Shown in pieces: positions 1 through 64,000 of a DNA stretch of 64,000 nucleotides. Origin of the DNA: Terriglobia bacterium (GTDB lineage Bacteria; Acidobacteriota; Terriglobia; 20CM-2-55-15); assembly GCA_965218585.1 (NCBI GenBank), contig CBDCLE010000017.1:32001-96000 (forward strand), in the 5' to 3' direction. The notes beneath the pieces are model-generated. The model was not told the DNA's origin and searched no databases. It worked only from the letters and a program-made list of their open reading frames with translations. The position numbers and the translations under genes are program-made. The stretch's first letter is position 1. Each line of letters begins with the position of its first letter.

Positions 1-246
1 TGAATCGTGTTCTCATTCTCTTCCCCATTCAACATCAGGAGGAGGTCGGACGTCTGTATTCTACAACCCGCTCGGCGAGACACCTATTTCCTTCGGTTCA
101 CCGTGGAATGGGAACAAAACCGCCTCTTTCGGCAGCCGAGGTTGACTTGATCGCGCCATCCGGTTCAAAATTGGCGGTTCTTATTGCTGATTTCGACTCC
201 AAACAGACTCGTGGCGTAATAAAAAGCGTAATCTGTCGAAGTACCA

Positions 247-1575
247 ATGCCCCCAGAACCCGCCCACAGCAAGTTCAGCAAGTTGCGCGAATCCCTGACC
301 TTACGTCTTCGGGAGGCCCGCGCCTCGACGGACGCACTCTTTTCGATGCTGGACCCGGAGGCAATCTATGAAAGGCCGATCGCGGAACGGCACCGGATCA
401 TTTTTTATCTTGGACACTTCGAAGCATTTGACTGGAACCTTCTGGCGCGTACCACACTGGGCCTGGACTCGTTTAACGAGTATTTTGATGACCTCTTCGC
501 GTTTGGAATCGATCCAATTGATGGAAGACTGCCCAGCGACACGCCTTCGGACTGGCCAGCTGTCTCCGAGATCCATGCATATAACCTGCGCATCCGAGGG
601 ACGGTCGACGATTTCCTCGGAAAAGCTGACTTTGAAGCTTCCGAAGACCTCAAGAACGGATTGGTTTTTGAAGTCGCGGTCGAACATCGTTTGATGCACG
701 CCGAAACCCTCACGTACATGCTCCATTGGCTTTCTCTTGACAGTAAACACGCCCCATCCTCCGAACACGACATCTTTGGTCTTCAACAAAAGAAGCACCA
801 GGTTGAAATTCCAGAAGGACTCGCCACCCTGGGACGAGAGAAGAATGGCGTTTTCGGCTGGGACAACGAGTTCGGCGAAGTAGGGATCGAGGTTCCACGG
901 TTCCGGATCGACGTTCGGAACGTTACAAACGGACAGTTCCTGGAATTCATTCGCAGCGGCGGATACGATGACCGGGGCCTGTGGAGCAAAGATGACTGGG
1001 ACTGGAAATCGAAATCCGGTGTGACCCACCCGAGTTTCTGGGAACGTCGTGGAGAAGTGTGGATGCAAAGGAACATGTTCGACGTACGTCCGATGCCGTT
1101 ATCGTGGCCGGTTTATGTCAGTCACGCCGAAGCTGCTGCCTATGCTAATTGGGCGGGAGGATCGTTACCGACAGAGGCCCAACTGCATCGGGCTGCATAC
1201 GGAACACCGGACGGCGAGGAACGGGACTATGCGTGGGGCTCGAAAGCCCCCGGCTCCGAACACGGAAACTTCGACTCTCGCAGATGGAATTCCACTCCTG
1301 TCGGCTCGTTCCCCTCGGGCAACAGCGCTTTCGGCGTCTCTGATCTCATCGGCAACGGATGGGAGTGGACTTCGACTGTCTTCGAACCGTTTGAGGGATT
1401 CCAACGATTTCACTTCTACCCCGAGTACTCATCGAACTTTTTTGACGGCAAGCATTATGTGATGAAGGGGGGATCGGCGAGAACCTCCGCGTGCATGCTC
1501 AGGCGGTCGTTTCGGAACTGGTTCCAGCCGCACTACCCTCACATATACTCCTCTTTCCGCTGCGTGGAAGCATGA
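247..1575 (+). CDS. egtB: Ergothioneine-type sulfoxide synthase (DinB + FGE-sulfatase domains)
   Basis: Iron ligands in FYLGH and EHRLMHAET; FGE motifs FGWDNE, LPTEAQ, GNGWEWT and RRSFRNWF; ATGA overlap with egtD. Confidence 0.85.
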   Translation: MPPEPAHSKFSKLRESLTLRLREARASTDALFSMLDPEAIYERPIAERHRIIFYLGHFEAFDWNLLARTTLGLDSFNEYFDDLFAFGIDPIDGRLPSDTPSDWPAVSEIHAYNLRIRGTVDDFLGKADFEASEDLKNGLVFEVAVEHRLMHAETLTYMLHWLSLDSKHAPSSEHDIFGLQQKKHQVEIPEGLATLGREKNGVFGWDNEFGEVGIEVPRFRIDVRNVTNGQFLEFIRSGGYDDRGLWSKDDWDWKSKSGVTHPSFWERRGEVWMQRNMFDVRPMPLSWPVYVSHAEAAAYANWAGGSLPTEAQLHRAAYGTPDGEERDYAWGSKAPGSEHGNFDSRRWNSTPVGSFPSGNSAFGVSDLIGNGWEWTSTVFEPFEGFQRFHFYPEYSSNFFDGKHYVMKGGSARTSACMLRRSFRNWFQPHYPHIYSSFRCVEA

Positions 1576-2552
1576 GGCAGACCATACCGGCAGACCAGGG
1601 ACCCGACTCGGAGACAGGCCAGTTCATCGCTGCCGTTCGCAGTGGGCTCAAGGATCAAACACAAAAGACACTCGACGTCAGATATCTTTACGACGCCGTA
1701 GGCTCGGCGCTGTTCGAAGTCATCACACTGCTTCCCGAATACGGAGTCACGCGTGCGGACGAGCGCCTGATCGATCGCCATGCCGCTGAACTTGCAAACC
1801 ATCTGGGGCCCGACGTCGTCATAGCCGAACTCGGGAGTGGCACGGGTGCCAAGACACAGCGCATCATTTCGGCACTCAGAGGCACGAAACCTCTCATCTA
1901 CAGACCCATCGACGTGTCCGCCTCGGCGCTGGAGCGTTGCCAGCGGGAACTTCGGACTTTTGATCACGTCGAATTGGAACCCCTGCAGCTTTCGTTCTTC
2001 GAAGGTCTGGAGGCGGCGATGGCGCGAACGCCCGAGGACAAACGCCTTCTTCTTCTATTCCTGGGTGGGACGATCGGAAATTTCGACAGGCCTGCAGTTC
2101 CGGAATTTCTGAAGGACATCCGTGGAATCCTTCGACCCGGTGATGCCTTCCTGCTTGGAACTGATCTAGAAAAGGCGACGTCCCGTCTCCTCGCGGCCTA
2201 CGATGATGCTCTCGGCGTGACGGCGGCATTCAACCTGAACGTTCTGGCAAGAATCAACCGGGAACTTGGCGGCAACTTCGATGTCTCCCAATTCGAACAC
2301 GTGGCTCGTTACGATGAGGACGAACGCCGTATCGAAATGCACCTTCGAGCCCTCCGAGACCAGCAGGTCGGGATCACGGCTGCAGATATCGAGATCAGCT
2401 TCGAGGAAGGAGAAACGATCTGGACTGAGAGCAGCCACAAGTTCAACGCTGCAGAGATCGCAGAGTTAAGTGAGATGAGCGGGTTTCGGTGTGCCGCTCA
2501 GTGGGTAGACGAAGAATGGCCCTTCGCAGAAAACCTATTGGTCGCCGAATAA
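1572..2552 (+). CDS. egtD: L-histidine N-alpha-methyltransferase
   Basis: YLYDAVGSALFEVITLLPEY, ELGSG, YDDALGVTAAFNLN and IWTESSHKF motifs; ATG at 1572 overlaps the egtB TGA. Confidence 0.9.
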   Translation: MRQTIPADQGPDSETGQFIAAVRSGLKDQTQKTLDVRYLYDAVGSALFEVITLLPEYGVTRADERLIDRHAAELANHLGPDVVIAELGSGTGAKTQRIISALRGTKPLIYRPIDVSASALERCQRELRTFDHVELEPLQLSFFEGLEAAMARTPEDKRLLLLFLGGTIGNFDRPAVPEFLKDIRGILRPGDAFLLGTDLEKATSRLLAAYDDALGVTAAFNLNVLARINRELGGNFDVSQFEHVARYDEDERRIEMHLRALRDQQVGITAADIEISFEEGETIWTESSHKFNAAEIAELSEMSGFRCAAQWVDEEWPFAENLLVAE

Positions 2553-2562
2553 ACAGGTCCCT

Positions 2563-3165
2563 TCAATAGGCCGTCTCGTACATCCGGCGCCGCAGGTCCA
2601 TCTGCCGCGATTCCAACTCTCGGATCTGACGCCGGTACCGTCCACGCCCGATGTAATCGTAGACACCCATCAAAGCCATCATCGCCCCGATCAGGGCAAA
2701 AAAACGGACGAAGGAGACGTAGAAGAACGTAATCGAAGACGGGGCTAATGTCCTCGACATCAGGATCACTGCAATTATCGAGAGTACGCTGACGACACTC
2801 CCGATCATGATCTTAATTCTGCAGTTGGAATATTTCCCGCTCAGATTCATGATCTCGACTGAAATGCGCGCATGTTCGCGCTGCAGCGCGTATTCCTGAC
2901 GCGGCGTGCGCCGGGGCCGAGAATGCACACCCCGCCTGTACTTGTCGATGAGCTTGTCGTATTCGGCACGTGTCTTTGAATCCAGCAGCGTCTCGACGAT
3001 GAAGTTCAACCGACTCATCTGCTCATGAGCCCAGTCCTTCTTGTCGGGAGGATTCATGTCCGGGTGATAGACCTTGGCCACGTCCTTGAACGCACGTTTG
3101 ATCTCCGGCGCACCTGCGTTCGGGCCCACGCCCAACTCGTCGTAGAAAGTACGTATCTCGGCCAT
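2563..3165 (-). CDS. DnaJ (J-domain) membrane protein
   Basis: N-terminal J-domain (YDELGV...YHPD) followed by two hydrophobic helices. Confidence 0.75.
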   Translation of the reverse strand: MAEIRTFYDELGVGPNAGAPEIKRAFKDVAKVYHPDMNPPDKKDWAHEQMSRLNFIVETLLDSKTRAEYDKLIDKYRRGVHSRPRRTPRQEYALQREHARISVEIMNLSGKYSNCRIKIMIGSVVSVLSIIAVILMSRTLAPSSITFFYVSFVRFFALIGAMMALMGVYDYIGRGRYRRQIRELESRQMDLRRRMYETAY

Positions 3166-3228
3166 GGATATGCCTGATTATAAAACCGCAATCCCCCGAA
3201 ATCCAGCGGCCGGATCTCTATTCCCCAG

Positions 3229-3350
3229 GAGTGGTGGAGGCGCCGCTTAGGCTAGGAACCGAAGCATGGGCACCGCAGGCGTACGCCGTTAATACGTTGA
3301 GGATGAACATGCGCAGCGTGACAACGCCTACGCGGATGCATACACTACTC
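3229..3350. mobile_element. MITE/REP-like non-coding element with imperfect terminal inverted repeats
   Basis: Left end gagtggtggaggcgccgcttaggc versus reverse complement of right end gagtagtgtatgcatccgcgtaggc; internal GCAGGCGTAC...TACGTTGAGGA core. Confidence 0.45.
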
Positions 3351-3353
3351 TAG

Positions 3354-4436
3354 CTACTTAAGGCGGGGGTCCGCTGCGTCTCTTAACCCCTCACCCACGA
3401 GGTTGTATGAAGTCACCGTGATGAATATTGCCAGACCTGGAAACAGCGTCAGCCACCAGCCACTGGGAAGGAAGGCGCGCGAGGTGGCAAGAATGGCCCC
3501 CCAGCTCGCTGTAGACGGAGGCACACCGAAGCCCAGAAAACTCAGCGTCGATTCGATTAGAATCGCCGAAGCCACGCCGAAGGTCGCGGCCACGAAGATA
3601 GGTGCAAGAGTGTTGGGCAGCACGTGGCGAAACATCGTCCTGAAATCGCTGGCGCCGAGGGCCTGAGCAGCCAGAACATAGTCGAGAGACTTTATCTTTA
3701 AGAACTCACCGCGGGTCAGACGGGCGACCGTCGGCCAGCTGGTCAAACCAATAACCACCATGATGTTGAAGATGCTCTGCGGCAGGAACGCGACAACCGT
3801 AATGATCAGGAAGAAGGTCGGAATCGTGAGCATCATTTCGATCAGACGCGATGCGATGATATCGGTAACTCCTCCGTAATATCCCGCAAGGGCACCTATG
3901 AACACTCCGATCAGGACGTAGATTGACACGGCAACAAAACCGACTGAGAGAGAAACGCGCGACCCGTGAACCATCCGGCTGGCTATATCACGGCCGATGT
4001 CGTCGGTGCCTAGCCAGTGAGTACCCGATGGCGGCAGGATCACCGAAAACAGGTCGGTCTCGGTTGGAGAGTATCGAATCGGTGGAAACAACGCCCAATC
4101 GTCATCTCCGAAATTCCTTTCGGAAAACTCCTTGTAGCGAACGTTCAGGAACTCCGGTTCCCATCGGGTCAAACCCAGCCAGACCCCGTAGCTGTTCATC
4201 ACCGGAAAGTAAGTATTCCCTTCGTAGTTCATTACCAACGGCATGTCGTTCGCTATAAAATCAGCGCCCAACGCAATCGCAAAGAGGAATAAGACCAGAA
4301 CAAGGCCGACGACAGCGACATGGTTACGTCTGAACTGTCGGCCTACTATCGACCAGTAATCCTGACGTCGATTGGAAGTGGCACCTACATCTTCCGGTTC
4401 ATTCCCGAGCTCTGTGTTATGCGGATTGCTGTTCAT
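3354..4436 (-). CDS. Oligopeptide ABC transporter permease (OppC/DppC type)
   Basis: HWLGTDDIGRD, EAA-like loop YVLAAQALGAS, LSFLGFG; start moved to ATG 4436, which overlaps the upstream permease end. Confidence 0.88.
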   Translation of the reverse strand: MNSNPHNTELGNEPEDVGATSNRRQDYWSIVGRQFRRNHVAVVGLVLVLFLFAIALGADFIANDMPLVMNYEGNTYFPVMNSYGVWLGLTRWEPEFLNVRYKEFSERNFGDDDWALFPPIRYSPTETDLFSVILPPSGTHWLGTDDIGRDIASRMVHGSRVSLSVGFVAVSIYVLIGVFIGALAGYYGGVTDIIASRLIEMMLTIPTFFLIITVVAFLPQSIFNIMVVIGLTSWPTVARLTRGEFLKIKSLDYVLAAQALGASDFRTMFRHVLPNTLAPIFVAATFGVASAILIESTLSFLGFGVPPSTASWGAILATSRAFLPSGWWLTLFPGLAIFITVTSYNLVGEGLRDAADPRLK

Positions 4437-5424
4437 ACCTGATTCTGGGATCGACAATCGTATAGAGAATGTCCGCAATCAAAATTCCCAACAGAGTCAG
4501 AAACGCACTGATCGTAAAGACAGCCATGATGACGGGATAGTCGCGCAACAGGACCGCTTCCCATCCCAGCTGACCCATTCCAGGAACCGAGAAGATTGTC
4601 TCGATCACGATGCTGCCGCCGATGAGCGTGGGCAATAGATTCGCCATGAGTGTCACAATGGGTATCAACGAATTCCTGAGGGCATGACGATAAATAACGA
4701 GTCGTTCGCTCAGACCCTTCGCCCGCGCCGTTCGAATAAAGTCCTGACGGACGACCTCCAGCATGCTGGAACGCATGTAACGAGACAAAGCCGCTAGCGT
4801 GTAATAAGTCATGCACGTAACGGGCAGGACGAGGTGCCACAAACGATCGGCAAACCGCTCCCAGAACGTCCAGTTGTCCGACCCGATGGTCTCAAGCCCG
4901 AAAACGGGAAACACATCGAGGAAATCGCCGCCCCCCAGATAGACGATCGCCAGCGTTGCGATCCAAAAATTCGGCAGTGAGTACAACATGAAAAGAAACA
5001 CAGTTAACACTTTATCGGTCCGACTATATTGATGCGTAGCAGAATAGACACCGAGCGGAATGGATATCAGGTACGCAAGGATCAGTGAGATACCACCCAA
5101 CTGAATAGACACCGGCACCCGTTCCTTCAGCTTGTCCAGAACCGGTCTCTGATCGCGAATGGAATTGCCGAAATCGAACGTGACAATCCGTCCCAGCCAG
5201 CTAAGATATTGCTCGTGGAGCGGTCGGTCTAAGCCGTAAAGAGCCCGCGTTTCCCGGATGATCTGCTCTGCCAGAGCCTGATCGCGTACACCTTGTGTAG
5301 CATTGCCGAGTCGCATCGTTGCGGGATCTCCGGGAGCCAACTGTATTATCAGGAAGGAAATCACGGAGATCCCGATCAAAGTGGGTATCAGTAGCAGGAC
5401 TCGCTTGATAAGGTATCCGCGCAT
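4417..5424 (-). CDS. Oligopeptide ABC transporter permease (OppB/DppB type)
   Basis: LAPGDPA, FIRTARAKGL, ETIFSVPGMG and DPRIR motifs. Confidence 0.9.
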   Translation of the reverse strand: MRGYLIKRVLLLIPTLIGISVISFLIIQLAPGDPATMRLGNATQGVRDQALAEQIIRETRALYGLDRPLHEQYLSWLGRIVTFDFGNSIRDQRPVLDKLKERVPVSIQLGGISLILAYLISIPLGVYSATHQYSRTDKVLTVFLFMLYSLPNFWIATLAIVYLGGGDFLDVFPVFGLETIGSDNWTFWERFADRLWHLVLPVTCMTYYTLAALSRYMRSSMLEVVRQDFIRTARAKGLSERLVIYRHALRNSLIPIVTLMANLLPTLIGGSIVIETIFSVPGMGQLGWEAVLLRDYPVIMAVFTISAFLTLLGILIADILYTIVDPRIRYEQQSA

Positions 5425-5476
5425 GATGGGAGGGCGTTCCGCGGGTGTAAAATCCGTCGTGGGCCCTATCGGCTGT

Positions 5477-7231
5477 CTATTGCGGGCCCATCCCGTAACG
5501 CTGGGCGAGAGTTGGTACGAACCATGTCGTCAGATCGTAACCCGGCCTTACCGGGAGAAATTCCGCGTTCTGAAAGCGGCGATGATAGGCCCCTGATTCG
5601 TGAGGATACATCACGAAAGTGTAGGGCTGTTCCTCGTGAAGGATCTCCTGGAACTGCCAATACATGTCCTTGCGCGTCTCCGGATCGAACTCCAGACGGG
5701 CTTCATCGATGAGGCGATCGGCTTCCGGATTACTGAAACTGACGAAGTTCGAACCGCGATTTTCGGCCGAACTCGAATGCCATATCTGTCTGGGATCCTG
5801 TTGCAGATCCGCGACCCAGTTAAAACTAAGCGCATCGAACTGCTTGTCGGTCGCACTCTCGGTCACGATCGTGAACTCAACGCGGCGTTCTGTCATCTCG
5901 ATGCCGACCTTGTCGAGTTCGTCTCTCAGTATGGGAAGCAGCTGTTCAATGTATTGACTGCCGGTGTATCCCAGAAATTCAAAACTGAACTTTACACCGT
6001 CCTTGTCACGAATCCCGTCTCCGTCATGATCCGTCCAGCCGGCCTCATCTAGTAGTTCGACCGCGCGTTCAGGGTCGTAGGGATAGGGCTCGATGCTCGA
6101 ATTGAAATCGGGCGAACTGGGACTGAAAGGACCTATCGCGATGTCGGCCAAACCAAACCGCAAGTTATCGATGATCTGTTGGCGCGGCACCAACATCGTC
6201 ATTGCCTGACGGACACGTTTGTCGGCAAAAAAGGGTCGCATGGGATTCCAGGCGATAAAATTCATCTGTGGAATTGTGTAACTGCCTTTAGCGAATTGAG
6301 CGTCAAAGTCCGCGCCACTGGTCTGTTGTTCCCACTGCAACGGGGTCATGCGAGGGTAAAAATCCGTATCGCCGCTCTTGAGCGAGGTCAGCGCGGCCGT
6401 ATTGTCCGTAATGAAACGGAAAATCACACGATCCAACTGCGCAGGCTCGCCCCAGTAATCGTCGTTTCGAAGAAGTGTGATCTGAGACCCGCTCTCCCAG
6501 CTCTCGAAACGGTAGGGTCCCGTACCGAGGGGTTGACGGTTCGCCGGATGACGGTTAAAGGCCTCACCGAACTCACGCAACGTATCGTCGTCTCTGGCAC
6601 TCTCGCCAAGTATGTCCGAGAACGAGTAGGAATCTAGGATGCCTTCGGGATCGTAAACGTGCTTCGGAAGAATGGGCACGCCGGCAATGACAGAATCGTT
6701 CATCCAGAAAGGTTGACTGACGACGAACTTGACCTCGCGACCGTCAACCTCCACGTCCGAAAGATCACCAAAATAACCACGCAGGGGAGCCGAATCCACG
6801 AAAGGCACCATCATCGCCTTTGCCGAAAAGACGACGTCGGCGGCGGTGAACGGCATCCCATCGTGCCAACGCACTCCCTCTCTCAAGGTAAACGTATAAG
6901 TCAGATTGTCATCGGAAATCTCCGGATAAGACTCCGCCAGAAGGGGCCTCTCAACCCGAAAGGTCTCGGGATCGTAGCCAAGCAACCCCTCACCTACGAA
7001 CGAACCCAGCGAGCCGTAGTATATGGTTGTGGAGGTCTGGCTCGACGATGTGATCCTATTCATCGTATCAGCTTCACTCTGGAGCGACAGGATCATCCAG
7101 TCACCTTGAATCGGGTCCTGGTCGCCCGCACCTGCTATACCCTCAACGGCTCGATCGCCTCCCCCGCAACCGGCCAAACCGAGCGGCAGAAGAACCGTGA
7201 GCATGACTAAGTTTCTGAAGCGACACCCCAT
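5477..7231 (-). CDS. Peptide ABC transporter substrate-binding lipoprotein (OppA/DppA type)
   Basis: Lipobox LAGC; SBP family 5 motifs TFTLREGVRWHDG and GTGPYRF. Confidence 0.88.
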   Translation of the reverse strand: MGCRFRNLVMLTVLLPLGLAGCGGGDRAVEGIAGAGDQDPIQGDWMILSLQSEADTMNRITSSSQTSTTIYYGSLGSFVGEGLLGYDPETFRVERPLLAESYPEISDDNLTYTFTLREGVRWHDGMPFTAADVVFSAKAMMVPFVDSAPLRGYFGDLSDVEVDGREVKFVVSQPFWMNDSVIAGVPILPKHVYDPEGILDSYSFSDILGESARDDDTLREFGEAFNRHPANRQPLGTGPYRFESWESGSQITLLRNDDYWGEPAQLDRVIFRFITDNTAALTSLKSGDTDFYPRMTPLQWEQQTSGADFDAQFAKGSYTIPQMNFIAWNPMRPFFADKRVRQAMTMLVPRQQIIDNLRFGLADIAIGPFSPSSPDFNSSIEPYPYDPERAVELLDEAGWTDHDGDGIRDKDGVKFSFEFLGYTGSQYIEQLLPILRDELDKVGIEMTERRVEFTIVTESATDKQFDALSFNWVADLQQDPRQIWHSSSAENRGSNFVSFSNPEADRLIDEARLEFDPETRKDMYWQFQEILHEEQPYTFVMYPHESGAYHRRFQNAEFLPVRPGYDLTTWFVPTLAQRYGMGPQ

Positions 7232-7319
7232 ATCGTCCCCCTCTGTCCTTACTGGTCGAAACCTATCGAAGCAACTGCCAAATTATGCCACGAAGCCTGA
7301 CCATTAGGCCCAGAATAGC

Positions 7320-8078
7320 TTATGCAATTCCAATCTTCCGTGCGACAAGATACAGTCCATTCAGAGTCAGATTTTCATCGGTCGTCTCGATCCACCTGGA
7401 CTCTTCCTGAACCAGACTGGCCATGCCGCCGGTGGCGATTACCCGGGCTTCGGCTCCAAGCTCACCCTTCATCCGCTCGATAATGCCGTCAACGAGGGAC
7501 ACATATCCCCAAAAGAAACCACTCTGCAGGCTTGCTACGGTCGACCGACCGATGAGTTCTTCAGGTTTCTTGATGTCAGTTCGAGGCAGACGCGCGGCCT
7601 GGTCGATAAGTGCGGCTGCGGAGATCTCGATTCCCGGACTGATCAGTCCACCCAGGTATTCGCCCTTCGCCGTGATGGCATCAAACGTCGTCGCCGTACC
7701 CAGATCTACGACGATCGCTGGTGCACTGTAATGCTCCAAAACGGCTACCGCGTTTACGATCCGATCGGCACCGACGTCCGCCGGTTCGTTATACAGAATC
7801 GGAATGCCGACATTCTCAGCAGTTGCAAACGTGGCGTCCAGGTTAAAACAGCGTCTGGAGACTTCTTCAAGGACGGCGTCCAGCGGAGGCACGACCGAAG
7901 CGATTATCACCGAAGTGATATCCATGCCTTCGATGGAAAGCAGATTTCTCAGCAGGATGATGTATTCGTCTACCGTCCGCTCCCGATGCGTCGAGAGGCG
8001 CCAGCTGTGGGAGAGCGACTCGCTGTCGTAGACACCGAACACCGTATTCGTGTTTCCCAAGTCAATTGCCAGCAACAT
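7320..8078 (-). CDS. coaX: Type III pantothenate kinase
   Basis: LLAIDLGNTNT, VGADR and VDLGTATT motifs. Confidence 0.92.
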   Translation of the reverse strand: MLLAIDLGNTNTVFGVYDSESLSHSWRLSTHRERTVDEYIILLRNLLSIEGMDITSVIIASVVPPLDAVLEEVSRRCFNLDATFATAENVGIPILYNEPADVGADRIVNAVAVLEHYSAPAIVVDLGTATTFDAITAKGEYLGGLISPGIEISAAALIDQAARLPRTDIKKPEELIGRSTVASLQSGFFWGYVSLVDGIIERMKGELGAEARVIATGGMASLVQEESRWIETTDENLTLNGLYLVARKIGIA

Positions 8079-8086
8079 GGCCCCTC

Positions 8087-9094
8087 CTATTCCCAATAGA
8101 CGACATCACCGCTGTAGACTTCTTCCACTCCGCCCTCATCCTGCCTGATCCTGAGCGCTCCCAGAGCATTCAATCCGTCCGTTGTCCCCTCTATCTGCCG
8201 GACTCCGTCATGGACCTTCAGTCTCCGTCCATGTGCAAAGCTGGAAAGTCTGGTCCATGGTTCGGTGATCGATACAGGGCCTTTTGCCACAAACCGGTCG
8301 TAGATCTTTTCGAAGGCGGCGAGAAAATCTACAAGGATCTCGATCCGCGAATGAAAACGCCCGGACTCGAGCCTCAATGAACTCCCGATGTCCTTGATTT
8401 CCTTCGGCATTTCACTATGGTTGACGTTGATTCCGACACCGACGATCATCGATCTGACCTGATCCAACTCACCATGCATTTCCGAAAGAATGCCGCACAC
8501 CTTCCTTCTCCCAACAAGAAGATCGTTTGGCCATTTGATATCGATCTGAAGTTCTGTTGTTCGTTCGATCGAATCATGAGCAGCCAGGGCTGCTCCGAGC
8601 GTCAGGAGCGGAGCGAGGTTAGACGATATGTCCGGTTTTAGAACGATGCTTATATACAGCCCGACGCCTGAACCCGAAATCCAATGTCTTCCCCGGCGGC
8701 CTCGGCCTGCTGTCTGCCTCTCCGCAACAACGGTCGTTCCGTGCGAAACGGAACCATCCGAGCTCACCAGGCTCGCTGCAAACGCGTTCGTTGAATCGAC
8801 CTCGTAGAGATGATAGAGGTTCTGCCCCATCGACTTCGTATGAAGCCGCTCGAGAACCAATTCGGGGATCAGGACGTCGGGAAGACGGGTCAGACGAAAT
8901 CCGGAAAACGGCTCACCAAGAATCTCCACGCCTTCGTTGCGCAGTTTGTCGACCAGCCGGAGAACCCGCGAATGAGAGATCCCGAGATCGGTGGCAAGCT
9001 TCTCCCCGGAAACGGGAACGGTCATGTTTCCGATCAGCGAATAGAGAATCGCATCCAGGTTCTGATCTGTTTCGCTGGTGCGTGACCTCGTCAA
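8087..9094 (-). CDS. birA: Bifunctional biotin ligase / repressor
   Basis: N-terminal HTH (SGEKLA), DSTN, QTAGRGRRGR and KWPND motifs. Confidence 0.92.
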   Translation of the reverse strand: MTRSRTSETDQNLDAILYSLIGNMTVPVSGEKLATDLGISHSRVLRLVDKLRNEGVEILGEPFSGFRLTRLPDVLIPELVLERLHTKSMGQNLYHLYEVDSTNAFAASLVSSDGSVSHGTTVVAERQTAGRGRRGRHWISGSGVGLYISIVLKPDISSNLAPLLTLGAALAAHDSIERTTELQIDIKWPNDLLVGRRKVCGILSEMHGELDQVRSMIVGVGINVNHSEMPKEIKDIGSSLRLESGRFHSRIEILVDFLAAFEKIYDRFVAKGPVSITEPWTRLSSFAHGRRLKVHDGVRQIEGTTDGLNALGALRIRQDEGGVEEVYSGDVVYWE

Positions 9095-9936
9095 CCCCGT
9101 TTTACCTGAAGGTGAATGTCCGCCCCAACAACGGAATGGGTCAGAGCACCAACGGAAATATAGTCCACGCCCGCCTCGGCAAAACCCCGGATGTTACTGA
9201 GCGTTATTCCGCCCGAGGATTCCAGGGGCACACGTCCATCAACTACCTGGACGGCACTTCTTGTTTTCTGGGCAGTGAAGTTGTCCAGGAGGATCATGTC
9301 CGCTCCTCCGGCGATCGCTTCTTCGAGTTGGGCCGGGTCGGACACTTCGACCTCGATCTTCATCGAGCCGTTCGTCTGGGCACGCGCTGTCTGGACGGCT
9401 TCCTTGACGCTGGGTTGAAAAACAAGGTGGTTGCTCTTGATCAGGACGGCATCGAACAGGCCGACCCGATGATTCACTCCTCCCCCACAGGCAACCGCGT
9501 ACTTGTCCAGCGATCGAAGACCGGGAACAGTTTTCCGCGTATCCAATATCCGGGCCCGCGTCCCGGAGACAGCAGCGACGTATTCCTCGGTCTTTGTCGC
9601 GACACCCGAAAGTCGCTGCAAGAAATTCAGCGATGTTCTCTCCCCAGCAAGGATGGAACGTGCATTTCCGGTAATCCTGGCTAATTGATCTCCGGGTCCA
9701 ACCCCGGCACCATCACGGGAAATATGGTGGAATTCGATATCGCCGTCGAAGAGCCTTACCACTTCTTCAGCTACAGGGAGCCCACAGACGACTATAGATT
9801 CCTTTGCAACGTAGGTTCCGACGGCGGTTGCTTCCTGCGGAACGACGAACTGAGAGGTCACGTCTCCGCTCCCCAGGTCCTCTTCGATAGCGGCCAGAAA
9901 CCGGTCCTTCAACAGACTGAGGTCTGGAGATTTCAT
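9091..9936 (-). CDS. nadC: Quinolinate phosphoribosyltransferase
   Basis: EDLGSGDVT, DTRKT, LLDNF and ISVGALTHS motifs; start set at ATG 9936. Confidence 0.92.
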   Translation of the reverse strand: MKSPDLSLLKDRFLAAIEEDLGSGDVTSQFVVPQEATAVGTYVAKESIVVCGLPVAEEVVRLFDGDIEFHHISRDGAGVGPGDQLARITGNARSILAGERTSLNFLQRLSGVATKTEEYVAAVSGTRARILDTRKTVPGLRSLDKYAVACGGGVNHRVGLFDAVLIKSNHLVFQPSVKEAVQTARAQTNGSMKIEVEVSDPAQLEEAIAGGADMILLDNFTAQKTRSAVQVVDGRVPLESSGGITLSNIRGFAEAGVDYISVGALTHSVVGADIHLQVKRG

Positions 9937-9982
9937 CTTGAAAATGCCACGGTGTTTAGAGCCGAAAGCGGGAGCAATGATG

Positions 9983-12607
9983 TCATTGCAAACGTTCGAG
10001 TCCTTCGACCAGTCGAGCTTCCTTCGTCTGATAGTCGGAAAGACGCTGCCGATTCTCTTCGACAACCTCTTTGGGAGCTCGCTCCACAAACTTCCTGTTG
10101 GACAACTTCCCTTCCAGCGAGTTGATCTCGCGCCGAACCTTTTCCATTTCGCGGTTCAGCCGAACCTGCTCGGCTTCAAGATCAATAAGTCCGGCAAGAG
10201 GGACTTCCAGGGCAACACCACCGGCCACGGCCTGCGCCGCTGCCCCCTCCAAATCCAACTTCGGAACGATCTCTAAACGTTCCACCCTAGCCAGACGCTG
10301 CATGTAATCCTCGTGGCGGATCAGTACATCCCGAATACCGGAATCCCCGGTTCCAACACGGAGGGGTACAAATTGCTTGGCATCAACGTTTACCTCGGAA
10401 CGAATATTGCGGACCTTGACGATGATTTCCTGAATCAGAGCTGTGTCGCGTTCGACTTTCTCGTCAACGAAATCGGCTTCTAATTCCGGGTACGGTGCAA
10501 CGACGATCGATTCTCCCCTGTGGGGAATCCGTTGCCAGAGTTCCTCGGTGATAAAGGGCATAAACGGATGCAACGTCCGGAGCGCCTTTTCGAAGACATG
10601 AATCAGAACCGGTCTGGATTTCTCGGGATGGAGCTTGGCCATTTCCAGATACCAGTCGCAGAACTCATGCCAGAAGAACTGATAGATACTGCGAGCGGCT
10701 TCATGGAGGAAATAACGGTCCAGCGCCTTGTTCACATCGTCCACCGAACGCATCTGACGGGAAAGAATCCAGCGATCGGCAAGAGAGAGATCCGCATTGC
10801 GAATCTCATCCTCGGCAAGCAGCGTTCCAGAATTGTTCCCGGATCCTAGAATGAATCGGCCCGCGTTCCAGATCTTCGTCGAAAACGCCCGGTAACCTTC
10901 CAACTGGTCTTCGGTGAGGATAAAGTCCGAACCGGGAGCTCCGAGCCGCGCCAGAGTAAAACGTACGGCATCGGTGCCGTATTCATCGCAGACCAGCATC
11001 GGATCTCCTGCATTGCCTTTTGATTTGGAGAGTTTCTGTCTCTCGGCGTCACGGACAAGCCCGTGTATATAGACCTCGCTGAACGGGACATCTCCGGCAA
11101 ACTTGAGGCCGGCCATGATCATGCGGGCCACCCAGAAGAAAATGATGTCGAAACCCGTGACGAGGAGACTCGTGGGATAAAAAGCCTTCAGGTCGCTGGT
11201 TTCCTCGGGCCATCCCATCGTCGAAAACGGCCACAGCTGCGAGCTGAACCAGGTGTCGAGGACATCCTCGTCCTGGGTGATCTCATCTGAGCCGCACTTG
11301 GAACATGCCGTCGGATCGACCCGGGAGACAACGACTTCGCCACATTTGCAGTACCAGGCGGGTATTCTGTGTCCCCACCAGAGCTGGCGGGAAATGCACC
11401 AGTCCCGTATGTTGTACATCCACTCGAAATAGGTCTTAGCCCAGTTCGCCGGTACAAACTTGATGTCGCCTTCTTCGACGGCTCGAATGGCTTCGGCGGC
11501 CATTGGCCCGACATCGACGAACCACTGGGTCGACAACAACGGTTCCACGATGGTCTTGCAACGCGAACAATGCCCGACATTGTGGGCGTGCGACTCAACA
11601 CGGGTCAGGAATGTCTGCGCTACGAGATCCGACAGCAATCGTTCTCGCGCTTCAAACCGGTCCAGACCCGCGTACACCCCGCCCGCCTCGGTGATGTTGC
11701 CTTCTTCATCAATGACACTGATCCGTTCCAGTCCGTGGCGCTCGCCCATATCAAAGTCGGCGGGATCATGCGCCGGCGTCACCTTGACGACGCCTGTACC
11801 AAACTCACGATCCACGACGTCGTCGGAAATGAACGGCAGTCTTCTACCAACCAGAGGCAGCTGGGCACTTCTGTCTTTGAGGTGGGCATACCGCTCATCC
11901 TCCGGATGCACAGCAATGGCTGTATCTCCCAGCATCGTCTCGGGACGCGTGGTCGCAACCTCGACGAACTCCTCGTCCGCGCCTTCAACCCTGTAACGGA
12001 TGTGGTAGAGCTTTCCTTCAAGAGATTTGTATTCGACCTCCAGGTCCGACAACGCCGTCCGGCATCTCGGGCACCAGTTGATCAACCGCTCAGCCCGGTA
12101 AATCAAACCCTCCTCGTAGAGACGCACAAATACTTCCCGTACGGCGTCGGAAAGGCCTTCATCGAGGGTGAAGCGGTGCCGCGACCAGTCGCAGGAATCT
12201 CCGATCCGCCGAATCTGTTTCGTAATGAGATCTCCGTATTCGCTCTTCCATTCCCAGACCTTTTCAACAAATTTGTCCCGGCCAAGATCGTGACGGGTCA
12301 ACCCCTCCTCACGCAGCTGCTTTTCTACAACGTTCTGCGTCGCGATACCGGCATGGTCAGTCCCGGGCAACCAGAGAGTATTGAAACCTTGCATCCGCTT
12401 CCGGCGGATGATGACGTCGTGAACCGTATGATCGAGCATGTGCCCCATGTGGAGAGAACCGGTCACGTTGGGTGGAGGCATTACGATAACGAACGGCGGG
12501 GCAGAAGAATCGGCATTGGCACGGAAATATCCCCGGGTTTCCCAAAAGTCATACCAACGGGACTCCACTCGGTTGGCGTCGTATGTCTTCGGAATATCAG
12601 TCTTCAT
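9983..12607 (-). CDS. valS: Valine--tRNA ligase
   Basis: [30 protein letters not shown] (KMSKS variant) and C-terminal coiled coil. Confidence 0.97.
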
Positions 12608-13208
12608 CGTGCTTCTTCAACTCTTCGTTGACCACCTTGTCTGCGATCTCCGGAACGATTTCCCATGCGATACCCTCGATGACTTCCCTCGACATTCTCT
12701 GGATCACCCGGTCCGCAATCGCATCGATCTCCTGTCCTGACAGCTCTCCAGGCCCACCGCCTTGGTCAACCTTCGGAAACAACTCCTCCAGACCGAGAAT
12801 GTCATCATCGGAGTCTTGTGCTGGCGCCGGGCCCACAAGGGGGTCATCGATCATTCCGGACACCATCTCCAGAAGCTCCTGAGGCTCAAAAGGCTTCTTG
12901 ATTCGACCATTGGCCTCGACGCGTTCGGCCTCTTCCTCATCAAAGGCTTCGAACGCTCCAACCAGTAAAACGACAGGCGTGGCAGCCAACACCGGATGTT
13001 GCTTGACGAACGAACACACTTCATAGCCGTTCTTGCCCGGCATGTAGATGTCGGCAAGCACAATAGACGGTCGAACTTCATCGAACTTGCTGAGGGCCGC
13101 CTCTCCGTTACTGACAGCGACAACGGTGTAGTTAGCGCCCTCGAAGGTCTGTGCCACGAGTCGCTGAATCGTTGGACTGTCGTCAGCAAGCAGAATTGTT
13201 TGTGTCAT
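12597..13208 (-). CDS. Response regulator receiver with RomR-like C-terminal helix
   Basis: Receiver domain (ADD, D-x-x-MP, KPF); C-terminal [25 protein letters not shown]; overlaps the valS start. Confidence 0.75.
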
Positions 13209-13319
13209 GTATTCTTCCGTGGGCTCCGGGCCCTCAGGAAAGCGTTCGGTGAGGAGTGATCGGCCGGATTCCCAGCATCGTCATTTCTGGCTGACCACTT
13301 CCCCGCTGGCATAAATATA

Positions 13320-13343
13320 GGCGGCCGAACGGCCGCCCTTTTT
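13320..13343. terminator. GC-rich hairpin, possible terminator downstream of bamD
   Basis: GGCGGCC-GAAC-GGCCGCC; followed by CTTTTT on the plus strand and by TATATTTAT on the minus strand. Confidence 0.5.
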
Positions 13344-13388
13344 CGTCCAATTCTCTTTGGCCCGCAGGTTCTGTCCCACGGTTTATCC

Positions 13389-14390
13389 CTACTGTTCCCC
13401 TAACGACTCATCCGAACCAACCACAGCGCCCTCTACCTCAAACACGCCTTCCTCGTCACCGCCGGTCCCATCTTCACCAGGAATGATCGAAGCCGCTGTC
13501 GTATCCGTGGAAATATCAGGACGGCGGCTCCAGAGACCGAACATGCGAGCCAGCAATCCTTTTCCGTCGGGTTCAGGTGCGGCTTCAGCTCTTGCGAGTG
13601 CGACAGGGTTTGCACTTGGGATCGGCTGGTCCAACTCTGCCAGACGCTCCGTCGCATCCTCGACGACCTCTGCCAGTGGGTGGTCCCGGATGACCCGCGT
13701 GTAATAGAGAATCGATTCACCTTCGTCGTCGTTGGCACGCATGGTTTCGGCAAGCCGGAAGAGAGTTTCCGGCATCTGGGAAAAGTCTGGATACTTTTCA
13801 AGAATCTCCAAGTACCGATCGGTTGCGGCTATGTAAGAACCCACCGTCTCGTAGTAATTCGCTATCCTCAGAACGCCTTCAGCCAGCACTTCCTGGACGG
13901 CTCGAAGTTTTTCCTTGGCTTCGTCCAAAAGTGGGCTGTCCGGATAGGTGGACACGAAATTCCTCAACTCCAACTCCGCCATCAGGGCCTGAGTCGAGTC
14001 CCTGTCAGGCTTTTCCATCTGACGCACGTGGGTCATGGCAACCATTAGTTGCGCATCATCAGACAAGTCATCTGTCGGGAAAAAGGTAATGTAATCCTTG
14101 AATTCAGCCTCGGCCTGGATCATGTCCGAACTGGTACCAGCCCGATAGAAAGATTCGGCGACCGCGTATTTCGATTGCGGGAGAAATTCGCTGTCCGGAT
14201 ACGTATTGATGAGCGTGTTCAGTTCAAGCCGAGCCCTGACATAGCGACCCTGGTCGAGGTCGAACAACGCCCGGTTAAACAAAGTCCGATCCGGCTCATC
14301 GATACCCTCACCGATATCGATGTCTTCCGGATATCCGCCACATCCTGTGAGGAACAGAACGGCGAGTACAACCCAAACCTTCCGCTTCAT
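13389..14390 (-). CDS. bamD: Outer membrane protein assembly factor BamD
   Basis: Lipobox LTGC; TPR helices with YPDS, FITFFP-like and PDRD motifs. Confidence 0.85.
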   Translation of the reverse strand: MKRKVWVVLAVLFLTGCGGYPEDIDIGEGIDEPDRTLFNRALFDLDQGRYVRARLELNTLINTYPDSEFLPQSKYAVAESFYRAGTSSDMIQAEAEFKDYITFFPTDDLSDDAQLMVAMTHVRQMEKPDRDSTQALMAELELRNFVSTYPDSPLLDEAKEKLRAVQEVLAEGVLRIANYYETVGSYIAATDRYLEILEKYPDFSQMPETLFRLAETMRANDDEGESILYYTRVIRDHPLAEVVEDATERLAELDQPIPSANPVALARAEAAPEPDGKGLLARMFGLWSRRPDISTDTTAASIIPGEDGTGGDEEGVFEVEGAVVGSDESLGEQ

Positions 14391-14425
14391 TCACCGACCT
14401 CTCAGATTCGGGGAAAACCCTTAAA

Positions 14426-15109
14426 TCATACGTACTTAGAATCATAACCGAGCAGGGTAGCCTTTTCCAACATTTCCTGAACCACCGCTGCCGGATCTGG
14501 GGCTTTAAAAATAGCAGAGCCGGCTACGATGACCTCGGCGCCGGCTCCGAGCACATCGCCCAGATTGTCCAGGTCGATTCCACCGTCAACCTCGATGGCG
14601 CACCCGACCCCAGCCTGGTCGATCATCTCGCGAAGCCGACGGATTTTCCGAATCGTATAGGGAATAAACTCCTGACCACCGAAACCCGGATTCACAGTCA
14701 TCACCAGGATCAGATCCACAAGATCAAGGACGTGCTCGACCTCCGTAAGCGACGTTGCCGGATTGAGCGCAACACCTACCCTGGCGCCGAAGGAGCGGAC
14801 CAGGGCAACGGTTCGGTCCAGGTGCTTCAAGGCTTCGACATGAACCGTAATGGTGCTGGCTCCAGCCTCTGCAAATGCGGGAACGAAGCGGTCCGCTTCG
14901 GCGATCATCAGGTGGACGTCGAGCGGAAGTTCGGTTGCATCACGAATCGATTTCACAACAGGGGGGCCGATCGTTATGTTGGGTACGAAGTGCCCGTCCA
15001 TGACGTCGACGTGAATCATATGAGCCCCGGCCTCCTCTACCGTTCGAATCTCCTCACCCAGTCGTGTGAAATCCGCGGAGAGTATGGACGGAGCGATTTG
15101 TACGTTCAC
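14426..15109 (-). CDS. rpe: Ribulose-phosphate 3-epimerase
   Basis: IAPSILSADF, HVDVMDGHFVPN and MTVNPGFGGQ motifs. Confidence 0.95.
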   Translation of the reverse strand: MNVQIAPSILSADFTRLGEEIRTVEEAGAHMIHVDVMDGHFVPNITIGPPVVKSIRDATELPLDVHLMIAEADRFVPAFAEAGASTITVHVEALKHLDRTVALVRSFGARVGVALNPATSLTEVEHVLDLVDLILVMTVNPGFGGQEFIPYTIRKIRRLREMIDQAGVGCAIEVDGGIDLDNLGDVLGAGAEVIVAGSAIFKAPDPAAVVQEMLEKATLLGYDSKYV

Positions 15110-15885
15110 TGGCTCACTTCCAGGTTGATGACCTCGTTTTTCGACACTTTGTAGCCGGCTGCGGGTTGCTGGCCCACGACCAGGCCCGGTTCGAGTTCCG
15201 ACCCCTCGGTGTAGGCGATCTCCCCCAGTCGAAACCCCTCCCCTCGCATACGGGCAACCACATCGTCGGCCAATTGCTCGGTCAAGTCCGGCATAACGTA
15301 GTACTGCTCGATCGGGCCGAGGGAAACCAGCACATTAACAGCAGGATCGTCGTCGCCGATGTCCCCAGCTTCGGGTTTCTGATGCATCACGATGGACACA
15401 TCGCCATCCCCGGTATGTGAATAGACGGTGTTTCCAACCGAAAGGCCACGCTGATTCAGCATGATCTGCGCGCTTCTGAAGCTTGATCCGGCCAACTCGG
15501 GAACAGGAAATTGACGCTCTCCCAAACTCAACAGAACACGCACGCTTCGATCCCTCTTCACCCGTGTCCCCGCAGAAGGATTCTGATCCAGTATCTGGCC
15601 CTCCGGGATCGTGTCACTGAAACGGCGGCTGTCCAACTCCAGACCAAGTCCCAATTCCGCCAGTATCCGGCTCGCTTCGACCTCAGCCATACCGCCCAGT
15701 TCAGGAACCTCGACCTCCTGCCCCCGAATGGCAAACCGCATCGCTGTCATAGCACTGAGCATTCCCGCAGCCAGTAGGACGAGAATCATGAGTGTCACAA
15801 CCGAGAAACGAGCCCAGAAGCTATCCCCCTCCGAGGTTTCTTTTTCCGGTCGATTTCTAGGCGTGTGGTTGATCGTTTTAAGCAC
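15106..15885 (-). CDS. Membrane-anchored protein with three PASTA domains
   Basis: TM helix followed by three VP(E/D)L-G...Q-P-AG repeats. Confidence 0.85.
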   Translation of the reverse strand: MLKTINHTPRNRPEKETSEGDSFWARFSVVTLMILVLLAAGMLSAMTAMRFAIRGQEVEVPELGGMAEVEASRILAELGLGLELDSRRFSDTIPEGQILDQNPSAGTRVKRDRSVRVLLSLGERQFPVPELAGSSFRSAQIMLNQRGLSVGNTVYSHTGDGDVSIVMHQKPEAGDIGDDDPAVNVLVSLGPIEQYYVMPDLTEQLADDVVARMRGEGFRLGEIAYTEGSELEPGLVVGQQPAAGYKVSKNEVINLEVSQ

Positions 15886-15908
15886 TATCTTCTCACGTGT
15901 TCAGCTTA

Positions 15909-16221
15909 TAGTATCCCGTCCCATGGCAGCCGGTGTTTAAAGTCCGACGTGCGCTCACCAGTCGTCGATTTGATCTTATTCTTACACTGACGCCTCGGCT
16001 CCGCCTCGTTGTCCACCCGCACCGTCGAACCGGTGTGGGTCCTTTTGGGACATGTTTCAACATTCCGCAAATCCCTAGAGGCCTCGCCATCAGGAGAATG
16101 GCGAGGGTCGCCGGGCGTTCGGTCAGGATGGCCGCTTGAACGCCCGAGCGAAATCTTATGTTGCATATCGCTAACTGAGGACCCTAAGCACCCACTTACA
16201 GGACAGGGTACTTGTGTCCTG
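15909..16221. repeat. Structured intergenic region with several hairpins and imperfect terminal IRs (MITE-like)
   Basis: Stems cccgcaccg/cggtgtggg, cctcgccat/atggcgagg, cgggcgttc/gaacgcccg and caggaca/tgtcctg; ends agtatcccgtcc versus agtaccctgtcc. Confidence 0.4.
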
Positions 16222-16227
16222 GCCCGA

Positions 16228-17175
16228 TCAGGACCTTTCCAGAGCCGTGAACCGGTCCCCGGGAACGAGACGAACTCCGTTGGCGAAATCCGCACCAGAC
16301 ACAGCGTTCTTGTTCTCCAACTGAAGTCGCTCGATCTCCAGCCAACGACCATCTCCGCAGCTCACCGTCAGTCGATTGGAATCAAACTCAACCGTTCCGG
16401 GCTCGCAGTCTTCGGCCGTATCACCCGTGGGACGGGAGCCGAGAATCCTGCATGCCTTACCCCGGAACCCAACAACGACCGAAGGCCATGGGAGAAAAGC
16501 ACGCACCTTATTATGTATCGCCTCCGCGGATTCGTGCCAGCCGATATAGGCGTCTTCTTTCCGTAGGCGTCGGGCCATGCTCGCCAACTTCTCCTCCTGC
16601 GGCGTCGGCTGAACTTCACCAGTCTCGATCGCTTCAAGTGTGCGGACCAAAAGCCGAGCACCCAACACTGCCAGGCGCCCTCCCAGCTCGGGCGCAGTCT
16701 CCTGCAGTCCAATCTGCGTGTCTTCGCAGTAGTAAACGGGCCCCGTATCCATCCCTTCATCGATCTGCATCGTACAGACACCGGTTCGCTCGTCTCCGCT
16801 CGCGATCGCCCAATTGATCGGAGCTGCGCCCCGGTACTTTGGTAACAGGGAGCCATGGACGTTCACGATTCCGAACCGTGGGAGGTCGATGAGCCAGGGA
16901 GGCAGAATCTTTCCGTACGCAACGACGACGATCAATTCCGGGGAGAGACCCTCGATCAAGGCTCGAACGCTGCCTGGTTTGAAGGACTTGGGCTGATGGA
17001 TCTCCAGGCCCAGGGACAACGCGGTTTCTTTTACCGGGGAAAAATGAACCCGTCGCCCGCGTCCGCTTGGCCGATCGGGCTGAATGAAAACGGCGCTGAC
17101 GCTATGTCCGGCAGAAACAAGCTCTTCCAACGACGGAACTGCGAAGGCCGCAGTGCCCATGAAGGCCAGGCGCAT
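16228..17175 (-). CDS. fmt: Methionyl-tRNA formyltransferase
   Basis: FMGT, QPDRPSGRG and NVHGSLLPKYRGAAPI motifs. Confidence 0.95.
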   Translation of the reverse strand: MRLAFMGTAAFAVPSLEELVSAGHSVSAVFIQPDRPSGRGRRVHFSPVKETALSLGLEIHQPKSFKPGSVRALIEGLSPELIVVVAYGKILPPWLIDLPRFGIVNVHGSLLPKYRGAAPINWAIASGDERTGVCTMQIDEGMDTGPVYYCEDTQIGLQETAPELGGRLAVLGARLLVRTLEAIETGEVQPTPQEEKLASMARRLRKEDAYIGWHESAEAIHNKVRAFLPWPSVVVGFRGKACRILGSRPTGDTAEDCEPGTVEFDSNRLTVSCGDGRWLEIERLQLENKNAVSGADFANGVRLVPGDRFTALERS

Positions 17176-17178
17176 GAC

Positions 17179-17688
17179 CTACCATTCATCCTGCTTGACG
17201 AGTTTCCGGATCTTCCGCCGAATGAGATCCCTCTTGATGAAACTCAAGTGTTCGAGGAAAAGGACGCCGTTGAGGTGGTCCATTTCGTGGCAGAACGCGC
17301 GCGCTAACAGATCGGAGCCTTCAAGGATCAGATCCCGGCCCTCCATATCGACCCCCTTTATGACGACTTTCTTTGGACGCCGGACCGGTTCGGTGAAGCC
17401 GGGGATGCTCAAACAACCTTCTTCCTCATACTGCTCGCCATCGGTAGACACGATCTCGGGATTGAGAATCACCAGGAGGTGATCTTCTTTTTCACCTGCG
17501 CTGGTGTCGGTCACCATGATCCGCTGGGAAAACCCCACCTGCGGCGCAGCCAGGCCAACACCAGGCGCTTTGTACATGGTTTCCACCATGTCGGCAACGA
17601 GCTTTACTTCCATGTCCGTGATGTTCTCCACGGGTGTTGCAATTTTCTGAAGAACCTCGGCACCAAACTTGACGATAGGTCTATTCAT
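17179..17688 (-). CDS. def: Peptide deformylase
   Basis: GVGLAAPQ, EGCLS and HEMDHLNG motifs. Confidence 0.95.
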   Translation of the reverse strand: MNRPIVKFGAEVLQKIATPVENITDMEVKLVADMVETMYKAPGVGLAAPQVGFSQRIMVTDTSAGEKEDHLLVILNPEIVSTDGEQYEEEGCLSIPGFTEPVRRPKKVVIKGVDMEGRDLILEGSDLLARAFCHEMDHLNGVLFLEHLSFIKRDLIRRKIRKLVKQDEW

Positions 17689-17690
17689 GG

Positions 17691-18875
17691 TCAATCTGAT
17701 GTGCCGAAGTTCCTCAACTGCTCGAGATACCCGGCATAGTTCCTCAGGGCCTCCCCCATCGAATCACCGCCGAATTTTTCTGTCACGGCTTCGGCCAGGA
17801 CCAGCGCAACCATAGATTCAGCGATTACTCCGGCAGCTGGCACCGTGCAGGTGTCGGATCTCTCGTGGGCTGCCTCGAATGGCTCCTTCGAAATCATGTC
17901 GACGGAACGGAGAGCCTTCTTGAGCGTAGGAATGGGCTTCAGATACCCGATCACACGGACATCCTCGCCGTTGGTAATTCCGCCTTCTGTTCCTCCAGCG
18001 CGGTTTGACAGCCGGTCGAAACGTCCCGTTTCAGAATCGAATGAAATCTCATCGTGAGAAACTGAACCTCGTCGTCCGGCCGTACGGACGCCATCTCCAA
18101 TCTCCACGGCCTTGATCGCGTGTATCGACATGACAGCCTGCGCAAGCCGTCCATCGAGTTTCCGATCCCAACCCGTGTGCGATCCTAAACCCACAGGCGT
18201 GTTGCACGCTACGACTTCAAAAGTGCCCCCGATCGTGTCTCCGTCTTTCTGCGCCTTCCCGATCTCCTCGACCATACTCTTCGAGTAGTCTTCCAGTACG
18301 CATCTCACGACGTCGTCATTGCGAATTGATTCGAGCTGATCCCAGGAAACAGCGAAATCATCGGGAACCTTGACGGAACCTATAGACGTGGTGTGGCTCA
18401 GAATCTCCACATCAAAAGCTCGCAGGAATTCCTTTGCCACAGCTCCGGCCGCCACGCGCGACGCCGTTTCGCGAGCGCTCGAGCGCTCGAGAATGTTTCG
18501 TGCGTCGGACTGATCGAATTTCTGGGAGCCCACAAGGTCCGCATGGCCCGGCCTTGGGCGAGTGACTCGTCTCTTTTCTGCAACTTCGGCTGAGACAGGC
18601 TCAACCGACATCACTCCATCCCAGTTCGGCCAGTCCCGATTCTCGATCATCAGCGCGATCGGGCTCCCCAGCGTCCGACCGTGCCTCACACCTGAAAGGA
18701 CACGAACCTGGTCGGACTCGATCTTCATTCTCCCGCCCCGGCCGAATCCTCCCTGGCGTCGTTTCAGTTCTCCATTGATGAAGGCAATATCCAGATCCAG
18801 ATTGGCCGGAACACCGTCCACAATGATGACCAACGCCTGTCCATGGGACTCGCCGGCAGTCTTAAACCTAAACAT
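17691..18875 (-). CDS. aroC: Chorismate synthase
   Basis: TAGESHG, RPGHAD, ERSSARET and ERSD motifs; start at ATG 18875. Confidence 0.95.
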   Translation of the reverse strand: MFRFKTAGESHGQALVIIVDGVPANLDLDIAFINGELKRRQGGFGRGGRMKIESDQVRVLSGVRHGRTLGSPIALMIENRDWPNWDGVMSVEPVSAEVAEKRRVTRPRPGHADLVGSQKFDQSDARNILERSSARETASRVAAGAVAKEFLRAFDVEILSHTTSIGSVKVPDDFAVSWDQLESIRNDDVVRCVLEDYSKSMVEEIGKAQKDGDTIGGTFEVVACNTPVGLGSHTGWDRKLDGRLAQAVMSIHAIKAVEIGDGVRTAGRRGSVSHDEISFDSETGRFDRLSNRAGGTEGGITNGEDVRVIGYLKPIPTLKKALRSVDMISKEPFEAAHERSDTCTVPAAGVIAESMVALVLAEAVTEKFGGDSMGEALRNYAGYLEQLRNFGTSD

Positions 18876-19011
18876 TCGCCCAGTATAGCAGCCCGGGAAC
18901 CATGTGGCAGGGCCCTGGGGCCAGCCTTTGAACGAGGCGTCCAACTTGAAATTTACGAGTTACTTCGGCCGATCACTACCGTCGTTGACGCTAAAAGGGT
19001 CTTCCGATACG

Positions 19012-19779
19012 ATGACCCTTATGTTGTTCAGCCCCAAGACCGTGGTCATCGAGGTACAGGAACTCTCGCTCCTCATCGTCCGTGCGACCAGGGGCGCGTT
19101 TCGACGCCCCTTCTACTTTCGTGACATTCTGATTCAAATGGACCACGTCGGAGTCCAGTCGATGACCATCATCATGCTGACCGGATTTTTTACCGGAGCG
19201 GTCCTTGCCCTCCAGACGTCATCAACACTGTCCACTTTCGGCGCCGTCGGTCTGACCGGGTCGTTGGTATCCATTTCCCTGGTTCGGGAATTAGGGCCCG
19301 TTCTGGCAGCCCTGATGGTGGCTGGTCGAGTGGGTTCGGGCATGGCATCGGAACTGGGCTCGATGAAGGTCACCGAACAGATCAACGCAATGCGAGCCCT
19401 GGGAACCGATCCGATCAAGAAGCTGGTTGTTCCCCGAATCTTTGCCACCGTGACGATGCAGCCGCTTCTGACAATAGTCGCAAACGCGCTTGGTGTCGTC
19501 GGTGGGCTGTTTATGGCGGTGCTCGTACTGCAGATATCTGCGAACCTCTATCTCAATTCAGCCTGGGACGCCCTCGACTTCAACGACATCCTTGGTGGCC
19601 TCCTCAAGCCAATCGTCTTTGGCGCGATTATCGCTACCGTCAGTTGTCATTGCGGCATGCGCACTGAAGGGGGCACACAGGGCGTCGGCCGTTCCACCAC
19701 ACAAGCGGTGGTTGCAACCTCGGTTCTCATTCTTGCATCGGATCTGCTTCTTACTCGCTTGATCCTGAGCTATTTATGA
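19012..19779 (+). CDS. mlaE: MlaE-family ABC permease
   Basis: RELGPVLAALMVAGRVGS and ELGSMKVTEQI motifs; start approximate. Confidence 0.88.
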   Translation: MTLMLFSPKTVVIEVQELSLLIVRATRGAFRRPFYFRDILIQMDHVGVQSMTIIMLTGFFTGAVLALQTSSTLSTFGAVGLTGSLVSISLVRELGPVLAALMVAGRVGSGMASELGSMKVTEQINAMRALGTDPIKKLVVPRIFATVTMQPLLTIVANALGVVGGLFMAVLVLQISANLYLNSAWDALDFNDILGGLLKPIVFGAIIATVSCHCGMRTEGGTQGVGRSTTQAVVATSVLILASDLLLTRLILSYL

Positions 19780-20615
19780 AAACGCTGGATCAGAGTCATG
19801 AGAGTGGAAACAATCAACTCTCCAACGTTGTTCTCGAACTTCGAAATATCACCAAGTACTACGGCGATCTGCGAGTCCTCGATGACATATCGTTTCGTCT
19901 CAAGCGCGGAGAAACGAAGATCATTCTCGGCGGTAGCGGTTCGGGAAAGTCAACGATGCTCAAATTGATGATGGGTCTGGAATCGCCCGACGAAGGAACG
20001 GTGATGATAGACGGCGAAGACATCACGAACATGGACGAACGGACGCTTGGGGGGATACGACCAAAGGCAGGAATAGTGTTTCAGGAATCGGGCCTTTTCG
20101 ATTCACTTCCGGTCTTTGAAAACGTCGCATACCGCCTCTATGAATTGCACATCGAGGAGGACGAAATCGAGGAGCACGTACGGAGAGTTCTCGGTTTTGT
20201 CGGCCTGGAAGACGCGATCGAACTCATGCCTTCTCAATTGTCGGGTGGAATGAAACGGCGTGTTTCCCTCGCGCGGGCTCTGGTCTCCGAACCCAAGATA
20301 ATGCTTTACGACGAGCCTACGGCCGGCCTGGATCCGGTCACGTCACGACGCATCAACGAGCTCATCATACGACTGAGAGACACGCAGGGAGTATCGGGTG
20401 TGTTCGTTACCCATCGACTGAGAGATGCTTTCACGTTGGCAACCGAGTACGCCGCAGAATCTAATGGCGACCTTCAGTTCAGGAGGGAAGACGGCACCTT
20501 CTGCCTGGCACATACTCGTTTTGTCATGCTCAACATGGGTAAGATTATTTTTGAAGGACCCGACGAACTGCTCCGGGCTTCGACGGATTCTTACATACGG
20601 AAGTTTCTCGCATGA
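19776..20615 (+). CDS. mlaF: MlaF-family ABC ATPase
   Basis: Walker A GGSGSGKST, LSGGMKRR and YDEPTAGLDP motifs. Confidence 0.88.
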   Translation: MKTLDQSHESGNNQLSNVVLELRNITKYYGDLRVLDDISFRLKRGETKIILGGSGSGKSTMLKLMMGLESPDEGTVMIDGEDITNMDERTLGGIRPKAGIVFQESGLFDSLPVFENVAYRLYELHIEEDEIEEHVRRVLGFVGLEDAIELMPSQLSGGMKRRVSLARALVSEPKIMLYDEPTAGLDPVTSRRINELIIRLRDTQGVSGVFVTHRLRDAFTLATEYAAESNGDLQFRREDGTFCLAHTRFVMLNMGKIIFEGPDELLRASTDSYIRKFLA

Positions 20616-20745
20616 AGGCCACGCATTCATGCTGCCTTTATTTTAGAAGTAGCGCGTAGACAAATTGGGATAAATTGGTCGTCAAACTGGACGGTTAGCA
20701 GCGGAACAGATCTTCCTGTCACACGCTGCCCGTGAAGGGGAAAAC

Positions 20746-21822
20746 ATGGCAACGCGTCAGTCAGTAGCCTGGATCGAACTACGTGTCGGTATCCTTGTCC
20801 TCGCCAGCTTCGTACTCCTGGCAGGGGCTATCTTTTATGTGACCGGCGAGACGGGATTCTTCACTCCAACCTACACGATTACGGCCTACTTCGAATCGGC
20901 GGTCGGAATGAACACGGGCGCCGAAGTCTGGTTGGACGGTGTCACGGTAGGCAATGTCAGGAGTACTCAGCTTACGAACCTGCCCGACCCGGCACGCTCC
21001 GTGGCTGTCGAGATGAGCATCGACCAGAGGTTTCAGAACCTGATCCTCTCGGACTCACTCGTCACCGTACAATCCATCGGCTTGCTTGGCGACAGTTACG
21101 TGGACATCGCGCGCGGCCTGGGAACCGGTGATCCGCTACCTGACGGGGGCACACTGCAGGGAGAAGGCACAGGTGACATTCGCGAGCTGATCACCGGGAC
21201 CAACGATGTCATCGCCAATCTGGGCGTTCTCAGCGACCAGGTGCAACAAATCACGACACAGATACAGGAAGGAGAGGGCACGCTGGGACGCTTTCTTACA
21301 GACACTGCCGTCTTCGACAACGCGAACAGCGTCGTCCTGGAAGCCAACCAGCTCGTCCGGGATGCCCGGACCGGTAACGGGACGATCGGCCGGCTGATGT
21401 CCGACGACATCCTCTTTACGCGCATGACCGATACGGTGGACAGCGTGGAAGCCATAATCGCAGAGGTAGAGAACGGCACGGGCACACTCGGGAAGTTCAT
21501 CCACGATCCGACGATCTATGACCAGGCCAGTGAGCTTGTTCAAAAAGCAGACAACGTCGTGGATCGCCTGGAGCGAGGGGAAGGCACGCTGGGTCGTCTC
21601 AGCCAGGACGACACGCTCTTCGTCGAAGCCCGGACGGCCATGGAAGAAATCTCAACCATGGTCTCAAACGTTGCCAACAGTGAAGGTACCGCGGGACGCC
21701 TGATCAACGATCCGTCTCTTTACAACAACGTCAATCAGGCAATCTCGGAGGTGTTGAAACTCGTCTACGATTTCAGACAGGATCCCGGAAGATTCCTCAC
21801 TATCAATTTCAGGCTCTTCTGA
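20746..21822 (+). CDS. mlaD: MlaD/MCE-family protein with a repeated helical extension
   Basis: TM anchor, MCE domain (GAEVWLDGVTVG, GLLGDSYV) and five GxGTxG(R/K) repeats. Confidence 0.85.
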   Translation: MATRQSVAWIELRVGILVLASFVLLAGAIFYVTGETGFFTPTYTITAYFESAVGMNTGAEVWLDGVTVGNVRSTQLTNLPDPARSVAVEMSIDQRFQNLILSDSLVTVQSIGLLGDSYVDIARGLGTGDPLPDGGTLQGEGTGDIRELITGTNDVIANLGVLSDQVQQITTQIQEGEGTLGRFLTDTAVFDNANSVVLEANQLVRDARTGNGTIGRLMSDDILFTRMTDTVDSVEAIIAEVENGTGTLGKFIHDPTIYDQASELVQKADNVVDRLERGEGTLGRLSQDDTLFVEARTAMEEISTMVSNVANSEGTAGRLINDPSLYNNVNQAISEVLKLVYDFRQDPGRFLTINFRLF

Positions 21823-21856
21823 AACGGATGATCCAGGCTTACCAGGGAGATCCGCG

Positions 21857-22321
21857 ATGTTGGAAGCAAAGAAAAAGATAGAAGAAGAAATCAAGGTACT
21901 TCAGAAGGAGTTGACCACCGAGCTCCCGCGCGCGCTCAAGACGGCCATAGCGATGGGCGATCTGAGAGAAAATGCGGAGTACCACGCAGCTAAAGAACGG
22001 CAAGATTTCGTCCGAGCACGGTTGGGCCAGCTCAAACAGCGGCTTTCAGACCTGGCAATGATCAACCTCGACAAGATCCCCAGAGACAGGATTTCTCTGG
22101 GCTCAACGGTCAAGCTCTTTGATATCGATAAGGAAGAAGAAATCATCTACAAACTCGTAACTACAGAGGATTCGAACGTGTCCGACGGGGCGATTTCCAC
22201 GACGTCCCCGATAGGCCAGAGTCTTCTCGGAAAGCAGGAGGGCGATACCGTCGATGTGAGGATCCCTTCCGGGGCCCGGTCCTTCGAAATCGTTAGCTTT
22301 AAGACGATTCACGATAAATAG
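21857..22321 (+). CDS. greA: Transcription elongation factor GreA
   Basis: GDLRENAEYHAAKE and ISTTSPIGQSLLGK motifs. Confidence 0.93.
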   Translation: MLEAKKKIEEEIKVLQKELTTELPRALKTAIAMGDLRENAEYHAAKERQDFVRARLGQLKQRLSDLAMINLDKIPRDRISLGSTVKLFDIDKEEEIIYKLVTTEDSNVSDGAISTTSPIGQSLLGKQEGDTVDVRIPSGARSFEIVSFKTIHDK

Positions 22322-22348
22322 GGCGCATTACGATTGGGAAAGGACGAT

Positions 22349-22377
22349 TTGTCCAGAACCGGAAATTAGCGTAAAAT
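22349..22377 (+). promoter_or_regulatory. Sigma70-type promoter for the phosphatidyltransferase gene
   Basis: TTGTCC-N17-TAAAAT. Confidence 0.55.
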
Positions 22378-22380
22378 CTC

Positions 22381-22418
22381 TTAGTTGGAAGGAGTATCCG
22401 CGGATACTCCTAAACTAA
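22381..22418. promoter_or_regulatory. Perfect 22-bp palindrome in the 5' UTR
   Basis: AGGAGTATCCGCGGATACTCCT at 22390-22411, extended by TTAGTT/AACTAA. Confidence 0.6.
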
Positions 22419-22425
22419 AGACCTG

Positions 22426-23106
22426 ATGACATTTCACACGATCAGCGGGAAGATCGGCAAGGGCGGTAAGAAGGCACAGGACTTTCTCGTTAGACGCCTT
22501 TCAAAACACCGCGTCAATCCCAATTACCTCACATTCATTGGTCTCGGCGTGAACATCTTCGCGACCGTTCTCTTCGCCAAGGGCATGTTCTTCTGGGCAG
22601 GACTCGTCGTGCTGTTCGCCGGGGTCTTCGACATGCTCGATGGCGCCGTTGCCAGGGTCACACAAAAGGTCACAACATTTGGTGCATTCCTCGATTCGGT
22701 CATCGACCGCTACTCCGACATGCTGATGCTGTTCGGCCTGCTCATCTGGTACGCCAAGATGGACCGGATGTTCTACGTCGGACTCACCGCCATGGTGATA
22801 ATCGGATCGGTCATGACCAGCTATACACGAGCCCGCGCCGAATCGCTGATCCCGGCATGTAAGGTCGGTTTCCTCGAACGCGCCGAACGGGTCGTCCTTC
22901 TGATAATCGGCGCCCTGACCGACCGCATGGCCGTCGTCCTCTGGATCATGGCAATCCTCACCAACTGGACGGTTTTCCAGCGCATCTGGTACACCTGGAA
23001 GGAAGCGAGCCGACTCGAACGGCAGGAAATTTCTCTGGAGGTCGAAGAAGCAGAGGAAGTCGGGGAACAAGCCAAAGTCGGGGCCAAAGCCAGCCTGCAG
23101 ACCTAA
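22426..23106 (+). CDS. CDP-alcohol phosphatidyltransferase (PgsA/PIP-synthase family)
   Basis: PNYLT, DMLDGAVAR...FGAFLDSVIDR and SYTRARAE motifs. Confidence 0.88.
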   Translation: MTFHTISGKIGKGGKKAQDFLVRRLSKHRVNPNYLTFIGLGVNIFATVLFAKGMFFWAGLVVLFAGVFDMLDGAVARVTQKVTTFGAFLDSVIDRYSDMLMLFGLLIWYAKMDRMFYVGLTAMVIIGSVMTSYTRARAESLIPACKVGFLERAERVVLLIIGALTDRMAVVLWIMAILTNWTVFQRIWYTWKEASRLERQEISLEVEEAEEVGEQAKVGAKASLQT

Positions 23107-23123
23107 GCAATCGTGATCTTCAA

Positions 23124-23154
23124 CTGTAGGTACGGCTTGTGACCGCACCTACAG
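23124..23154. repeat. GTAG-type REP-like palindrome between convergent genes
   Basis: CTGTAGGTACGG-cttgtga-CCGCACCTACAG. Confidence 0.55.
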
Positions 23155-23184
23155 GTTACCGATTGATGACGAAGGGGTCCGTGA

Positions 23185-24432
23185 TCAAATTCGCCCCAAC
23201 CGATACGGCCAGGGATCGATGTGAGGTGTTTCACCTGTGACGCACTCCGCGATCAACTTACCCGTCGCCGTCGCCATACTCAGTCCAAGCATGTTGTGAC
23301 CTGCGGCAATTAAGACGTTGGTGAAGCGCGGACTGCTGCCGATAAACGGAACGCCATCATAGGTCATCGGTCGCCACCCGTACCACTCCTCTTCCACGCG
23401 TTTGGAATACGGTTCGCGGAGGTAATCGCCGGCAGACTCCTTAATCATCTCGAGTCGCCTTCGGTCGAGCGTCGTATCGTAACCCGCGAACTCCATCGTG
23501 GAACCCAACCGATATCCGGATTGCATCGGCGTGACAACTACTCTGTTCTCGGGAAACATCAGCGGCGTCCTGGGACATTTCGCCGGGCGAGGCATCGTGA
23601 TCGAGTAGCCTTTTCCGGGTTGAATCGGAATCCGGCAGCCAACTTCATGATTCAGGTGCGGCGTCCAGGCACCGGTTGCGACAATGAAGAAATCTGCCAT
23701 CAGTTCTTCCGCTGAGGTTGAAATCGCAGCGGCATAGTCACCTTCCTGAATGAAACGTGTGAACTTACACTGTTCGATGACGCGTACCCCGCGCGACTCA
23801 ATCAATCTTCGCCAGGACGACAACAGACGGTCCGGACGCAGATGAGCATCGCCTTCGTAGTACCAGGCACCCGCTATTCCATCTACCACGGCCGGCTCGC
23901 GCCTTACCACTTCGCTCGCATCGATACGGGTCCCGACAATCCCAAAGCGGTCGTGAATCAACCGGGCGGTTGCCACATATTTCTCGAAGATTTTAGCCGT
24001 CTTGAACACCACGTACAGGCCGCGTTCTTCCCATTCGCAGGACAGATCTTCTGTCCGAAACAATTCGGTGTACAGCTCTCGTGAAGAAGCCAGCAATGCA
24101 TAGCGGGCCTCGGCAGCTCCCAGCATGTCGCGCGTGTTGCACCGCCGGGCGAACTTGATCAGCCAACTCCACAAGTGCGGGTCCAGGCGGGGTTTGATGC
24201 GCAACGGAGCATTCTTCTTGAAAAGCGACCTGAGTGCATCACCGACTGCACCCGGCTCTGTCAGTGGAAGGAGATGGCTCGGGCTGACGAGCCCGCAATT
24301 CGCATGGGAACAGCCGCCCCCGAGGCTGCCTTTGTCAATAATCGTAACGTCAAGGCCCGCACTCCTGAGGTAGTAGGCGCAGGCGGTCCCGATCACTCCA
24401 CCACCGATAATAACAACGTGTTTGGCGCTCAT
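23185..24432 (-). CDS. FAD-dependent D-amino acid dehydrogenase family protein
   Basis: GGGVIG Rossmann motif, GCSHANCG, PGKGYS, GWRPMTYDG and AGHNMLG; start at ATG 24432. Confidence 0.85.
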   Translation of the reverse strand: MSAKHVVIIGGGVIGTACAYYLRSAGLDVTIIDKGSLGGGCSHANCGLVSPSHLLPLTEPGAVGDALRSLFKKNAPLRIKPRLDPHLWSWLIKFARRCNTRDMLGAAEARYALLASSRELYTELFRTEDLSCEWEERGLYVVFKTAKIFEKYVATARLIHDRFGIVGTRIDASEVVRREPAVVDGIAGAWYYEGDAHLRPDRLLSSWRRLIESRGVRVIEQCKFTRFIQEGDYAAAISTSAEELMADFFIVATGAWTPHLNHEVGCRIPIQPGKGYSITMPRPAKCPRTPLMFPENRVVVTPMQSGYRLGSTMEFAGYDTTLDRRRLEMIKESAGDYLREPYSKRVEEEWYGWRPMTYDGVPFIGSSPRFTNVLIAAGHNMLGLSMATATGKLIAECVTGETPHIDPWPYRLGRI

Positions 24433-24537
24433 TGGTGAGAGGTGCCCGCTCCGGTTCGCCTCACCCAGCACAATCGCATACTGCCCCGAGCAAGGACAAG
24501 TAGTGCAGGAACGTCCAGGATACTGAACGATCGGAAG

Positions 24538-25206
24538 CTAACGGTTCACGTCGCTCGGGAGATTCAATTCAAAGGTGCCGCCGGGGAGGCGGCCATTGAT
24601 AACGATATTGGAATAGTTGACGATCTGATAGTCGCCGGAAGCTTCGTAAATATAGAGTTGCACCGGAATCCACCGACTCTGATCGACCCACATTCGAATG
24701 GTCGGAAACATGCCGCGAACTCGCTCTGATTTCGATTCCAGTTCGAGGACCGAGGTTTCGATACCGTCGACGACTTCCTCACCCGTCAATACGACATCGT
24801 AATCATCCGGCAGTGTGTGGTTCGCGGGTCCAAAGCCGAGGACGAAGAATTCGGCAATATCCCGTCGCTCACCAAAATCGAATTCGTCGAGATGGTTGAT
24901 TCGGGGACGGTAGATCTGTGCTCTGCCTTCGGCCATGAGCAGGTGTTGTGGAGCCGGATCCTCAATCGTCAGTCGAACGCGGCTGTCGTCGCCGCCTCCC
25001 TGGAAATAGATCTTTCCGGTTTCTGTCGAGCGAAACTCGACGAAGACGACAACCTGAGTGCGCTCGACATCGGCTACCAGGTTACGAAACTCGCTCCCGG
25101 TCGCCGCCATCTCGGCCAGGACGGAGTCCAACGAAGTTCGCGTCTGAGCGCGGGCCGTTCCTGCGACCAGGAACAGAATGGTCAGCAGCGGAGCGAAACG
25201 TTTCAC
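24538..25206 (-). CDS. LolA-like periplasmic lipoprotein carrier
   Basis: Signal peptide; beta-rich pattern (ETGKIYF, IYRPRIN, LELESKS, MWVDQSRWIP, FELNLP). Confidence 0.65.
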   Translation of the reverse strand: MKRFAPLLTILFLVAGTARAQTRTSLDSVLAEMAATGSEFRNLVADVERTQVVVFVEFRSTETGKIYFQGGGDDSRVRLTIEDPAPQHLLMAEGRAQIYRPRINHLDEFDFGERRDIAEFFVLGFGPANHTLPDDYDVVLTGEEVVDGIETSVLELESKSERVRGMFPTIRMWVDQSRWIPVQLYIYEASGDYQIVNYSNIVINGRLPGGTFELNLPSDVNR

Positions 25207-25568
25207 TCCGGAACAACCCAGAACGAATACGCAGCCAGCGTGCCTCGGGTATTGTCGATCGGTTCGGTGCGATAGATCTCGATCGGCTCGTCCGATCGAA
25301 GGAAAGCCTGCAGCTTGTCTCGAGCTTCCAGCTCCAGTTCTTCAGATGGATTCGAAAAGATCGATGCGTCCACCTGAACCCGGTAGACGACGTTTCCATC
25401 GTCGTCGAGAACTCTCTGGACCTCATCCTCGGAAGACAGTCTTCTGAAATCTGGACGGTCGTTAAAAACTGTGGCAGGGATCAGAAAAATCGCGATCAGA
25501 ATCAATCCACATAGGACGTTGTACTGAAAGGAGCCGCGACCAAACTTCCAGATGATCCAGTTCTTCAT
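25203..25568 (-). CDS. Small membrane protein of unknown function
   Basis: One TM helix after RGSFQY; overlaps both neighbours by 4 bp. Confidence 0.65.
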   Translation of the reverse strand: MKNWIIWKFGRGSFQYNVLCGLILIAIFLIPATVFNDRPDFRRLSSEDEVQRVLDDDGNVVYRVQVDASIFSNPSEELELEARDKLQAFLRSDEPIEIYRTEPIDNTRGTLAAYSFWVVPE

Positions 25569-26314
25569 CGTGCCCCCCCCTCGCTGCCTACGGACAGAAG
25601 TTCGTCATCCACATTTTCTCCTTTGGTGCCGTTACCAGACCCGTCGCTGTGGACCTTGCCGTCCCGCATCTCAATCACACGGTCCGTATAGGACGCGAGT
25701 TCGGGGTTGTGCGTCACGATAACAATCGTCTGTCCCATTCGCGTATTCAGTTCGCGAAACATTTTCAGGACAATCGCGGAATTCTTGGAATCCAGGTTAC
25801 CTGTCGGCTCATCGGCCAGGATGATGGCAGGTTCCTTCACTACGGCCCGGGCAATAGCCACTCGCTGCTGTTCCCCGCCGGACAGTTCTGAGGGACGGCG
25901 GCCCATCTTATCTTCCAATTCGAGAAGAGCGAGGGTCTGGGCCAGGCGTTGATCGACCTCGGGATCTCCGTGATCCCCATGAATTGTCCTGGCGATTTCA
26001 ATGTTCGCTCGTGCGGTCAGCGTCGGCAAAAGGTTGAACTTCTGGAAAACGAACCCGACCTTGTCCCGTCGGAAGGCAGTCCGCTCGAAATCGTCCATGT
26101 GCGCAACATCCTGCCCGCCGATCATCACGCGTCCGCCCGTGGGCTGGGTCATCGCACCCAGGATGTGCATCAGAGACGATTTGCCGCAACCCGACGGACC
26201 CATGATGGCGACCATCTCTCCAGCGTCGACACGAATACTCACTCCGCGCAGGGCTTCGACTTCGATCCTGCCCGTCTGATACACCTTCGTTAAGTCAATG
26301 GTTTCCAATAACAT
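25565..26314 (-). CDS. ABC ATPase (LolD/MacB type)
   Basis: GPSGCGKS, GFVFQKFNLLP, LSGGEQQR and ADEPTGNLD motifs. Confidence 0.9.
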   Translation of the reverse strand: MLLETIDLTKVYQTGRIEVEALRGVSIRVDAGEMVAIMGPSGCGKSSLMHILGAMTQPTGGRVMIGGQDVAHMDDFERTAFRRDKVGFVFQKFNLLPTLTARANIEIARTIHGDHGDPEVDQRLAQTLALLELEDKMGRRPSELSGGEQQRVAIARAVVKEPAIILADEPTGNLDSKNSAIVLKMFRELNTRMGQTIVIVTHNPELASYTDRVIEMRDGKVHSDGSGNGTKGENVDDELLSVGSEGGAR

Positions 26315-26362
26315 ACGTATCTCTTCAGTCTACGCGCCAGTGGGTTTCGGTTCCACTAAAAA

Positions 26363-27466
26363 CTATTCGTACGCAAGGGCTTCGACCGGATCCTGACTCG
26401 CGGCGCGAAACGACGGGTACATCGCACCGAGAATCCCACTGACCAGGGCCAGGCCGATGGCCCTCAATACCCACTCAAACAGGATCACGATCGTAAGTCT
26501 GGGAATCTGCCACTGAACGGCGCCGGCAATTACGAAACTCAATCCGATTCCCATAAGAATGCCAATCACGCACAGCCAGAGAGTCTCCGTCAGGATCATG
26601 CGGACAACGAAACCCTTCGAAGCTCCAAGCGACCGCAGGATACCGATTTCACGGGTCCGCTCATTGATGGTCGTATACATGGAAAGAAAGATAACCAGTA
26701 CCCCTATCGTAACGGCAACCGACATGACGACTGTGAGGAACGGATCCAGCCAGGGAATGTTGGCGTTTGTCATCAACGAGACCATGTCCTTCAGGACCAC
26801 AACGGGATAGGTCGGCAACAACGTTTCCAAGCGTTCAGCAATCGCATAAGCTTCCTCAGGGTTGTCGATCCTGATGTAGAACAGCGACGCTCTATCAGGA
26901 GCGCCCATCATCTCCTGGGCCGCGTCGATGTCCATGTACAACCGGGCGCCCTTACCGTTCTCCACGACGCCGAACACCTCGAAACGATGATTCAACAACG
27001 AAAGCTCGTCTCCCACACCGATGCCCCTGCCATCCGCATAGAGATCGTCGATAACGATCTCATCATTCGACTGGAAGATTCGCCCGTCGATAAATGTCAG
27101 TTCACCGCCGACATCACTGAAGCTTTCGTACTCAATCCCATAAACGAGGTCAAAACCTCCCTGAGAATTGAATTGTGTTACGACCGGAGAAATAGACTGT
27201 AGACCTTCAACTTCATCCAGTAATCGCTCACCGATTGCAACCGGCATCGTGGCACTGTTCAAGCCGAGAAAAACCGAGCTGCCCGGCGCCTGCAACATGA
27301 TGTCGGCACCAACGCCTTGAGTGCGCTCCCCGGCTTCGATGTTGACCCCTGTGACGAGGCCCACGATAAGAAGGATGAGCGCAACCTCGATGGAAACGGC
27401 CAGAATAGTAACTGCGGTCCGGACTGGCCGCTTGGCGAGGTTGGCGAATATAATCTCTTTGTTCAA
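26363..27466 (-). CDS. ABC permease (MacB/FtsX/LolE family)
   Basis: TM1, periplasmic domain, ERTREIGILRSLGA and DPVEALAYE. Confidence 0.88.
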   Translation of the reverse strand: MNKEIIFANLAKRPVRTAVTILAVSIEVALILLIVGLVTGVNIEAGERTQGVGADIMLQAPGSSVFLGLNSATMPVAIGERLLDEVEGLQSISPVVTQFNSQGGFDLVYGIEYESFSDVGGELTFIDGRIFQSNDEIVIDDLYADGRGIGVGDELSLLNHRFEVFGVVENGKGARLYMDIDAAQEMMGAPDRASLFYIRIDNPEEAYAIAERLETLLPTYPVVVLKDMVSLMTNANIPWLDPFLTVVMSVAVTIGVLVIFLSMYTTINERTREIGILRSLGASKGFVVRMILTETLWLCVIGILMGIGLSFVIAGAVQWQIPRLTIVILFEWVLRAIGLALVSGILGAMYPSFRAASQDPVEALAYE

Positions 27467-27494
27467 GAAAACCTCAAGTAGAAGGATGGGTGAC

Positions 27495-28415
27495 TCAGTC
27501 CAATTGGTCCGATTCGGGTTCGTCCAAATCGACCAGTTCCGAACCTGCTGGAGCCGACCTCATGAAAACGCTTTCGTCTAAAGCGACGTTCAGTTCCGTG
27601 CTTTCAAAGTTAATTTCCAGGGAATAGTCTTCGATCGGCCGTTCGATCATGATCCTCCGAGGGAAGGCTGCTCCTTCCAGTTCCTGATAGAGCCCGTAGG
27701 AAACGTCCGTCTCACGGATTCCTTCCGCGCCAAAGACCTGTTTCCTCGACACGCGCAGATCGCGGCGATCGATCCATATTCTCTCGAGTATCCCGGGATC
27801 GTCGCGCGCACCGTCGATAAACTCAAAGACATAGAAACTGCGGCGCCCATCCACTTCCTCATAGAACACCGGGAGCACGTTGGAACTGTCCACGTACGGG
27901 TCGATATCCACGAAGAGGGAATCCATAATGTGCTGGGGTCTGAGATTCAGAATCGCATTCTCCGCCTGGGTTGTGCCGGAAGTATCCCCGACAAAAACCC
28001 GATTCTGAATCGGTACATTCACTTGAAAAGTCTCGCCATCGGACCACATATCAAACACGGTCACCAGCGCCAGGGGTGCGACGCCCCTCATCCGGATGCG
28101 CGACGGTCTCTCAACAACGATGAACCCCTGTGTTTCACGGTAGGTCGTTTCCTCTCCCGTGGTGAGGGCACCGACAGAGGCCGTAAAATTAACCGTCGCT
28201 CTCAGCGTCCTGATCGAACGGCTGATGTCTTCCAGGCCCTCGATCAGCTCCGATCTGGAAGCGTCCAGTGCAGGAAAGGGGAGCTCTTCAACGGGGATGA
28301 CGCGCGTTTGTGAAACCCCACAACCTGCCAACAGAAGGATCATTCCCAACCCGAATGAACATGGTAACCGCCTAACCGAACGGGTGTGTCTGGAACCTGA
28401 ATATGAGTCGTTCAA
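27495..28415 (-). CDS. Lipoprotein with putative LolA/LolB-like fold
   Basis: Lipobox LAGC; ERPSRIRM, WSDGETF and RIWIDRRDL beta pattern; start uncertain. Confidence 0.55.
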   Translation of the reverse strand: MNDSYSGSRHTRSVRRLPCSFGLGMILLLAGCGVSQTRVIPVEELPFPALDASRSELIEGLEDISRSIRTLRATVNFTASVGALTTGEETTYRETQGFIVVERPSRIRMRGVAPLALVTVFDMWSDGETFQVNVPIQNRVFVGDTSGTTQAENAILNLRPQHIMDSLFVDIDPYVDSSNVLPVFYEEVDGRRSFYVFEFIDGARDDPGILERIWIDRRDLRVSRKQVFGAEGIRETDVSYGLYQELEGAAFPRRIMIERPIEDYSLEINFESTELNVALDESVFMRSAPAGSELVDLDEPESDQLD

Positions 28416-28426
28416 TGCCCTGCTCT

Positions 28427-29035
28427 TCAGATTTCGGCGCCACCCTCACGGCGCCGGGATAATACAAACACCAACGTAGAAACGATGATGACAAGCGAGA
28501 GGACCACTCCGATCATGGGGTAGTTCTCTTCTACAAACGCAATTGCGGCCGCTCCGTAAATGACCGCCAGAATCCCCTGAGAAAAATACCTGATACCGCG
28601 TCCAATCAGGACCGCGACCATGAAACGCGGCCAGGAAATCCCGAAAGTCCCTGCCGACAGAACAAAGACCTTGAAGGGTGTCGGAGGGGGCAACAGCGAC
28701 GGGACAATTACGGCGAGTAAGCCGTACCGGCCATACCATCCCCGAACCCGGTTCAACTGATGTTCGGAAAAACGCTTTCGAACCAGTGCCTCGCCGCCCT
28801 TGCGGCCCACCGCATAAAGCATGGCACAACCGATTATCGAGCCGAGAGTCGTCAGCCCGGCATAAACGATCATCTGGTCCGGCTGCCGAATCGAGAACGT
28901 CATCACAAGGATGTCGTTCACTTCAGGCAACGACAGGAACGATGAATCACACATCGCCAGCAACATCAAACCGACGCCGCCGTACGGAAGCAACACTTGC
29001 TCCAGCCACTCGGAGATCGTACTGAATATTTCCAT
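28427..29035 (-). CDS. DedA/VTT (YqaA-like) membrane protein
   Basis: DSSFLSLP, GRKGGE, LPPPTPFKVF and GRGIRY motifs; start at ATG 29035. Confidence 0.82.
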   Translation of the reverse strand: MEIFSTISEWLEQVLLPYGGVGLMLLAMCDSSFLSLPEVNDILVMTFSIRQPDQMIVYAGLTTLGSIIGCAMLYAVGRKGGEALVRKRFSEHQLNRVRGWYGRYGLLAVIVPSLLPPPTPFKVFVLSAGTFGISWPRFMVAVLIGRGIRYFSQGILAVIYGAAAIAFVEENYPMIGVVLSLVIIVSTLVFVLSRRREGGAEI

Positions 29036-29325
29036 GCCTTCCGGCAGCTGCTCCTCGACGGAATTACCCTGGCAGCCCATCCCTGTCGAACAGGCCGCTA
29101 TCTTGCACAAAATCTTTATCTTAACACGCGTGCTGCCATTGCCGGCGGGCGTATTTGGAGCATCTCTCTTGGGAGGTCTCGGCCGTGTCCCTGCCGGCCC
29201 GTACCCGCTCAATAAACGTGTCGGATCGCCCGTGCCTGCCCATCCCTTCCTCACCGGGTTCATCTCATGTAAACTTCCCCGAACACAAATTTTCAGCCAA
29301 CTAATCTCAGTCATTGGGGGCTAGC

Positions 29326-29664
29326 ATGAAAAAGACTCTGTGTTTCGCGTTTGCTGCGGTTCTTCTCACGAGCGCCCTCACCCCTGCGGCTTCTTCTCAG
29401 ATCAGGGGGGGAAGACGATCGGACGCTCAAGCCAGAGTCCGGGCCGAAATCCAAAGGGAAAGACGCGTCGAAATTCAGGAAGAGCTGGAAGCTGCCACGT
29501 CCGAACTGGAAGGACTTACAAAAGTTCTGGTGGAAGAAGTTGCCGAAATTGACGGGTACACGATCTCCCTGCAGGTCCTCGAAGCGAGCGACCGAATCGA
29601 AGTCCTCGCCAAACAGATCGAAGAACTCGCAAAGACGATTAACCGCAGAGCTCAAGGTCGATAG
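29326..29664 (+). CDS. Secreted helical protein of unknown function
   Basis: Signal peptide MKKTLCFAFAAVLL...AASS followed by a coiled coil. Confidence 0.6.
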   Translation: MKKTLCFAFAAVLLTSALTPAASSQIRGGRRSDAQARVRAEIQRERRVEIQEELEAATSELEGLTKVLVEEVAEIDGYTISLQVLEASDRIEVLAKQIEELAKTINRRAQGR

Positions 29665-29893
29665 GAGTTCGGAGTTTGGCCGAACACCGCCGCTTCAAAA
29701 AAGCGGTACAGCCCCCCCGGCCAGAGAACCCCGAAAAACACCCCGGCCTGCCCAAAAGTCTGCCCGTTGGCGGAGATTCTTTTGCGCCCCCGCCAATACG
29801 TATTGTAGACTTACTCGCTCGCGGAGCGCTGTTCTCGCGAGAATGCCGGCCTAAATTCAAGATAATTGGTTTGTTAACGGAGGTTCAGTCACG

Positions 29894-31309
29894 ATGAAAC
29901 CTAAAGAGGTAGTTGAATTCGCCCGGGAGAAGGGTGTGAAAGTAGTCGACTTACGCTTTGTCGATCTACCCGGCGTCTGGCAGCATTTTTCGATCTCTGT
30001 CTCAGAGCTAGCGGAAGATATTTTCAAGGATGGCCTTGGATTTGATGGATCCAGCATCCGCGGTTTCCAGCAGATTCAAGAGAGCGACATGCTGCTGATC
30101 CCGGACCCGGAGACGGTTTTCATGGATCCCTTCACTGAAGTACCCACCCTGAACATGATCTGCAACGTGAAGGATCCGGTGACGGGTGAATCCTACTCAC
30201 GCGACCCACGCTACATTGCCCAGAAGGCCGAAAAGCACCTTGAAGCGACCGGCGTAGCCGACACCGTTTACATCGGTCCGGAACCGGAGTTTTTCATCCT
30301 CGACGACGTCCGTTACGACCAGGGACCGGGATTTGGGTACTACTTCGTCGATTCCGATGAAGCGTCATGGAATACAGGCCGTCAGGAAAACCCAAACCTG
30401 GGACATAAACCGCGTTACAAGGAAGGCTATTTTCCTGTTTCACCGGTTGATTCTCTTCAGGACGTCCGTACAGAAATGATGCTGACGATGGAAAGCATAG
30501 GCATTCGAGTCGAAGTGCATCACCACGAAGTGGCCACGGCCGGACAGGCCGAAATCGATATGCGATTCGATACGCTCACGCGGATGGGCGACAAACTTCA
30601 GATGTACAAGTACGTCGCCAAGAACGTCGCAAAACGCCGCGGCAAGACTGTGACGTTCATGCCCAAGCCTATCTTCAGCGACAACGGATCCGGCATGCAC
30701 GTCCACCAGAGCCTCTGGAAGAAGGGCAAGAACGTATTCTACGAACCCGGGAACTACGCCGACCTCAGCAAGGAGTGCCAGTACTACATTGGGGGTCTGC
30801 TCAAACATGCCCCTGCCCTGCTGGCATTTGTCGCTCCGACGGTAAACTCATTCCGTCGACTGGTTCCTGGATTCGAGGCTCCGGTCACGCTGATTTACTC
30901 TCAGAGAAACCGAAGCGCCATGGTGCGGATCCCTGCGTACTCCAAGAGTGAGGGCGCCAAAAGACTCGAACTCCGCGTCCCCGATCCGTCGTGCAACGGG
31001 TATCTGGCCTTTGCCGCGATGCTCATGGCAGGTCTGGACGGAATCGAAAACAAGATCATGCCTCCGGATCCGGTCGACAAGGATCTCTACGACCTCGCAC
31101 CGGAAGAAAAGGCTGACCTCAATCAGGTCCCGGGTAGCCTGGACGAAGTGTTAGACGCATTAGAAGCCGATCACGACTGGCTCCTGAAGGGCGACGTCTT
31201 CACCCAGGACGTCATTGACACATGGCTCGCATACAAGCGCGAGAATGAGTTGGATCCGTTGCGGCTGCGGCCCCATCCCTACGAATTCACTCTGTACTAC
31301 GACATCTAG
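29894..31309 (+). CDS. glnA: Glutamine synthetase type I
   Basis: FDGSS, HHEVA, MPKP...GSGMH and NRSA motifs; adenylylation-site motif DLYDL intact. Confidence 0.97.
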   Translation: MKPKEVVEFAREKGVKVVDLRFVDLPGVWQHFSISVSELAEDIFKDGLGFDGSSIRGFQQIQESDMLLIPDPETVFMDPFTEVPTLNMICNVKDPVTGESYSRDPRYIAQKAEKHLEATGVADTVYIGPEPEFFILDDVRYDQGPGFGYYFVDSDEASWNTGRQENPNLGHKPRYKEGYFPVSPVDSLQDVRTEMMLTMESIGIRVEVHHHEVATAGQAEIDMRFDTLTRMGDKLQMYKYVAKNVAKRRGKTVTFMPKPIFSDNGSGMHVHQSLWKKGKNVFYEPGNYADLSKECQYYIGGLLKHAPALLAFVAPTVNSFRRLVPGFEAPVTLIYSQRNRSAMVRIPAYSKSEGAKRLELRVPDPSCNGYLAFAAMLMAGLDGIENKIMPPDPVDKDLYDLAPEEKADLNQVPGSLDEVLDALEADHDWLLKGDVFTQDVIDTWLAYKRENELDPLRLRPHPYEFTLYYDI

Positions 31310-31332
31310 AGATTCCAAGCCCGACCTCAACA

Positions 31333-31368
31333 GCGGTCTGCGTCCCAGGACGCAGACCGTGTTTCTTT
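31333..31368 (+). terminator. Intrinsic terminator-like hairpin between glnA and glnB
   Basis: GCGGTCTGCGTC-CCAG-GACGCAGACCGT followed by GTTTCTTT. Confidence 0.65.
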
Positions 31369-31380
31369 AGAGAAGGAACC

Positions 31381-31713
31381 ATGAAGCTCGTCAAGACCAT
31401 CATCCGTCCAAACAAAGTCGAGGACGTCAAGGATGCCCTGGAGAAGCTCCACATATCGGGGATGACGGTTACAGAAATTCGCGGCCATGGACGCCAGAAA
31501 GGACACACCTCGATTTACAGGGGCGCCGAATACAGCGTAACCCTCCTGCCCAAGATCATGATCGACATCGTCATACCCGATGAACTGGTGGACGACGCGA
31601 TCAAGACAATCATTGAAGCCGCAAGAACCGGAGAGATCGGAGACGGACGGGTTTTTGTGTCGCCCATCGATGAAGGCTACAACATCCGTACAGGCGAGCG
31701 GGACATCAACTAG
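31381..31713 (+). CDS. glnB: Nitrogen regulatory protein PII
   Basis: GHGRQKG, T-loop YRGAEY and TGEIGDG motifs (could equally be called glnK). Confidence 0.9.
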   Translation: MKLVKTIIRPNKVEDVKDALEKLHISGMTVTEIRGHGRQKGHTSIYRGAEYSVTLLPKIMIDIVIPDELVDDAIKTIIEAARTGEIGDGRVFVSPIDEGYNIRTGERDIN

Positions 31714-31753
31714 CAGTCAGCGCACAAGAGGCAAGCAAAACGGCCAAGTTTCT

Positions 31754-31821
31754 AGACACGAGGTTTTCGTGACCCAGAAAACCGGTCTTCGTGAAACTCG
31801 TGCCCTTCGTGCCTTCGTGTT
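31754..31821. repeat. Short (C)TTCGTG tandem-repeat element, partial inverted arm
   Basis: cttcgtg-like units at about 31766, 31788, 31797, 31805 and 31813; left arm gacacgagg. Confidence 0.5.
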
Positions 31822-31863
31822 GAAACACAATTTCGCTGCTCAGTTCGGTTCTTCTTTGGAACC

Positions 31864-34694
31864 TTACCCGGAATAACCATCAAATGCTGCGCGGACACGG
31901 GACGTAACTTCGGCGTAGGTCGCCTTGAAGTCGGAAAGTTCCAGCATTGCTTCGAGCGCTGGAATGTCCTTCTCTTCGATCCGGCTACTCGACAGGCTCG
32001 TCCATAGCCGGAGCATGGATTCGACATCACGGAGAAAGAAGTAGTCCTCGACCAATTCCTTGGAGACACTTGCCTGGGCCAGCACGCGGGCCGTGTTTGG
32101 AATCCGAATACCTTCTCGAATCTGAATAAATTCCGCGAGAAACTCCAGGTCAACAAGGCCACCGCGACCCAGCTTGAGATTGAGCACACCCGGAGCCTCC
32201 CTGGACAGCTCACGTTCCATACGGCCGCGGATGTGCCTCATCTCCTCGATCCCTGCTTTGCCGAATTCAGTTCCGTAGACAAACTCTTCGATCAGCGGAG
32301 TGAGCCCTTCAGCGACTCCCAGATTCCCCGCTACGAATCTGGCTTTCGTCCAGGCCATCCGCTCCCACACCTCGGCTCGGGAATGGAGATATTCTTCGGT
32401 TCTCTTGAGATCCCAGACGAGCGAGCCTTTCCGACCCTCGGGCCTCAATCGTAAATCGATACTGAATTCGCCACTCACACCCTCGACCAGTTCTTCAACC
32501 AACTGGCACGACTCCTCATAGTCACCGTCGAAAAACGCCATCACGTCGAGGTCGGATCTGTAATTCAACTCTTCTTCGCCGAATTTGCCGAGAGCGATCA
32601 GAGCGACCGGGCCGTCGGGGGGAAGCCATCGTGTAATCTGGGTCTCGGCAAAGCTGCTCATCAACAGGCTCGCTCTCTGTCGCTCCAGAACGCCGAACAG
32701 ATACTGAATGCCCACGTAGAACTCGAACATGCGGCGGCTTTCCGTTTCAAACGGCGGACCCAGTGACCGGGACAAGCGCTCCTTGTCGATCACGAACTCG
32801 GCCGTTCCGGGACGTTGGATAAGTGTGTCGGAAAGCCAGTCACTCAACGCAAACAGCCGGGTAAGACGCGGTATCGATTCAGGCGCCTCCAGGAGGGATC
32901 TGAAAAATACTTCGCGGGCACTCATCGAGGAGGTCAACCGTTCGAACCCGGTCAGAACCTTGCCGGGACGTACCAGTCGCGGAGCAGTTTCAAGTAACGC
33001 ACTGATGACGTTCGCCAACATGTTCTTCATCCGGCTTGGCGAATGCCCAAAGGCCGGAGCATCGCGCAATGATTCAAGGATGCTGGCCGCCTGGGGCGCA
33101 TCCTCGAAACCGAGCGAGGCAAGCCACGCCTCCGCAGATTCCGAATCCATCGCCTCGTTGACGAATCTGTGGACCGCAGAACCCGTCTTACCGTCACCTT
33201 CGTCCGGAGTTCGGAAGAGGTCGTTAAACACAGCGTGAACTTCCTGGCGATGTGAATCCAGGTCGGCACCGAACGCTTCGGGAGACATTCGCATCCTTAA
33301 TGCCAGAATGCCAGGCGGTTCAATTCGATTCTGTCGTCGGGAAGAGTGTGGGTCTGACGCTGATCGACGATCTGCAACCTGTGTTCGACGTTTCGCAGGA
33401 ACGCGTATGCGTCACCGAGCTTTCGAGAAACCTCCGATTCGATGAGTCCGGCCTGGTGGAGTTCCTCGAGGGCAGAGAGGGTCCCGGCTCCGCGAATGTC
33501 CGTCATCTCCCCGCCGTAGAGAACCTGCAACGCCTGGATAAAAAACTCGATCTCGCGAATTCCTCCCCAGCCCAGTTTTACATTCGAATCCAGCTCACCG
33601 GATGAGTCCACCTGCTGATCGATTCTGCGCTTGATATCACGGACCTCGTCGATCGCCGCGTAGTCCAGATACTTCCGATATACGAAAGGCTGGACCAACT
33701 CCATGAACGCCTTGCCCAGCTCCGGATCACCTGCGACGGGGCGGGCTTTTACAAGAACCAACCGTTCAAACGTCTCTCCCCAGGATGCATAGTAGGTCTT
33801 GAGCGATTGCATCGACGACGCCAGGGGACCGCGGCTACCGTCGGGCCGAAGGCGCAGATCAACACGATAAAAGGCACCCAGCGCCGTCCTGTCTCCCAGG
33901 TAGTGGTTGACCCTTCTCGCCAGCTTTGTCGCGTCGTTGAAGTGCGCTTCGTCGGAATAGATGTAAATGATGTCGATATCCGAACTGAAGTTGAGCTCCT
34001 CCCCACCGAGCTTCCCTACCCCGACGACCGCAAAGGAAAGATCGGGTTCCTTGAGTTGATCGGTCAGGTCACTGCGCGCTTCATCGATCGCCGTCTGAAC
34101 GATCGCATCGGCCAACCACGAGAGCTCATGCGTTATTTCGGTCACGTTCCCGTGTCCGGCCAGATCCCTGTACCCGATTCTGAGCAGTTCCCTGCGCTGA
34201 AATTCATGGAGCGCAGTGGTGCGGTCGGCTCCAACGGTGGACAAGGAAACCACACGCCGTGCCTCCTCGAAATAAGCCTGCCGGGTCCTGACTTCTTTCA
34301 CCGCGCTGTCCCTTAGCGTTGACAGGTACTCCGGGTGCCGCACCAACACGCCTGCCAGGTAGGATGAACTGCCCAATACCCAGGACAGAAGTTCCATCAA
34401 ATCGGAATCGTCAACCATCCCGGACCAGAAGCGCGCCGGTTCTTCTACTGCACGAACGTATCTATCCAGGTTCGACAGTGCCATGTCGGGATCGACAGCC
34501 GCGCCGAATACAGGAAGCAGGCGTTCGGTAACGGTTTCAACTATCGCCGGATCAATTCCTGACTCCGCCATGTCCTTGAGGTTCTGCCGGGCCTGCTGCG
34601 GTTGTTGGAATCCCAGTGCGGAAAAAAAGCGTTCTAGTTCGGAGGGTTCCAGGGAGTTCGAGCCGAGCAGGTCACGAGGTGCGAAGGTCATCAA
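31864..34694 (-). pseudogene. glnE: Glutamine synthetase adenylyltransferase split into two ORFs by an 8-bp duplication
   Basis: Two NTase motifs (GKLGGEELNFSSDID and GKFGEEELNYRSDLD); AATGCCAG occurs twice at 33299-33314; deleting one copy restores NRLALRMRMSP in a single frame. Confidence 0.88.
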
Positions 34695-34704
34695 GCAATC
34701 TGGA

Positions 34705-36687
34705 CTAAGCGTTCAAGGGTTCAAGGGCATCCCCGATCTTTCCTCTCAGCTGTTCCTGCAGATTGTCTGTAAGAGGGCGGCCATTCCGTGTCAGATAAAA
34801 GACGTCCAACGCCCGGCGGCCTTCGGTCGAAACCAGGGCAATCTCTATGTCGCATTCCAGCTCGGCAATCGCACGGGATACATGGAACAGGAGTCCCACG
34901 TCGTCGTTCGCTACGATTTCCATGATCGTCCGCTTCTCTGAAGTCGGATCAAAGTGGACGGCGACGGGCACCTGGCCCAGGTTATGACGATGAACAACGC
35001 TCGAAGAACGTCTTTCAATCAATTCATCCAGTCTTGCCGTCCCTGTGAGCGCATCGACGATCAGGTCTTCAAGCCTTTCTTTTTCAGAGGGATTTTTCTC
35101 CAACATCGCGTTCGGATCTTCAAATGCAATGAGGTCGAAGACGACACCACGGCTATTGGAAAACGCCTGCGCACGCACGGTGTTCATACCGAACGCTGCC
35201 AAGGCACCTGTGATCCGTGAAAACAAAAACGGAGTATCGGCCGTCATTACGAGAATCTCCCACAGGCCGTCCTTTTGAAACCAGTCGATGACGATGGGAG
35301 TCTTTTCCGAGTACCTCAGATATCCTTCGTAGTAGGCTGCGATTCGCTCCGGGGAAGTGCTCCGGAGAAACTGCTTGGGCAACCCTTCCAGGAACTCATC
35401 CAGTAACGTCGGAGCTACTTCAGGAGACAGAAAATGCATGACCTCGGCGGGGCCTTCAGCCACGCCTGCTTCCTGTCGGTATCGATCTTCTGCAAAATCG
35501 TGTCGTAACCGGTTGAAAGTCTCCAGATAAAGTTGGAACAGCAGGTCCCCTTTCCATGCTGTCCAGACTTCGGGGCTCACGGCCTTCATGTCTGCATACG
35601 TCAGGAGGCACAACATACGCAGATCCTCTTGAGTCCGGACAGTTTCGGCAAATTGAGAAATGACATCCGGATCGCTGATATCCCTGCGCATGATGAGGCT
35701 CGACATCTCCAGATGGTTTTGAATCGCCCAGCGGACACGATCCTGCTGTTGGGACGGCAAATCCAATCGTGTCAGAACCTCTTCAAGCACCTCGACACTG
35801 GAACATGCATGGTCCCCCTCGGGGTGTCTGGACGCCTTCCCAGTATCATGCAGAAGCAGGGACAACAGAAGGAGTTCGGGATCCTCCAACTCGCTCAGAA
35901 TCGAACCCAGGCCCCGCGGCACATCCTGGACGTCGGTACCCTCACTCAATTGTTCGATGTTCCGAACGGCAATCAATGAGTGCTGGTCGACTGTGTATTT
36001 GTGAAAAAAATCCCGTATGACTCGTGAACGAATTTCTTCGAACTCGGGGAAGATCCTGCCCAACAGGCCCACCCGATGCATGAGCTTGAGAACGCGATAG
36101 ATACCGTCACGGTCTTCCATCATTCGGAGAACGGCCCGGCCGTTCTCCCCGGTCGCCAGATCTTCGGACTTACCCTTTGAAAGGGCCCGTCGCACTCGTT
36201 CCATAGAGGACGAATCAAGGCCGAGCTTCTCCCGGTGTATCCGCTCAAACAACGCAACGATGGAACGGGGGTCCTTCAAGGGCCCGATTTCAGCAAGGTT
36301 GTCACGGCGGCCGGAAATTGCATCTTCAAGCGTCTGCGCCTCAGCCGCAAGAGACTCTGCCCTTAGAAAGTATTCGCGCATGAGGTTTTCGGCAGCTTCT
36401 CCCCGCTCCGAATCCTCATACCCCAGTTCGGCAGCGATCTTTTCCTGAAATTCATAGGTGAGAGCGTTCTGATCCCTGCCGGACATGAAATGCAGATAGT
36501 TTCGAATTCGGTGCGGGAACCCGGCCGCATCTTCAAGGCCCGGGCTGGGTTCGATTCCGATGACACGGGCCATCCACAGGGACCAGTGATAGTCGCGGAG
36601 ACCTCCCGGCGAAGTCTTCAGATCCGGTTCCAGCTGGAAGAGGGTTCCACCATATCCCGCCCAGCGTTCAGTCTTCATGTCGACCAG
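34705..36687 (-). pseudogene. glnD: 5'-truncated PII uridylyltransferase (HD domain and two ACT domains remain)
   Basis: LEPDLKTSPGGLRD, HKYTVDQH, LLHDTGK and two ACT domains; the N-terminal GGYGR/DxD nucleotidyltransferase region is absent. Confidence 0.85.
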
Positions 36688-38081
36688 ATACATGTTGTTG
36701 GAACGAATGTTGTCGTCCCATCGAGAAAAGCCGAGGTATTCACCGTACGTCAGACGAAAGCTGTCCGGCCCGGCACCGAGAAGTGGATGGTCCCGGGCAA
36801 TTGAAGTGCAGCGCTCCAAAGCTGGGGACGAGAAACAGAAGCATCCAGGGTGGGTCGGAATTTCGGCCCTCTTCTGTACCAGCGACTGACATCCCCCTCG
36901 CTAAAGCGTTCGGGAATGGTAGCATCCAGTTCAACTTCCACGACGCCGGGATAAACACCCGCAATACTGAATTCCCCGTATCCCCTTTGGCGCAGATCGA
37001 GGTCAAGCAGGTGAAGACCCCTCGACGCGGGTGTCCGAATCCTCGCAGTAACCTCCACCGTTTCACCCGCCTCGATATCGTACGGCAACAGACTCTCTTG
37101 AGATTCCAACTCTACAATTTCTTTCATCCGAACGTCATACCAGTAATGGGAGAGCGTTATGCGCCGTCGCCCACTGGATCTCCAACGTTCCCGACCCGTG
37201 TTGGTGATCCGAACGGGCAGTTCGTACCGAGAATCCGGGTGTAGTGTCAAGACGTTGAAGCGAGGCTCATACACGGCGCCCACAGCACGTTCACCCTCGA
37301 TCGCCCGGAATCGATCTATCAGAAGAGGTTGAAAGAGACTCACAAGAAGGTAGGCCGACACGCCCAGTATTCCCAGCAGAAAGGGCGAATCGTATTGAAC
37401 TCCTTTCTTGTAGGTGGGCTCTCGTCGGGATCGCACCCGCTCAATGACCCACCTGGTCGCCAACACAATGAAAAGCGCCCCAATTGCTCCTCGCGAAAAC
37501 GTGAGTATCAGCGCGGACCACACCAGAAGAGATCCCAGGATGCGCCAGGCTCTCGGGAGCCGAACTGACCAAATCAGCGGGATCGACATGGCAAAATACG
37601 CCGCAGCCGTAGTCGGGTATTCAAACGAACCACTCAGGCGGGTTACTGTCCCGAGAAAGTATTCTCCGGTCCTGAAAAGCTCTGGGAAACCAAACCCAAG
37701 GGAGTCGACGAGACCGTAAGTGGCGGCTACGACGGCGGAGACGCTCCAGACTGCGACCACCTTTTTTCGCGCAGACGATGTCAGCGCGATGGATAGCAAG
37801 ACAAGACCTGCCCCGAATCGCGCTACGACCTTCAAAGAGTTATCGAGCTCATCGGCCAGCAGCGCCGAGGCAACGCAAACCATAAGAAACGCAGCCCCGG
37901 CAATCACCACCTTTCTCTCGAAAAGCATCCGACGCTGTTTCCAGAGTTCAGGAACACTGACAATTGCCAGCGCGACGAAGAGCCACTGCAAAACGCTCAG
38001 GCCAAGGACATCGTACACGGGTTCGAAGGGCAGGAAGGCTACAAGTGTAAGCAGGATGCCTGTGGACGCTCCCTCAGGCAT
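36685..38081 (-). pseudogene. O-antigen ligase/Wzy-like membrane protein, frameshifted and 3'-truncated
   Basis: Multi-TM protein with RLSGSFEYP and LTFSRGA plus an Ig-like insert; HPLLGAGPDSF...NNMYL continues in another frame after about 36800. Confidence 0.75.
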
Positions 38082-39506
38082 GGCTGCGCTTCGTGCGTTC
38101 AGGGTGATTGCGCCGGGACGATACCAGGTCCACACACCATACACCAACTCGAGCGATGACGACTTTCACGCCTTCTACAACAATCTTGTGGTAGGGCCGG
38201 CTCTTTTGCCTCCACATCCGGGCAACAGCAACTTCTTTTACAAGCCATCGGATGGCAAACCAGTAGTACAGGCGGGGGTATTTCCCTTTGAACAACAGCT
38301 TGTTCTGATTGCGCGAAGTCCAGTTATCGTCGACGATCACACGGTCCTGGACACGCTCATAGAACTCCGTTCCCTTGATGGGAAACGCAACTGACGTCCC
38401 AACGACATCCGGACGAGTGTGTTTAAGCAAGTCGATCGTCAGACGAATATCGGCCGTGGTCTCTTCGGGATAACCCAAAAGGATGAAAAAGCCCGACTCC
38501 ATGCCCATTTCTTGCGTGATCCGTGAGGCCTCCCGAACCTGCTCCACCCGAGTCCCCTTCTGCATACTGTCGAGGACCTTCTGCGATCCTGATTCAGCGC
38601 CGTACCAGATGCGGAAGCATCCACTGGCTTTCAGTCCGGCAAGGATTTCGCGATCCACAAGATCCGCTCGACTCAGACACTCGAACCGATGCTGGGCCCC
38701 GCGCCTCTGAACTTCGTCGAAGAACGCGAGGCTCCATTCTCGATTGATGGTCAGAACGTCATCGGAGATCCACATGATGTCAGGGGCATATCGCTCCTTC
38801 AGCATCATCATTTCGTCAACGACGTCTTCGGGCGAGCGTTGGCGGTGAGAGTGGCCAAATACTTCAGCCGAGCACCATGAGCAGTGAAACGGACAGCCGC
38901 GGGCCGTAATCAGCGACACGGCGTCTCGCCATGTTTGGATTTCCAGGCCCGGAAATAGTCTTCCATCCTGAGAACATCGCGGTCCGGCCAGGGCAGGCTG
39001 TCCAGATTAGCGATGGACGGGCGGGGGGGCGTGCGGTAGGGAAATCCGTCCTTGTTGAAAATAATCCCCGGAACCTGTTCCAGATTTTGAAGTCCCTGCT
39101 CCTGAAGTCGTGGGATGAGCTCTTCGAGTGTGTGTTCACCCTCGTTGGTCCCGACGATGTCGACCCCCGCTTCGAAATAGAGCTTGGCCCATTCGGGAGC
39201 GTCTGGGCCTCCAACCAACACGTATTGGACACCAGAGTCCTTGGCCATCCGTGACAGTTTCAGAACGTTGTCCCGCGTGATGATGTTGGTGTAGAGACCT
39301 ACGATTCGCGGCCGCACCTTTTCGAGGGCGCTGGCGAAATCTTCGAAATCCCGAAACGCGCTGTCGAAAACCTCTACTCCAAAACCACTCCGTTTGAGGT
39401 ACGCCGATAGGTACAGGATACCCAACGGTGGATAAGGTTTCATGACTCGCCGCTCGACAACGTCGTACTTCAGAAAATATCCGTGTCCCAGGAGAATGTC
39501 GGTCAC
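38074..39506 (-). pseudogene. B12-binding radical SAM enzyme, frameshifted
   Basis: YPPLGILYL and VGGP (B12 domain) in ORF 38910-39506; RGCPFHCSWC and GAESGS in ORF 38074-38919; one base missing near 38920. Confidence 0.82.
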
Positions 39507-39530
39507 CGCGTCGCTCCTATCGAAGCTGGT

Positions 39531-40245
39531 CTAAAAACCCTCAAGTTCCGGTTGTCTGTATCGAAACAATCGATTGGCAACGAATCGAAGTTCGTATGGC
39601 GCTCGGTAAAAACGCGTCCGATAGCGCCAGGCGCCCAGCGCTTTCATAGCCACTGCCTGCCAGGCTTTTAGTTTGATATCCGATATCGTGGGATACCTCG
39701 CGTTGAGCACTATCTCGAAGTTCTGAATCCGCCTCAGGTGTGATGTTTTCAGCCAGGGCGTTGATGGACTTTTTCTCAGATCAAACTCTTTCCATTCCGG
39801 ATCCATCCACTCCTCTAGCCGGGATGGGAAGCTGAAACCGTATTCTTGCGCCATCTGAAATAATCCAGCATCGTCAAAATGCACGGGGGAATAGACATAG
39901 ATGACGATTTCTGCACTCGGATTCACTTTCTTGATTTTCCGGATATACCGAATGTCACGATCGATCTGGGCATCCACGTCGGCGCCCGGAGTTCCCAGCA
40001 CGAATGAAAACTCCGGCACGACACCAAACTTCCCTGCCCGATCCGCGAGTTCAAGCACCATCTCCGGAGTCTGCGTGCCACCTTTATTCATGTTTTCCAA
40101 GACGTCGGAAGAACTCGACTCGACGCCGAAAAACACCATCTGAAGACCGCTTCGCGACATCTGGCGCCACGTTCTGTCGGTAAACCCCATCATGGTGTCG
40201 GGGCGCGCTTCCCCCCACCACTTTAATCCTGAACCTGACAAGCGT
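39531..40245 (-). pseudogene. C-terminal fragment of a second B12-radical SAM enzyme
   Basis: WWGEARPD, FFGVESSS and PEFSFVLG motifs; no B12 domain or CxxxCxxC upstream. Confidence 0.72.
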
Positions 40246-40492
40246 TTCGACGAATCCTCCAGATTGGCCTGTTGCTCCGGGCATTGAAGGGCAGATCGAG
40301 GTCTCCGGAACCAAACCGTTCAGCCTCGCGAATCCGCTCGAACACTTCAACGAAATTCGAATACTGTGACTCCTGCCCGGGAGTCATGAGATCCAATATA
40401 CCGTCTGAATGTTTTGGACAGAATCCACAACCGCAGGCCGCATGACCGATGAGGGGTTTCCGACAGGAAGGACAACTTACGTTTACCTTCAT
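40246..40492 (-). pseudogene. N-terminal fragment of a Zn-ribbon (Trm112-like) methyltransferase-type gene
   Basis: CPSC...CGCGF...DGILDL; the frame stops soon after the junction with the radical SAM fragment. Confidence 0.5.
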
Positions 40493-40551
40493 GACGATTT
40501 ACCTTCACCCACCCACGTGTCCGGTAACGTCACGCATTCGGGGCAGGACGA

Positions 40552-41784
40552 TTACTGCGTAAAGGGCGGCACACTTGTGAATATTGAAAAATCGTTTAGG
40601 AAACGCAAGGCCACCACTGTCAAAGCGACATCGCTGAAAATCTGCATCGTGCCGCTGAGATCAGTCGTATTGCTGAACAACTGGAATACGAACTGAGACA
40701 TGTGGTTCAGGGGGGCCAGCGTCGTTGTTGTCATGTCGATGGTCTGACCCTCAGCGTTGAGCAGCGTAAACGTGATGCTCGCCGTTTGACTCTCGGACGG
40801 GTTCGCATACGCGAACGCGGTCAGAAATCCTGCCTCGTCCACGAAAATGGACTGCGACGTGGCCGTAGAGGACGGGTCGACGCCAGCCTTAGCAATCAGA
40901 GTCGAACCGGAGAACTGGGAAAAGATAGCGCTGCCCGTCACTGCGATATCGGACGCCACCTTGGCGAAGCCCACGCCAATCGCACCCGAGGCGGCTGTTG
41001 AAACCAGTCGTCGACTTTTCCCACCCCCAAGCTCGAAGCTGATGGTTCCCGAAAACTGCTGGCCGGTGTTGTCGAGGAAGGCCGGCACGATCGTGTTGCC
41101 TTCCGAATCCCCAAAATCGTTAAACGTGATTGTAACGTTGGCAGTAGTGCTCGTCGCCCCCGGGTTCGTTATGAACAGCGTGGTCTTGAAACCACCACCG
41201 TCTGCAACATGAGGAAAGTAAAAGATCTCGTTCTGCGTGATCGTCGTGGCAGCAGAAACCGTGGTCTCGGCTGAATAAATGAAATCCCCCGATGACGCGA
41301 AGTTCCCATTGGCCGCGTTGCCGGCAACGTTGAAGCGAACATCTCCTGTGGAACTGCTCGAAGGAGATGTCCAGTCAAAGGAAAATGCAGCGGTATTGGT
41401 ACCGGCTTTGGCAAAGGAATGCTCGATACCGCCCGGCGTTCCCAGATCAAGCTGGGTTCCACTACCAGCGGTAAAGGTTCCCGCATCCGCCCCGCCTGAA
41501 TCAACAGCGGTCATCTGAAAGCCAAACAGGCTCTGACCCACGTGCATAACGGTAACGGTCAGTGGATAGGTCGTGCCAGGACTCCACTCCGAGGGCAACC
41601 CTCCGATCGTCACAGCTCCCGACCCAACGTTGACTGGCAGATCGTTATGGCACCCAAACGTGCTGCACGTGACGCCGTTCACCCCCGAACGATTCGACTC
41701 TGGACCAAGGGAATTACCCCATACAATTGCCGCCCAGGCGAGCAAGAGAACTGAAGCGAAAAACGACAGTCGATTCAGAGACAC
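40552..41784 (-). CDS. Secreted Reeler-like (choice-of-anchor V type) protein with C-terminal beta domains
   Basis: Signal peptide, TCSTFGCH, FGFQMTA, FDWTSP and GNAANGN...GDFIY, then FPHVADGGGFKTTL. Confidence 0.65.
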   Translation of the reverse strand: MSLNRLSFFASVLLLAWAAIVWGNSLGPESNRSGVNGVTCSTFGCHNDLPVNVGSGAVTIGGLPSEWSPGTTYPLTVTVMHVGQSLFGFQMTAVDSGGADAGTFTAGSGTQLDLGTPGGIEHSFAKAGTNTAAFSFDWTSPSSSSTGDVRFNVAGNAANGNFASSGDFIYSAETTVSAATTITQNEIFYFPHVADGGGFKTTLFITNPGATSTTANVTITFNDFGDSEGNTIVPAFLDNTGQQFSGTISFELGGGKSRRLVSTAASGAIGVGFAKVASDIAVTGSAIFSQFSGSTLIAKAGVDPSSTATSQSIFVDEAGFLTAFAYANPSESQTASITFTLLNAEGQTIDMTTTTLAPLNHMSQFVFQLFSNTTDLSGTMQIFSDVALTVVALRFLNDFSIFTSVPPFTQ

Positions 41785-41815
41785 CTTCTGACTTCCTCCA
41801 TGTCCACCAAGAAAT

Positions 41816-43082
41816 CTACTCCAGAACTATATCGAAAGGGCTTCCATCTGTTCCAAAGAAACGCATCGCACCGTCGGCAGCCTGACCGGCGATACCGCTG
41901 AACAGGATCGCCTGTGTGGTCCATCCCCCACCGTCTACCAGATGCGGGAAGAACAGTTCGTTGGTCGTCGTCACGCCGCTTTCATTTGTCGGAGGCGTCG
42001 TTGCCCGACTGAATCGAACCTACAGCGCCCGGCTCACCGACCACCTCGACAGACGTCCTGAAGGCTGTGCCGAGTTCGGCCGGCGATATCGTCGCCTCGG
42101 AAATCGTCTGGAAATCGAGGTCCGCGTTGTCCAGAACAAGTTGGGCAATGGGCGCAACATTCCCTTCGTCCGGTACCAGCCGGAACGAACCGACTTGCGT
42201 GAGGGAAATAAAATCGGTCGCAACGAACTCTCTGAAACCTCTGGGGGCTAACGAGTACGTATGCACCCGTGCGGTGGCTCCGGTCAAAGCAATCGCGGTC
42301 GATTCCCCGAACGGCCTGAATTCCGAACCCTGGCTTATGAAGGCCATCGTGCCGGTAATTTCCTCATCGGTCGGATTGACTATGATCAACCGCGACGACC
42401 AGGGGCCGCCGAAAACGAAATGTGGCAGATACAGGGTGTCCGTCGAAGTCTCGGTGAGGTCCGCGACGGGCATACTGCTGAAGGTGAATTCCCCGGAATC
42501 TCGTAATGATTGTCTCAAAGCAACAACGGACACCGGCAGTGAGGCGGTAAACGTCAGCGCGCCTCGCGTTCCAGTCTCCGCATTGAACGGATCCTCCGAT
42601 ATAAACCGGGACGTCTGCTGGTTAGCCCCGACGGTAAAGGAGCCGGAACCGAAATCAATGTCTTCCCGGCGTGAATCCGAAAAAAAGAAATCGATTTGAA
42701 CATCCTCGGCGTTGGGATTGACGATCGCCAGACCGGTATTGAGAATGTCTTCACTGAACGTGACGAATACGCGGCCTCTCGTCACGAAGGGTGATGCAGC
42801 CACACCGGTCTCGGTCAAGAGCTCACCGGCGGAATTTCTAAACCCGAATATCCCGACGCCCGACGGCGTAGTACTGCCGGCGCCGGGCTGGATCCGTGTA
42901 TACGTCACAGCAGGAACCGGCGCGCTCCCACTGGTTATCAGAGAAACGCCTCCGCGATCCACCATGGTATAGGAACGTTCGGAACTGCCTGACTGCGGCA
43001 TGGGCGCCACCCCCCACAGGAGGGCCCCGCCGCCAAGCAAGGCTATCACTGCCAGTACAACTACTCGATTCACGACCACCAT
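41816..43082 (-). pseudogene. Secreted beta-repeat protein with an internal deletion and frameshift
   Basis: The true C-terminus TTPP...LFFPHLVDGGGWTTQAILFSG...VLE* lies in another frame and ends at 41816; junction about 42004. Confidence 0.65.
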
Positions 43083-43177
43083 CCACTTCCCCCTAACTAC
43101 GCTGCACGATCAAAGAACCTATATTTTTTCATATTCGGTCTAACATCCGCCACACACCATCAAACGAAGCCGGTTCG

Positions 43178-43882
43178 TCAGGGTTTCCGCGTCGGCCGCA
43201 TGACAACTTCACTGATGAAGCTGTTGGCCTCGGCGGCCACCAGCATTCGGACGGCATGGGCCACGTCCCCCGGCTGCAACATGCGTTCTCTGGATTTCCC
43301 CTCCGTTTCCTTGGGCGAAAACGTCGTATTGGTTGAACCCGGACAAAGGACAGACACACGAACCCCGTGTTCACGCACCTCCTGGTAGAGCGCTTCTGAA
43401 AATCCAACGACGCCAAACTTGGACGCACAATAAAGGGCGCGGCCGGCTGATCCAACCTTGCCGGCAATCGAAGCGATGTTGATGATGTGCCCCCGTTCCC
43501 TTTCCTTCATCTGCGGCAGGACGAATCGGCAAGTGAGGAAGAGTCCCTTGAGGTTGGTATCGATGACGCGATCGAAATCGTCCAATACAGACTCGGTCAC
43601 CTCACCGAAGTGGTAGACACCTGCTGAATTCACCAGAACGTCAGCGGGACCCAAATGCCTCTCGGCCTGTTCGAAGGCCTGCTGAACTTCACTCTCAACT
43701 CGCAAGTCCGCAGGAAGGACCATCGAACCCGGCACCTCGGCCGAGGTCTCCTCCAACTCGGATCGCGTGCGCGAAACCAGGACCACGCGCATCCCCAGTC
43801 GGCCCAGTTCGACGGCAACGGCCCTGCCGATCCCTCGGCCCGCGCCTGTCACTATCGCAACTTGATTTTCCAACGAAATCAT
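43178..43882 (-). CDS. SDR family oxidoreductase
   Basis: TGAGRGIG, NSAG and YCASK motifs; start at ATG 43882. Confidence 0.9.
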   Translation of the reverse strand: MISLENQVAIVTGAGRGIGRAVAVELGRLGMRVVLVSRTRSELEETSAEVPGSMVLPADLRVESEVQQAFEQAERHLGPADVLVNSAGVYHFGEVTESVLDDFDRVIDTNLKGLFLTCRFVLPQMKERERGHIINIASIAGKVGSAGRALYCASKFGVVGFSEALYQEVREHGVRVSVLCPGSTNTTFSPKETEGKSRERMLQPGDVAHAVRMLVAAEANSFISEVVMRPTRKP

Positions 43883-43888
43883 AGAACT

Positions 43889-44024
43889 AACCACCGGGGC
43901 GCAGAGACATAGAACACACCGCAAAGACGCTTAGACGCAAAGGACCTTGATTCGATTTCCCCAGCGTTCTTCTTGGCGCCTTTGCGGTGAAAATCCGTCT
44001 CTCTGCCTTCGTGCCTCTGTGGTT
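43889..44024. repeat. Nested inverted-repeat element built from ~8-nt units
   Basis: Inner arms caccgcaaagacgc / gcgcctttgcggtg; outer arms aaccaccggggcgcagag / cttcgtgcctctgtggtt. Confidence 0.65.
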
Positions 44025-44034
44025 CATAGTCTCT

Positions 44035-45816
44035 CTAGTCACCTTGAACCGTTGCGAGCTCCTGCTCCTTGTACTGCAACTGATAGAGTTTGAAATACAG
44101 TCCTCTCTGGGCGAGAAGTTCCTGATGGGAGCCGATCTCCCGGATCCGTCCCGTGTGCATGACGATAATTTTGTCACACCGTTGGATCGTCGACAGCCGG
44201 TGCGCGATGATTATCGACGTCCGTCCACGCATCAGTCGTTCGATCGCCCTTCCGATCTGGCCTTCGGTCTCCGTATCCACGCTTGAGGTCGCCTCGTCCA
44301 AAATCAGGATCTCCGGATCGTGTGCGAGGGCACGAGCAAAAGCGAGGAGCTGTCGCTGTCCAACGGATAAGGTGGTCCCCCGCTCGTTGACGGGGTGTTC
44401 CAGGCCCTTTTCAAGTGAACGGATGAAAGGCCCCAGATTCACGTCTTCGGTTGCCTGTCGAATTTTTTCCGTTGATATGTCGGAACCGAGCCGAATGTTG
44501 GACTCCAGAGTTCCGGAAAACACGAATACATCCTGCAATACAACGGCAAACCGACGGCGCATGTCGTCCAGATCCATAGTTGAAATATCGACACTGTCGA
44601 GCAGGATGCGGCCCTTCTGGATATCGTAGAAACGCGTCAGAAGACTGGTCACGGTTGTCTTCCCCGCACCCGTGTGGCCGACAATCGCAACGGACTCGCT
44701 TTGCCGGACACTGAACGAGAGATCTTTCAGTACCCAATCCTCGTCGTTGTAAGCAAACCAGACATCCTGAAATTCGATCTCTCCTCGAGCTTCGGCGATC
44801 GCGCTTGGTGTGGGAGGAGAAAGAACCGTCGGGGCGGTGTCGAGCAGTCTGAAGATCCGTTCGGAACTGGCCATGGCCGACTGCAGGATGTTGTATTTTT
44901 CACTGAGGTCCGCGATGGGACGAAAAAACCGCTGCGAATACTGAATGAAGGCGATCAGGGCTCCCAGGGTGAGAATACCGGTCAGGACCTGTCCCCCACC
45001 GTACCAGATGATCAGCGCAATCGCTGTCGCGCTCAGAAGTTCGACGATGGGATAGAAGATTGCGTAGGCCATGATGGAATCGAGGTTCGCCTGCAGGTGC
45101 TCACGGTTGATGAGGTCGAACCTCTCGGCGCTCTTGCGCTCACGGTTGTAGAGCTGAACCACGCTCATCCCCGTAATGTGTTCGTGGAGGAAGGCGTTGA
45201 TTTTCGCGATCGCGATCCGGACACGGCGGTAACCGTCTCTCGCCTTCATCCGGAAAATTGCAGTGGTCACGCCGATAAACGGGACGATTGCCAGGACGAT
45301 CAGGCCCAGACGCCAGTCCAGAACCAGCAGCACGATCATGATGCCGGTCAGAGTAAATATGTCTCCAAAAACGGAGACGATACCGGCGGAGAACATTTCA
45401 TTGAGAACATCGACGTCCGTCGTAACGCGCGTGATAAGGCGCCCGACAGGATTGCGATCGAAGAAGCTGTTCGAGAGGCTCTGGATGTGGTTGAAGATCT
45501 GGCGCCTCATATCGAACATGATTCGCTGTCCCGTACTCTGGAGCGTGTAGGTCTGAAGGAAACCAATGCCATACTTCACTACGAGCAGACCAAAGTAAGC
45601 CGAAGCAATCAGCGAGAGCCCACCCATGTTGCCTTGAAGGATGTAGCGATCCACGGCGATCATCGTCAGCCACGGAAAACTGATTTCAATCAGCGACTCC
45701 ACCATGATGAGAAGAAACGCGAACAGCACTATCTTGCGGTACGGCAGAAGGTAGACCATCAGCCGCCGCATGAGCCGGGAGTCGTATGCTTTGCCTAGTA
45801 CTTCTTCTTCCTGCAT
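44035..45816 (-). CDS. Heterodimeric ABC exporter subunit (MdlB-like)
   Basis: TM domain plus NBD (GHTGAGKT, LSVGQRQ, DEATSS). Confidence 0.9.
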   Translation of the reverse strand: MQEEEVLGKAYDSRLMRRLMVYLLPYRKIVLFAFLLIMVESLIEISFPWLTMIAVDRYILQGNMGGLSLIASAYFGLLVVKYGIGFLQTYTLQSTGQRIMFDMRRQIFNHIQSLSNSFFDRNPVGRLITRVTTDVDVLNEMFSAGIVSVFGDIFTLTGIMIVLLVLDWRLGLIVLAIVPFIGVTTAIFRMKARDGYRRVRIAIAKINAFLHEHITGMSVVQLYNRERKSAERFDLINREHLQANLDSIMAYAIFYPIVELLSATAIALIIWYGGGQVLTGILTLGALIAFIQYSQRFFRPIADLSEKYNILQSAMASSERIFRLLDTAPTVLSPPTPSAIAEARGEIEFQDVWFAYNDEDWVLKDLSFSVRQSESVAIVGHTGAGKTTVTSLLTRFYDIQKGRILLDSVDISTMDLDDMRRRFAVVLQDVFVFSGTLESNIRLGSDISTEKIRQATEDVNLGPFIRSLEKGLEHPVNERGTTLSVGQRQLLAFARALAHDPEILILDEATSSVDTETEGQIGRAIERLMRGRTSIIIAHRLSTIQRCDKIIVMHTGRIREIGSHQELLAQRGLYFKLYQLQYKEQELATVQGD

Positions 45817-45884
45817 CTAACCTGCCGCTCTACTTTCCAGAATAGATCTTGCAATTCCCTGCATCTCATCCGCTTCAAGAAACA

Positions 45885-47642
45885 TCATTCCGCTACGTCC
45901 AGTTCGTCTTCCAGAAGCTGGCGTTGATGGAGTTCGGCGTACTGCCCTTCAAGCGCCAGCAGTTGATCATGAGTACCCCTCTCGACGATCTCCCCGCCGT
46001 CGAGAACTACGATTTCGTCCGCACCCTTGACGGTCGATACGCGATGGCTGATCAGGAGTGAAGTCCGGTCCTGCATCACGGTTCTCAGTTCGTCGAGGAT
46101 CTGCTCTTCGGTATACGTGTCTACGCTCGACAACGCGTCGTCGAGAATGAGAATCCTGGGGTCTCGAACCACGGCCCGGGATATTGCCGTCCGCTGCTTC
46201 TGCCCACCAGACAAGGTGATGCCACGTTCACCAACCAAAGTCTCAAAGCGTTTAGGAAACTGGTCTATATCCTCGTATATGTTAGATATATGAGCTGCCT
46301 TCTCAACCTTAGCCTCAGATACTTCATCCACTCCAAAGGCGATGTTTTCAAAGATTGTCTCGCCGAACAGGAACGTGTCCTGGGGAATGAAACCGATCGA
46401 ACGCCGGAGACGCTCGAGGGGAAACCGCTCTATAGGAATCCCGTCGACAAAGATCGACTTTTCGGGCGCGTTGTACAGGCGCGGGATAAGTTGCGCCAGA
46501 GTGGATTTTCCTGCACCTGTCGAACCCACAATCGCCAGCGTCTTGCCCTGGGGAATGGTCAGGGAAACATCCCGCAGCACGGGCGTGCCGTTGTAAGCAA
46601 AGCTGAGGTTGCGCAGTTCAATTTCTCCCCGGATCTCGTTGTCCACACAGTCGGGCGAGTCTGCGATCTCGGGAACCGCATCGAGTATGTAGTTCAACCG
46701 CCTCATCGACGCCCGACCGCGTTCCAACAGGTTGACCACCCAACCCAACGCGATCATTGGAAAGGCCAGCATGCCCAGGTATACCGTGAACGCGACGAAG
46801 TCTCCCAGGGTGATAATTCCAGAGACGACCTGCCTTCCCCCAAACCAGATGACGGCGACCGTCGCAAATCCAATCGTGAACTGCATCGTGGGGTAGAACA
46901 GACTGGTCACACGGATCAAATCCATGTTCTTGTCCTGCAAGCTATGGTTCAGCCCGTCGAACTCGGCTTTCTCGTGCTCCTCCTGCACGAAGACCTTTAC
47001 GACACGGATCCCGGACAAGCTTTCCTGTACGCGGGCACTGAGGCTGGCCAGGCGCTGCTGCGATTCCTCGCTCAGGACATGGATGCGCGAACCGAATTGG
47101 CGCACACCGTAAGAAATCAGCGGCAGAGGAAGCAACGCCACGAGCGTCAACCTCCAGTCGATACTCAACATCAATCCAATGGCAATCGTCGTGGTGAGGA
47201 CCGTATTCGCCGTGTACATGATTCCGGGACCGAGCAACATACGCACATTACTCAAATCGTTCGTCGCCCGCGACATGAGGTCCCCGGTAAAACTTTTCTG
47301 GAAGAACGAGAGTTCAAGCTTCTCCATGTGCGCGAACACGTCGCTCCGCAGGTGGTACTCGATCCGGCGGGAGACCCCGATCATGAGCCACCTCATGAGA
47401 AACCGGGAGATACCCTGGAAGACGGTCAGTCCGACGATCAGTCCGGCATACAAGAGGAGCCTGTCGCGGGTAATCTCCTCGCTGAGGCTGTCGATGCCAT
47501 ACCGGATGACCCAGGGGTTAGCCAGCGAGAAGGCCGACGTGGCGACGACACAGACCAACCCCGCCATCATCCTGGACTTATATCTTTTGAGATAAACGAT
47601 TAACCGGGATAAAGTACTGGTTTGGGACCTTTCGAGGGGCAT
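45885..47642 (-). CDS. Heterodimeric ABC exporter subunit (MdlA-like)
   Basis: TM domain plus NBD (GSTGAGKS, LSGGQKQR, DDALSS). Confidence 0.9.
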   Translation of the reverse strand: MPLERSQTSTLSRLIVYLKRYKSRMMAGLVCVVATSAFSLANPWVIRYGIDSLSEEITRDRLLLYAGLIVGLTVFQGISRFLMRWLMIGVSRRIEYHLRSDVFAHMEKLELSFFQKSFTGDLMSRATNDLSNVRMLLGPGIMYTANTVLTTTIAIGLMLSIDWRLTLVALLPLPLISYGVRQFGSRIHVLSEESQQRLASLSARVQESLSGIRVVKVFVQEEHEKAEFDGLNHSLQDKNMDLIRVTSLFYPTMQFTIGFATVAVIWFGGRQVVSGIITLGDFVAFTVYLGMLAFPMIALGWVVNLLERGRASMRRLNYILDAVPEIADSPDCVDNEIRGEIELRNLSFAYNGTPVLRDVSLTIPQGKTLAIVGSTGAGKSTLAQLIPRLYNAPEKSIFVDGIPIERFPLERLRRSIGFIPQDTFLFGETIFENIAFGVDEVSEAKVEKAAHISNIYEDIDQFPKRFETLVGERGITLSGGQKQRTAISRAVVRDPRILILDDALSSVDTYTEEQILDELRTVMQDRTSLLISHRVSTVKGADEIVVLDGGEIVERGTHDQLLALEGQYAELHQRQLLEDELDVAE

Positions 47643-47678
47643 CGGCCTACCATTCTACATTTATTGGAGTGGGCTTTT

Positions 47679-47706
47679 AAACCGGGCCCCCGGAAGTGGA
47701 GTCTAA
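47679..47706 (+). promoter_or_regulatory. Possible ECF-sigma autoregulatory promoter
   Basis: AAAC-N18-GTCTAA about 70 bp upstream of the sigma gene start. Confidence 0.4.
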
Positions 47707-47845
47707 AGTTATTGTAGGCGTTCCCGATGGACGCCTGGAGACAGAACCACTGTCATACCAATAAGTTCGGGAATGTCGAGCAAGAAGACCATGGATCAGA
47801 CCGCGATTACTGCCATGCCGGTTTCGACGACGGAAAGGGATGAGG

Positions 47846-49210
47846 GAGGTCGTTCCAATCGGTGTGTAAAAAGAGAAGGCGGTGTACGCTTTCGGTGAAT
47901 CCGAAACCCTAAGCAATCCCGGCAGCAACCGGGAGAAAGGTACACCACCCATGAAGAAGAAGAACATACCGGCATCAGTGGCGTCAACGAACGCGTATGA
48001 AGGTTTGGAGGACTGGGCGCGATCCCGGGTCCAAGTCTGGCTACAGGAGCTGCTCGAGGACGAAGTCACTCAATTTCTGGGTCGGGAAAAGTCGGAGCGG
48101 AGTCCGAATCGACGAGGATACCGGAACGGTCACGGGAAGCCGCGACGCTTCGCAATGATGAACGGTACGATGGAGGTTCGACGACCTCGGGTTCGAAACA
48201 CCGCCGAGCGGTTCGAGAGTCAGATCCTGCCGTATTTTCGACGGAAATCGAAACAGCTGGGCGAGCTACTTCCCGATCTCTACCTCCACGGTCTGGCCAC
48301 AGGGGACTTCGAGCAGGCCATGCGCGGACTGCTTGGCGCTGGCGCTCCGTTGTCGCGAGCATCGATCCAACGACTGAAATCGACCTGGCAGTTGGAGTAT
48401 GACGAGTGGGTCCAGCAGGACCTGTCCGGCCTCGAGGTCGTGTACCAGTGGGCAGACAGCTTGTACGTGAAAGCGGGGATCGCGAAAGAGCGAGCGGCAT
48501 TGCGGGTGATCATCGGAGCCTTGTCAGACGGGCGCAAAGTGGTGTTGGCCTGTGAGAGCGGGCAGCGGGAAAGCAAGGAGTCCTGGAGCCGCATTCTGCG
48601 CAATCTCCAGAGACGGGGCCTGAAGCTGGGACGGCTGACTGTCGCGGACGGTCACCTGGGCATCTGGTCCGCGCTGGCCGAGCAACAGCCCCAGGGCCAG
48701 GAACAACGCTGCTGGAACCACAAGTCGATCAACGTGGTCGATCATCTGCCGAAGACCGAGCAGCCCGCGGCCAGACAGCTGCTCCATGGGATGGCCTTCG
48801 CGAACTCCCGCGCGGCCTGCGAACGAAAGCGGGATCAGTTCGTCCGCCGATATGAGAAGAACTATCCCAAAGCGGGTGAGACGCTGTTGCGGGACTGGGA
48901 CCGGATGATTACTTTCTATGAGTTCCCGAAACAACACTGGGTGCATCTGAGAACAACCAACATCGTCGAATCGCCTTTCGACATGGTTCGCCTCCGTACC
49001 AACGCCGCTCGCCGATTCAAGCGTGTCGAGAATGCAACGGCAATGATCTGGAAGCTACTACGTGTCGCTGAGAAGGCTTGGCGACACTTAAAAGGATCCG
49101 AACTCTTACAAGAGGTCTATGATGGTCAGCAATTCGCTGACGGCATCAGAGTCGTGATGAAATCGAAGGCCGCCGCCTGATGACTTTTACACACCTTTTG
49201 TAATGACCTC
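47846..49210 (+). mobile_element. IS256-family insertion sequence, complete
   Basis: IRL gaggtcgttccaatcggtgtgtaaaa and IRR (rc) gaggtcattacaaaaggtgtgtaaaa match at 22/26; 8-bp TSD GGATGAGG at 47838-47845 and 49211-49218. Confidence 0.93.
47951..49180 (+). CDS. IS256/Mutator-family DDE transposase
   Basis: YRNG, LYLHGLATGDF, WAD, VADG, QRCWNH and RTTNIVES motifs; uninterrupted ORF. Confidence 0.92.
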   Translation: MKKKNIPASVASTNAYEGLEDWARSRVQVWLQELLEDEVTQFLGREKSERSPNRRGYRNGHGKPRRFAMMNGTMEVRRPRVRNTAERFESQILPYFRRKSKQLGELLPDLYLHGLATGDFEQAMRGLLGAGAPLSRASIQRLKSTWQLEYDEWVQQDLSGLEVVYQWADSLYVKAGIAKERAALRVIIGALSDGRKVVLACESGQRESKESWSRILRNLQRRGLKLGRLTVADGHLGIWSALAEQQPQGQEQRCWNHKSINVVDHLPKTEQPAARQLLHGMAFANSRAACERKRDQFVRRYEKNYPKAGETLLRDWDRMITFYEFPKQHWVHLRTTNIVESPFDMVRLRTNAARRFKRVENATAMIWKLLRVAEKAWRHLKGSELLQEVYDGQQFADGIRVVMKSKAAA

Positions 49211-49802
49211 GGATGAGGACAGAGACCTTGTATCCCGATACCTGTCTGGAGATATGATCGCCTTTGACGAGTTGATGACCCGCCACGAAAGGCAGATCTA
49301 CAGACTCTGCTTCCGGTTTGTGAAGAACCCGGAAGACGCCATGGATCTGACTCAGGAAGTCTTCATCAAGGCCTTTGAGAAACTCACTGCTTTCCGGGGG
49401 ATGCCCGGTTCAAAACATGGTTGTATCGCGTTGCGGTCAATCATTGCCTGAACCACGTAAAGAAAAACTCCCGGGAGTTTGTCGAAGTCAACGAAAGTAT
49501 TGGAAGCGTCGGTCCGTCTTCTCATAACAGACTGCTTGAGAGAGAACGGCGCGATATCGTAAAGCAGCTCATGGGGAACCTCCCTCCGAAGCAGAAGGCG
49601 ATTCTCGAGCTGCGAATGAACGACAATCTGAGCTACGAAGAGATTGCAGGCATACTGGGACGATCGGTTTCGACGGTCAAATCCAGCGTCTTCTTCGCGC
49701 TCACCAAGCTCAAGAAGATGGTCGCCCAACAGGCGGCTGCAGGCCAAATGTGATCCAGGCGGTATGAACCAAATAGCAGGGCTATAACACTGGCAGATAA
49801 CA

Positions 49803-50441
49803 ATGCTTAGCTACTTCAAAGGATTCAGGCATCTGAGGGCCAAAGAGTTCATGACCCTTCTCGATGGTCTCGACCTGGGGGGGGATCGCCGAACCCACCT
49901 CCGAGAGTGTGCCAACTGCAGAACGACTCTGGCTTCGATCGCAGAATTGGGGCAGGACATATCGGAATCCGAGGGCGTGGACGCTGATACCACCCACGCG
50001 GCGGTCGCGAATGCGGACTGGGTTCGGCTGCGTTCTTCAGTCAGGGACCGACTGCTTGCACGTGCCGTCAAGCGTGATTCGGTTCTGCAGCGATGGACAG
50101 GGTGGACCGGCCTGCCGACCCCGGTCTGGAGCCTCGCTCTCCTGGCCCTTGTTACCGGGATGGCCGTTGGTGGATTTTGGCAATATCAGACAGTTCAGCT
50201 GACGGATGAAATAACGGAGATTTCGTCGAACGAAGGCGTAAACTTGTCTTCGACCGAGTCCGGCTCCGAGTTCGGGCTGTTTCCCGGGGACGCCGAAATC
50301 ATCGAGGCGGAAGCTCTGGCCTGGTCCCAGACCGAGATCTTCACTTCCCTGAACGAACTGGAATCGGGTGAAGAAGATGTGCTCCGGGAGCTGATTTCCC
50401 TGGCTTTTGCCGAAGCTTCGATCTTTGACGAGTCGAGGTAA
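49803..50441 (+). CDS. Membrane anti-sigma factor (zinc-binding HxxxCxxC)
   Basis: HLRECANC, one TM helix; directly follows the ECF sigma gene. Confidence 0.7.
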   Translation: MLSYFKGFRHLRAKEFMTLLDGLDLGGDRRTHLRECANCRTTLASIAELGQDISESEGVDADTTHAAVANADWVRLRSSVRDRLLARAVKRDSVLQRWTGWTGLPTPVWSLALLALVTGMAVGGFWQYQTVQLTDEITEISSNEGVNLSSTESGSEFGLFPGDAEIIEAEALAWSQTEIFTSLNELESGEEDVLRELISLAFAEASIFDESR

Positions 50442-50457
50442 TAGAAGCCGCGCGACA

Positions 50458-51021
50458 ATGAAAGTTCTATCCATCGCCATAATGACGCTGACCATGCTCG
50501 TCGGGACGGGTCTGTCAGCGCAGTCGTCCCGGGAAGGTCCGGTCATCCTGAAGGTTCGGCCACAGCAAAGATCCGGACAGGGGAGAAACCTGCGCGCTCC
50601 GGATGTCGCATCAATCCAGGAAGTCATTGAGGGTTTCTACGTCAGCCGTTTTCAGATGGAACTGGAACTGGACGATGAACAGTTCGCGCGGGTGCTTCCG
50701 AGGCTGAGAAACTCGCTGAGGGAATGGAATGAGGCAGGACAGAGACATGCTCGAGCGCTCAATCAGCTACGACAGGCGATGCGAGCCAATGCTCCTGACG
50801 ACGAGATTGCCCGGCGAATCGAAGAAATAGACGAAAGCGACATCGCCCTGCGGGCCATCCAGGAAAACCTGTTGCGTTCGGTCGATCCCGACCTGTCTCC
50901 CCGGCAGCGTGCCCGCCTGCGCATCGTCCAGCCCAACCTTGAAGAGCGGATCCGAAATATGATCGAGCGTTCCCGCGGCCGCCCCCCTCAACCCCCGCGT
51001 CCCCCCCAACCTCCTCGATAA
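50458..51021 (+). CDS. Periplasmic helical protein (Spy/CpxP/heavy-metal-sensor-like)
   Basis: Signal peptide, LELDDEQ and LSPRQRAR motifs, Pro-rich tail; third gene of the sigma operon. Confidence 0.6.
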   Translation: MKVLSIAIMTLTMLVGTGLSAQSSREGPVILKVRPQQRSGQGRNLRAPDVASIQEVIEGFYVSRFQMELELDDEQFARVLPRLRNSLREWNEAGQRHARALNQLRQAMRANAPDDEIARRIEEIDESDIALRAIQENLLRSVDPDLSPRQRARLRIVQPNLEERIRNMIERSRGRPPQPPRPPQPPR

Positions 51022-51026
51022 GAACA

Positions 51027-51170
51027 AACAGAGAGGCGCAGAGACGCGGAGGTGCAGACTTCTCGCGAATCCCTCTGTTCCCACGTTTAAGGTATTCCGA
51101 TAACTTCCTCGCCACCCCGAACTCGGGATTAGGGACGCGTTGGCCTCCCATTTTTCTCCGCGCCTCTGCG
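51027..51170. repeat. Inverted-repeat element built from ~8-nt units
   Basis: cgcagagacgcggag (51037-51051) versus ctccgcgcctctgcg (51156-51170), 14/15 complementary. Confidence 0.65.
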
Positions 51171-51188
51171 TTGGCGTCTTTTCTTCCT

Positions 51189-52508
51189 TTAGCCGACCAG
51201 GATTATCTGGAGGTCCATCAGGTTGGTTTGTGTGGGGCCGGTCGTGATCAAGTCGCGGACGGACTTCAGGAAGGTAAACGAATCGTTCGCTCGAAGAAAT
51301 TTCATTGGCTCGAGGTTCATTTCGATCGCGCGCGAACACGTGAAGGGATCGACCAGGCCTCCAGCGGCGGTGGTCGGCCCGTCGGTGCCATCGGTCGCAA
51401 CACTTGCAAAACAGGCCGGTTTCTTCCATGACTGCATCTTCAGAGCCCACGCGAGGGCCATTTCCTGATTGCGGCCTCCCTGGCCCGGACCTCTGACAGT
51501 CACCGTCGTTTCCCCGGCGGCGAGCACACATGCCGGGGGTGCAACCGGTTGGCCACTCGAACCGATTTCACGCGCAATCGACGCAAAAAAACGGCCTACG
51601 TCCCGCGCTTCACCCTCGATCTCCGAGCTGAGCACCATGGTCTTGAAGCCCAATTCCTTCGCCCTTTCGGAAGCCGAGGCCAGCAGAAGACGGTTATCAG
51701 CGATGATGTGATTGCTGACACGCTCAAAGAGCACGTCACCCTGCTTGGGGGTTTCTCCGATCTCACCTCTCCCACCCCGCTCAAAACGATCCTCCACAGC
51801 TGACGGAACGGAGATTCCATATTTCCTGACAATTGCGAGCGCGTCAGCAAACGTTGTCGTGTCGGGTGCAGTTGGACCTGAAGAAATGAAGTCGAGGGGA
51901 TTGCCGATCACGTCAGACATGATCAGGGACACAACCCGAGCAGGGGCCGCCCACCTCAACAACTGTCCGCCTTTGATCGAGGAGAGATGCTTTCGAACCG
52001 CGTTGAGTTCACGAATCGTGGCTCCTGCCCGAAGCAGGTTGGACGTGACGTGCTGCTTCTCACCCAACGTGATCCCCTCCGCTGGTGAAGGCAGAAGCGC
52101 TGAGCCACCCCCCGAAAACAGGCACAGCACCAGGTCCTCCGAATTCAGGTCACGCAGAAGCTCCCGCAATCCCTCGACGGCCAACTCTCCTGAGCGGTCC
52201 GGTACCGGATGTCCGGCCTCGAACACTTGAATGCGATCGGTCGGCAGTCGGTGGCCATACTTCGTAATCACAAGGCCGGAAGATATCCGGTCGTTAAAGA
52301 TCCCCTCGACAACCTGGGCCATTCCGGCGCCGGCTTTCCCCGCTCCAACGACGATGAGCCGTCCGGTAATCTCAAATTCCTGATCGTCTACGGTGAAACC
52401 ATTCGGCGTCACGCGGACGGCATTTGGAATGCAGATTTCTGGCCGAGCCGCATCGAGCGCCGACTGCCAGATCTCCTTGGCCGCTCGACGTAACTGGGAA
52501 ATCGTCAT
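51189..52508 (-). CDS. Glycerate 2-kinase (MOFRL/TtuD family)
   Basis: GAGKA, AGHPVPD, SGGGSAL, GGRNQE, TDGTDG and TGPTQTN motifs; start at ATG 52508. Confidence 0.9.
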   Translation of the reverse strand: MTISQLRRAAKEIWQSALDAARPEICIPNAVRVTPNGFTVDDQEFEITGRLIVVGAGKAGAGMAQVVEGIFNDRISSGLVITKYGHRLPTDRIQVFEAGHPVPDRSGELAVEGLRELLRDLNSEDLVLCLFSGGGSALLPSPAEGITLGEKQHVTSNLLRAGATIRELNAVRKHLSSIKGGQLLRWAAPARVVSLIMSDVIGNPLDFISSGPTAPDTTTFADALAIVRKYGISVPSAVEDRFERGGRGEIGETPKQGDVLFERVSNHIIADNRLLLASASERAKELGFKTMVLSSEIEGEARDVGRFFASIAREIGSSGQPVAPPACVLAAGETTVTVRGPGQGGRNQEMALAWALKMQSWKKPACFASVATDGTDGPTTAAGGLVDPFTCSRAIEMNLEPMKFLRANDSFTFLKSVRDLITTGPTQTNLMDLQIILVG

Positions 52509-52741
52509 ACGAGGCTCTCTTCTATCACGGGGTCCGACCCAACCAAAAACGTTTCCCGTATAGTGGATCAATCCCGAACAGGTAAACTAGTGATCTGTAG
52601 CACCCGTATCGGGCCCAGTGTTGCGGTCAAACGGCATTGGATTCTAGGAGTCACCGACGAGGAAATGCCCTGCATTGTGAGGAGCTGACGACAACGAAGA
52701 CGATGCCATTTCGCAGCAATCGCTGGCAGATGGAGAGGCAG

Positions 52742-53275
52742 ATGGAGCATACGTTGCGAGAGGGCGTCCTGATTTCAGAGTCGGACATCGCGGGACGAAT
52801 CACCGACATCGCGAGGGGGCTCTCGGGCGACTTCGCCGGACGCGAACTGTTTGCTGTCATTGTTCTTGGCGGCGGCTTCATATTCGCCGGGGATTTGCTG
52901 CGCAAGATAGATTCCACTGTGAAGGTGCGCCTTGGTTTCATATCGGCGAGTAGTTACGGTTCAGAAACAGTGTCATCGGGAGACGTTCGGGTCGCAGTTG
53001 ACCTTGCGGTTTCGGTAGCGGGAGCAGACGTGCTTGTCATAGACGACATTCTGGAAACTGGAGAGACATTGACCCGGATTCGGGATCTCATTCAAGAACG
53101 CGGTGCCGCTTCGGTACGCGTGGCCACGCTGCTTCACAAGAAGGGCAAACTGAAGCGTCCGTTCACCGCGGATTACGTTGGATTCGAGATTCCTGACGTG
53201 TTCGTTGTGGGTTACGGTCTGGATTTCGCAGAGTACTATCGAAACCTTCCAGACATAAGGATCTTGGACGAATGA
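52742..53275 (+). CDS. hpt: Hypoxanthine phosphoribosyltransferase
   Basis: SSYG, VIDDILETG and FVVGYGLD...YRNLP motifs; GGAG ribosome-binding site before ATG 52742. Confidence 0.92.
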   Translation: MEHTLREGVLISESDIAGRITDIARGLSGDFAGRELFAVIVLGGGFIFAGDLLRKIDSTVKVRLGFISASSYGSETVSSGDVRVAVDLAVSVAGADVLVIDDILETGETLTRIRDLIQERGAASVRVATLLHKKGKLKRPFTADYVGFEIPDVFVVGYGLDFAEYYRNLPDIRILDE

Positions 53276-53312
53276 ATAATCGAGTTACAGCCTCGAGGAG
53301 ATACGCCGCACC

Positions 53313-55070
53313 GTGAGCCAGAAACCCGAACTGCATTTCTCGGATACTCGTTTTCTTTCGGACATCCTCGAAATAAACCACGAGATCACGGCGATCCTCG
53401 ACCTGGATCCCTTACTCAAGAAGATCGCCGAAACGACTCGTGGGTTCATCCCATACCAGGTGTTTGCCATCCTGTTAGTCGACGAATCAACCGACGAACT
53501 CTTTTATCGCTTTTCGATGGGCCACCCTGAGGAGGTCGTTGACAACCTCAGGGTTCCGATCGGCCAGGGAATCATCGGCACCGCCGCCAAAGAAAGACGC
53601 CCTGTGGTCGTCGACGATGTATCCGAGGATTCACGGTACATCAACGTTGTGGCCGGAACTCGATCGGAACTGGCCGTGCCGCTGATCAGCAAAGGACGTG
53701 TCCTGGGTGTCCTCGACATCGAAAGCCCGGAGGTCGGATTTTTTCGCGAGGAACAGGTGCGGATGCTCGATCTGTTGGCGAGCCAGATCGCGATCGCGAT
53801 CGAAAACGCCAATCTCTATGAAAGTGAGCGGCGTAACCACGAGCGGCTCTCTCTGCTTCGCGACATCAGCCTCGAGATCGCGTCCACCCTTGAGGTGGAA
53901 CAAGTGATCAACAAGATCGCTGAAGGCGTCAAATCGACCGTCGATTACCATATTTTCTCGATCCTTCAACTGGACGAATCCAAGAACATGCTGCGGCCCC
54001 GCATGGTCTTTCGACACGACGAACAGGCGCACGAAAAATACGACGTACCGCTTGGTCAAGGCCTCATCGGTATCGCAGCGCTTCAGAACCAGGCCGTCCG
54101 CGTCGGCGATGTCAGCAACGATTCACGTTACATCAACGTACACAGCGAGACCGTGTCGGAAATGGTTATTCCTCTTGCCTACAAGGGGCGGGTTATCGGC
54201 GCGCTCGACCTGGAGAGCCCGAAACCGAATCACTTCACCGAATATGACGAGCGCCTTCTGATGACACTGGCGACGCGGATCGCATCCGCCCTGGTGAACG
54301 CTGAGTTGTACGAAAAGGTTGCAGAAAACGAAAGACGGCTGGATAACGAACTGGAGATTGCCCGTGAGATCCAGATCGGCCTGTTACCAGAGGAACTACC
54401 TTCGATCGGTGGATTGGACGTGGCTGTTTCGTTTACTCCGGTCGCACACCTGGGAGGCGATCTCTACGATGTGCTTCGCTTCGATGACGGTCGGTTTGCC
54501 ATCACCGTAGGAGATGTCTCGGGCAAGGGAGCTCCGGCGGCTCTCTACGGGGCTTTGGCGAGCGGCGTCATCCGAACTCGGGCCACACGAAAATACCCGC
54601 CTGCCCAGATGCTGGAACTGGTCAACAAGTCCTTACAACAGCGCCCGATCGCGACCCAATATGTTGCGTTGGTCTACGCTGTGTACGATCCCGAAAAAAG
54701 GCAATTGACGTTTTCCAATTCGGGATTGCCGTATCCCATCCGCAGCCTGGGAAGCGGCGACGGTGCCGGATTTCTGGATCTTGCAGGAATACCGATTGGG
54801 TTGCTGCCCGACTCGAAATATGAAGAACGCGTCATTGAATTAAGCGCCGGAGACCTCATCGTGTTCTACACCGATGGCATCGCCGAAAGACGAGATTCCA
54901 GTGGCGAAGAATTCGGACTCAAGCGGCTGGCGAGACTTGTCCAGGAAAACAGGGAGAAGACGCCCGATCAGATCATCGTCGCGATAGAGGCTGAATTGGA
55001 GGCCTACAGCGGGGGGAGTCCCGCCGACGACGATCAGACACTGCTGGTCATGAAGATGGACGGCGAATGA
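53313..55070 (+). CDS. GAF-GAF-PP2C (SpoIIE/RsbU-like) phosphatase
   Basis: Two GAF repeats (GQGIIG / GQGLIG, SELAVPL); GGDLYD, GDVSGKG, YTDG and DDQT motifs. Confidence 0.9.
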   Translation: MSQKPELHFSDTRFLSDILEINHEITAILDLDPLLKKIAETTRGFIPYQVFAILLVDESTDELFYRFSMGHPEEVVDNLRVPIGQGIIGTAAKERRPVVVDDVSEDSRYINVVAGTRSELAVPLISKGRVLGVLDIESPEVGFFREEQVRMLDLLASQIAIAIENANLYESERRNHERLSLLRDISLEIASTLEVEQVINKIAEGVKSTVDYHIFSILQLDESKNMLRPRMVFRHDEQAHEKYDVPLGQGLIGIAALQNQAVRVGDVSNDSRYINVHSETVSEMVIPLAYKGRVIGALDLESPKPNHFTEYDERLLMTLATRIASALVNAELYEKVAENERRLDNELEIAREIQIGLLPEELPSIGGLDVAVSFTPVAHLGGDLYDVLRFDDGRFAITVGDVSGKGAPAALYGALASGVIRTRATRKYPPAQMLELVNKSLQQRPIATQYVALVYAVYDPEKRQLTFSNSGLPYPIRSLGSGDGAGFLDLAGIPIGLLPDSKYEERVIELSAGDLIVFYTDGIAERRDSSGEEFGLKRLARLVQENREKTPDQIIVAIEAELEAYSGGSPADDDQTLLVMKMDGE

Positions 55071-55073
55071 CGG

Positions 55074-55859
55074 TCATCGGTCTCTGTTCGCGATAGAGCC
55101 CAGCATCTGATCGTGAATCCGCCCGTTAGAGGCGACGATCTCTCCCGATTCCACTCGAAACCCATTTCCCATGAAATCTGTAACGCGTCCACCCGCCTCC
55201 TCCACGATCAACGTGCCCGCGGCCGTGTCCCAGGGCTGAAGATCCAATTCCCAGAAGCCATCACATCGACCTGATGCGATGTAGCAGAGATCGAGAGCGG
55301 CAGAACCCGCTCGACGAACGGCTTGAGACCCGATGAGAAACGTGCGAAACAGGTCGAGGGCCGGACCCACCTTCTCTCTAAAACCATACGGAAAGCCGGT
55401 CAACAGCAATCCATCTGAGAGTTCTCGAACGTCAGACACTGCGATCGGCTCACCGTTCAAAAACGCTCCGCCACCATGGCTGCCGGTAAACATTTCATCC
55501 CTTACCGGATCGTATACGGCGCCACAAACCATTCCACCATTCTGCTCGAAACCGATCGACACGCAATACATCGGAAACTGGTGCGTATAGTTGGTCGTGC
55601 CGTCAAGTGGGTCGATTATCCAGCGACCCGCAGAAGCGCCTTTCGAGACGCCAACAAGACCTGCCTCTTCGGCTAGAATGCCATGGTCCGGATACCGGGA
55701 ACGGATCTCACCAACGATCAGCTCTTCGCTTTCGCGATCGGCTACGGTCACCAGGTCGGCCCGGCCCTTCAACTCCACATGCTTGTCACGTGATGCGTAG
55801 TGTTTAAGAATCTCACCCGCCGCACGCGCCAGTTCGTCGGCAAAAATCAGGTATTCCAC
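55074..55859 (-). CDS. suhB: Inositol monophosphatase
   Basis: WIIDPLDGTTN, GSAALD and WDTAAG motifs. Confidence 0.9.
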   Translation of the reverse strand: MEYLIFADELARAAGEILKHYASRDKHVELKGRADLVTVADRESEELIVGEIRSRYPDHGILAEEAGLVGVSKGASAGRWIIDPLDGTTNYTHQFPMYCVSIGFEQNGGMVCGAVYDPVRDEMFTGSHGGGAFLNGEPIAVSDVRELSDGLLLTGFPYGFREKVGPALDLFRTFLIGSQAVRRAGSAALDLCYIASGRCDGFWELDLQPWDTAAGTLIVEEAGGRVTDFMGNGFRVESGEIVASNGRIHDQMLGSIANRDR

Positions 55860-55928
55860 TTGCGATGTGTGCTTTTTTTTAAGATGTGCGTCAGGGGCAG
55901 GTCAAAGGCAAGCGAGGAGCTTCCCTGC

Positions 55929-57146
55929 TCAGGACTGTTCTACAAGGACCCGCAGCTGAACAAACCGCTCGTCCCTGTTCAAGAAATCAAACACGGGGTC
56001 ATCGAGCAGGTCGCTTTGAGAAAAACCCTGCTCCAGAGCCCGATACAGGAATGAAATCGCCCTGTCCCCATCATCAACGTTCGCGAAGACCTTTGCGAGA
56101 TAATAGCTCACCATGGCCTCGTTCTCCTGAGGCTGACGGACCAGGGTCCCAAAACCTCCACCGGAATTTTCGAACAATGTCGGATCGATCCGCAGCGCCG
56201 CAATAAAAAAGACCAAGCCGTCTTCATACCGTTCCAACGCAAACATGCAATAGCCCAGGTTCTGGAGCACGGTCGGCGATTCCGGATTGACAATCAGTGC
56301 TCTTCGGAACCATTCACGCGCGACATCATAGCGTTCGCGACCCTGCTCGATAGAGCCGAGGTTATTCAGGGCAGGCAAGAAGTACTCATTGGCATCCACG
56401 GACCTTCGGTACTGCCTTTCCGCGTCTCTTATGTCCTGATTCTGGTGATATGCAATGCCCAGCTTGTTGATCAACCTGGCGTTGTACTCATCGATTTCCG
56501 TTGCAGCCTCATAGACCTCGATAGCTTCCGGAAACAGCTTCCGAGCCATCAACGAATCTCCACGCAGCTCCTGGATTCGCAGATCTTCGATTACTTCAGC
56601 CCTCATGAGGAGAGACACTCTGATCAGGTCTACTTCACGGCCTTCGATCAACAGGGGATTCTCCACGTGTTCGGCAGCGATCACCGAATCGGCAATCCGC
56701 CCGTTTCTACGAGCGTGTTTCGCAGCACGAAGATTGTCCTGAATAAGGGGGTTCTCGGGATCCTGTTCGAGAGCGTCCTCGAACCGATCTTCCGCCTCCC
56801 GAAAGTCCTGCCGTGCGTAGTAGATCGCTCCAAGGTTATTGTGGCTCCCCGCAACACCCACATCGCGCCCCTGGACCAGCCGATAGATCCGTTCAGCTTC
56901 CGGGAGTCGATCGAGCAGGTGATAGGACGAGGCCAGCCTGCTTTGAATCTCGGGCGATAACTCGCTGGCGTCGAGGTTTTCATAGGCAGCAATCGCTGCT
57001 TCGAAATTCGACGCTTCAAAGGCCTGGTTCCCCGCGACCAGGGCCTCAGATTCTTGCACGGGAACTTCCTGGCCAAAATTCGCTACGGGCAGGCCGAGGA
57101 GTGACAGGACGACTAGTGAAAGGCTCACCTTAGCGGCATACTTCAT
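55929..57146 (-). CDS. Secreted TPR protein
   Basis: Signal peptide and multiple NNLG/NKLG TPR repeats. Confidence 0.8.
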   Translation of the reverse strand: MKYAAKVSLSLVVLSLLGLPVANFGQEVPVQESEALVAGNQAFEASNFEAAIAAYENLDASELSPEIQSRLASSYHLLDRLPEAERIYRLVQGRDVGVAGSHNNLGAIYYARQDFREAEDRFEDALEQDPENPLIQDNLRAAKHARRNGRIADSVIAAEHVENPLLIEGREVDLIRVSLLMRAEVIEDLRIQELRGDSLMARKLFPEAIEVYEAATEIDEYNARLINKLGIAYHQNQDIRDAERQYRRSVDANEYFLPALNNLGSIEQGRERYDVAREWFRRALIVNPESPTVLQNLGYCMFALERYEDGLVFFIAALRIDPTLFENSGGGFGTLVRQPQENEAMVSYYLAKVFANVDDGDRAISFLYRALEQGFSQSDLLDDPVFDFLNRDERFVQLRVLVEQS

Positions 57147-57226
57147 AAGGGACGCTCCTTCCAAAATTCTAACACTCGATGCCGCTCAAGGACGAATCCA
57201 ATCGGACATCAGAACGAGACACGCAA

Positions 57227-59218
57227 TCAGACAATTTCCAACTGCTTTTCTTTTAGCACTTTAGCCCGGTCACGCAACTCCGCCGCACGCTCAAATTCAA
57301 ACCTGCGGGCCGCTTCGCGCATTTCTTCCTCGACCTTTTCAATACGCTCCGCCAGTTTCGCCGGGTCATCGATGTTGTCGTCCGCCGAAACGCTGACCGG
57401 GGGAGGATCGGAATAGTCCGCTTCAGACATTGAAACCAACGTCATGTCGACGGGCTTGATGATGGTTTCCGGTGTTATCCCGTTCACTCTGTTGTAGTCG
57501 AGCTGGATGCTCCGGCGTCGATCCGTTTCACCGATCGCCCGTTTCATCGAGTCGGTCATTCTGTCCGCATACAGGATCGCCGTCCCGTTGACGTTGCGCG
57601 CGGCACGTCCAATAGTCTGAATCAGCGAACCGCTGGACCTGAGGAATCCCTCTTTATCAGCATCCAGAATCGCAACAAGAGACACCTCGGGCAGATCCAG
57701 CCCTTCCCTGAGGAGATTTATTCCGATCAGGACATCGAAATCGCCACGCCGGAGCCCTCTGAGAACCTTGATCCGCTCGAGAGTTTCTATCTCCGAGTGG
57801 AGGTAACGGCAGCGGACCCCGACTTCGGTGTAGTATTCAGCCAGATCTTCAGACATGCGCTTGGTCAATGTCGTCACCAGCACACGCTCTCCCACACCGA
57901 CGCGTTCGCGAATCTCATGGAGGAGGTCGTCAATCTGACCGTTGACAGGACGCACATCGACATCCGGGTCGGTCAGGCCGGTCGGGCGAATCACCTGTTC
58001 GATCACCACGCCCGAAGACTTCGTCAGTTCGTAGGGTCCCGGCGTCGCCGAAACATAGATGACCTGATTCGCCCTCTCCTCGAATTCTCCAAAAGTCAAA
58101 GGGCGATTGTCTAATGCCGACGGCAGGCGGAATCCAAATTCAACCAGATTGGCTTTGCGGGACCGGTCACCCTTATACATAGCTCCGAGCTGTGGCACCG
58201 TCTGGTGACTTTCGTCAATGAAGATCAGGGAGTCCCGGGGCAAGTAATCGAGAAGCGTGGGTGGAGCCTGACCCGGAGCCCGGCCGGTCAGGTGCCTCGA
58301 ATAATTCTCAATTCCGTGGCAGTAGCCGACCTCCTTGACCATCTCCATGTCGAAGAGGGTTCGTTGATGAACCCGCTGCGCTTCCAGCAAGCGGCTCTGG
58401 CGTTCAAGCAGCGATTCCCAATCCTTGAGTTCGGCACGTATCGTCTTGATTGCGGCCTCGAGTCGGGATCGTGGCATCACGAAATGGCTCTTCGGGTATA
58501 CAGTCAACCGTTCGAACTTGTCGATGACATCGCCGGTAAGAGGATCAAAAGTGCTCAGCTGGTCGACCTCATCGCCCCACATCTCTATCCGATAGCCGAT
58601 ATTTTCATATGTGGAGAAGACTTCGACAGTGTCCCCCCGAACCCTGAAGGTTCCGCGCTTAAAATCTATGTCGTTGCGTTCGTAGAGAATCTCAACGAGC
58701 TTGGACAACACTTCGCGCCGGGAAATCGTCTGCCCCCGTTCCAGCATGAGAAGCATCCCGTAATAAGCCTCCGGTGAGCCCAGGCCGTAGATACATGAAA
58801 CCGACGCTACGATCACAACGTCGCGACGCTCAAACAGCGATCGCGTCGCCGAGAGGCGCAGACGGTCGATTTCGTCGTTGATCGTCGATTCCTTCTCGAT
58901 ATAGGTGTCTGTCGAGGCGATATAGGCTTCAGGCTGGTAATAATCGTAGTAACTGACAAAATACTCGACTGCGTTTCGGGGAAAGAAACCGCGAAACTCC
59001 TGATAGAGCTGTGCTGCCAGAGTCTTGTTGTGCGCAAGAACGAGCGCAGGACGGTCGAGGGCTTCAATGACTTTGGCCATCGTGAAGGTTTTCCCCGACC
59101 CGGTAACTCCGAGAAGAACCTGATGGCGGTCTCCATCGTGCAAGCCGCGGAGAAGCGCGTCGATAGCAGTTTCCTGGTCTCCTCGCGGCACGTACGGTGA
59201 TGCAAGTTCGAAGCTCAT
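57227..59218 (-). CDS. uvrB: Excinuclease ABC subunit B
   Basis: [22 protein letters not shown] and C-terminal UVR motif. Confidence 0.97.
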
Positions 59219-59273
59219 TGAAAACTTACATTTTACCAGTTAAGGGACAGGCAAGCGCCATCGTTCGCCATTC

Positions 59274-59302
59274 TTGACACCAATCGACCCATCGCCTACC
59301 CT
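59274..59302 (+). promoter_or_regulatory. Sigma70-type promoter
   Basis: TTGACA-N17-TACCCT upstream of ATG 59321. Confidence 0.55.
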
Positions 59303-59320
59303 CAAATCCCTGAAGAACGG

Positions 59321-60184
59321 ATGGTTAACCCAGGGTTTACTGTGCAAACAACGGATTCTCTCCTCGCCGTGTCTCCCGAGATCCTCGGTGCCCTCCAGTG
59401 TCCTTCCTGCAGGTCCGAGACTCCCCTCGATCAGGGGCCCGAAGCTCTGCGCTGCCAGAGTTGCGGTTTGAAATATCCGTTCAGCGGCGGTTATCTCGAT
59501 CTCCTTCCAGATTACGAAGAAAAAATAACGCCGATCCAGCACGTTCTTCAGTTCAAGCCGGCGATCCTGCTTTACGACAATGTGTGGCGACCTGTCGGGT
59601 ATTTTCTGACCAGCGATCGATCGTTTTCTACAGACCTCGGCCGGATAACAAAATTGGTGGGACCGGATCGTCAGCGGTTGGTCCTGGATCTGGCGTGCGG
59701 TCCGGGAAATTTCACGCGCAGCATTGCGGGCTCGGGGGAGAACACCCGTGTAATCGGATTTGATTTGGCCCGGCAGATGCTGGACAGGGCGCGATATCTC
59801 ACGGACGGAGACAGATATCCCAATGTAGAATTCATGCGCGGTAGTGCGCTGGCGCTACCTTTTCGCCCGGGTGTCTTTGATGCCGTGAACTGCTGCGGAG
59901 CATTGCAGCTGTTTACAGACTACGACCAGGCGTTATCGGAAATCTCACGTGTCCTGAAGGTGGGTGGCGACTTCGTGTGCCAGACCGTCGTGGGACCTAA
60001 GACCACCCCTCTCTGGCTTCGAATGTCCGACCGTTTGATGAAATTCGGCCACTTCAAGATAGATGAGCTCAAGGGGCAGCTTCACGACCTGGGACTGGAC
60101 ATCGTCGATGAGGAGCTTTCAAGGGCCAGTTATATTTTCAGGGCCGCAAAAACCGAAGAACAGACCCGATCTGCTGCTGGCTGA
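59321..60184 (+). CDS. Class I SAM methyltransferase with N-terminal Zn ribbon
   Basis: CPSC..CQSC, LDLACGPG, LPF...FDAV and RVLKVGG motifs. Confidence 0.85.
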   Translation: MVNPGFTVQTTDSLLAVSPEILGALQCPSCRSETPLDQGPEALRCQSCGLKYPFSGGYLDLLPDYEEKITPIQHVLQFKPAILLYDNVWRPVGYFLTSDRSFSTDLGRITKLVGPDRQRLVLDLACGPGNFTRSIAGSGENTRVIGFDLARQMLDRARYLTDGDRYPNVEFMRGSALALPFRPGVFDAVNCCGALQLFTDYDQALSEISRVLKVGGDFVCQTVVGPKTTPLWLRMSDRLMKFGHFKIDELKGQLHDLGLDIVDEELSRASYIFRAAKTEEQTRSAAG

Positions 60185-60186
60185 AG

Positions 60187-60798
60187 CTAGTATGTAATCT
60201 CGGCACCGTCGGGTGTGAGGACAATCTCTTCGATGCCCCAGGGGATGAGGAAGCCCTCGTCCAGATCGACTTCAGGAAATCGCGGGTTTACGAACCGGTC
60301 GATGAGAACCTCGACGACCACGATCGGAACAGGAAAACCATCCACACGCACCTGCTGCAACCGGAAGGTTCCTTCCCCGGCATGACCCTCCAGCGCACCC
60401 CTTACAAAGAGACTGTGCGGACTCTCGAGCAGGAGATCCACAATGGGATTTCCGGAACCTTCCTCGGAATCAAATGTCAGTTCGGTGGCGGCTGCAATCG
60501 TTCCGGCCTCAACCGTCACATCGATCGAATCCACACGGGCAGGAATCTCATCCCCCATCGAAAAGAAGACAAAAGATTCCATTTCCGTCTCTGTGACCAG
60601 GATCGTCGTGGCTTCATCAAGACCTCGGGTTGATGCATTTTCAGCATCACGTATGGCAACAATCTTGTCGAAAAGTGAGTTTGCCGCTTCCGGATTCAGA
60701 CTGGGGGGAGAGTCAGACGATTGCCGGGCGTCGAGAGAAATCGACAGGAGAAAACTAAGAGAAACTGCGAGGAGAAAGAGCGGCCGAGGGCGAGGCAT
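60187..60798 (-). CDS. Secreted protein of unknown function
   Basis: Signal peptide; directly downstream of lepB on the same strand. Confidence 0.6.
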   Translation of the reverse strand: MPRPRPLFLLAVSLSFLLSISLDARQSSDSPPSLNPEAANSLFDKIVAIRDAENASTRGLDEATTILVTETEMESFVFFSMGDEIPARVDSIDVTVEAGTIAAATELTFDSEEGSGNPIVDLLLESPHSLFVRGALEGHAGEGTFRLQQVRVDGFPVPIVVVEVLIDRFVNPRFPEVDLDEGFLIPWGIEEIVLTPDGAEITY

Positions 60799-60801
60799 CA
60801 G

Positions 60802-61566
60802 CTATCGGATGATCATGAACGTTCGGCCCCATCGTGTCTTGCGGAAGAAGTTCAATCCAAGATCCGCGATCTGCCCCACCCGACTCCCTGCACCCGCCTC
60901 GAGATATTCGTCTGTGTCGGTTTCGTAGGACCAGTAGATGACCAGCGCCTTGCCGACGATGTCCGTCATGGGGACGAATCCCCAGTAGCGACTGTCCGAG
61001 CTGTTGTCCCGGTTGTCGCCCATGGCGAAGTAGTGTCCTTCGGGCACCAGGATCTCATCGTCGACCATGTAGTCCTCATACCAGTACGGATCCTGATCCA
61101 CACCTCCATAGCGCCGGCCGGGATGCGGCCTCGGGGGAAAATAGTCCCGGAACGGGTCTGCATAGGCGCCCGGTGGACTGATGTGCATCTTGTAGGGCTC
61201 GTTCAGGGGGCGATCGTCTACGAAAACCTGCTGCTCGATAATCCGAACGCGCTCGCCCGGAAGACCGACCACCCGCTTCACGTAGTGTTTGGTGAGATCT
61301 CTTGGGTAGCGAAAAACGATGACGTCTCCTCGATCGACCTTGTTGAACGGAAGGACGGCATCGATCCAGGATCCTTCGTTTCCGAACGTAAACTTGTTGA
61401 CAAGAAGATGGTCGCCGACAAGAAGGTTGTTTTCCATCGAAGGTGTGGGAATCTTGAACGCCTGGACGATAAACGTCGTTCCGAAAAGCGCCAGAATCAC
61501 CGTGATCACGAGTGACTCGAAGTATTCGCGGGCAGTTGATTTCGTGTAAGTCGGTTCGTCTGTCAT
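60802..61566 (-). CDS. lepB: Signal peptidase I
   Basis: IPTPSM, VKRVVGLPG and GDNRDNSSDSRYWG motifs. Confidence 0.93.
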   Translation of the reverse strand: MTDEPTYTKSTAREYFESLVITVILALFGTTFIVQAFKIPTPSMENNLLVGDHLLVNKFTFGNEGSWIDAVLPFNKVDRGDVIVFRYPRDLTKHYVKRVVGLPGERVRIIEQQVFVDDRPLNEPYKMHISPPGAYADPFRDYFPPRPHPGRRYGGVDQDPYWYEDYMVDDEILVPEGHYFAMGDNRDNSSDSRYWGFVPMTDIVGKALVIYWSYETDTDEYLEAGAGSRVGQIADLGLNFFRKTRWGRTFMIIR

Positions 61567-61741
61567 TCTGTTGCTCGAATCATCAGGCGGCCGGCCCAGG
61601 CCCGAATTCTCACTATATCGTTTCTGCTCAATTTGTTCCAGCTAAGAGACATACAGAGCAGGCCTTAGCGTAAGAATTCGGTGTTTCCGAGAACGAACAG
61701 CCTTTCGCTCGGTCGTTCAAACGGTCGTAAGAACCGACCAC

Positions 61742-62443
61742 TCAATCCCCATCCTTCTTCAACGCCTCCATAGCCTGCATCGCCGCCGCCTGTTCGGCGG
61801 CCTTCTTAGTCAAGCCCCGGCCCCGGGCCAGACTCGAATTTCCGACAATGACCTCAACGATAAACAGTTTCTGGTGATCAGGACCCGCGGCTTCGATCAA
61901 CTTGTAGTCGGCTGGCTTTTGGCCACGCGCCTGCAAGCCCTCCTGAAGTGCCGACTTGAAATCCGGAACCTGGTCTGCGGCGTTCTCAACGTCTTCGATT
62001 TGAAGGGTGAAGAATCGAAGAATGACTTCCCTGACCCGATCCAGTCCACCATCGAGATAGATGGCCGCAATGAGCGCTTCAAAGGCGTTTACCAACAGGG
62101 CCTGCTTCCGCCGGCCTCCGGTCTTCTCTTCACCCCTTCCCAGACGCAGATAGTGGCCCAACTGAATCTGCTCGGCACATTGAACGAGGTTCGCCGAACT
62201 CACAAGAAACCCCTTCAACTTGGACATCTGACCCTCGCTCAGATTCGGTTGTGCGCCACACAGAGCTTCGCTTACCAGAAATCCGAGGATCGAGTCACCC
62301 AGAAATTCGAGCCTCTCGTTGTCGTCCAGGGGGCCGAGATTGTTTTCGTGGGCGTATGAGCTGTGGGTCAGAGCCTGTTCGAGTAACTCGCGCCGGGCGA
62401 ACCGGTAGCCCAGCGTCTGCTCTAGTTCATCCAGGTTCTTCAT
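61742..62443 (-). CDS. rnc: Ribonuclease III
   Basis: ALTHSS and NERLEFLGDSIL motifs; dsRBD with KKAAEQAAA. Confidence 0.95.
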   Translation of the reverse strand: MKNLDELEQTLGYRFARRELLEQALTHSSYAHENNLGPLDDNERLEFLGDSILGFLVSEALCGAQPNLSEGQMSKLKGFLVSSANLVQCAEQIQLGHYLRLGRGEEKTGGRRKQALLVNAFEALIAAIYLDGGLDRVREVILRFFTLQIEDVENAADQVPDFKSALQEGLQARGQKPADYKLIEAAGPDHQKLFIVEVIVGNSSLARGRGLTKKAAEQAAAMQAMEALKKDGD

Positions 62444-62466
62444 CGAATCAAAAGACAATGGACCGC

Positions 62467-63981
62467 TCAGAAATCACAGCCGGGACCGAACGCCTGATCG
62501 ACACCCTGGGCAGCAGCTCCCTGGGCTCCCTGAGTGTCGTCACCAACTTCGAGCGCAGACCGGTACTGCTGGACGGCCGCCTCGCGTTCGCACTGAAGAT
62601 CGTAAATCCGTCCGAGATAGATATGAGACCACACGCGCATCGATGGTTCTGCACTCTGACTGTCCAGTGTGCGACTGAAGTACTCACTTGCCAGGAGGGG
62701 GTCTCCTTCCCGGCTGACGATCAGGGCCAGACCGTAAAGCGCCGGTCCATTGGAGGGATCGTACTCGGCCAGCACACGTTCAAAAGCGGATCGAGCGGCG
62801 TCATCTTCTCCGGCATTAAAGGCTTCCTGTGCCTCGCGCAAAACGCCCGGGATCGGATCGACCACGGGCGGTGCGGGCGGCACCTCTGCGGGCCTGATCT
62901 CTTCAACGACGAAAGGAATCGAATAAAACTGTTCCTCGAACCGGGCGATTTCGACGTCGACGTCGACCGAGGCCAGCATGTCGGGAAAGAAATTGCGAAT
63001 ACCGACTTCAGAAGTTTCGTATTCCAAGAGTCGTTCATGAAAAAACGGCACCAGCAGAAGCCCGCTCCGGTAAGCTGTGTCTATGACGGCATCGAGGTCG
63101 GTAACCGGGTCGTCCATGCGCAACTCCACAGCCCGAATCAACGATTCCGCGACCTGTATTTCGAAATCGTCGGCATAATCGGGTCGGACACCGTCGACCG
63201 CACCGATGAGTGACGTCAAGCGCTCTTCCCTCGACAGCTCAACTCTCTCACGAGCCACGATCGGATCCAGTAGCAGGTGCAGGTATGCGTGTCTGACGTC
63301 TTCTACTCGGGGAACGGTGGAGTCGCCCAGCACAATATAGAGATTCTCAGGGTAATTCCGCACGTTGACGCTGTTGATCGGGGCCGCAAGTTCGAGAAAA
63401 ATCACCAGCTGCCTGGGACCGGTCTGACCGAAGGGCCTTCTCACATAAGCGTCGCTCTGGAGAATCGTATCCCGTATCGGAGGTCCCATCTGGTCGAGAG
63501 CCTCATCGTAACTGGGACCGAGCGCAGACCACAATTGGGTGATCCGGGCGGTATCATAGAATTCACGGAGCAGCGGAAGAAACCCTTCAAGTTCACGGGC
63601 GTCGGGCGGAATGAAGTCTTCGTCAAAGGCAAATTCCAGCGTCGGTGGGTCGGTCAGATTCAGGGCGAGCGAAAGGTATTTCGCAAGTTGAGTCTCGTCC
63701 AGATCACCTGCTCTGTGCTGGTCATAAAACTCACGGAGACGACGGACAAGGTCAGGATCCACTGTCCCTACCGCGTCACGCATCTGTTGGCGGACCGGAT
63801 GATACCGTGCGGCCAGTTCAACGTCGAAACCTGCGGCATTCAGAGCGGCGACCACGGAGAAAACCCTGACATCGCGATCAATTACGGCGGTAACACCCTG
63901 CGCATGGGCGGCAGCGCTGCCAAGCCCCAGGCATAGGCAAACTACTAACCCAAGCTGTTTACGCAACATGCAAAGCATCAT
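62467..63981 (-). CDS. Secreted protein with a degenerate zincin-like motif and C-terminal TPRs
   Basis: Signal peptide, HAYLH motif, Pro-rich linker and TPR repeats; start uncertain. Confidence 0.6.
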   Translation of the reverse strand: MMLCMLRKQLGLVVCLCLGLGSAAAHAQGVTAVIDRDVRVFSVVAALNAAGFDVELAARYHPVRQQMRDAVGTVDPDLVRRLREFYDQHRAGDLDETQLAKYLSLALNLTDPPTLEFAFDEDFIPPDARELEGFLPLLREFYDTARITQLWSALGPSYDEALDQMGPPIRDTILQSDAYVRRPFGQTGPRQLVIFLELAAPINSVNVRNYPENLYIVLGDSTVPRVEDVRHAYLHLLLDPIVARERVELSREERLTSLIGAVDGVRPDYADDFEIQVAESLIRAVELRMDDPVTDLDAVIDTAYRSGLLLVPFFHERLLEYETSEVGIRNFFPDMLASVDVDVEIARFEEQFYSIPFVVEEIRPAEVPPAPPVVDPIPGVLREAQEAFNAGEDDAARSAFERVLAEYDPSNGPALYGLALIVSREGDPLLASEYFSRTLDSQSAEPSMRVWSHIYLGRIYDLQCEREAAVQQYRSALEVGDDTQGAQGAAAQGVDQAFGPGCDF

Positions 63982-64000
63982 AGCATGTGGGGGGCATGAA

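Follow-up and report, generated by a model that had tools for sequence, protein, structure and literature searches.

An exact 8-bp tandem duplication splits glnE in an uncultured, insertion sequence-rich member of the Acidobacteriota

The genome considered here (4.55 Mb in 26 contigs) belongs to an uncultured soil-type representative of the Acidobacteriota. In the window, i.e., the whole 64,000-nucleotide stretch of contig C17 that was analyzed, glnE is distributed over two consecutive frames, and at their junction stands a tandem repeat whose unit is as long as the target duplication of an IS256-family element located in the same window (Table 1). The question raised by this locus is what divided the gene, whether the insertion sequence (IS) took part in it, and what became of the enzyme. 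The original prediction had offered three options: (a) an IS footprint that kept both target copies, (b) loss of an IS copy during assembly, its flanks being joined, and (c) a reversible slippage yielding two translationally coupled half-enzymes.

Table 1. Positions of the divided glnE gene, its neighbors and the IS256-family element in the window
Feature	Position	Strand	Remarks
glnA, glutamine synthetase type I	29894..31309	+	intact, 471 aa
glnB-type PII protein gene	31381..31713	+	intact, 110 aa
glnE C-terminal half, adenylyl-transferring type	31864..33294	-	476 aa, start ATG 33294-33292
Tandem duplication of the 8-mer AATGCCAG	33299..33314	.	frameshifting lesion of glnE; edges without microhomology
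glnE N-terminal half, adenylyl-removing type	33297..34694	-	465 aa, start TTG 34694, next ATG 34691
glnD-like gene	34705..36819	-	adjoins glnE on its upstream side; contains HD and ACT domains and a portion of PF08335
IS256-family element	47838..49218	+	element 47846-49210 plus 8-bp target duplications; object of comparison, outside the glnE lesion

The two copies of AATGCCAG (33299-33306 and 33307-33314) are exact, and neither flank prolongs the repeat. Read along the minus strand, they appear as CTGGCATT CTGGCATT, after which come TAA (33299-33297), two bases and the ATG of the C-terminal half, so that both the duplication and the stop codon two bases ahead of an ATG stand in the sequence as they had been described. 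The N-terminal half ends with the residues LAFWH before this stop, while a second ATG of the C-terminal half lies at 33288-33286, preceded at 5 nt by AAGGA. The restart did not evolve as a start: its surroundings are inherited coding sequence, which reads L-R-M-R-M in the register of the orthologues. When one copy was removed by a script, the two frames merged and the stop-to-stop frame across the site grew from 515 to 946 codons. The closest orthologues, those of genomes G017 and G007 (56-57% identical), cross the site in one frame, within continuous ORFs of 1041 and 940 aa, respectively, and in both of them exactly two residues separate the end of the match to the N-terminal half (residue 462) from the first residue of the C-terminal half. 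This is the spacing given by one copy of the 8-mer, and the ancestral state of glnE was thus presumably single-copy, as far as orthologues of only 56-57% identity can tell. The expectation that one copy fewer would restore a single GlnE of ~940 aa agrees with both the orthologous spacing and the merged frame, which supports the duplication as the cause of the split. The exact placement of the repeat at the frame break, and the return of the orthologous spacing on its reduction by one copy, are beyond chance. Closer relatives were searched for in two ways: the DNA of 30 relatives contained nothing above 70% identity, and a scan of metagenome contigs with the N-terminal half for relatives with unbroken glnE gave 91 pattern matches, 0 of which were confirmed. 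Hairpins or nearby repeats able to template the duplication were looked for locally, with only weak matches.

The duplication is real DNA. It was checked in contigs of three public runs, X1, X2 and X3, which come from three studies and were assembled separately, at a contig depth of only 2-4. The contig of X1 (record 1) covered positions 31500-35000 with 0 differences, that of X2 (record 4) covered 31500-33842 with 2 substitutions and 0 gaps, and that of X3 (record 11) covered 32543-33346 with 0 differences; no contig of a further run, X5, spans 33021-33722, so that this run adds nothing at the glnE site. No indel, joint, IS or loose end was found at the site in the contigs of X1, X2 and X3, which all keep both copies, so that the dropping of an IS by the assembly, i.e., option (b), is refuted. 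A single allele with two copies was therefore seen in the three runs, in low-depth contigs that drop rare variants. Both substitutions of X2 change the protein (T450A and S407P), and two are too few to measure selection; with no more than 2 substitutions between the strains over 3.5 kb, the sharing of the split allele shows recency and not maintenance. An assembly or consensus error, the true sequence having a single copy or two copies separated by an IS, could be suspected in an assembly of 26 contigs with IS copies resolved inside them, which is hence probably based on long reads. We regard such an error as practically negligible, considering that the independent contigs of three runs from three studies agree in both copies with neither gap nor IS, that one of these contigs stems from a strain with two substitutions nearby, and that an exact 8-bp duplication is atypical as a long-read error.

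The position of the cut within the protein differs from the predicted inter-domain linker. Profile search placed PF03710 at 102-331 and PF08335 at 354-462 of the N-terminal half, and PF03710 at 229-324 and PF08335 at 358-471 of the C-terminal half; the two PF03710+PF08335 modules of E. coli-type GlnE (PRK11072; 1V4A, 3K7D) are thus present, over two frames of 465 and 476 aa and not in one polypeptide of ~940-1000 aa. The first PF08335 stops at profile position 105 of 141, whereas the G007 orthologue has this domain in full (residues 353-491), and the break corresponds to ~462 in it. Compared with the E. coli structure 1V4A of the N-terminal domain (chain 1-440), which it matches at E 2.5e-52, the N-terminal half ends at residue 406. 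Both comparisons indicate that the last quarter of the helical domain of the first module is lost from it, and a cut at about residue 406, inside the crystallized fragment, lies outside what we take to be the position of the Q linker in E. coli GlnE. The end of this helical domain falls to the C-terminal half, together with the central region and the second nucleotidyltransferase module. Against the NCBIfam equivalog cut-offs of 724, 625 and 487 bits, P0001 scored 342, 319 and 313 and P0002 scored 109, 143 and 152, so that neither half attains a cut-off; the intact G007 orthologue passes PRK11072 (493 vs. 487). The sequences GKLGGEELNFSSDIDI in the N-terminal half and GKFGEEELNYRSDLDV in the C-terminal half both align with the E. 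coli motif G-x-G-x-x-E-L ... S-D-[IL]-D, presumably the catalytic motif of GlnE modules. The nucleotidyltransferase cores are intact in both halves and no decay was seen after the split, which in itself speaks against decay of the gene.

As in E. coli-type systems, glnE of the window sits with glnA, glnB and glnD. The glnA product contains the sequence DLYDLAPEE, which we take to resemble the adenylylation-site motif. The glnD-like gene is damaged: compared with the G007 orthologue (827 aa), ~158 residues are missing at its N-terminus, the nucleotidyltransferase motif among them, and no remnant of the missing part was found. Near its 3' end, GTTCAAGG is repeated twice (34711-34726); it was rejected as a lesion, because the frame aligns with the C-terminus of the orthologue. 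GlnE (PF03710) was found in 24 of 34 genomes of the family (the present one left out), but both GlnE and GlnD (TIGR01693) are absent from all four congeners searched, whose genomes are 95-98% complete. Related genera encode single-module GlnE-family proteins (525-531 aa, or 695-742 aa with an ACT-like domain) in separate, divergently transcribed genes adjoining glnA. These resemble the halves of the window in that one module is encoded alone in this bacterial family; unlike them, they have a complete or nearly complete PF08335 (the natural single-module homologues span its positions 1-141), are only 26-40% identical to the halves and represent a different, older architecture with no frameshift. 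The lineage seems to shed covalent control of glutamine synthetase (GS), as the congeners already have.

The element at 47.8 kb carries a transposase ORF (Transposase_mut, 47882-49180; PF00872, E 7.7e-60) and 26-nt inverted ends with arms 85% complementary, and is flanked on both sides by GGATGAGG (47838-47845 and 49211-49218), in accordance with the target duplication that had been reported for it. A Mutator-type DDE transposase, terminal inverted repeats and a duplication within 8-9 bp place it in the IS256 family, alongside IS256 and ISCth4; unlike at these elements, no IS sequence whatever accompanies the lesion of glnE. The genome harbors 60 full copies and 16 partial ones, and multi-copy DNA makes up 13% of it. 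The full copies are nearly identical (most at 98-100%), which points to recent activity of the element, and 45 of the 60 are bordered by exact 8-bp duplications. These 45 duplications revealed no target sequence preference: no position of the target-site model carries more than 0.13 bit, and the glnE site ranks at the 67th percentile when set against random sites.

Exact 8-bp tandem repeats of two copies are not rare in themselves, as 143 occur genome-wide, four of them within the window's span of contig C17. An apparent enrichment at this period (150 in raw counts; 107 vs. a mean of 62 after masking) is due to the motif families ACGCAGAG (23 times), AGAGGCGC (10), AAGACACG (7) and AAGGCACG (4), and disappears when only units seen once, in single-copy DNA, are counted: 55 at period 8 vs. 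54-82 chance matches at control spacings (82, 69, 54, 54, 63 and 60 for periods 11-26), a test that could miss fewer than ~15 events. In a screen for repeats whose reduction merges two frames, none of the 231 7-bp and none of the 11 10-bp repeats passed; 82 of 12959 4-bp and 36 of 3867 5-bp repeats were candidates prior to any homology check, rates equal to chance as given by random removals (25-35 candidates per 4000). Two of the four homology-checked gene-breaking duplications of at least 7 bp are exactly 8 bp long. The scan for other genes broken in this manner, suggested along with the original prediction, thus yielded one, the gene of an AMP-binding enzyme (C11:15653), split exactly at profile positions 213/215. 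The genes of a molybdenum hydroxylase and of an oxidoreductase with a cNMP domain are split at duplications of 11 bp and 20 bp; tandem duplications of several lengths cut genes in this genome. At a further 8-bp candidate (C22:37215) the reading as a gene break was rejected: the DUF6152 domain on the upstream side is complete, and the beta-propeller gene that follows starts with a signal peptide-like sequence of its own.

Could the IS256-family transposase nevertheless have left the duplication as a scar? It would have done so either by insertion and subsequent exact loss of the element, or by aborted integration, when staggered cuts 8 bp apart are filled in and rejoined, e.g., by Ku-dependent end joining. 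Such an origin appears quite unlikely to us, although the length of the lesion equals that of the target duplication of a recently active element, the AMP-binding enzyme gene is cut by a duplication of the same length while 7-bp and 10-bp repeats gave nothing in the frame-merging screen, no microhomology is seen at the edges of the duplication in glnE, and a Ku gene is present and open in the genome. Together, the two 8-bp breaks out of four, the lack of microhomology and Ku leave some room for an IS-linked origin. For a footprint as envisaged in option (a), only the shared length speaks. Excision of IS256 restores a single target copy. Unique 8-bp repeats are at chance level, genes are cut by 11-bp and 20-bp duplications as well, the third 8-bp candidate is not a broken gene, and the target-site model cannot discriminate. 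No occupied allele and no loose IS end came to light in the contigs of the three runs, from which rare variants could escape. Moreover, according to PMC7780238, the IS256 family, ISCth4 included, transposes by copy-out/paste-in, which renews the donor copy and leaves no donor site empty; departure of the element from its donor site is thus opposed on the basis of that literature and not of the present element. We consider it very unlikely that the duplications in glnE and in the AMP-binding enzyme gene are both element-free scars in which an 8-bp stagger was filled in and rejoined. If they were, they would represent a kind of mutagenic by-product that has not been reported from insertion sequences of the copy-out/paste-in type, and hence a new side effect of a common IS family.

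The other alternative concerns the fate of the enzyme. Both halves may be produced, with the C-terminal half re-initiated at the ATG after the stop or at the one behind AAGGA, and serve as separate adenylyl-removing and adenylyl-transferring (AT) enzymes, or re-associate via the divided helical domain, so that GS control would be altered and not lost. The layout of TAA, two bases and ATG, together with the Shine-Dalgarno-like AAGGA before the second ATG, would allow translation of the C-terminal half; the catalytic cores are intact, single-module proteins exist beside glnA in related genera, and the allele is common to strains of three studies. Active AT-only truncations are described for A. 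brasilense, A. caulinodans and H. seropedicae in PMC9249168 and bioRxiv 10.64898/2026.09.02.748916, where residues 438-928 of H. seropedicae GlnE retain activity but have lost their response to GlnB-UMP. Such engineered proteins (uATs, unidirectional adenylyltransferases, or deltaNT-GlnE) resemble our C-terminal half in starting near the module boundary; the constructs, as presented there, start after a complete N-terminal domain and from designed starts, while the predicted C-terminal half begins ~30 residues earlier, inside the helical domain of the first module. According to the same sources, uATs shut GS down in other bacteria, and an unopposed AT half would be costly. Further, natural single-module forms retain whole the helical domain whose last quarter is gone here, the start context is inherited, glnD, which is the source of the signal to GlnE via PII, is truncated, the congeners live without both genes, and the sharing of the allele reflects recency. 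We therefore judge active halves to be unlikely, if true a natural experiment in uncoupling the two activities of GlnE. A slipped-strand, phase-variable locus would have a tract of many repeat units and alleles that differ in unit number; here, two units were seen, and one allele in the low-depth contigs of the three runs, which drop rare variants. From option (c), an IS-independent duplication stands as the likeliest origin, but not the coupled half-enzymes, which find no support in a cut inside a folded domain, a truncated glnD and congeners without both genes. The present evidence favors neither IS scars nor active halves.

Probably, then, an ordinary spontaneous duplication killed or crippled glnE as one step in the loss of GlnD and GlnE, and its agreement in length with the target duplication of the IS is a coincidence. 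How the mutation arose and the function was lost we infer as follows. An error of replication or repair, with no IS involved, would have duplicated the 8-mer in an allele now carried by strains sampled in three studies. The frame would be shifted after residue 462 and the first product would end three residues later. The adenylyl-removing module would thereby be parted, within its last helices, from the remainder of the enzyme with its regulatory and adenylyl-transferring functions. Loss or impairment of glnE would fit a genome that gathers insertion sequences and broken genes while GlnD/GlnE control of GS is being lost. For annotation, this means that glnE should be recorded as a frameshifted pseudogene beside a truncated glnD, and neither as two genes nor as an assembly error.

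IS expansion and the build-up of pseudogenes under relaxed selection are familiar from, e.g., Shigella, Mycobacterium leprae and recent symbionts. The present organism differs from these in being an uncultured soil-type bacterium with a genome of 4.55 Mb, and is like them in the number of full IS copies, the share of multi-copy DNA and the presence of several genes that small duplications, frameshifts or truncations have disrupted.

The exact 8-bp tandem duplication ascribed to glnE in the original prediction, with a TAA two bases before an ATG, was confirmed at 33299-33314 and 33294, respectively: the plus strand reads ...CCTTA ATGCCAG AATGCCAG GCGG..., where AATGCCAG is doubled (first copy 33299-33306, second copy 33307-33314), with no further repeat sequence on either side. 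Each of the two frames, designated here as the N half and the C half, contains a PF03710 nucleotidyltransferase domain and, C-terminal to it, a PF08335 helical domain, and three GlnE equivalogs were the top NCBIfam matches, every score being under the cut-off; judging by their sequences, both frames are GlnE. The closest orthologues, which belong to the same family and to a different genus (genomes G017 and G007, 56-57% identity), are encoded by a single uninterrupted ORF of 1041 and 940 aa, respectively. In the alignment the N half matches the orthologues up to its residue 462, and two orthologue residues separate this point from the match to residue 1 of the C half (...ELEKCA-RR-MKMSIEDF... 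in the orthologues vs ...ELNRLA|FWH* and MRMSPEAF... in the window). When one 8-mer copy was deleted in a script, the frame spanning the site grew from 515 codons to 946, which restored the single frame that had been predicted, with the spacing of the orthologues. Since a single copy gives exactly the orthologue register, it is the duplication that breaks the gene.

The cut had been placed at the inter-domain linker, which proved incorrect, as it lies inside the first helical domain. In the N half PF08335 is matched no further than profile position 105 of 141, while in G007 this domain of the first module is whole at residues 353-491, the break corresponding to about residue 462. Compared with 1V4A, the structure of the E. 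coli N-terminal domain (residues 1-440), the N half reaches residue 406, and compared with the E. coli-type NCBIfam model it reaches position 408 of 946. Consequently, the start of the C half encodes the final quarter of the helical domain of the first module, and the first observation is right save for the word 'linker'.

Features of the gln region, the IS256-family element and the single-module GlnE relatives (window coordinates unless a locus is named)
Feature	Coordinates	Strand	Remarks
glnE N half	34694-33297	minus	465 aa, C-terminus ...ELNRLAFWH, TAA at 33299-33297
glnE C half	33294-31864	minus	476 aa, ATG at 33294-33292, 2 bases after TAA
glnA	29894-31309		neighbour of glnE
PII gene	31381-31713		neighbour of glnE
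glnD-like gene	34705-36819	minus	directly upstream of glnE
IS256-family element	47846-49210		Mutator-type transposase, 26-nt inverted ends, duplication GGATGAGG
Single-module GlnE-family pair, locus L068	977-2572; 2696-4924	minus; plus	
Single-module GlnE-family pair, locus L069	3640-5217; 1465-3552	plus; minus	

The reality of the duplication was assessed with Logan contigs from four public sequencing runs aligned to 31500-35000, one of which (X5) did not cover the site; the contig depth was just 2-4, at which rare variants are invisible. A single contig of X1, possibly the window's own source, spans the whole region with zero differences. A 3145-base contig of X2, from a different study, covers 31500-33842 without a gap and carries the substitutions 33347 T>C and 33476 A>G, both protein-altering (T450A and S407P; two are too few for a selection estimate), and an 804-base contig of X3, from a third study, covers 32543-33346 with zero differences, reaching 32 bases past the repeat. 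At this depth, none of the runs had contigs with reported indels, joints or loose ends at the site, and the check for a single-copy allele across 33299-33314, made on contigs rather than reads, revealed both copies in all three runs. An assembly that had dropped an IS copy, as was suggested originally, or a consensus error is thus ruled out by three separately built assemblies with both 8-mers and without an IS, one of them representing a strain that differs slightly. Strains from three studies share this lesion, which is real; an artefact can practically be excluded.

Compared with GlnD of G007 (827 aa), the glnD-like frame is alignable only from residue 159 of that protein on; the ~158 residues before it, where the nucleotidyltransferase motif falls, are absent, and no remnant of this N-terminus was found by tblastn upstream or elsewhere in the genome. 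An unrelated 465-aa ORF without a Pfam match (36750-38147) abuts the gene. The GlnE (PF03710) and GlnD (TIGR01693) models had no match in four other species of the genus (genomes 95-98% complete), so that, relative to these four congeners, only the window's genome has kept the damaged copies; GlnE is present in 24 of the 34 other genomes of the family. Three further genes of the window's genome are broken (one of them probably), as described below. Taken together, this context points to loss rather than to a new arrangement. We consider it most likely, and on balance probable, that a spontaneous small tandem duplication arose in glnE and would have inactivated or crippled it in a lineage losing the GlnD/GlnE cascade. 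The gene would then be an ordinary pseudogene, of use mainly in annotation.

That both halves might work as a functionally split enzyme appears unlikely from the sequence. In favor of it, the catalytic cores are intact in both, the restart ATG lies two bases past the stop, a second ATG is preceded by AAGGA at 5 nt, and AT-only truncations are described as active and free of PII control in other bacteria (PMC9249168; bioRxiv 10.64898/2026.09.02.748916). Moreover, in related genera two divergently transcribed single-module GlnE-family genes adjoin glnA: the first gene type (525-531 aa) has full PF03710 and PF08335 and is nearer to the N half, and the second (695-742 aa) has an ACT-like domain ahead of the GlnE module, which looks like a natural two-gene GlnE form with a possible built-in sensor domain. 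However, these natural forms retain PF08335 complete or nearly so, whereas it is cut in the N half, and the start context of the C half is merely the ancestral coding sequence L-R-M-R-M.

A scar left by an IS is also unlikely as the origin of the duplication. The IS256-family element at 47.8 kb does have the 8-bp target-site duplication noted originally, and the genome (26 contigs, 4.55 Mb) harbors 60 full-length and 16 partial copies, mostly 98-100% identical, which implies that the element is very active now or was so recently. At the chosen boundaries an exact 8-bp duplication flanks 45 of the 60 full-length copies; the other 15 are without matching 8-bp flanks, several of them having swapped flanks, as expected from inter-copy recombination. 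In two oppositely oriented copies (C14:22950-24314 and C14:43501-44865) the flank GGCGCATT matches between and not within the copies, a signature of inversion via recombination between them. The target is without sequence preference (≤0.13 bit per position) and so carries no information on the glnE site. End joining of a staggered break may be available, given a Ku gene (C5:165565-166104; PF02735, E 5.4e-46) with an open frame of 319 codons. IS256 excision, however, restores a single target copy. Furthermore, according to PMC7780238, the family transposes by copy-out/paste-in, and replicative pathways regenerate the donor copy, yielding no empty donor site.

Nor did a search for element-free 8-bp scars reveal an enrichment. 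Raw counts of two-copy tandem repeats bulge at 8 bp; after multi-copy DNA (13% of the genome) was masked and short motif families were set apart, units seen once numbered 55. At the control spacings, from 11 to 26, the exact matches of 8 bases numbered 82, 69, 54, 54, 63 and 60, so the masked genome shows no excess; a number of events below about 15 could nevertheless be lost in the noise. With both frames required to be 150 codons or longer, reduction of a tandem repeat to one copy fused two frames at 7 bp in 0 of 231 cases, at 8 bp in 3 of 143, at 10 bp in 0 of 11, at 11 bp in 1 of 6 and at 20 bp in 1 of 2; random removals did so in 25-35 of 4000 trials. The Pfam check left as real gene breaks by duplication those in glnE, in a gene for an AMP-binding enzyme and in a gene for a cNMP-domain oxidoreductase. 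The second of these genes, another one broken by an exact 8-bp duplication and so the kind of case that the original prediction had proposed to look for, is interrupted precisely between profile positions 213 and 215 by two copies of CGCCGGCC with a one-base extension (C11:15653-15668; L063 2154-2169); the third, with FAD oxidoreductase, cNMP-binding and ferredoxin parts, has a 20-bp duplication at the break (C19:96152; L065 2153). A molybdenum hydroxylase gene is probably broken at an 11-bp duplication (C3:247777; L064 1778). The remaining 8-bp candidate was rejected, being two separate genes. Two of the four homology-checked breaks at duplications of 7 bp or more are thus of 8 bp, at best a weak hint at an IS.

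Two copies of GTTCAAGG plus one base at the 3' end of the glnD-like gene (34711-34726, final codons) are not a lesion but native sequence, since the frame as it stands matches the C-terminus of the orthologue; the pair is a reminder that exact 8-bp tandem repeats arise by chance. In single-copy DNA genome-wide, motif families with an 8-bp period form tandem pairs of the canonical units ACGCAGAG (23), AGAGGCGC (10), AAGACACG (7) and AAGGCACG (4), which may represent arrays of binding sites or else a small repeat element. CTTCGTG-like motifs form a run at 31760-31820, between glnB and the 3' end of glnE.
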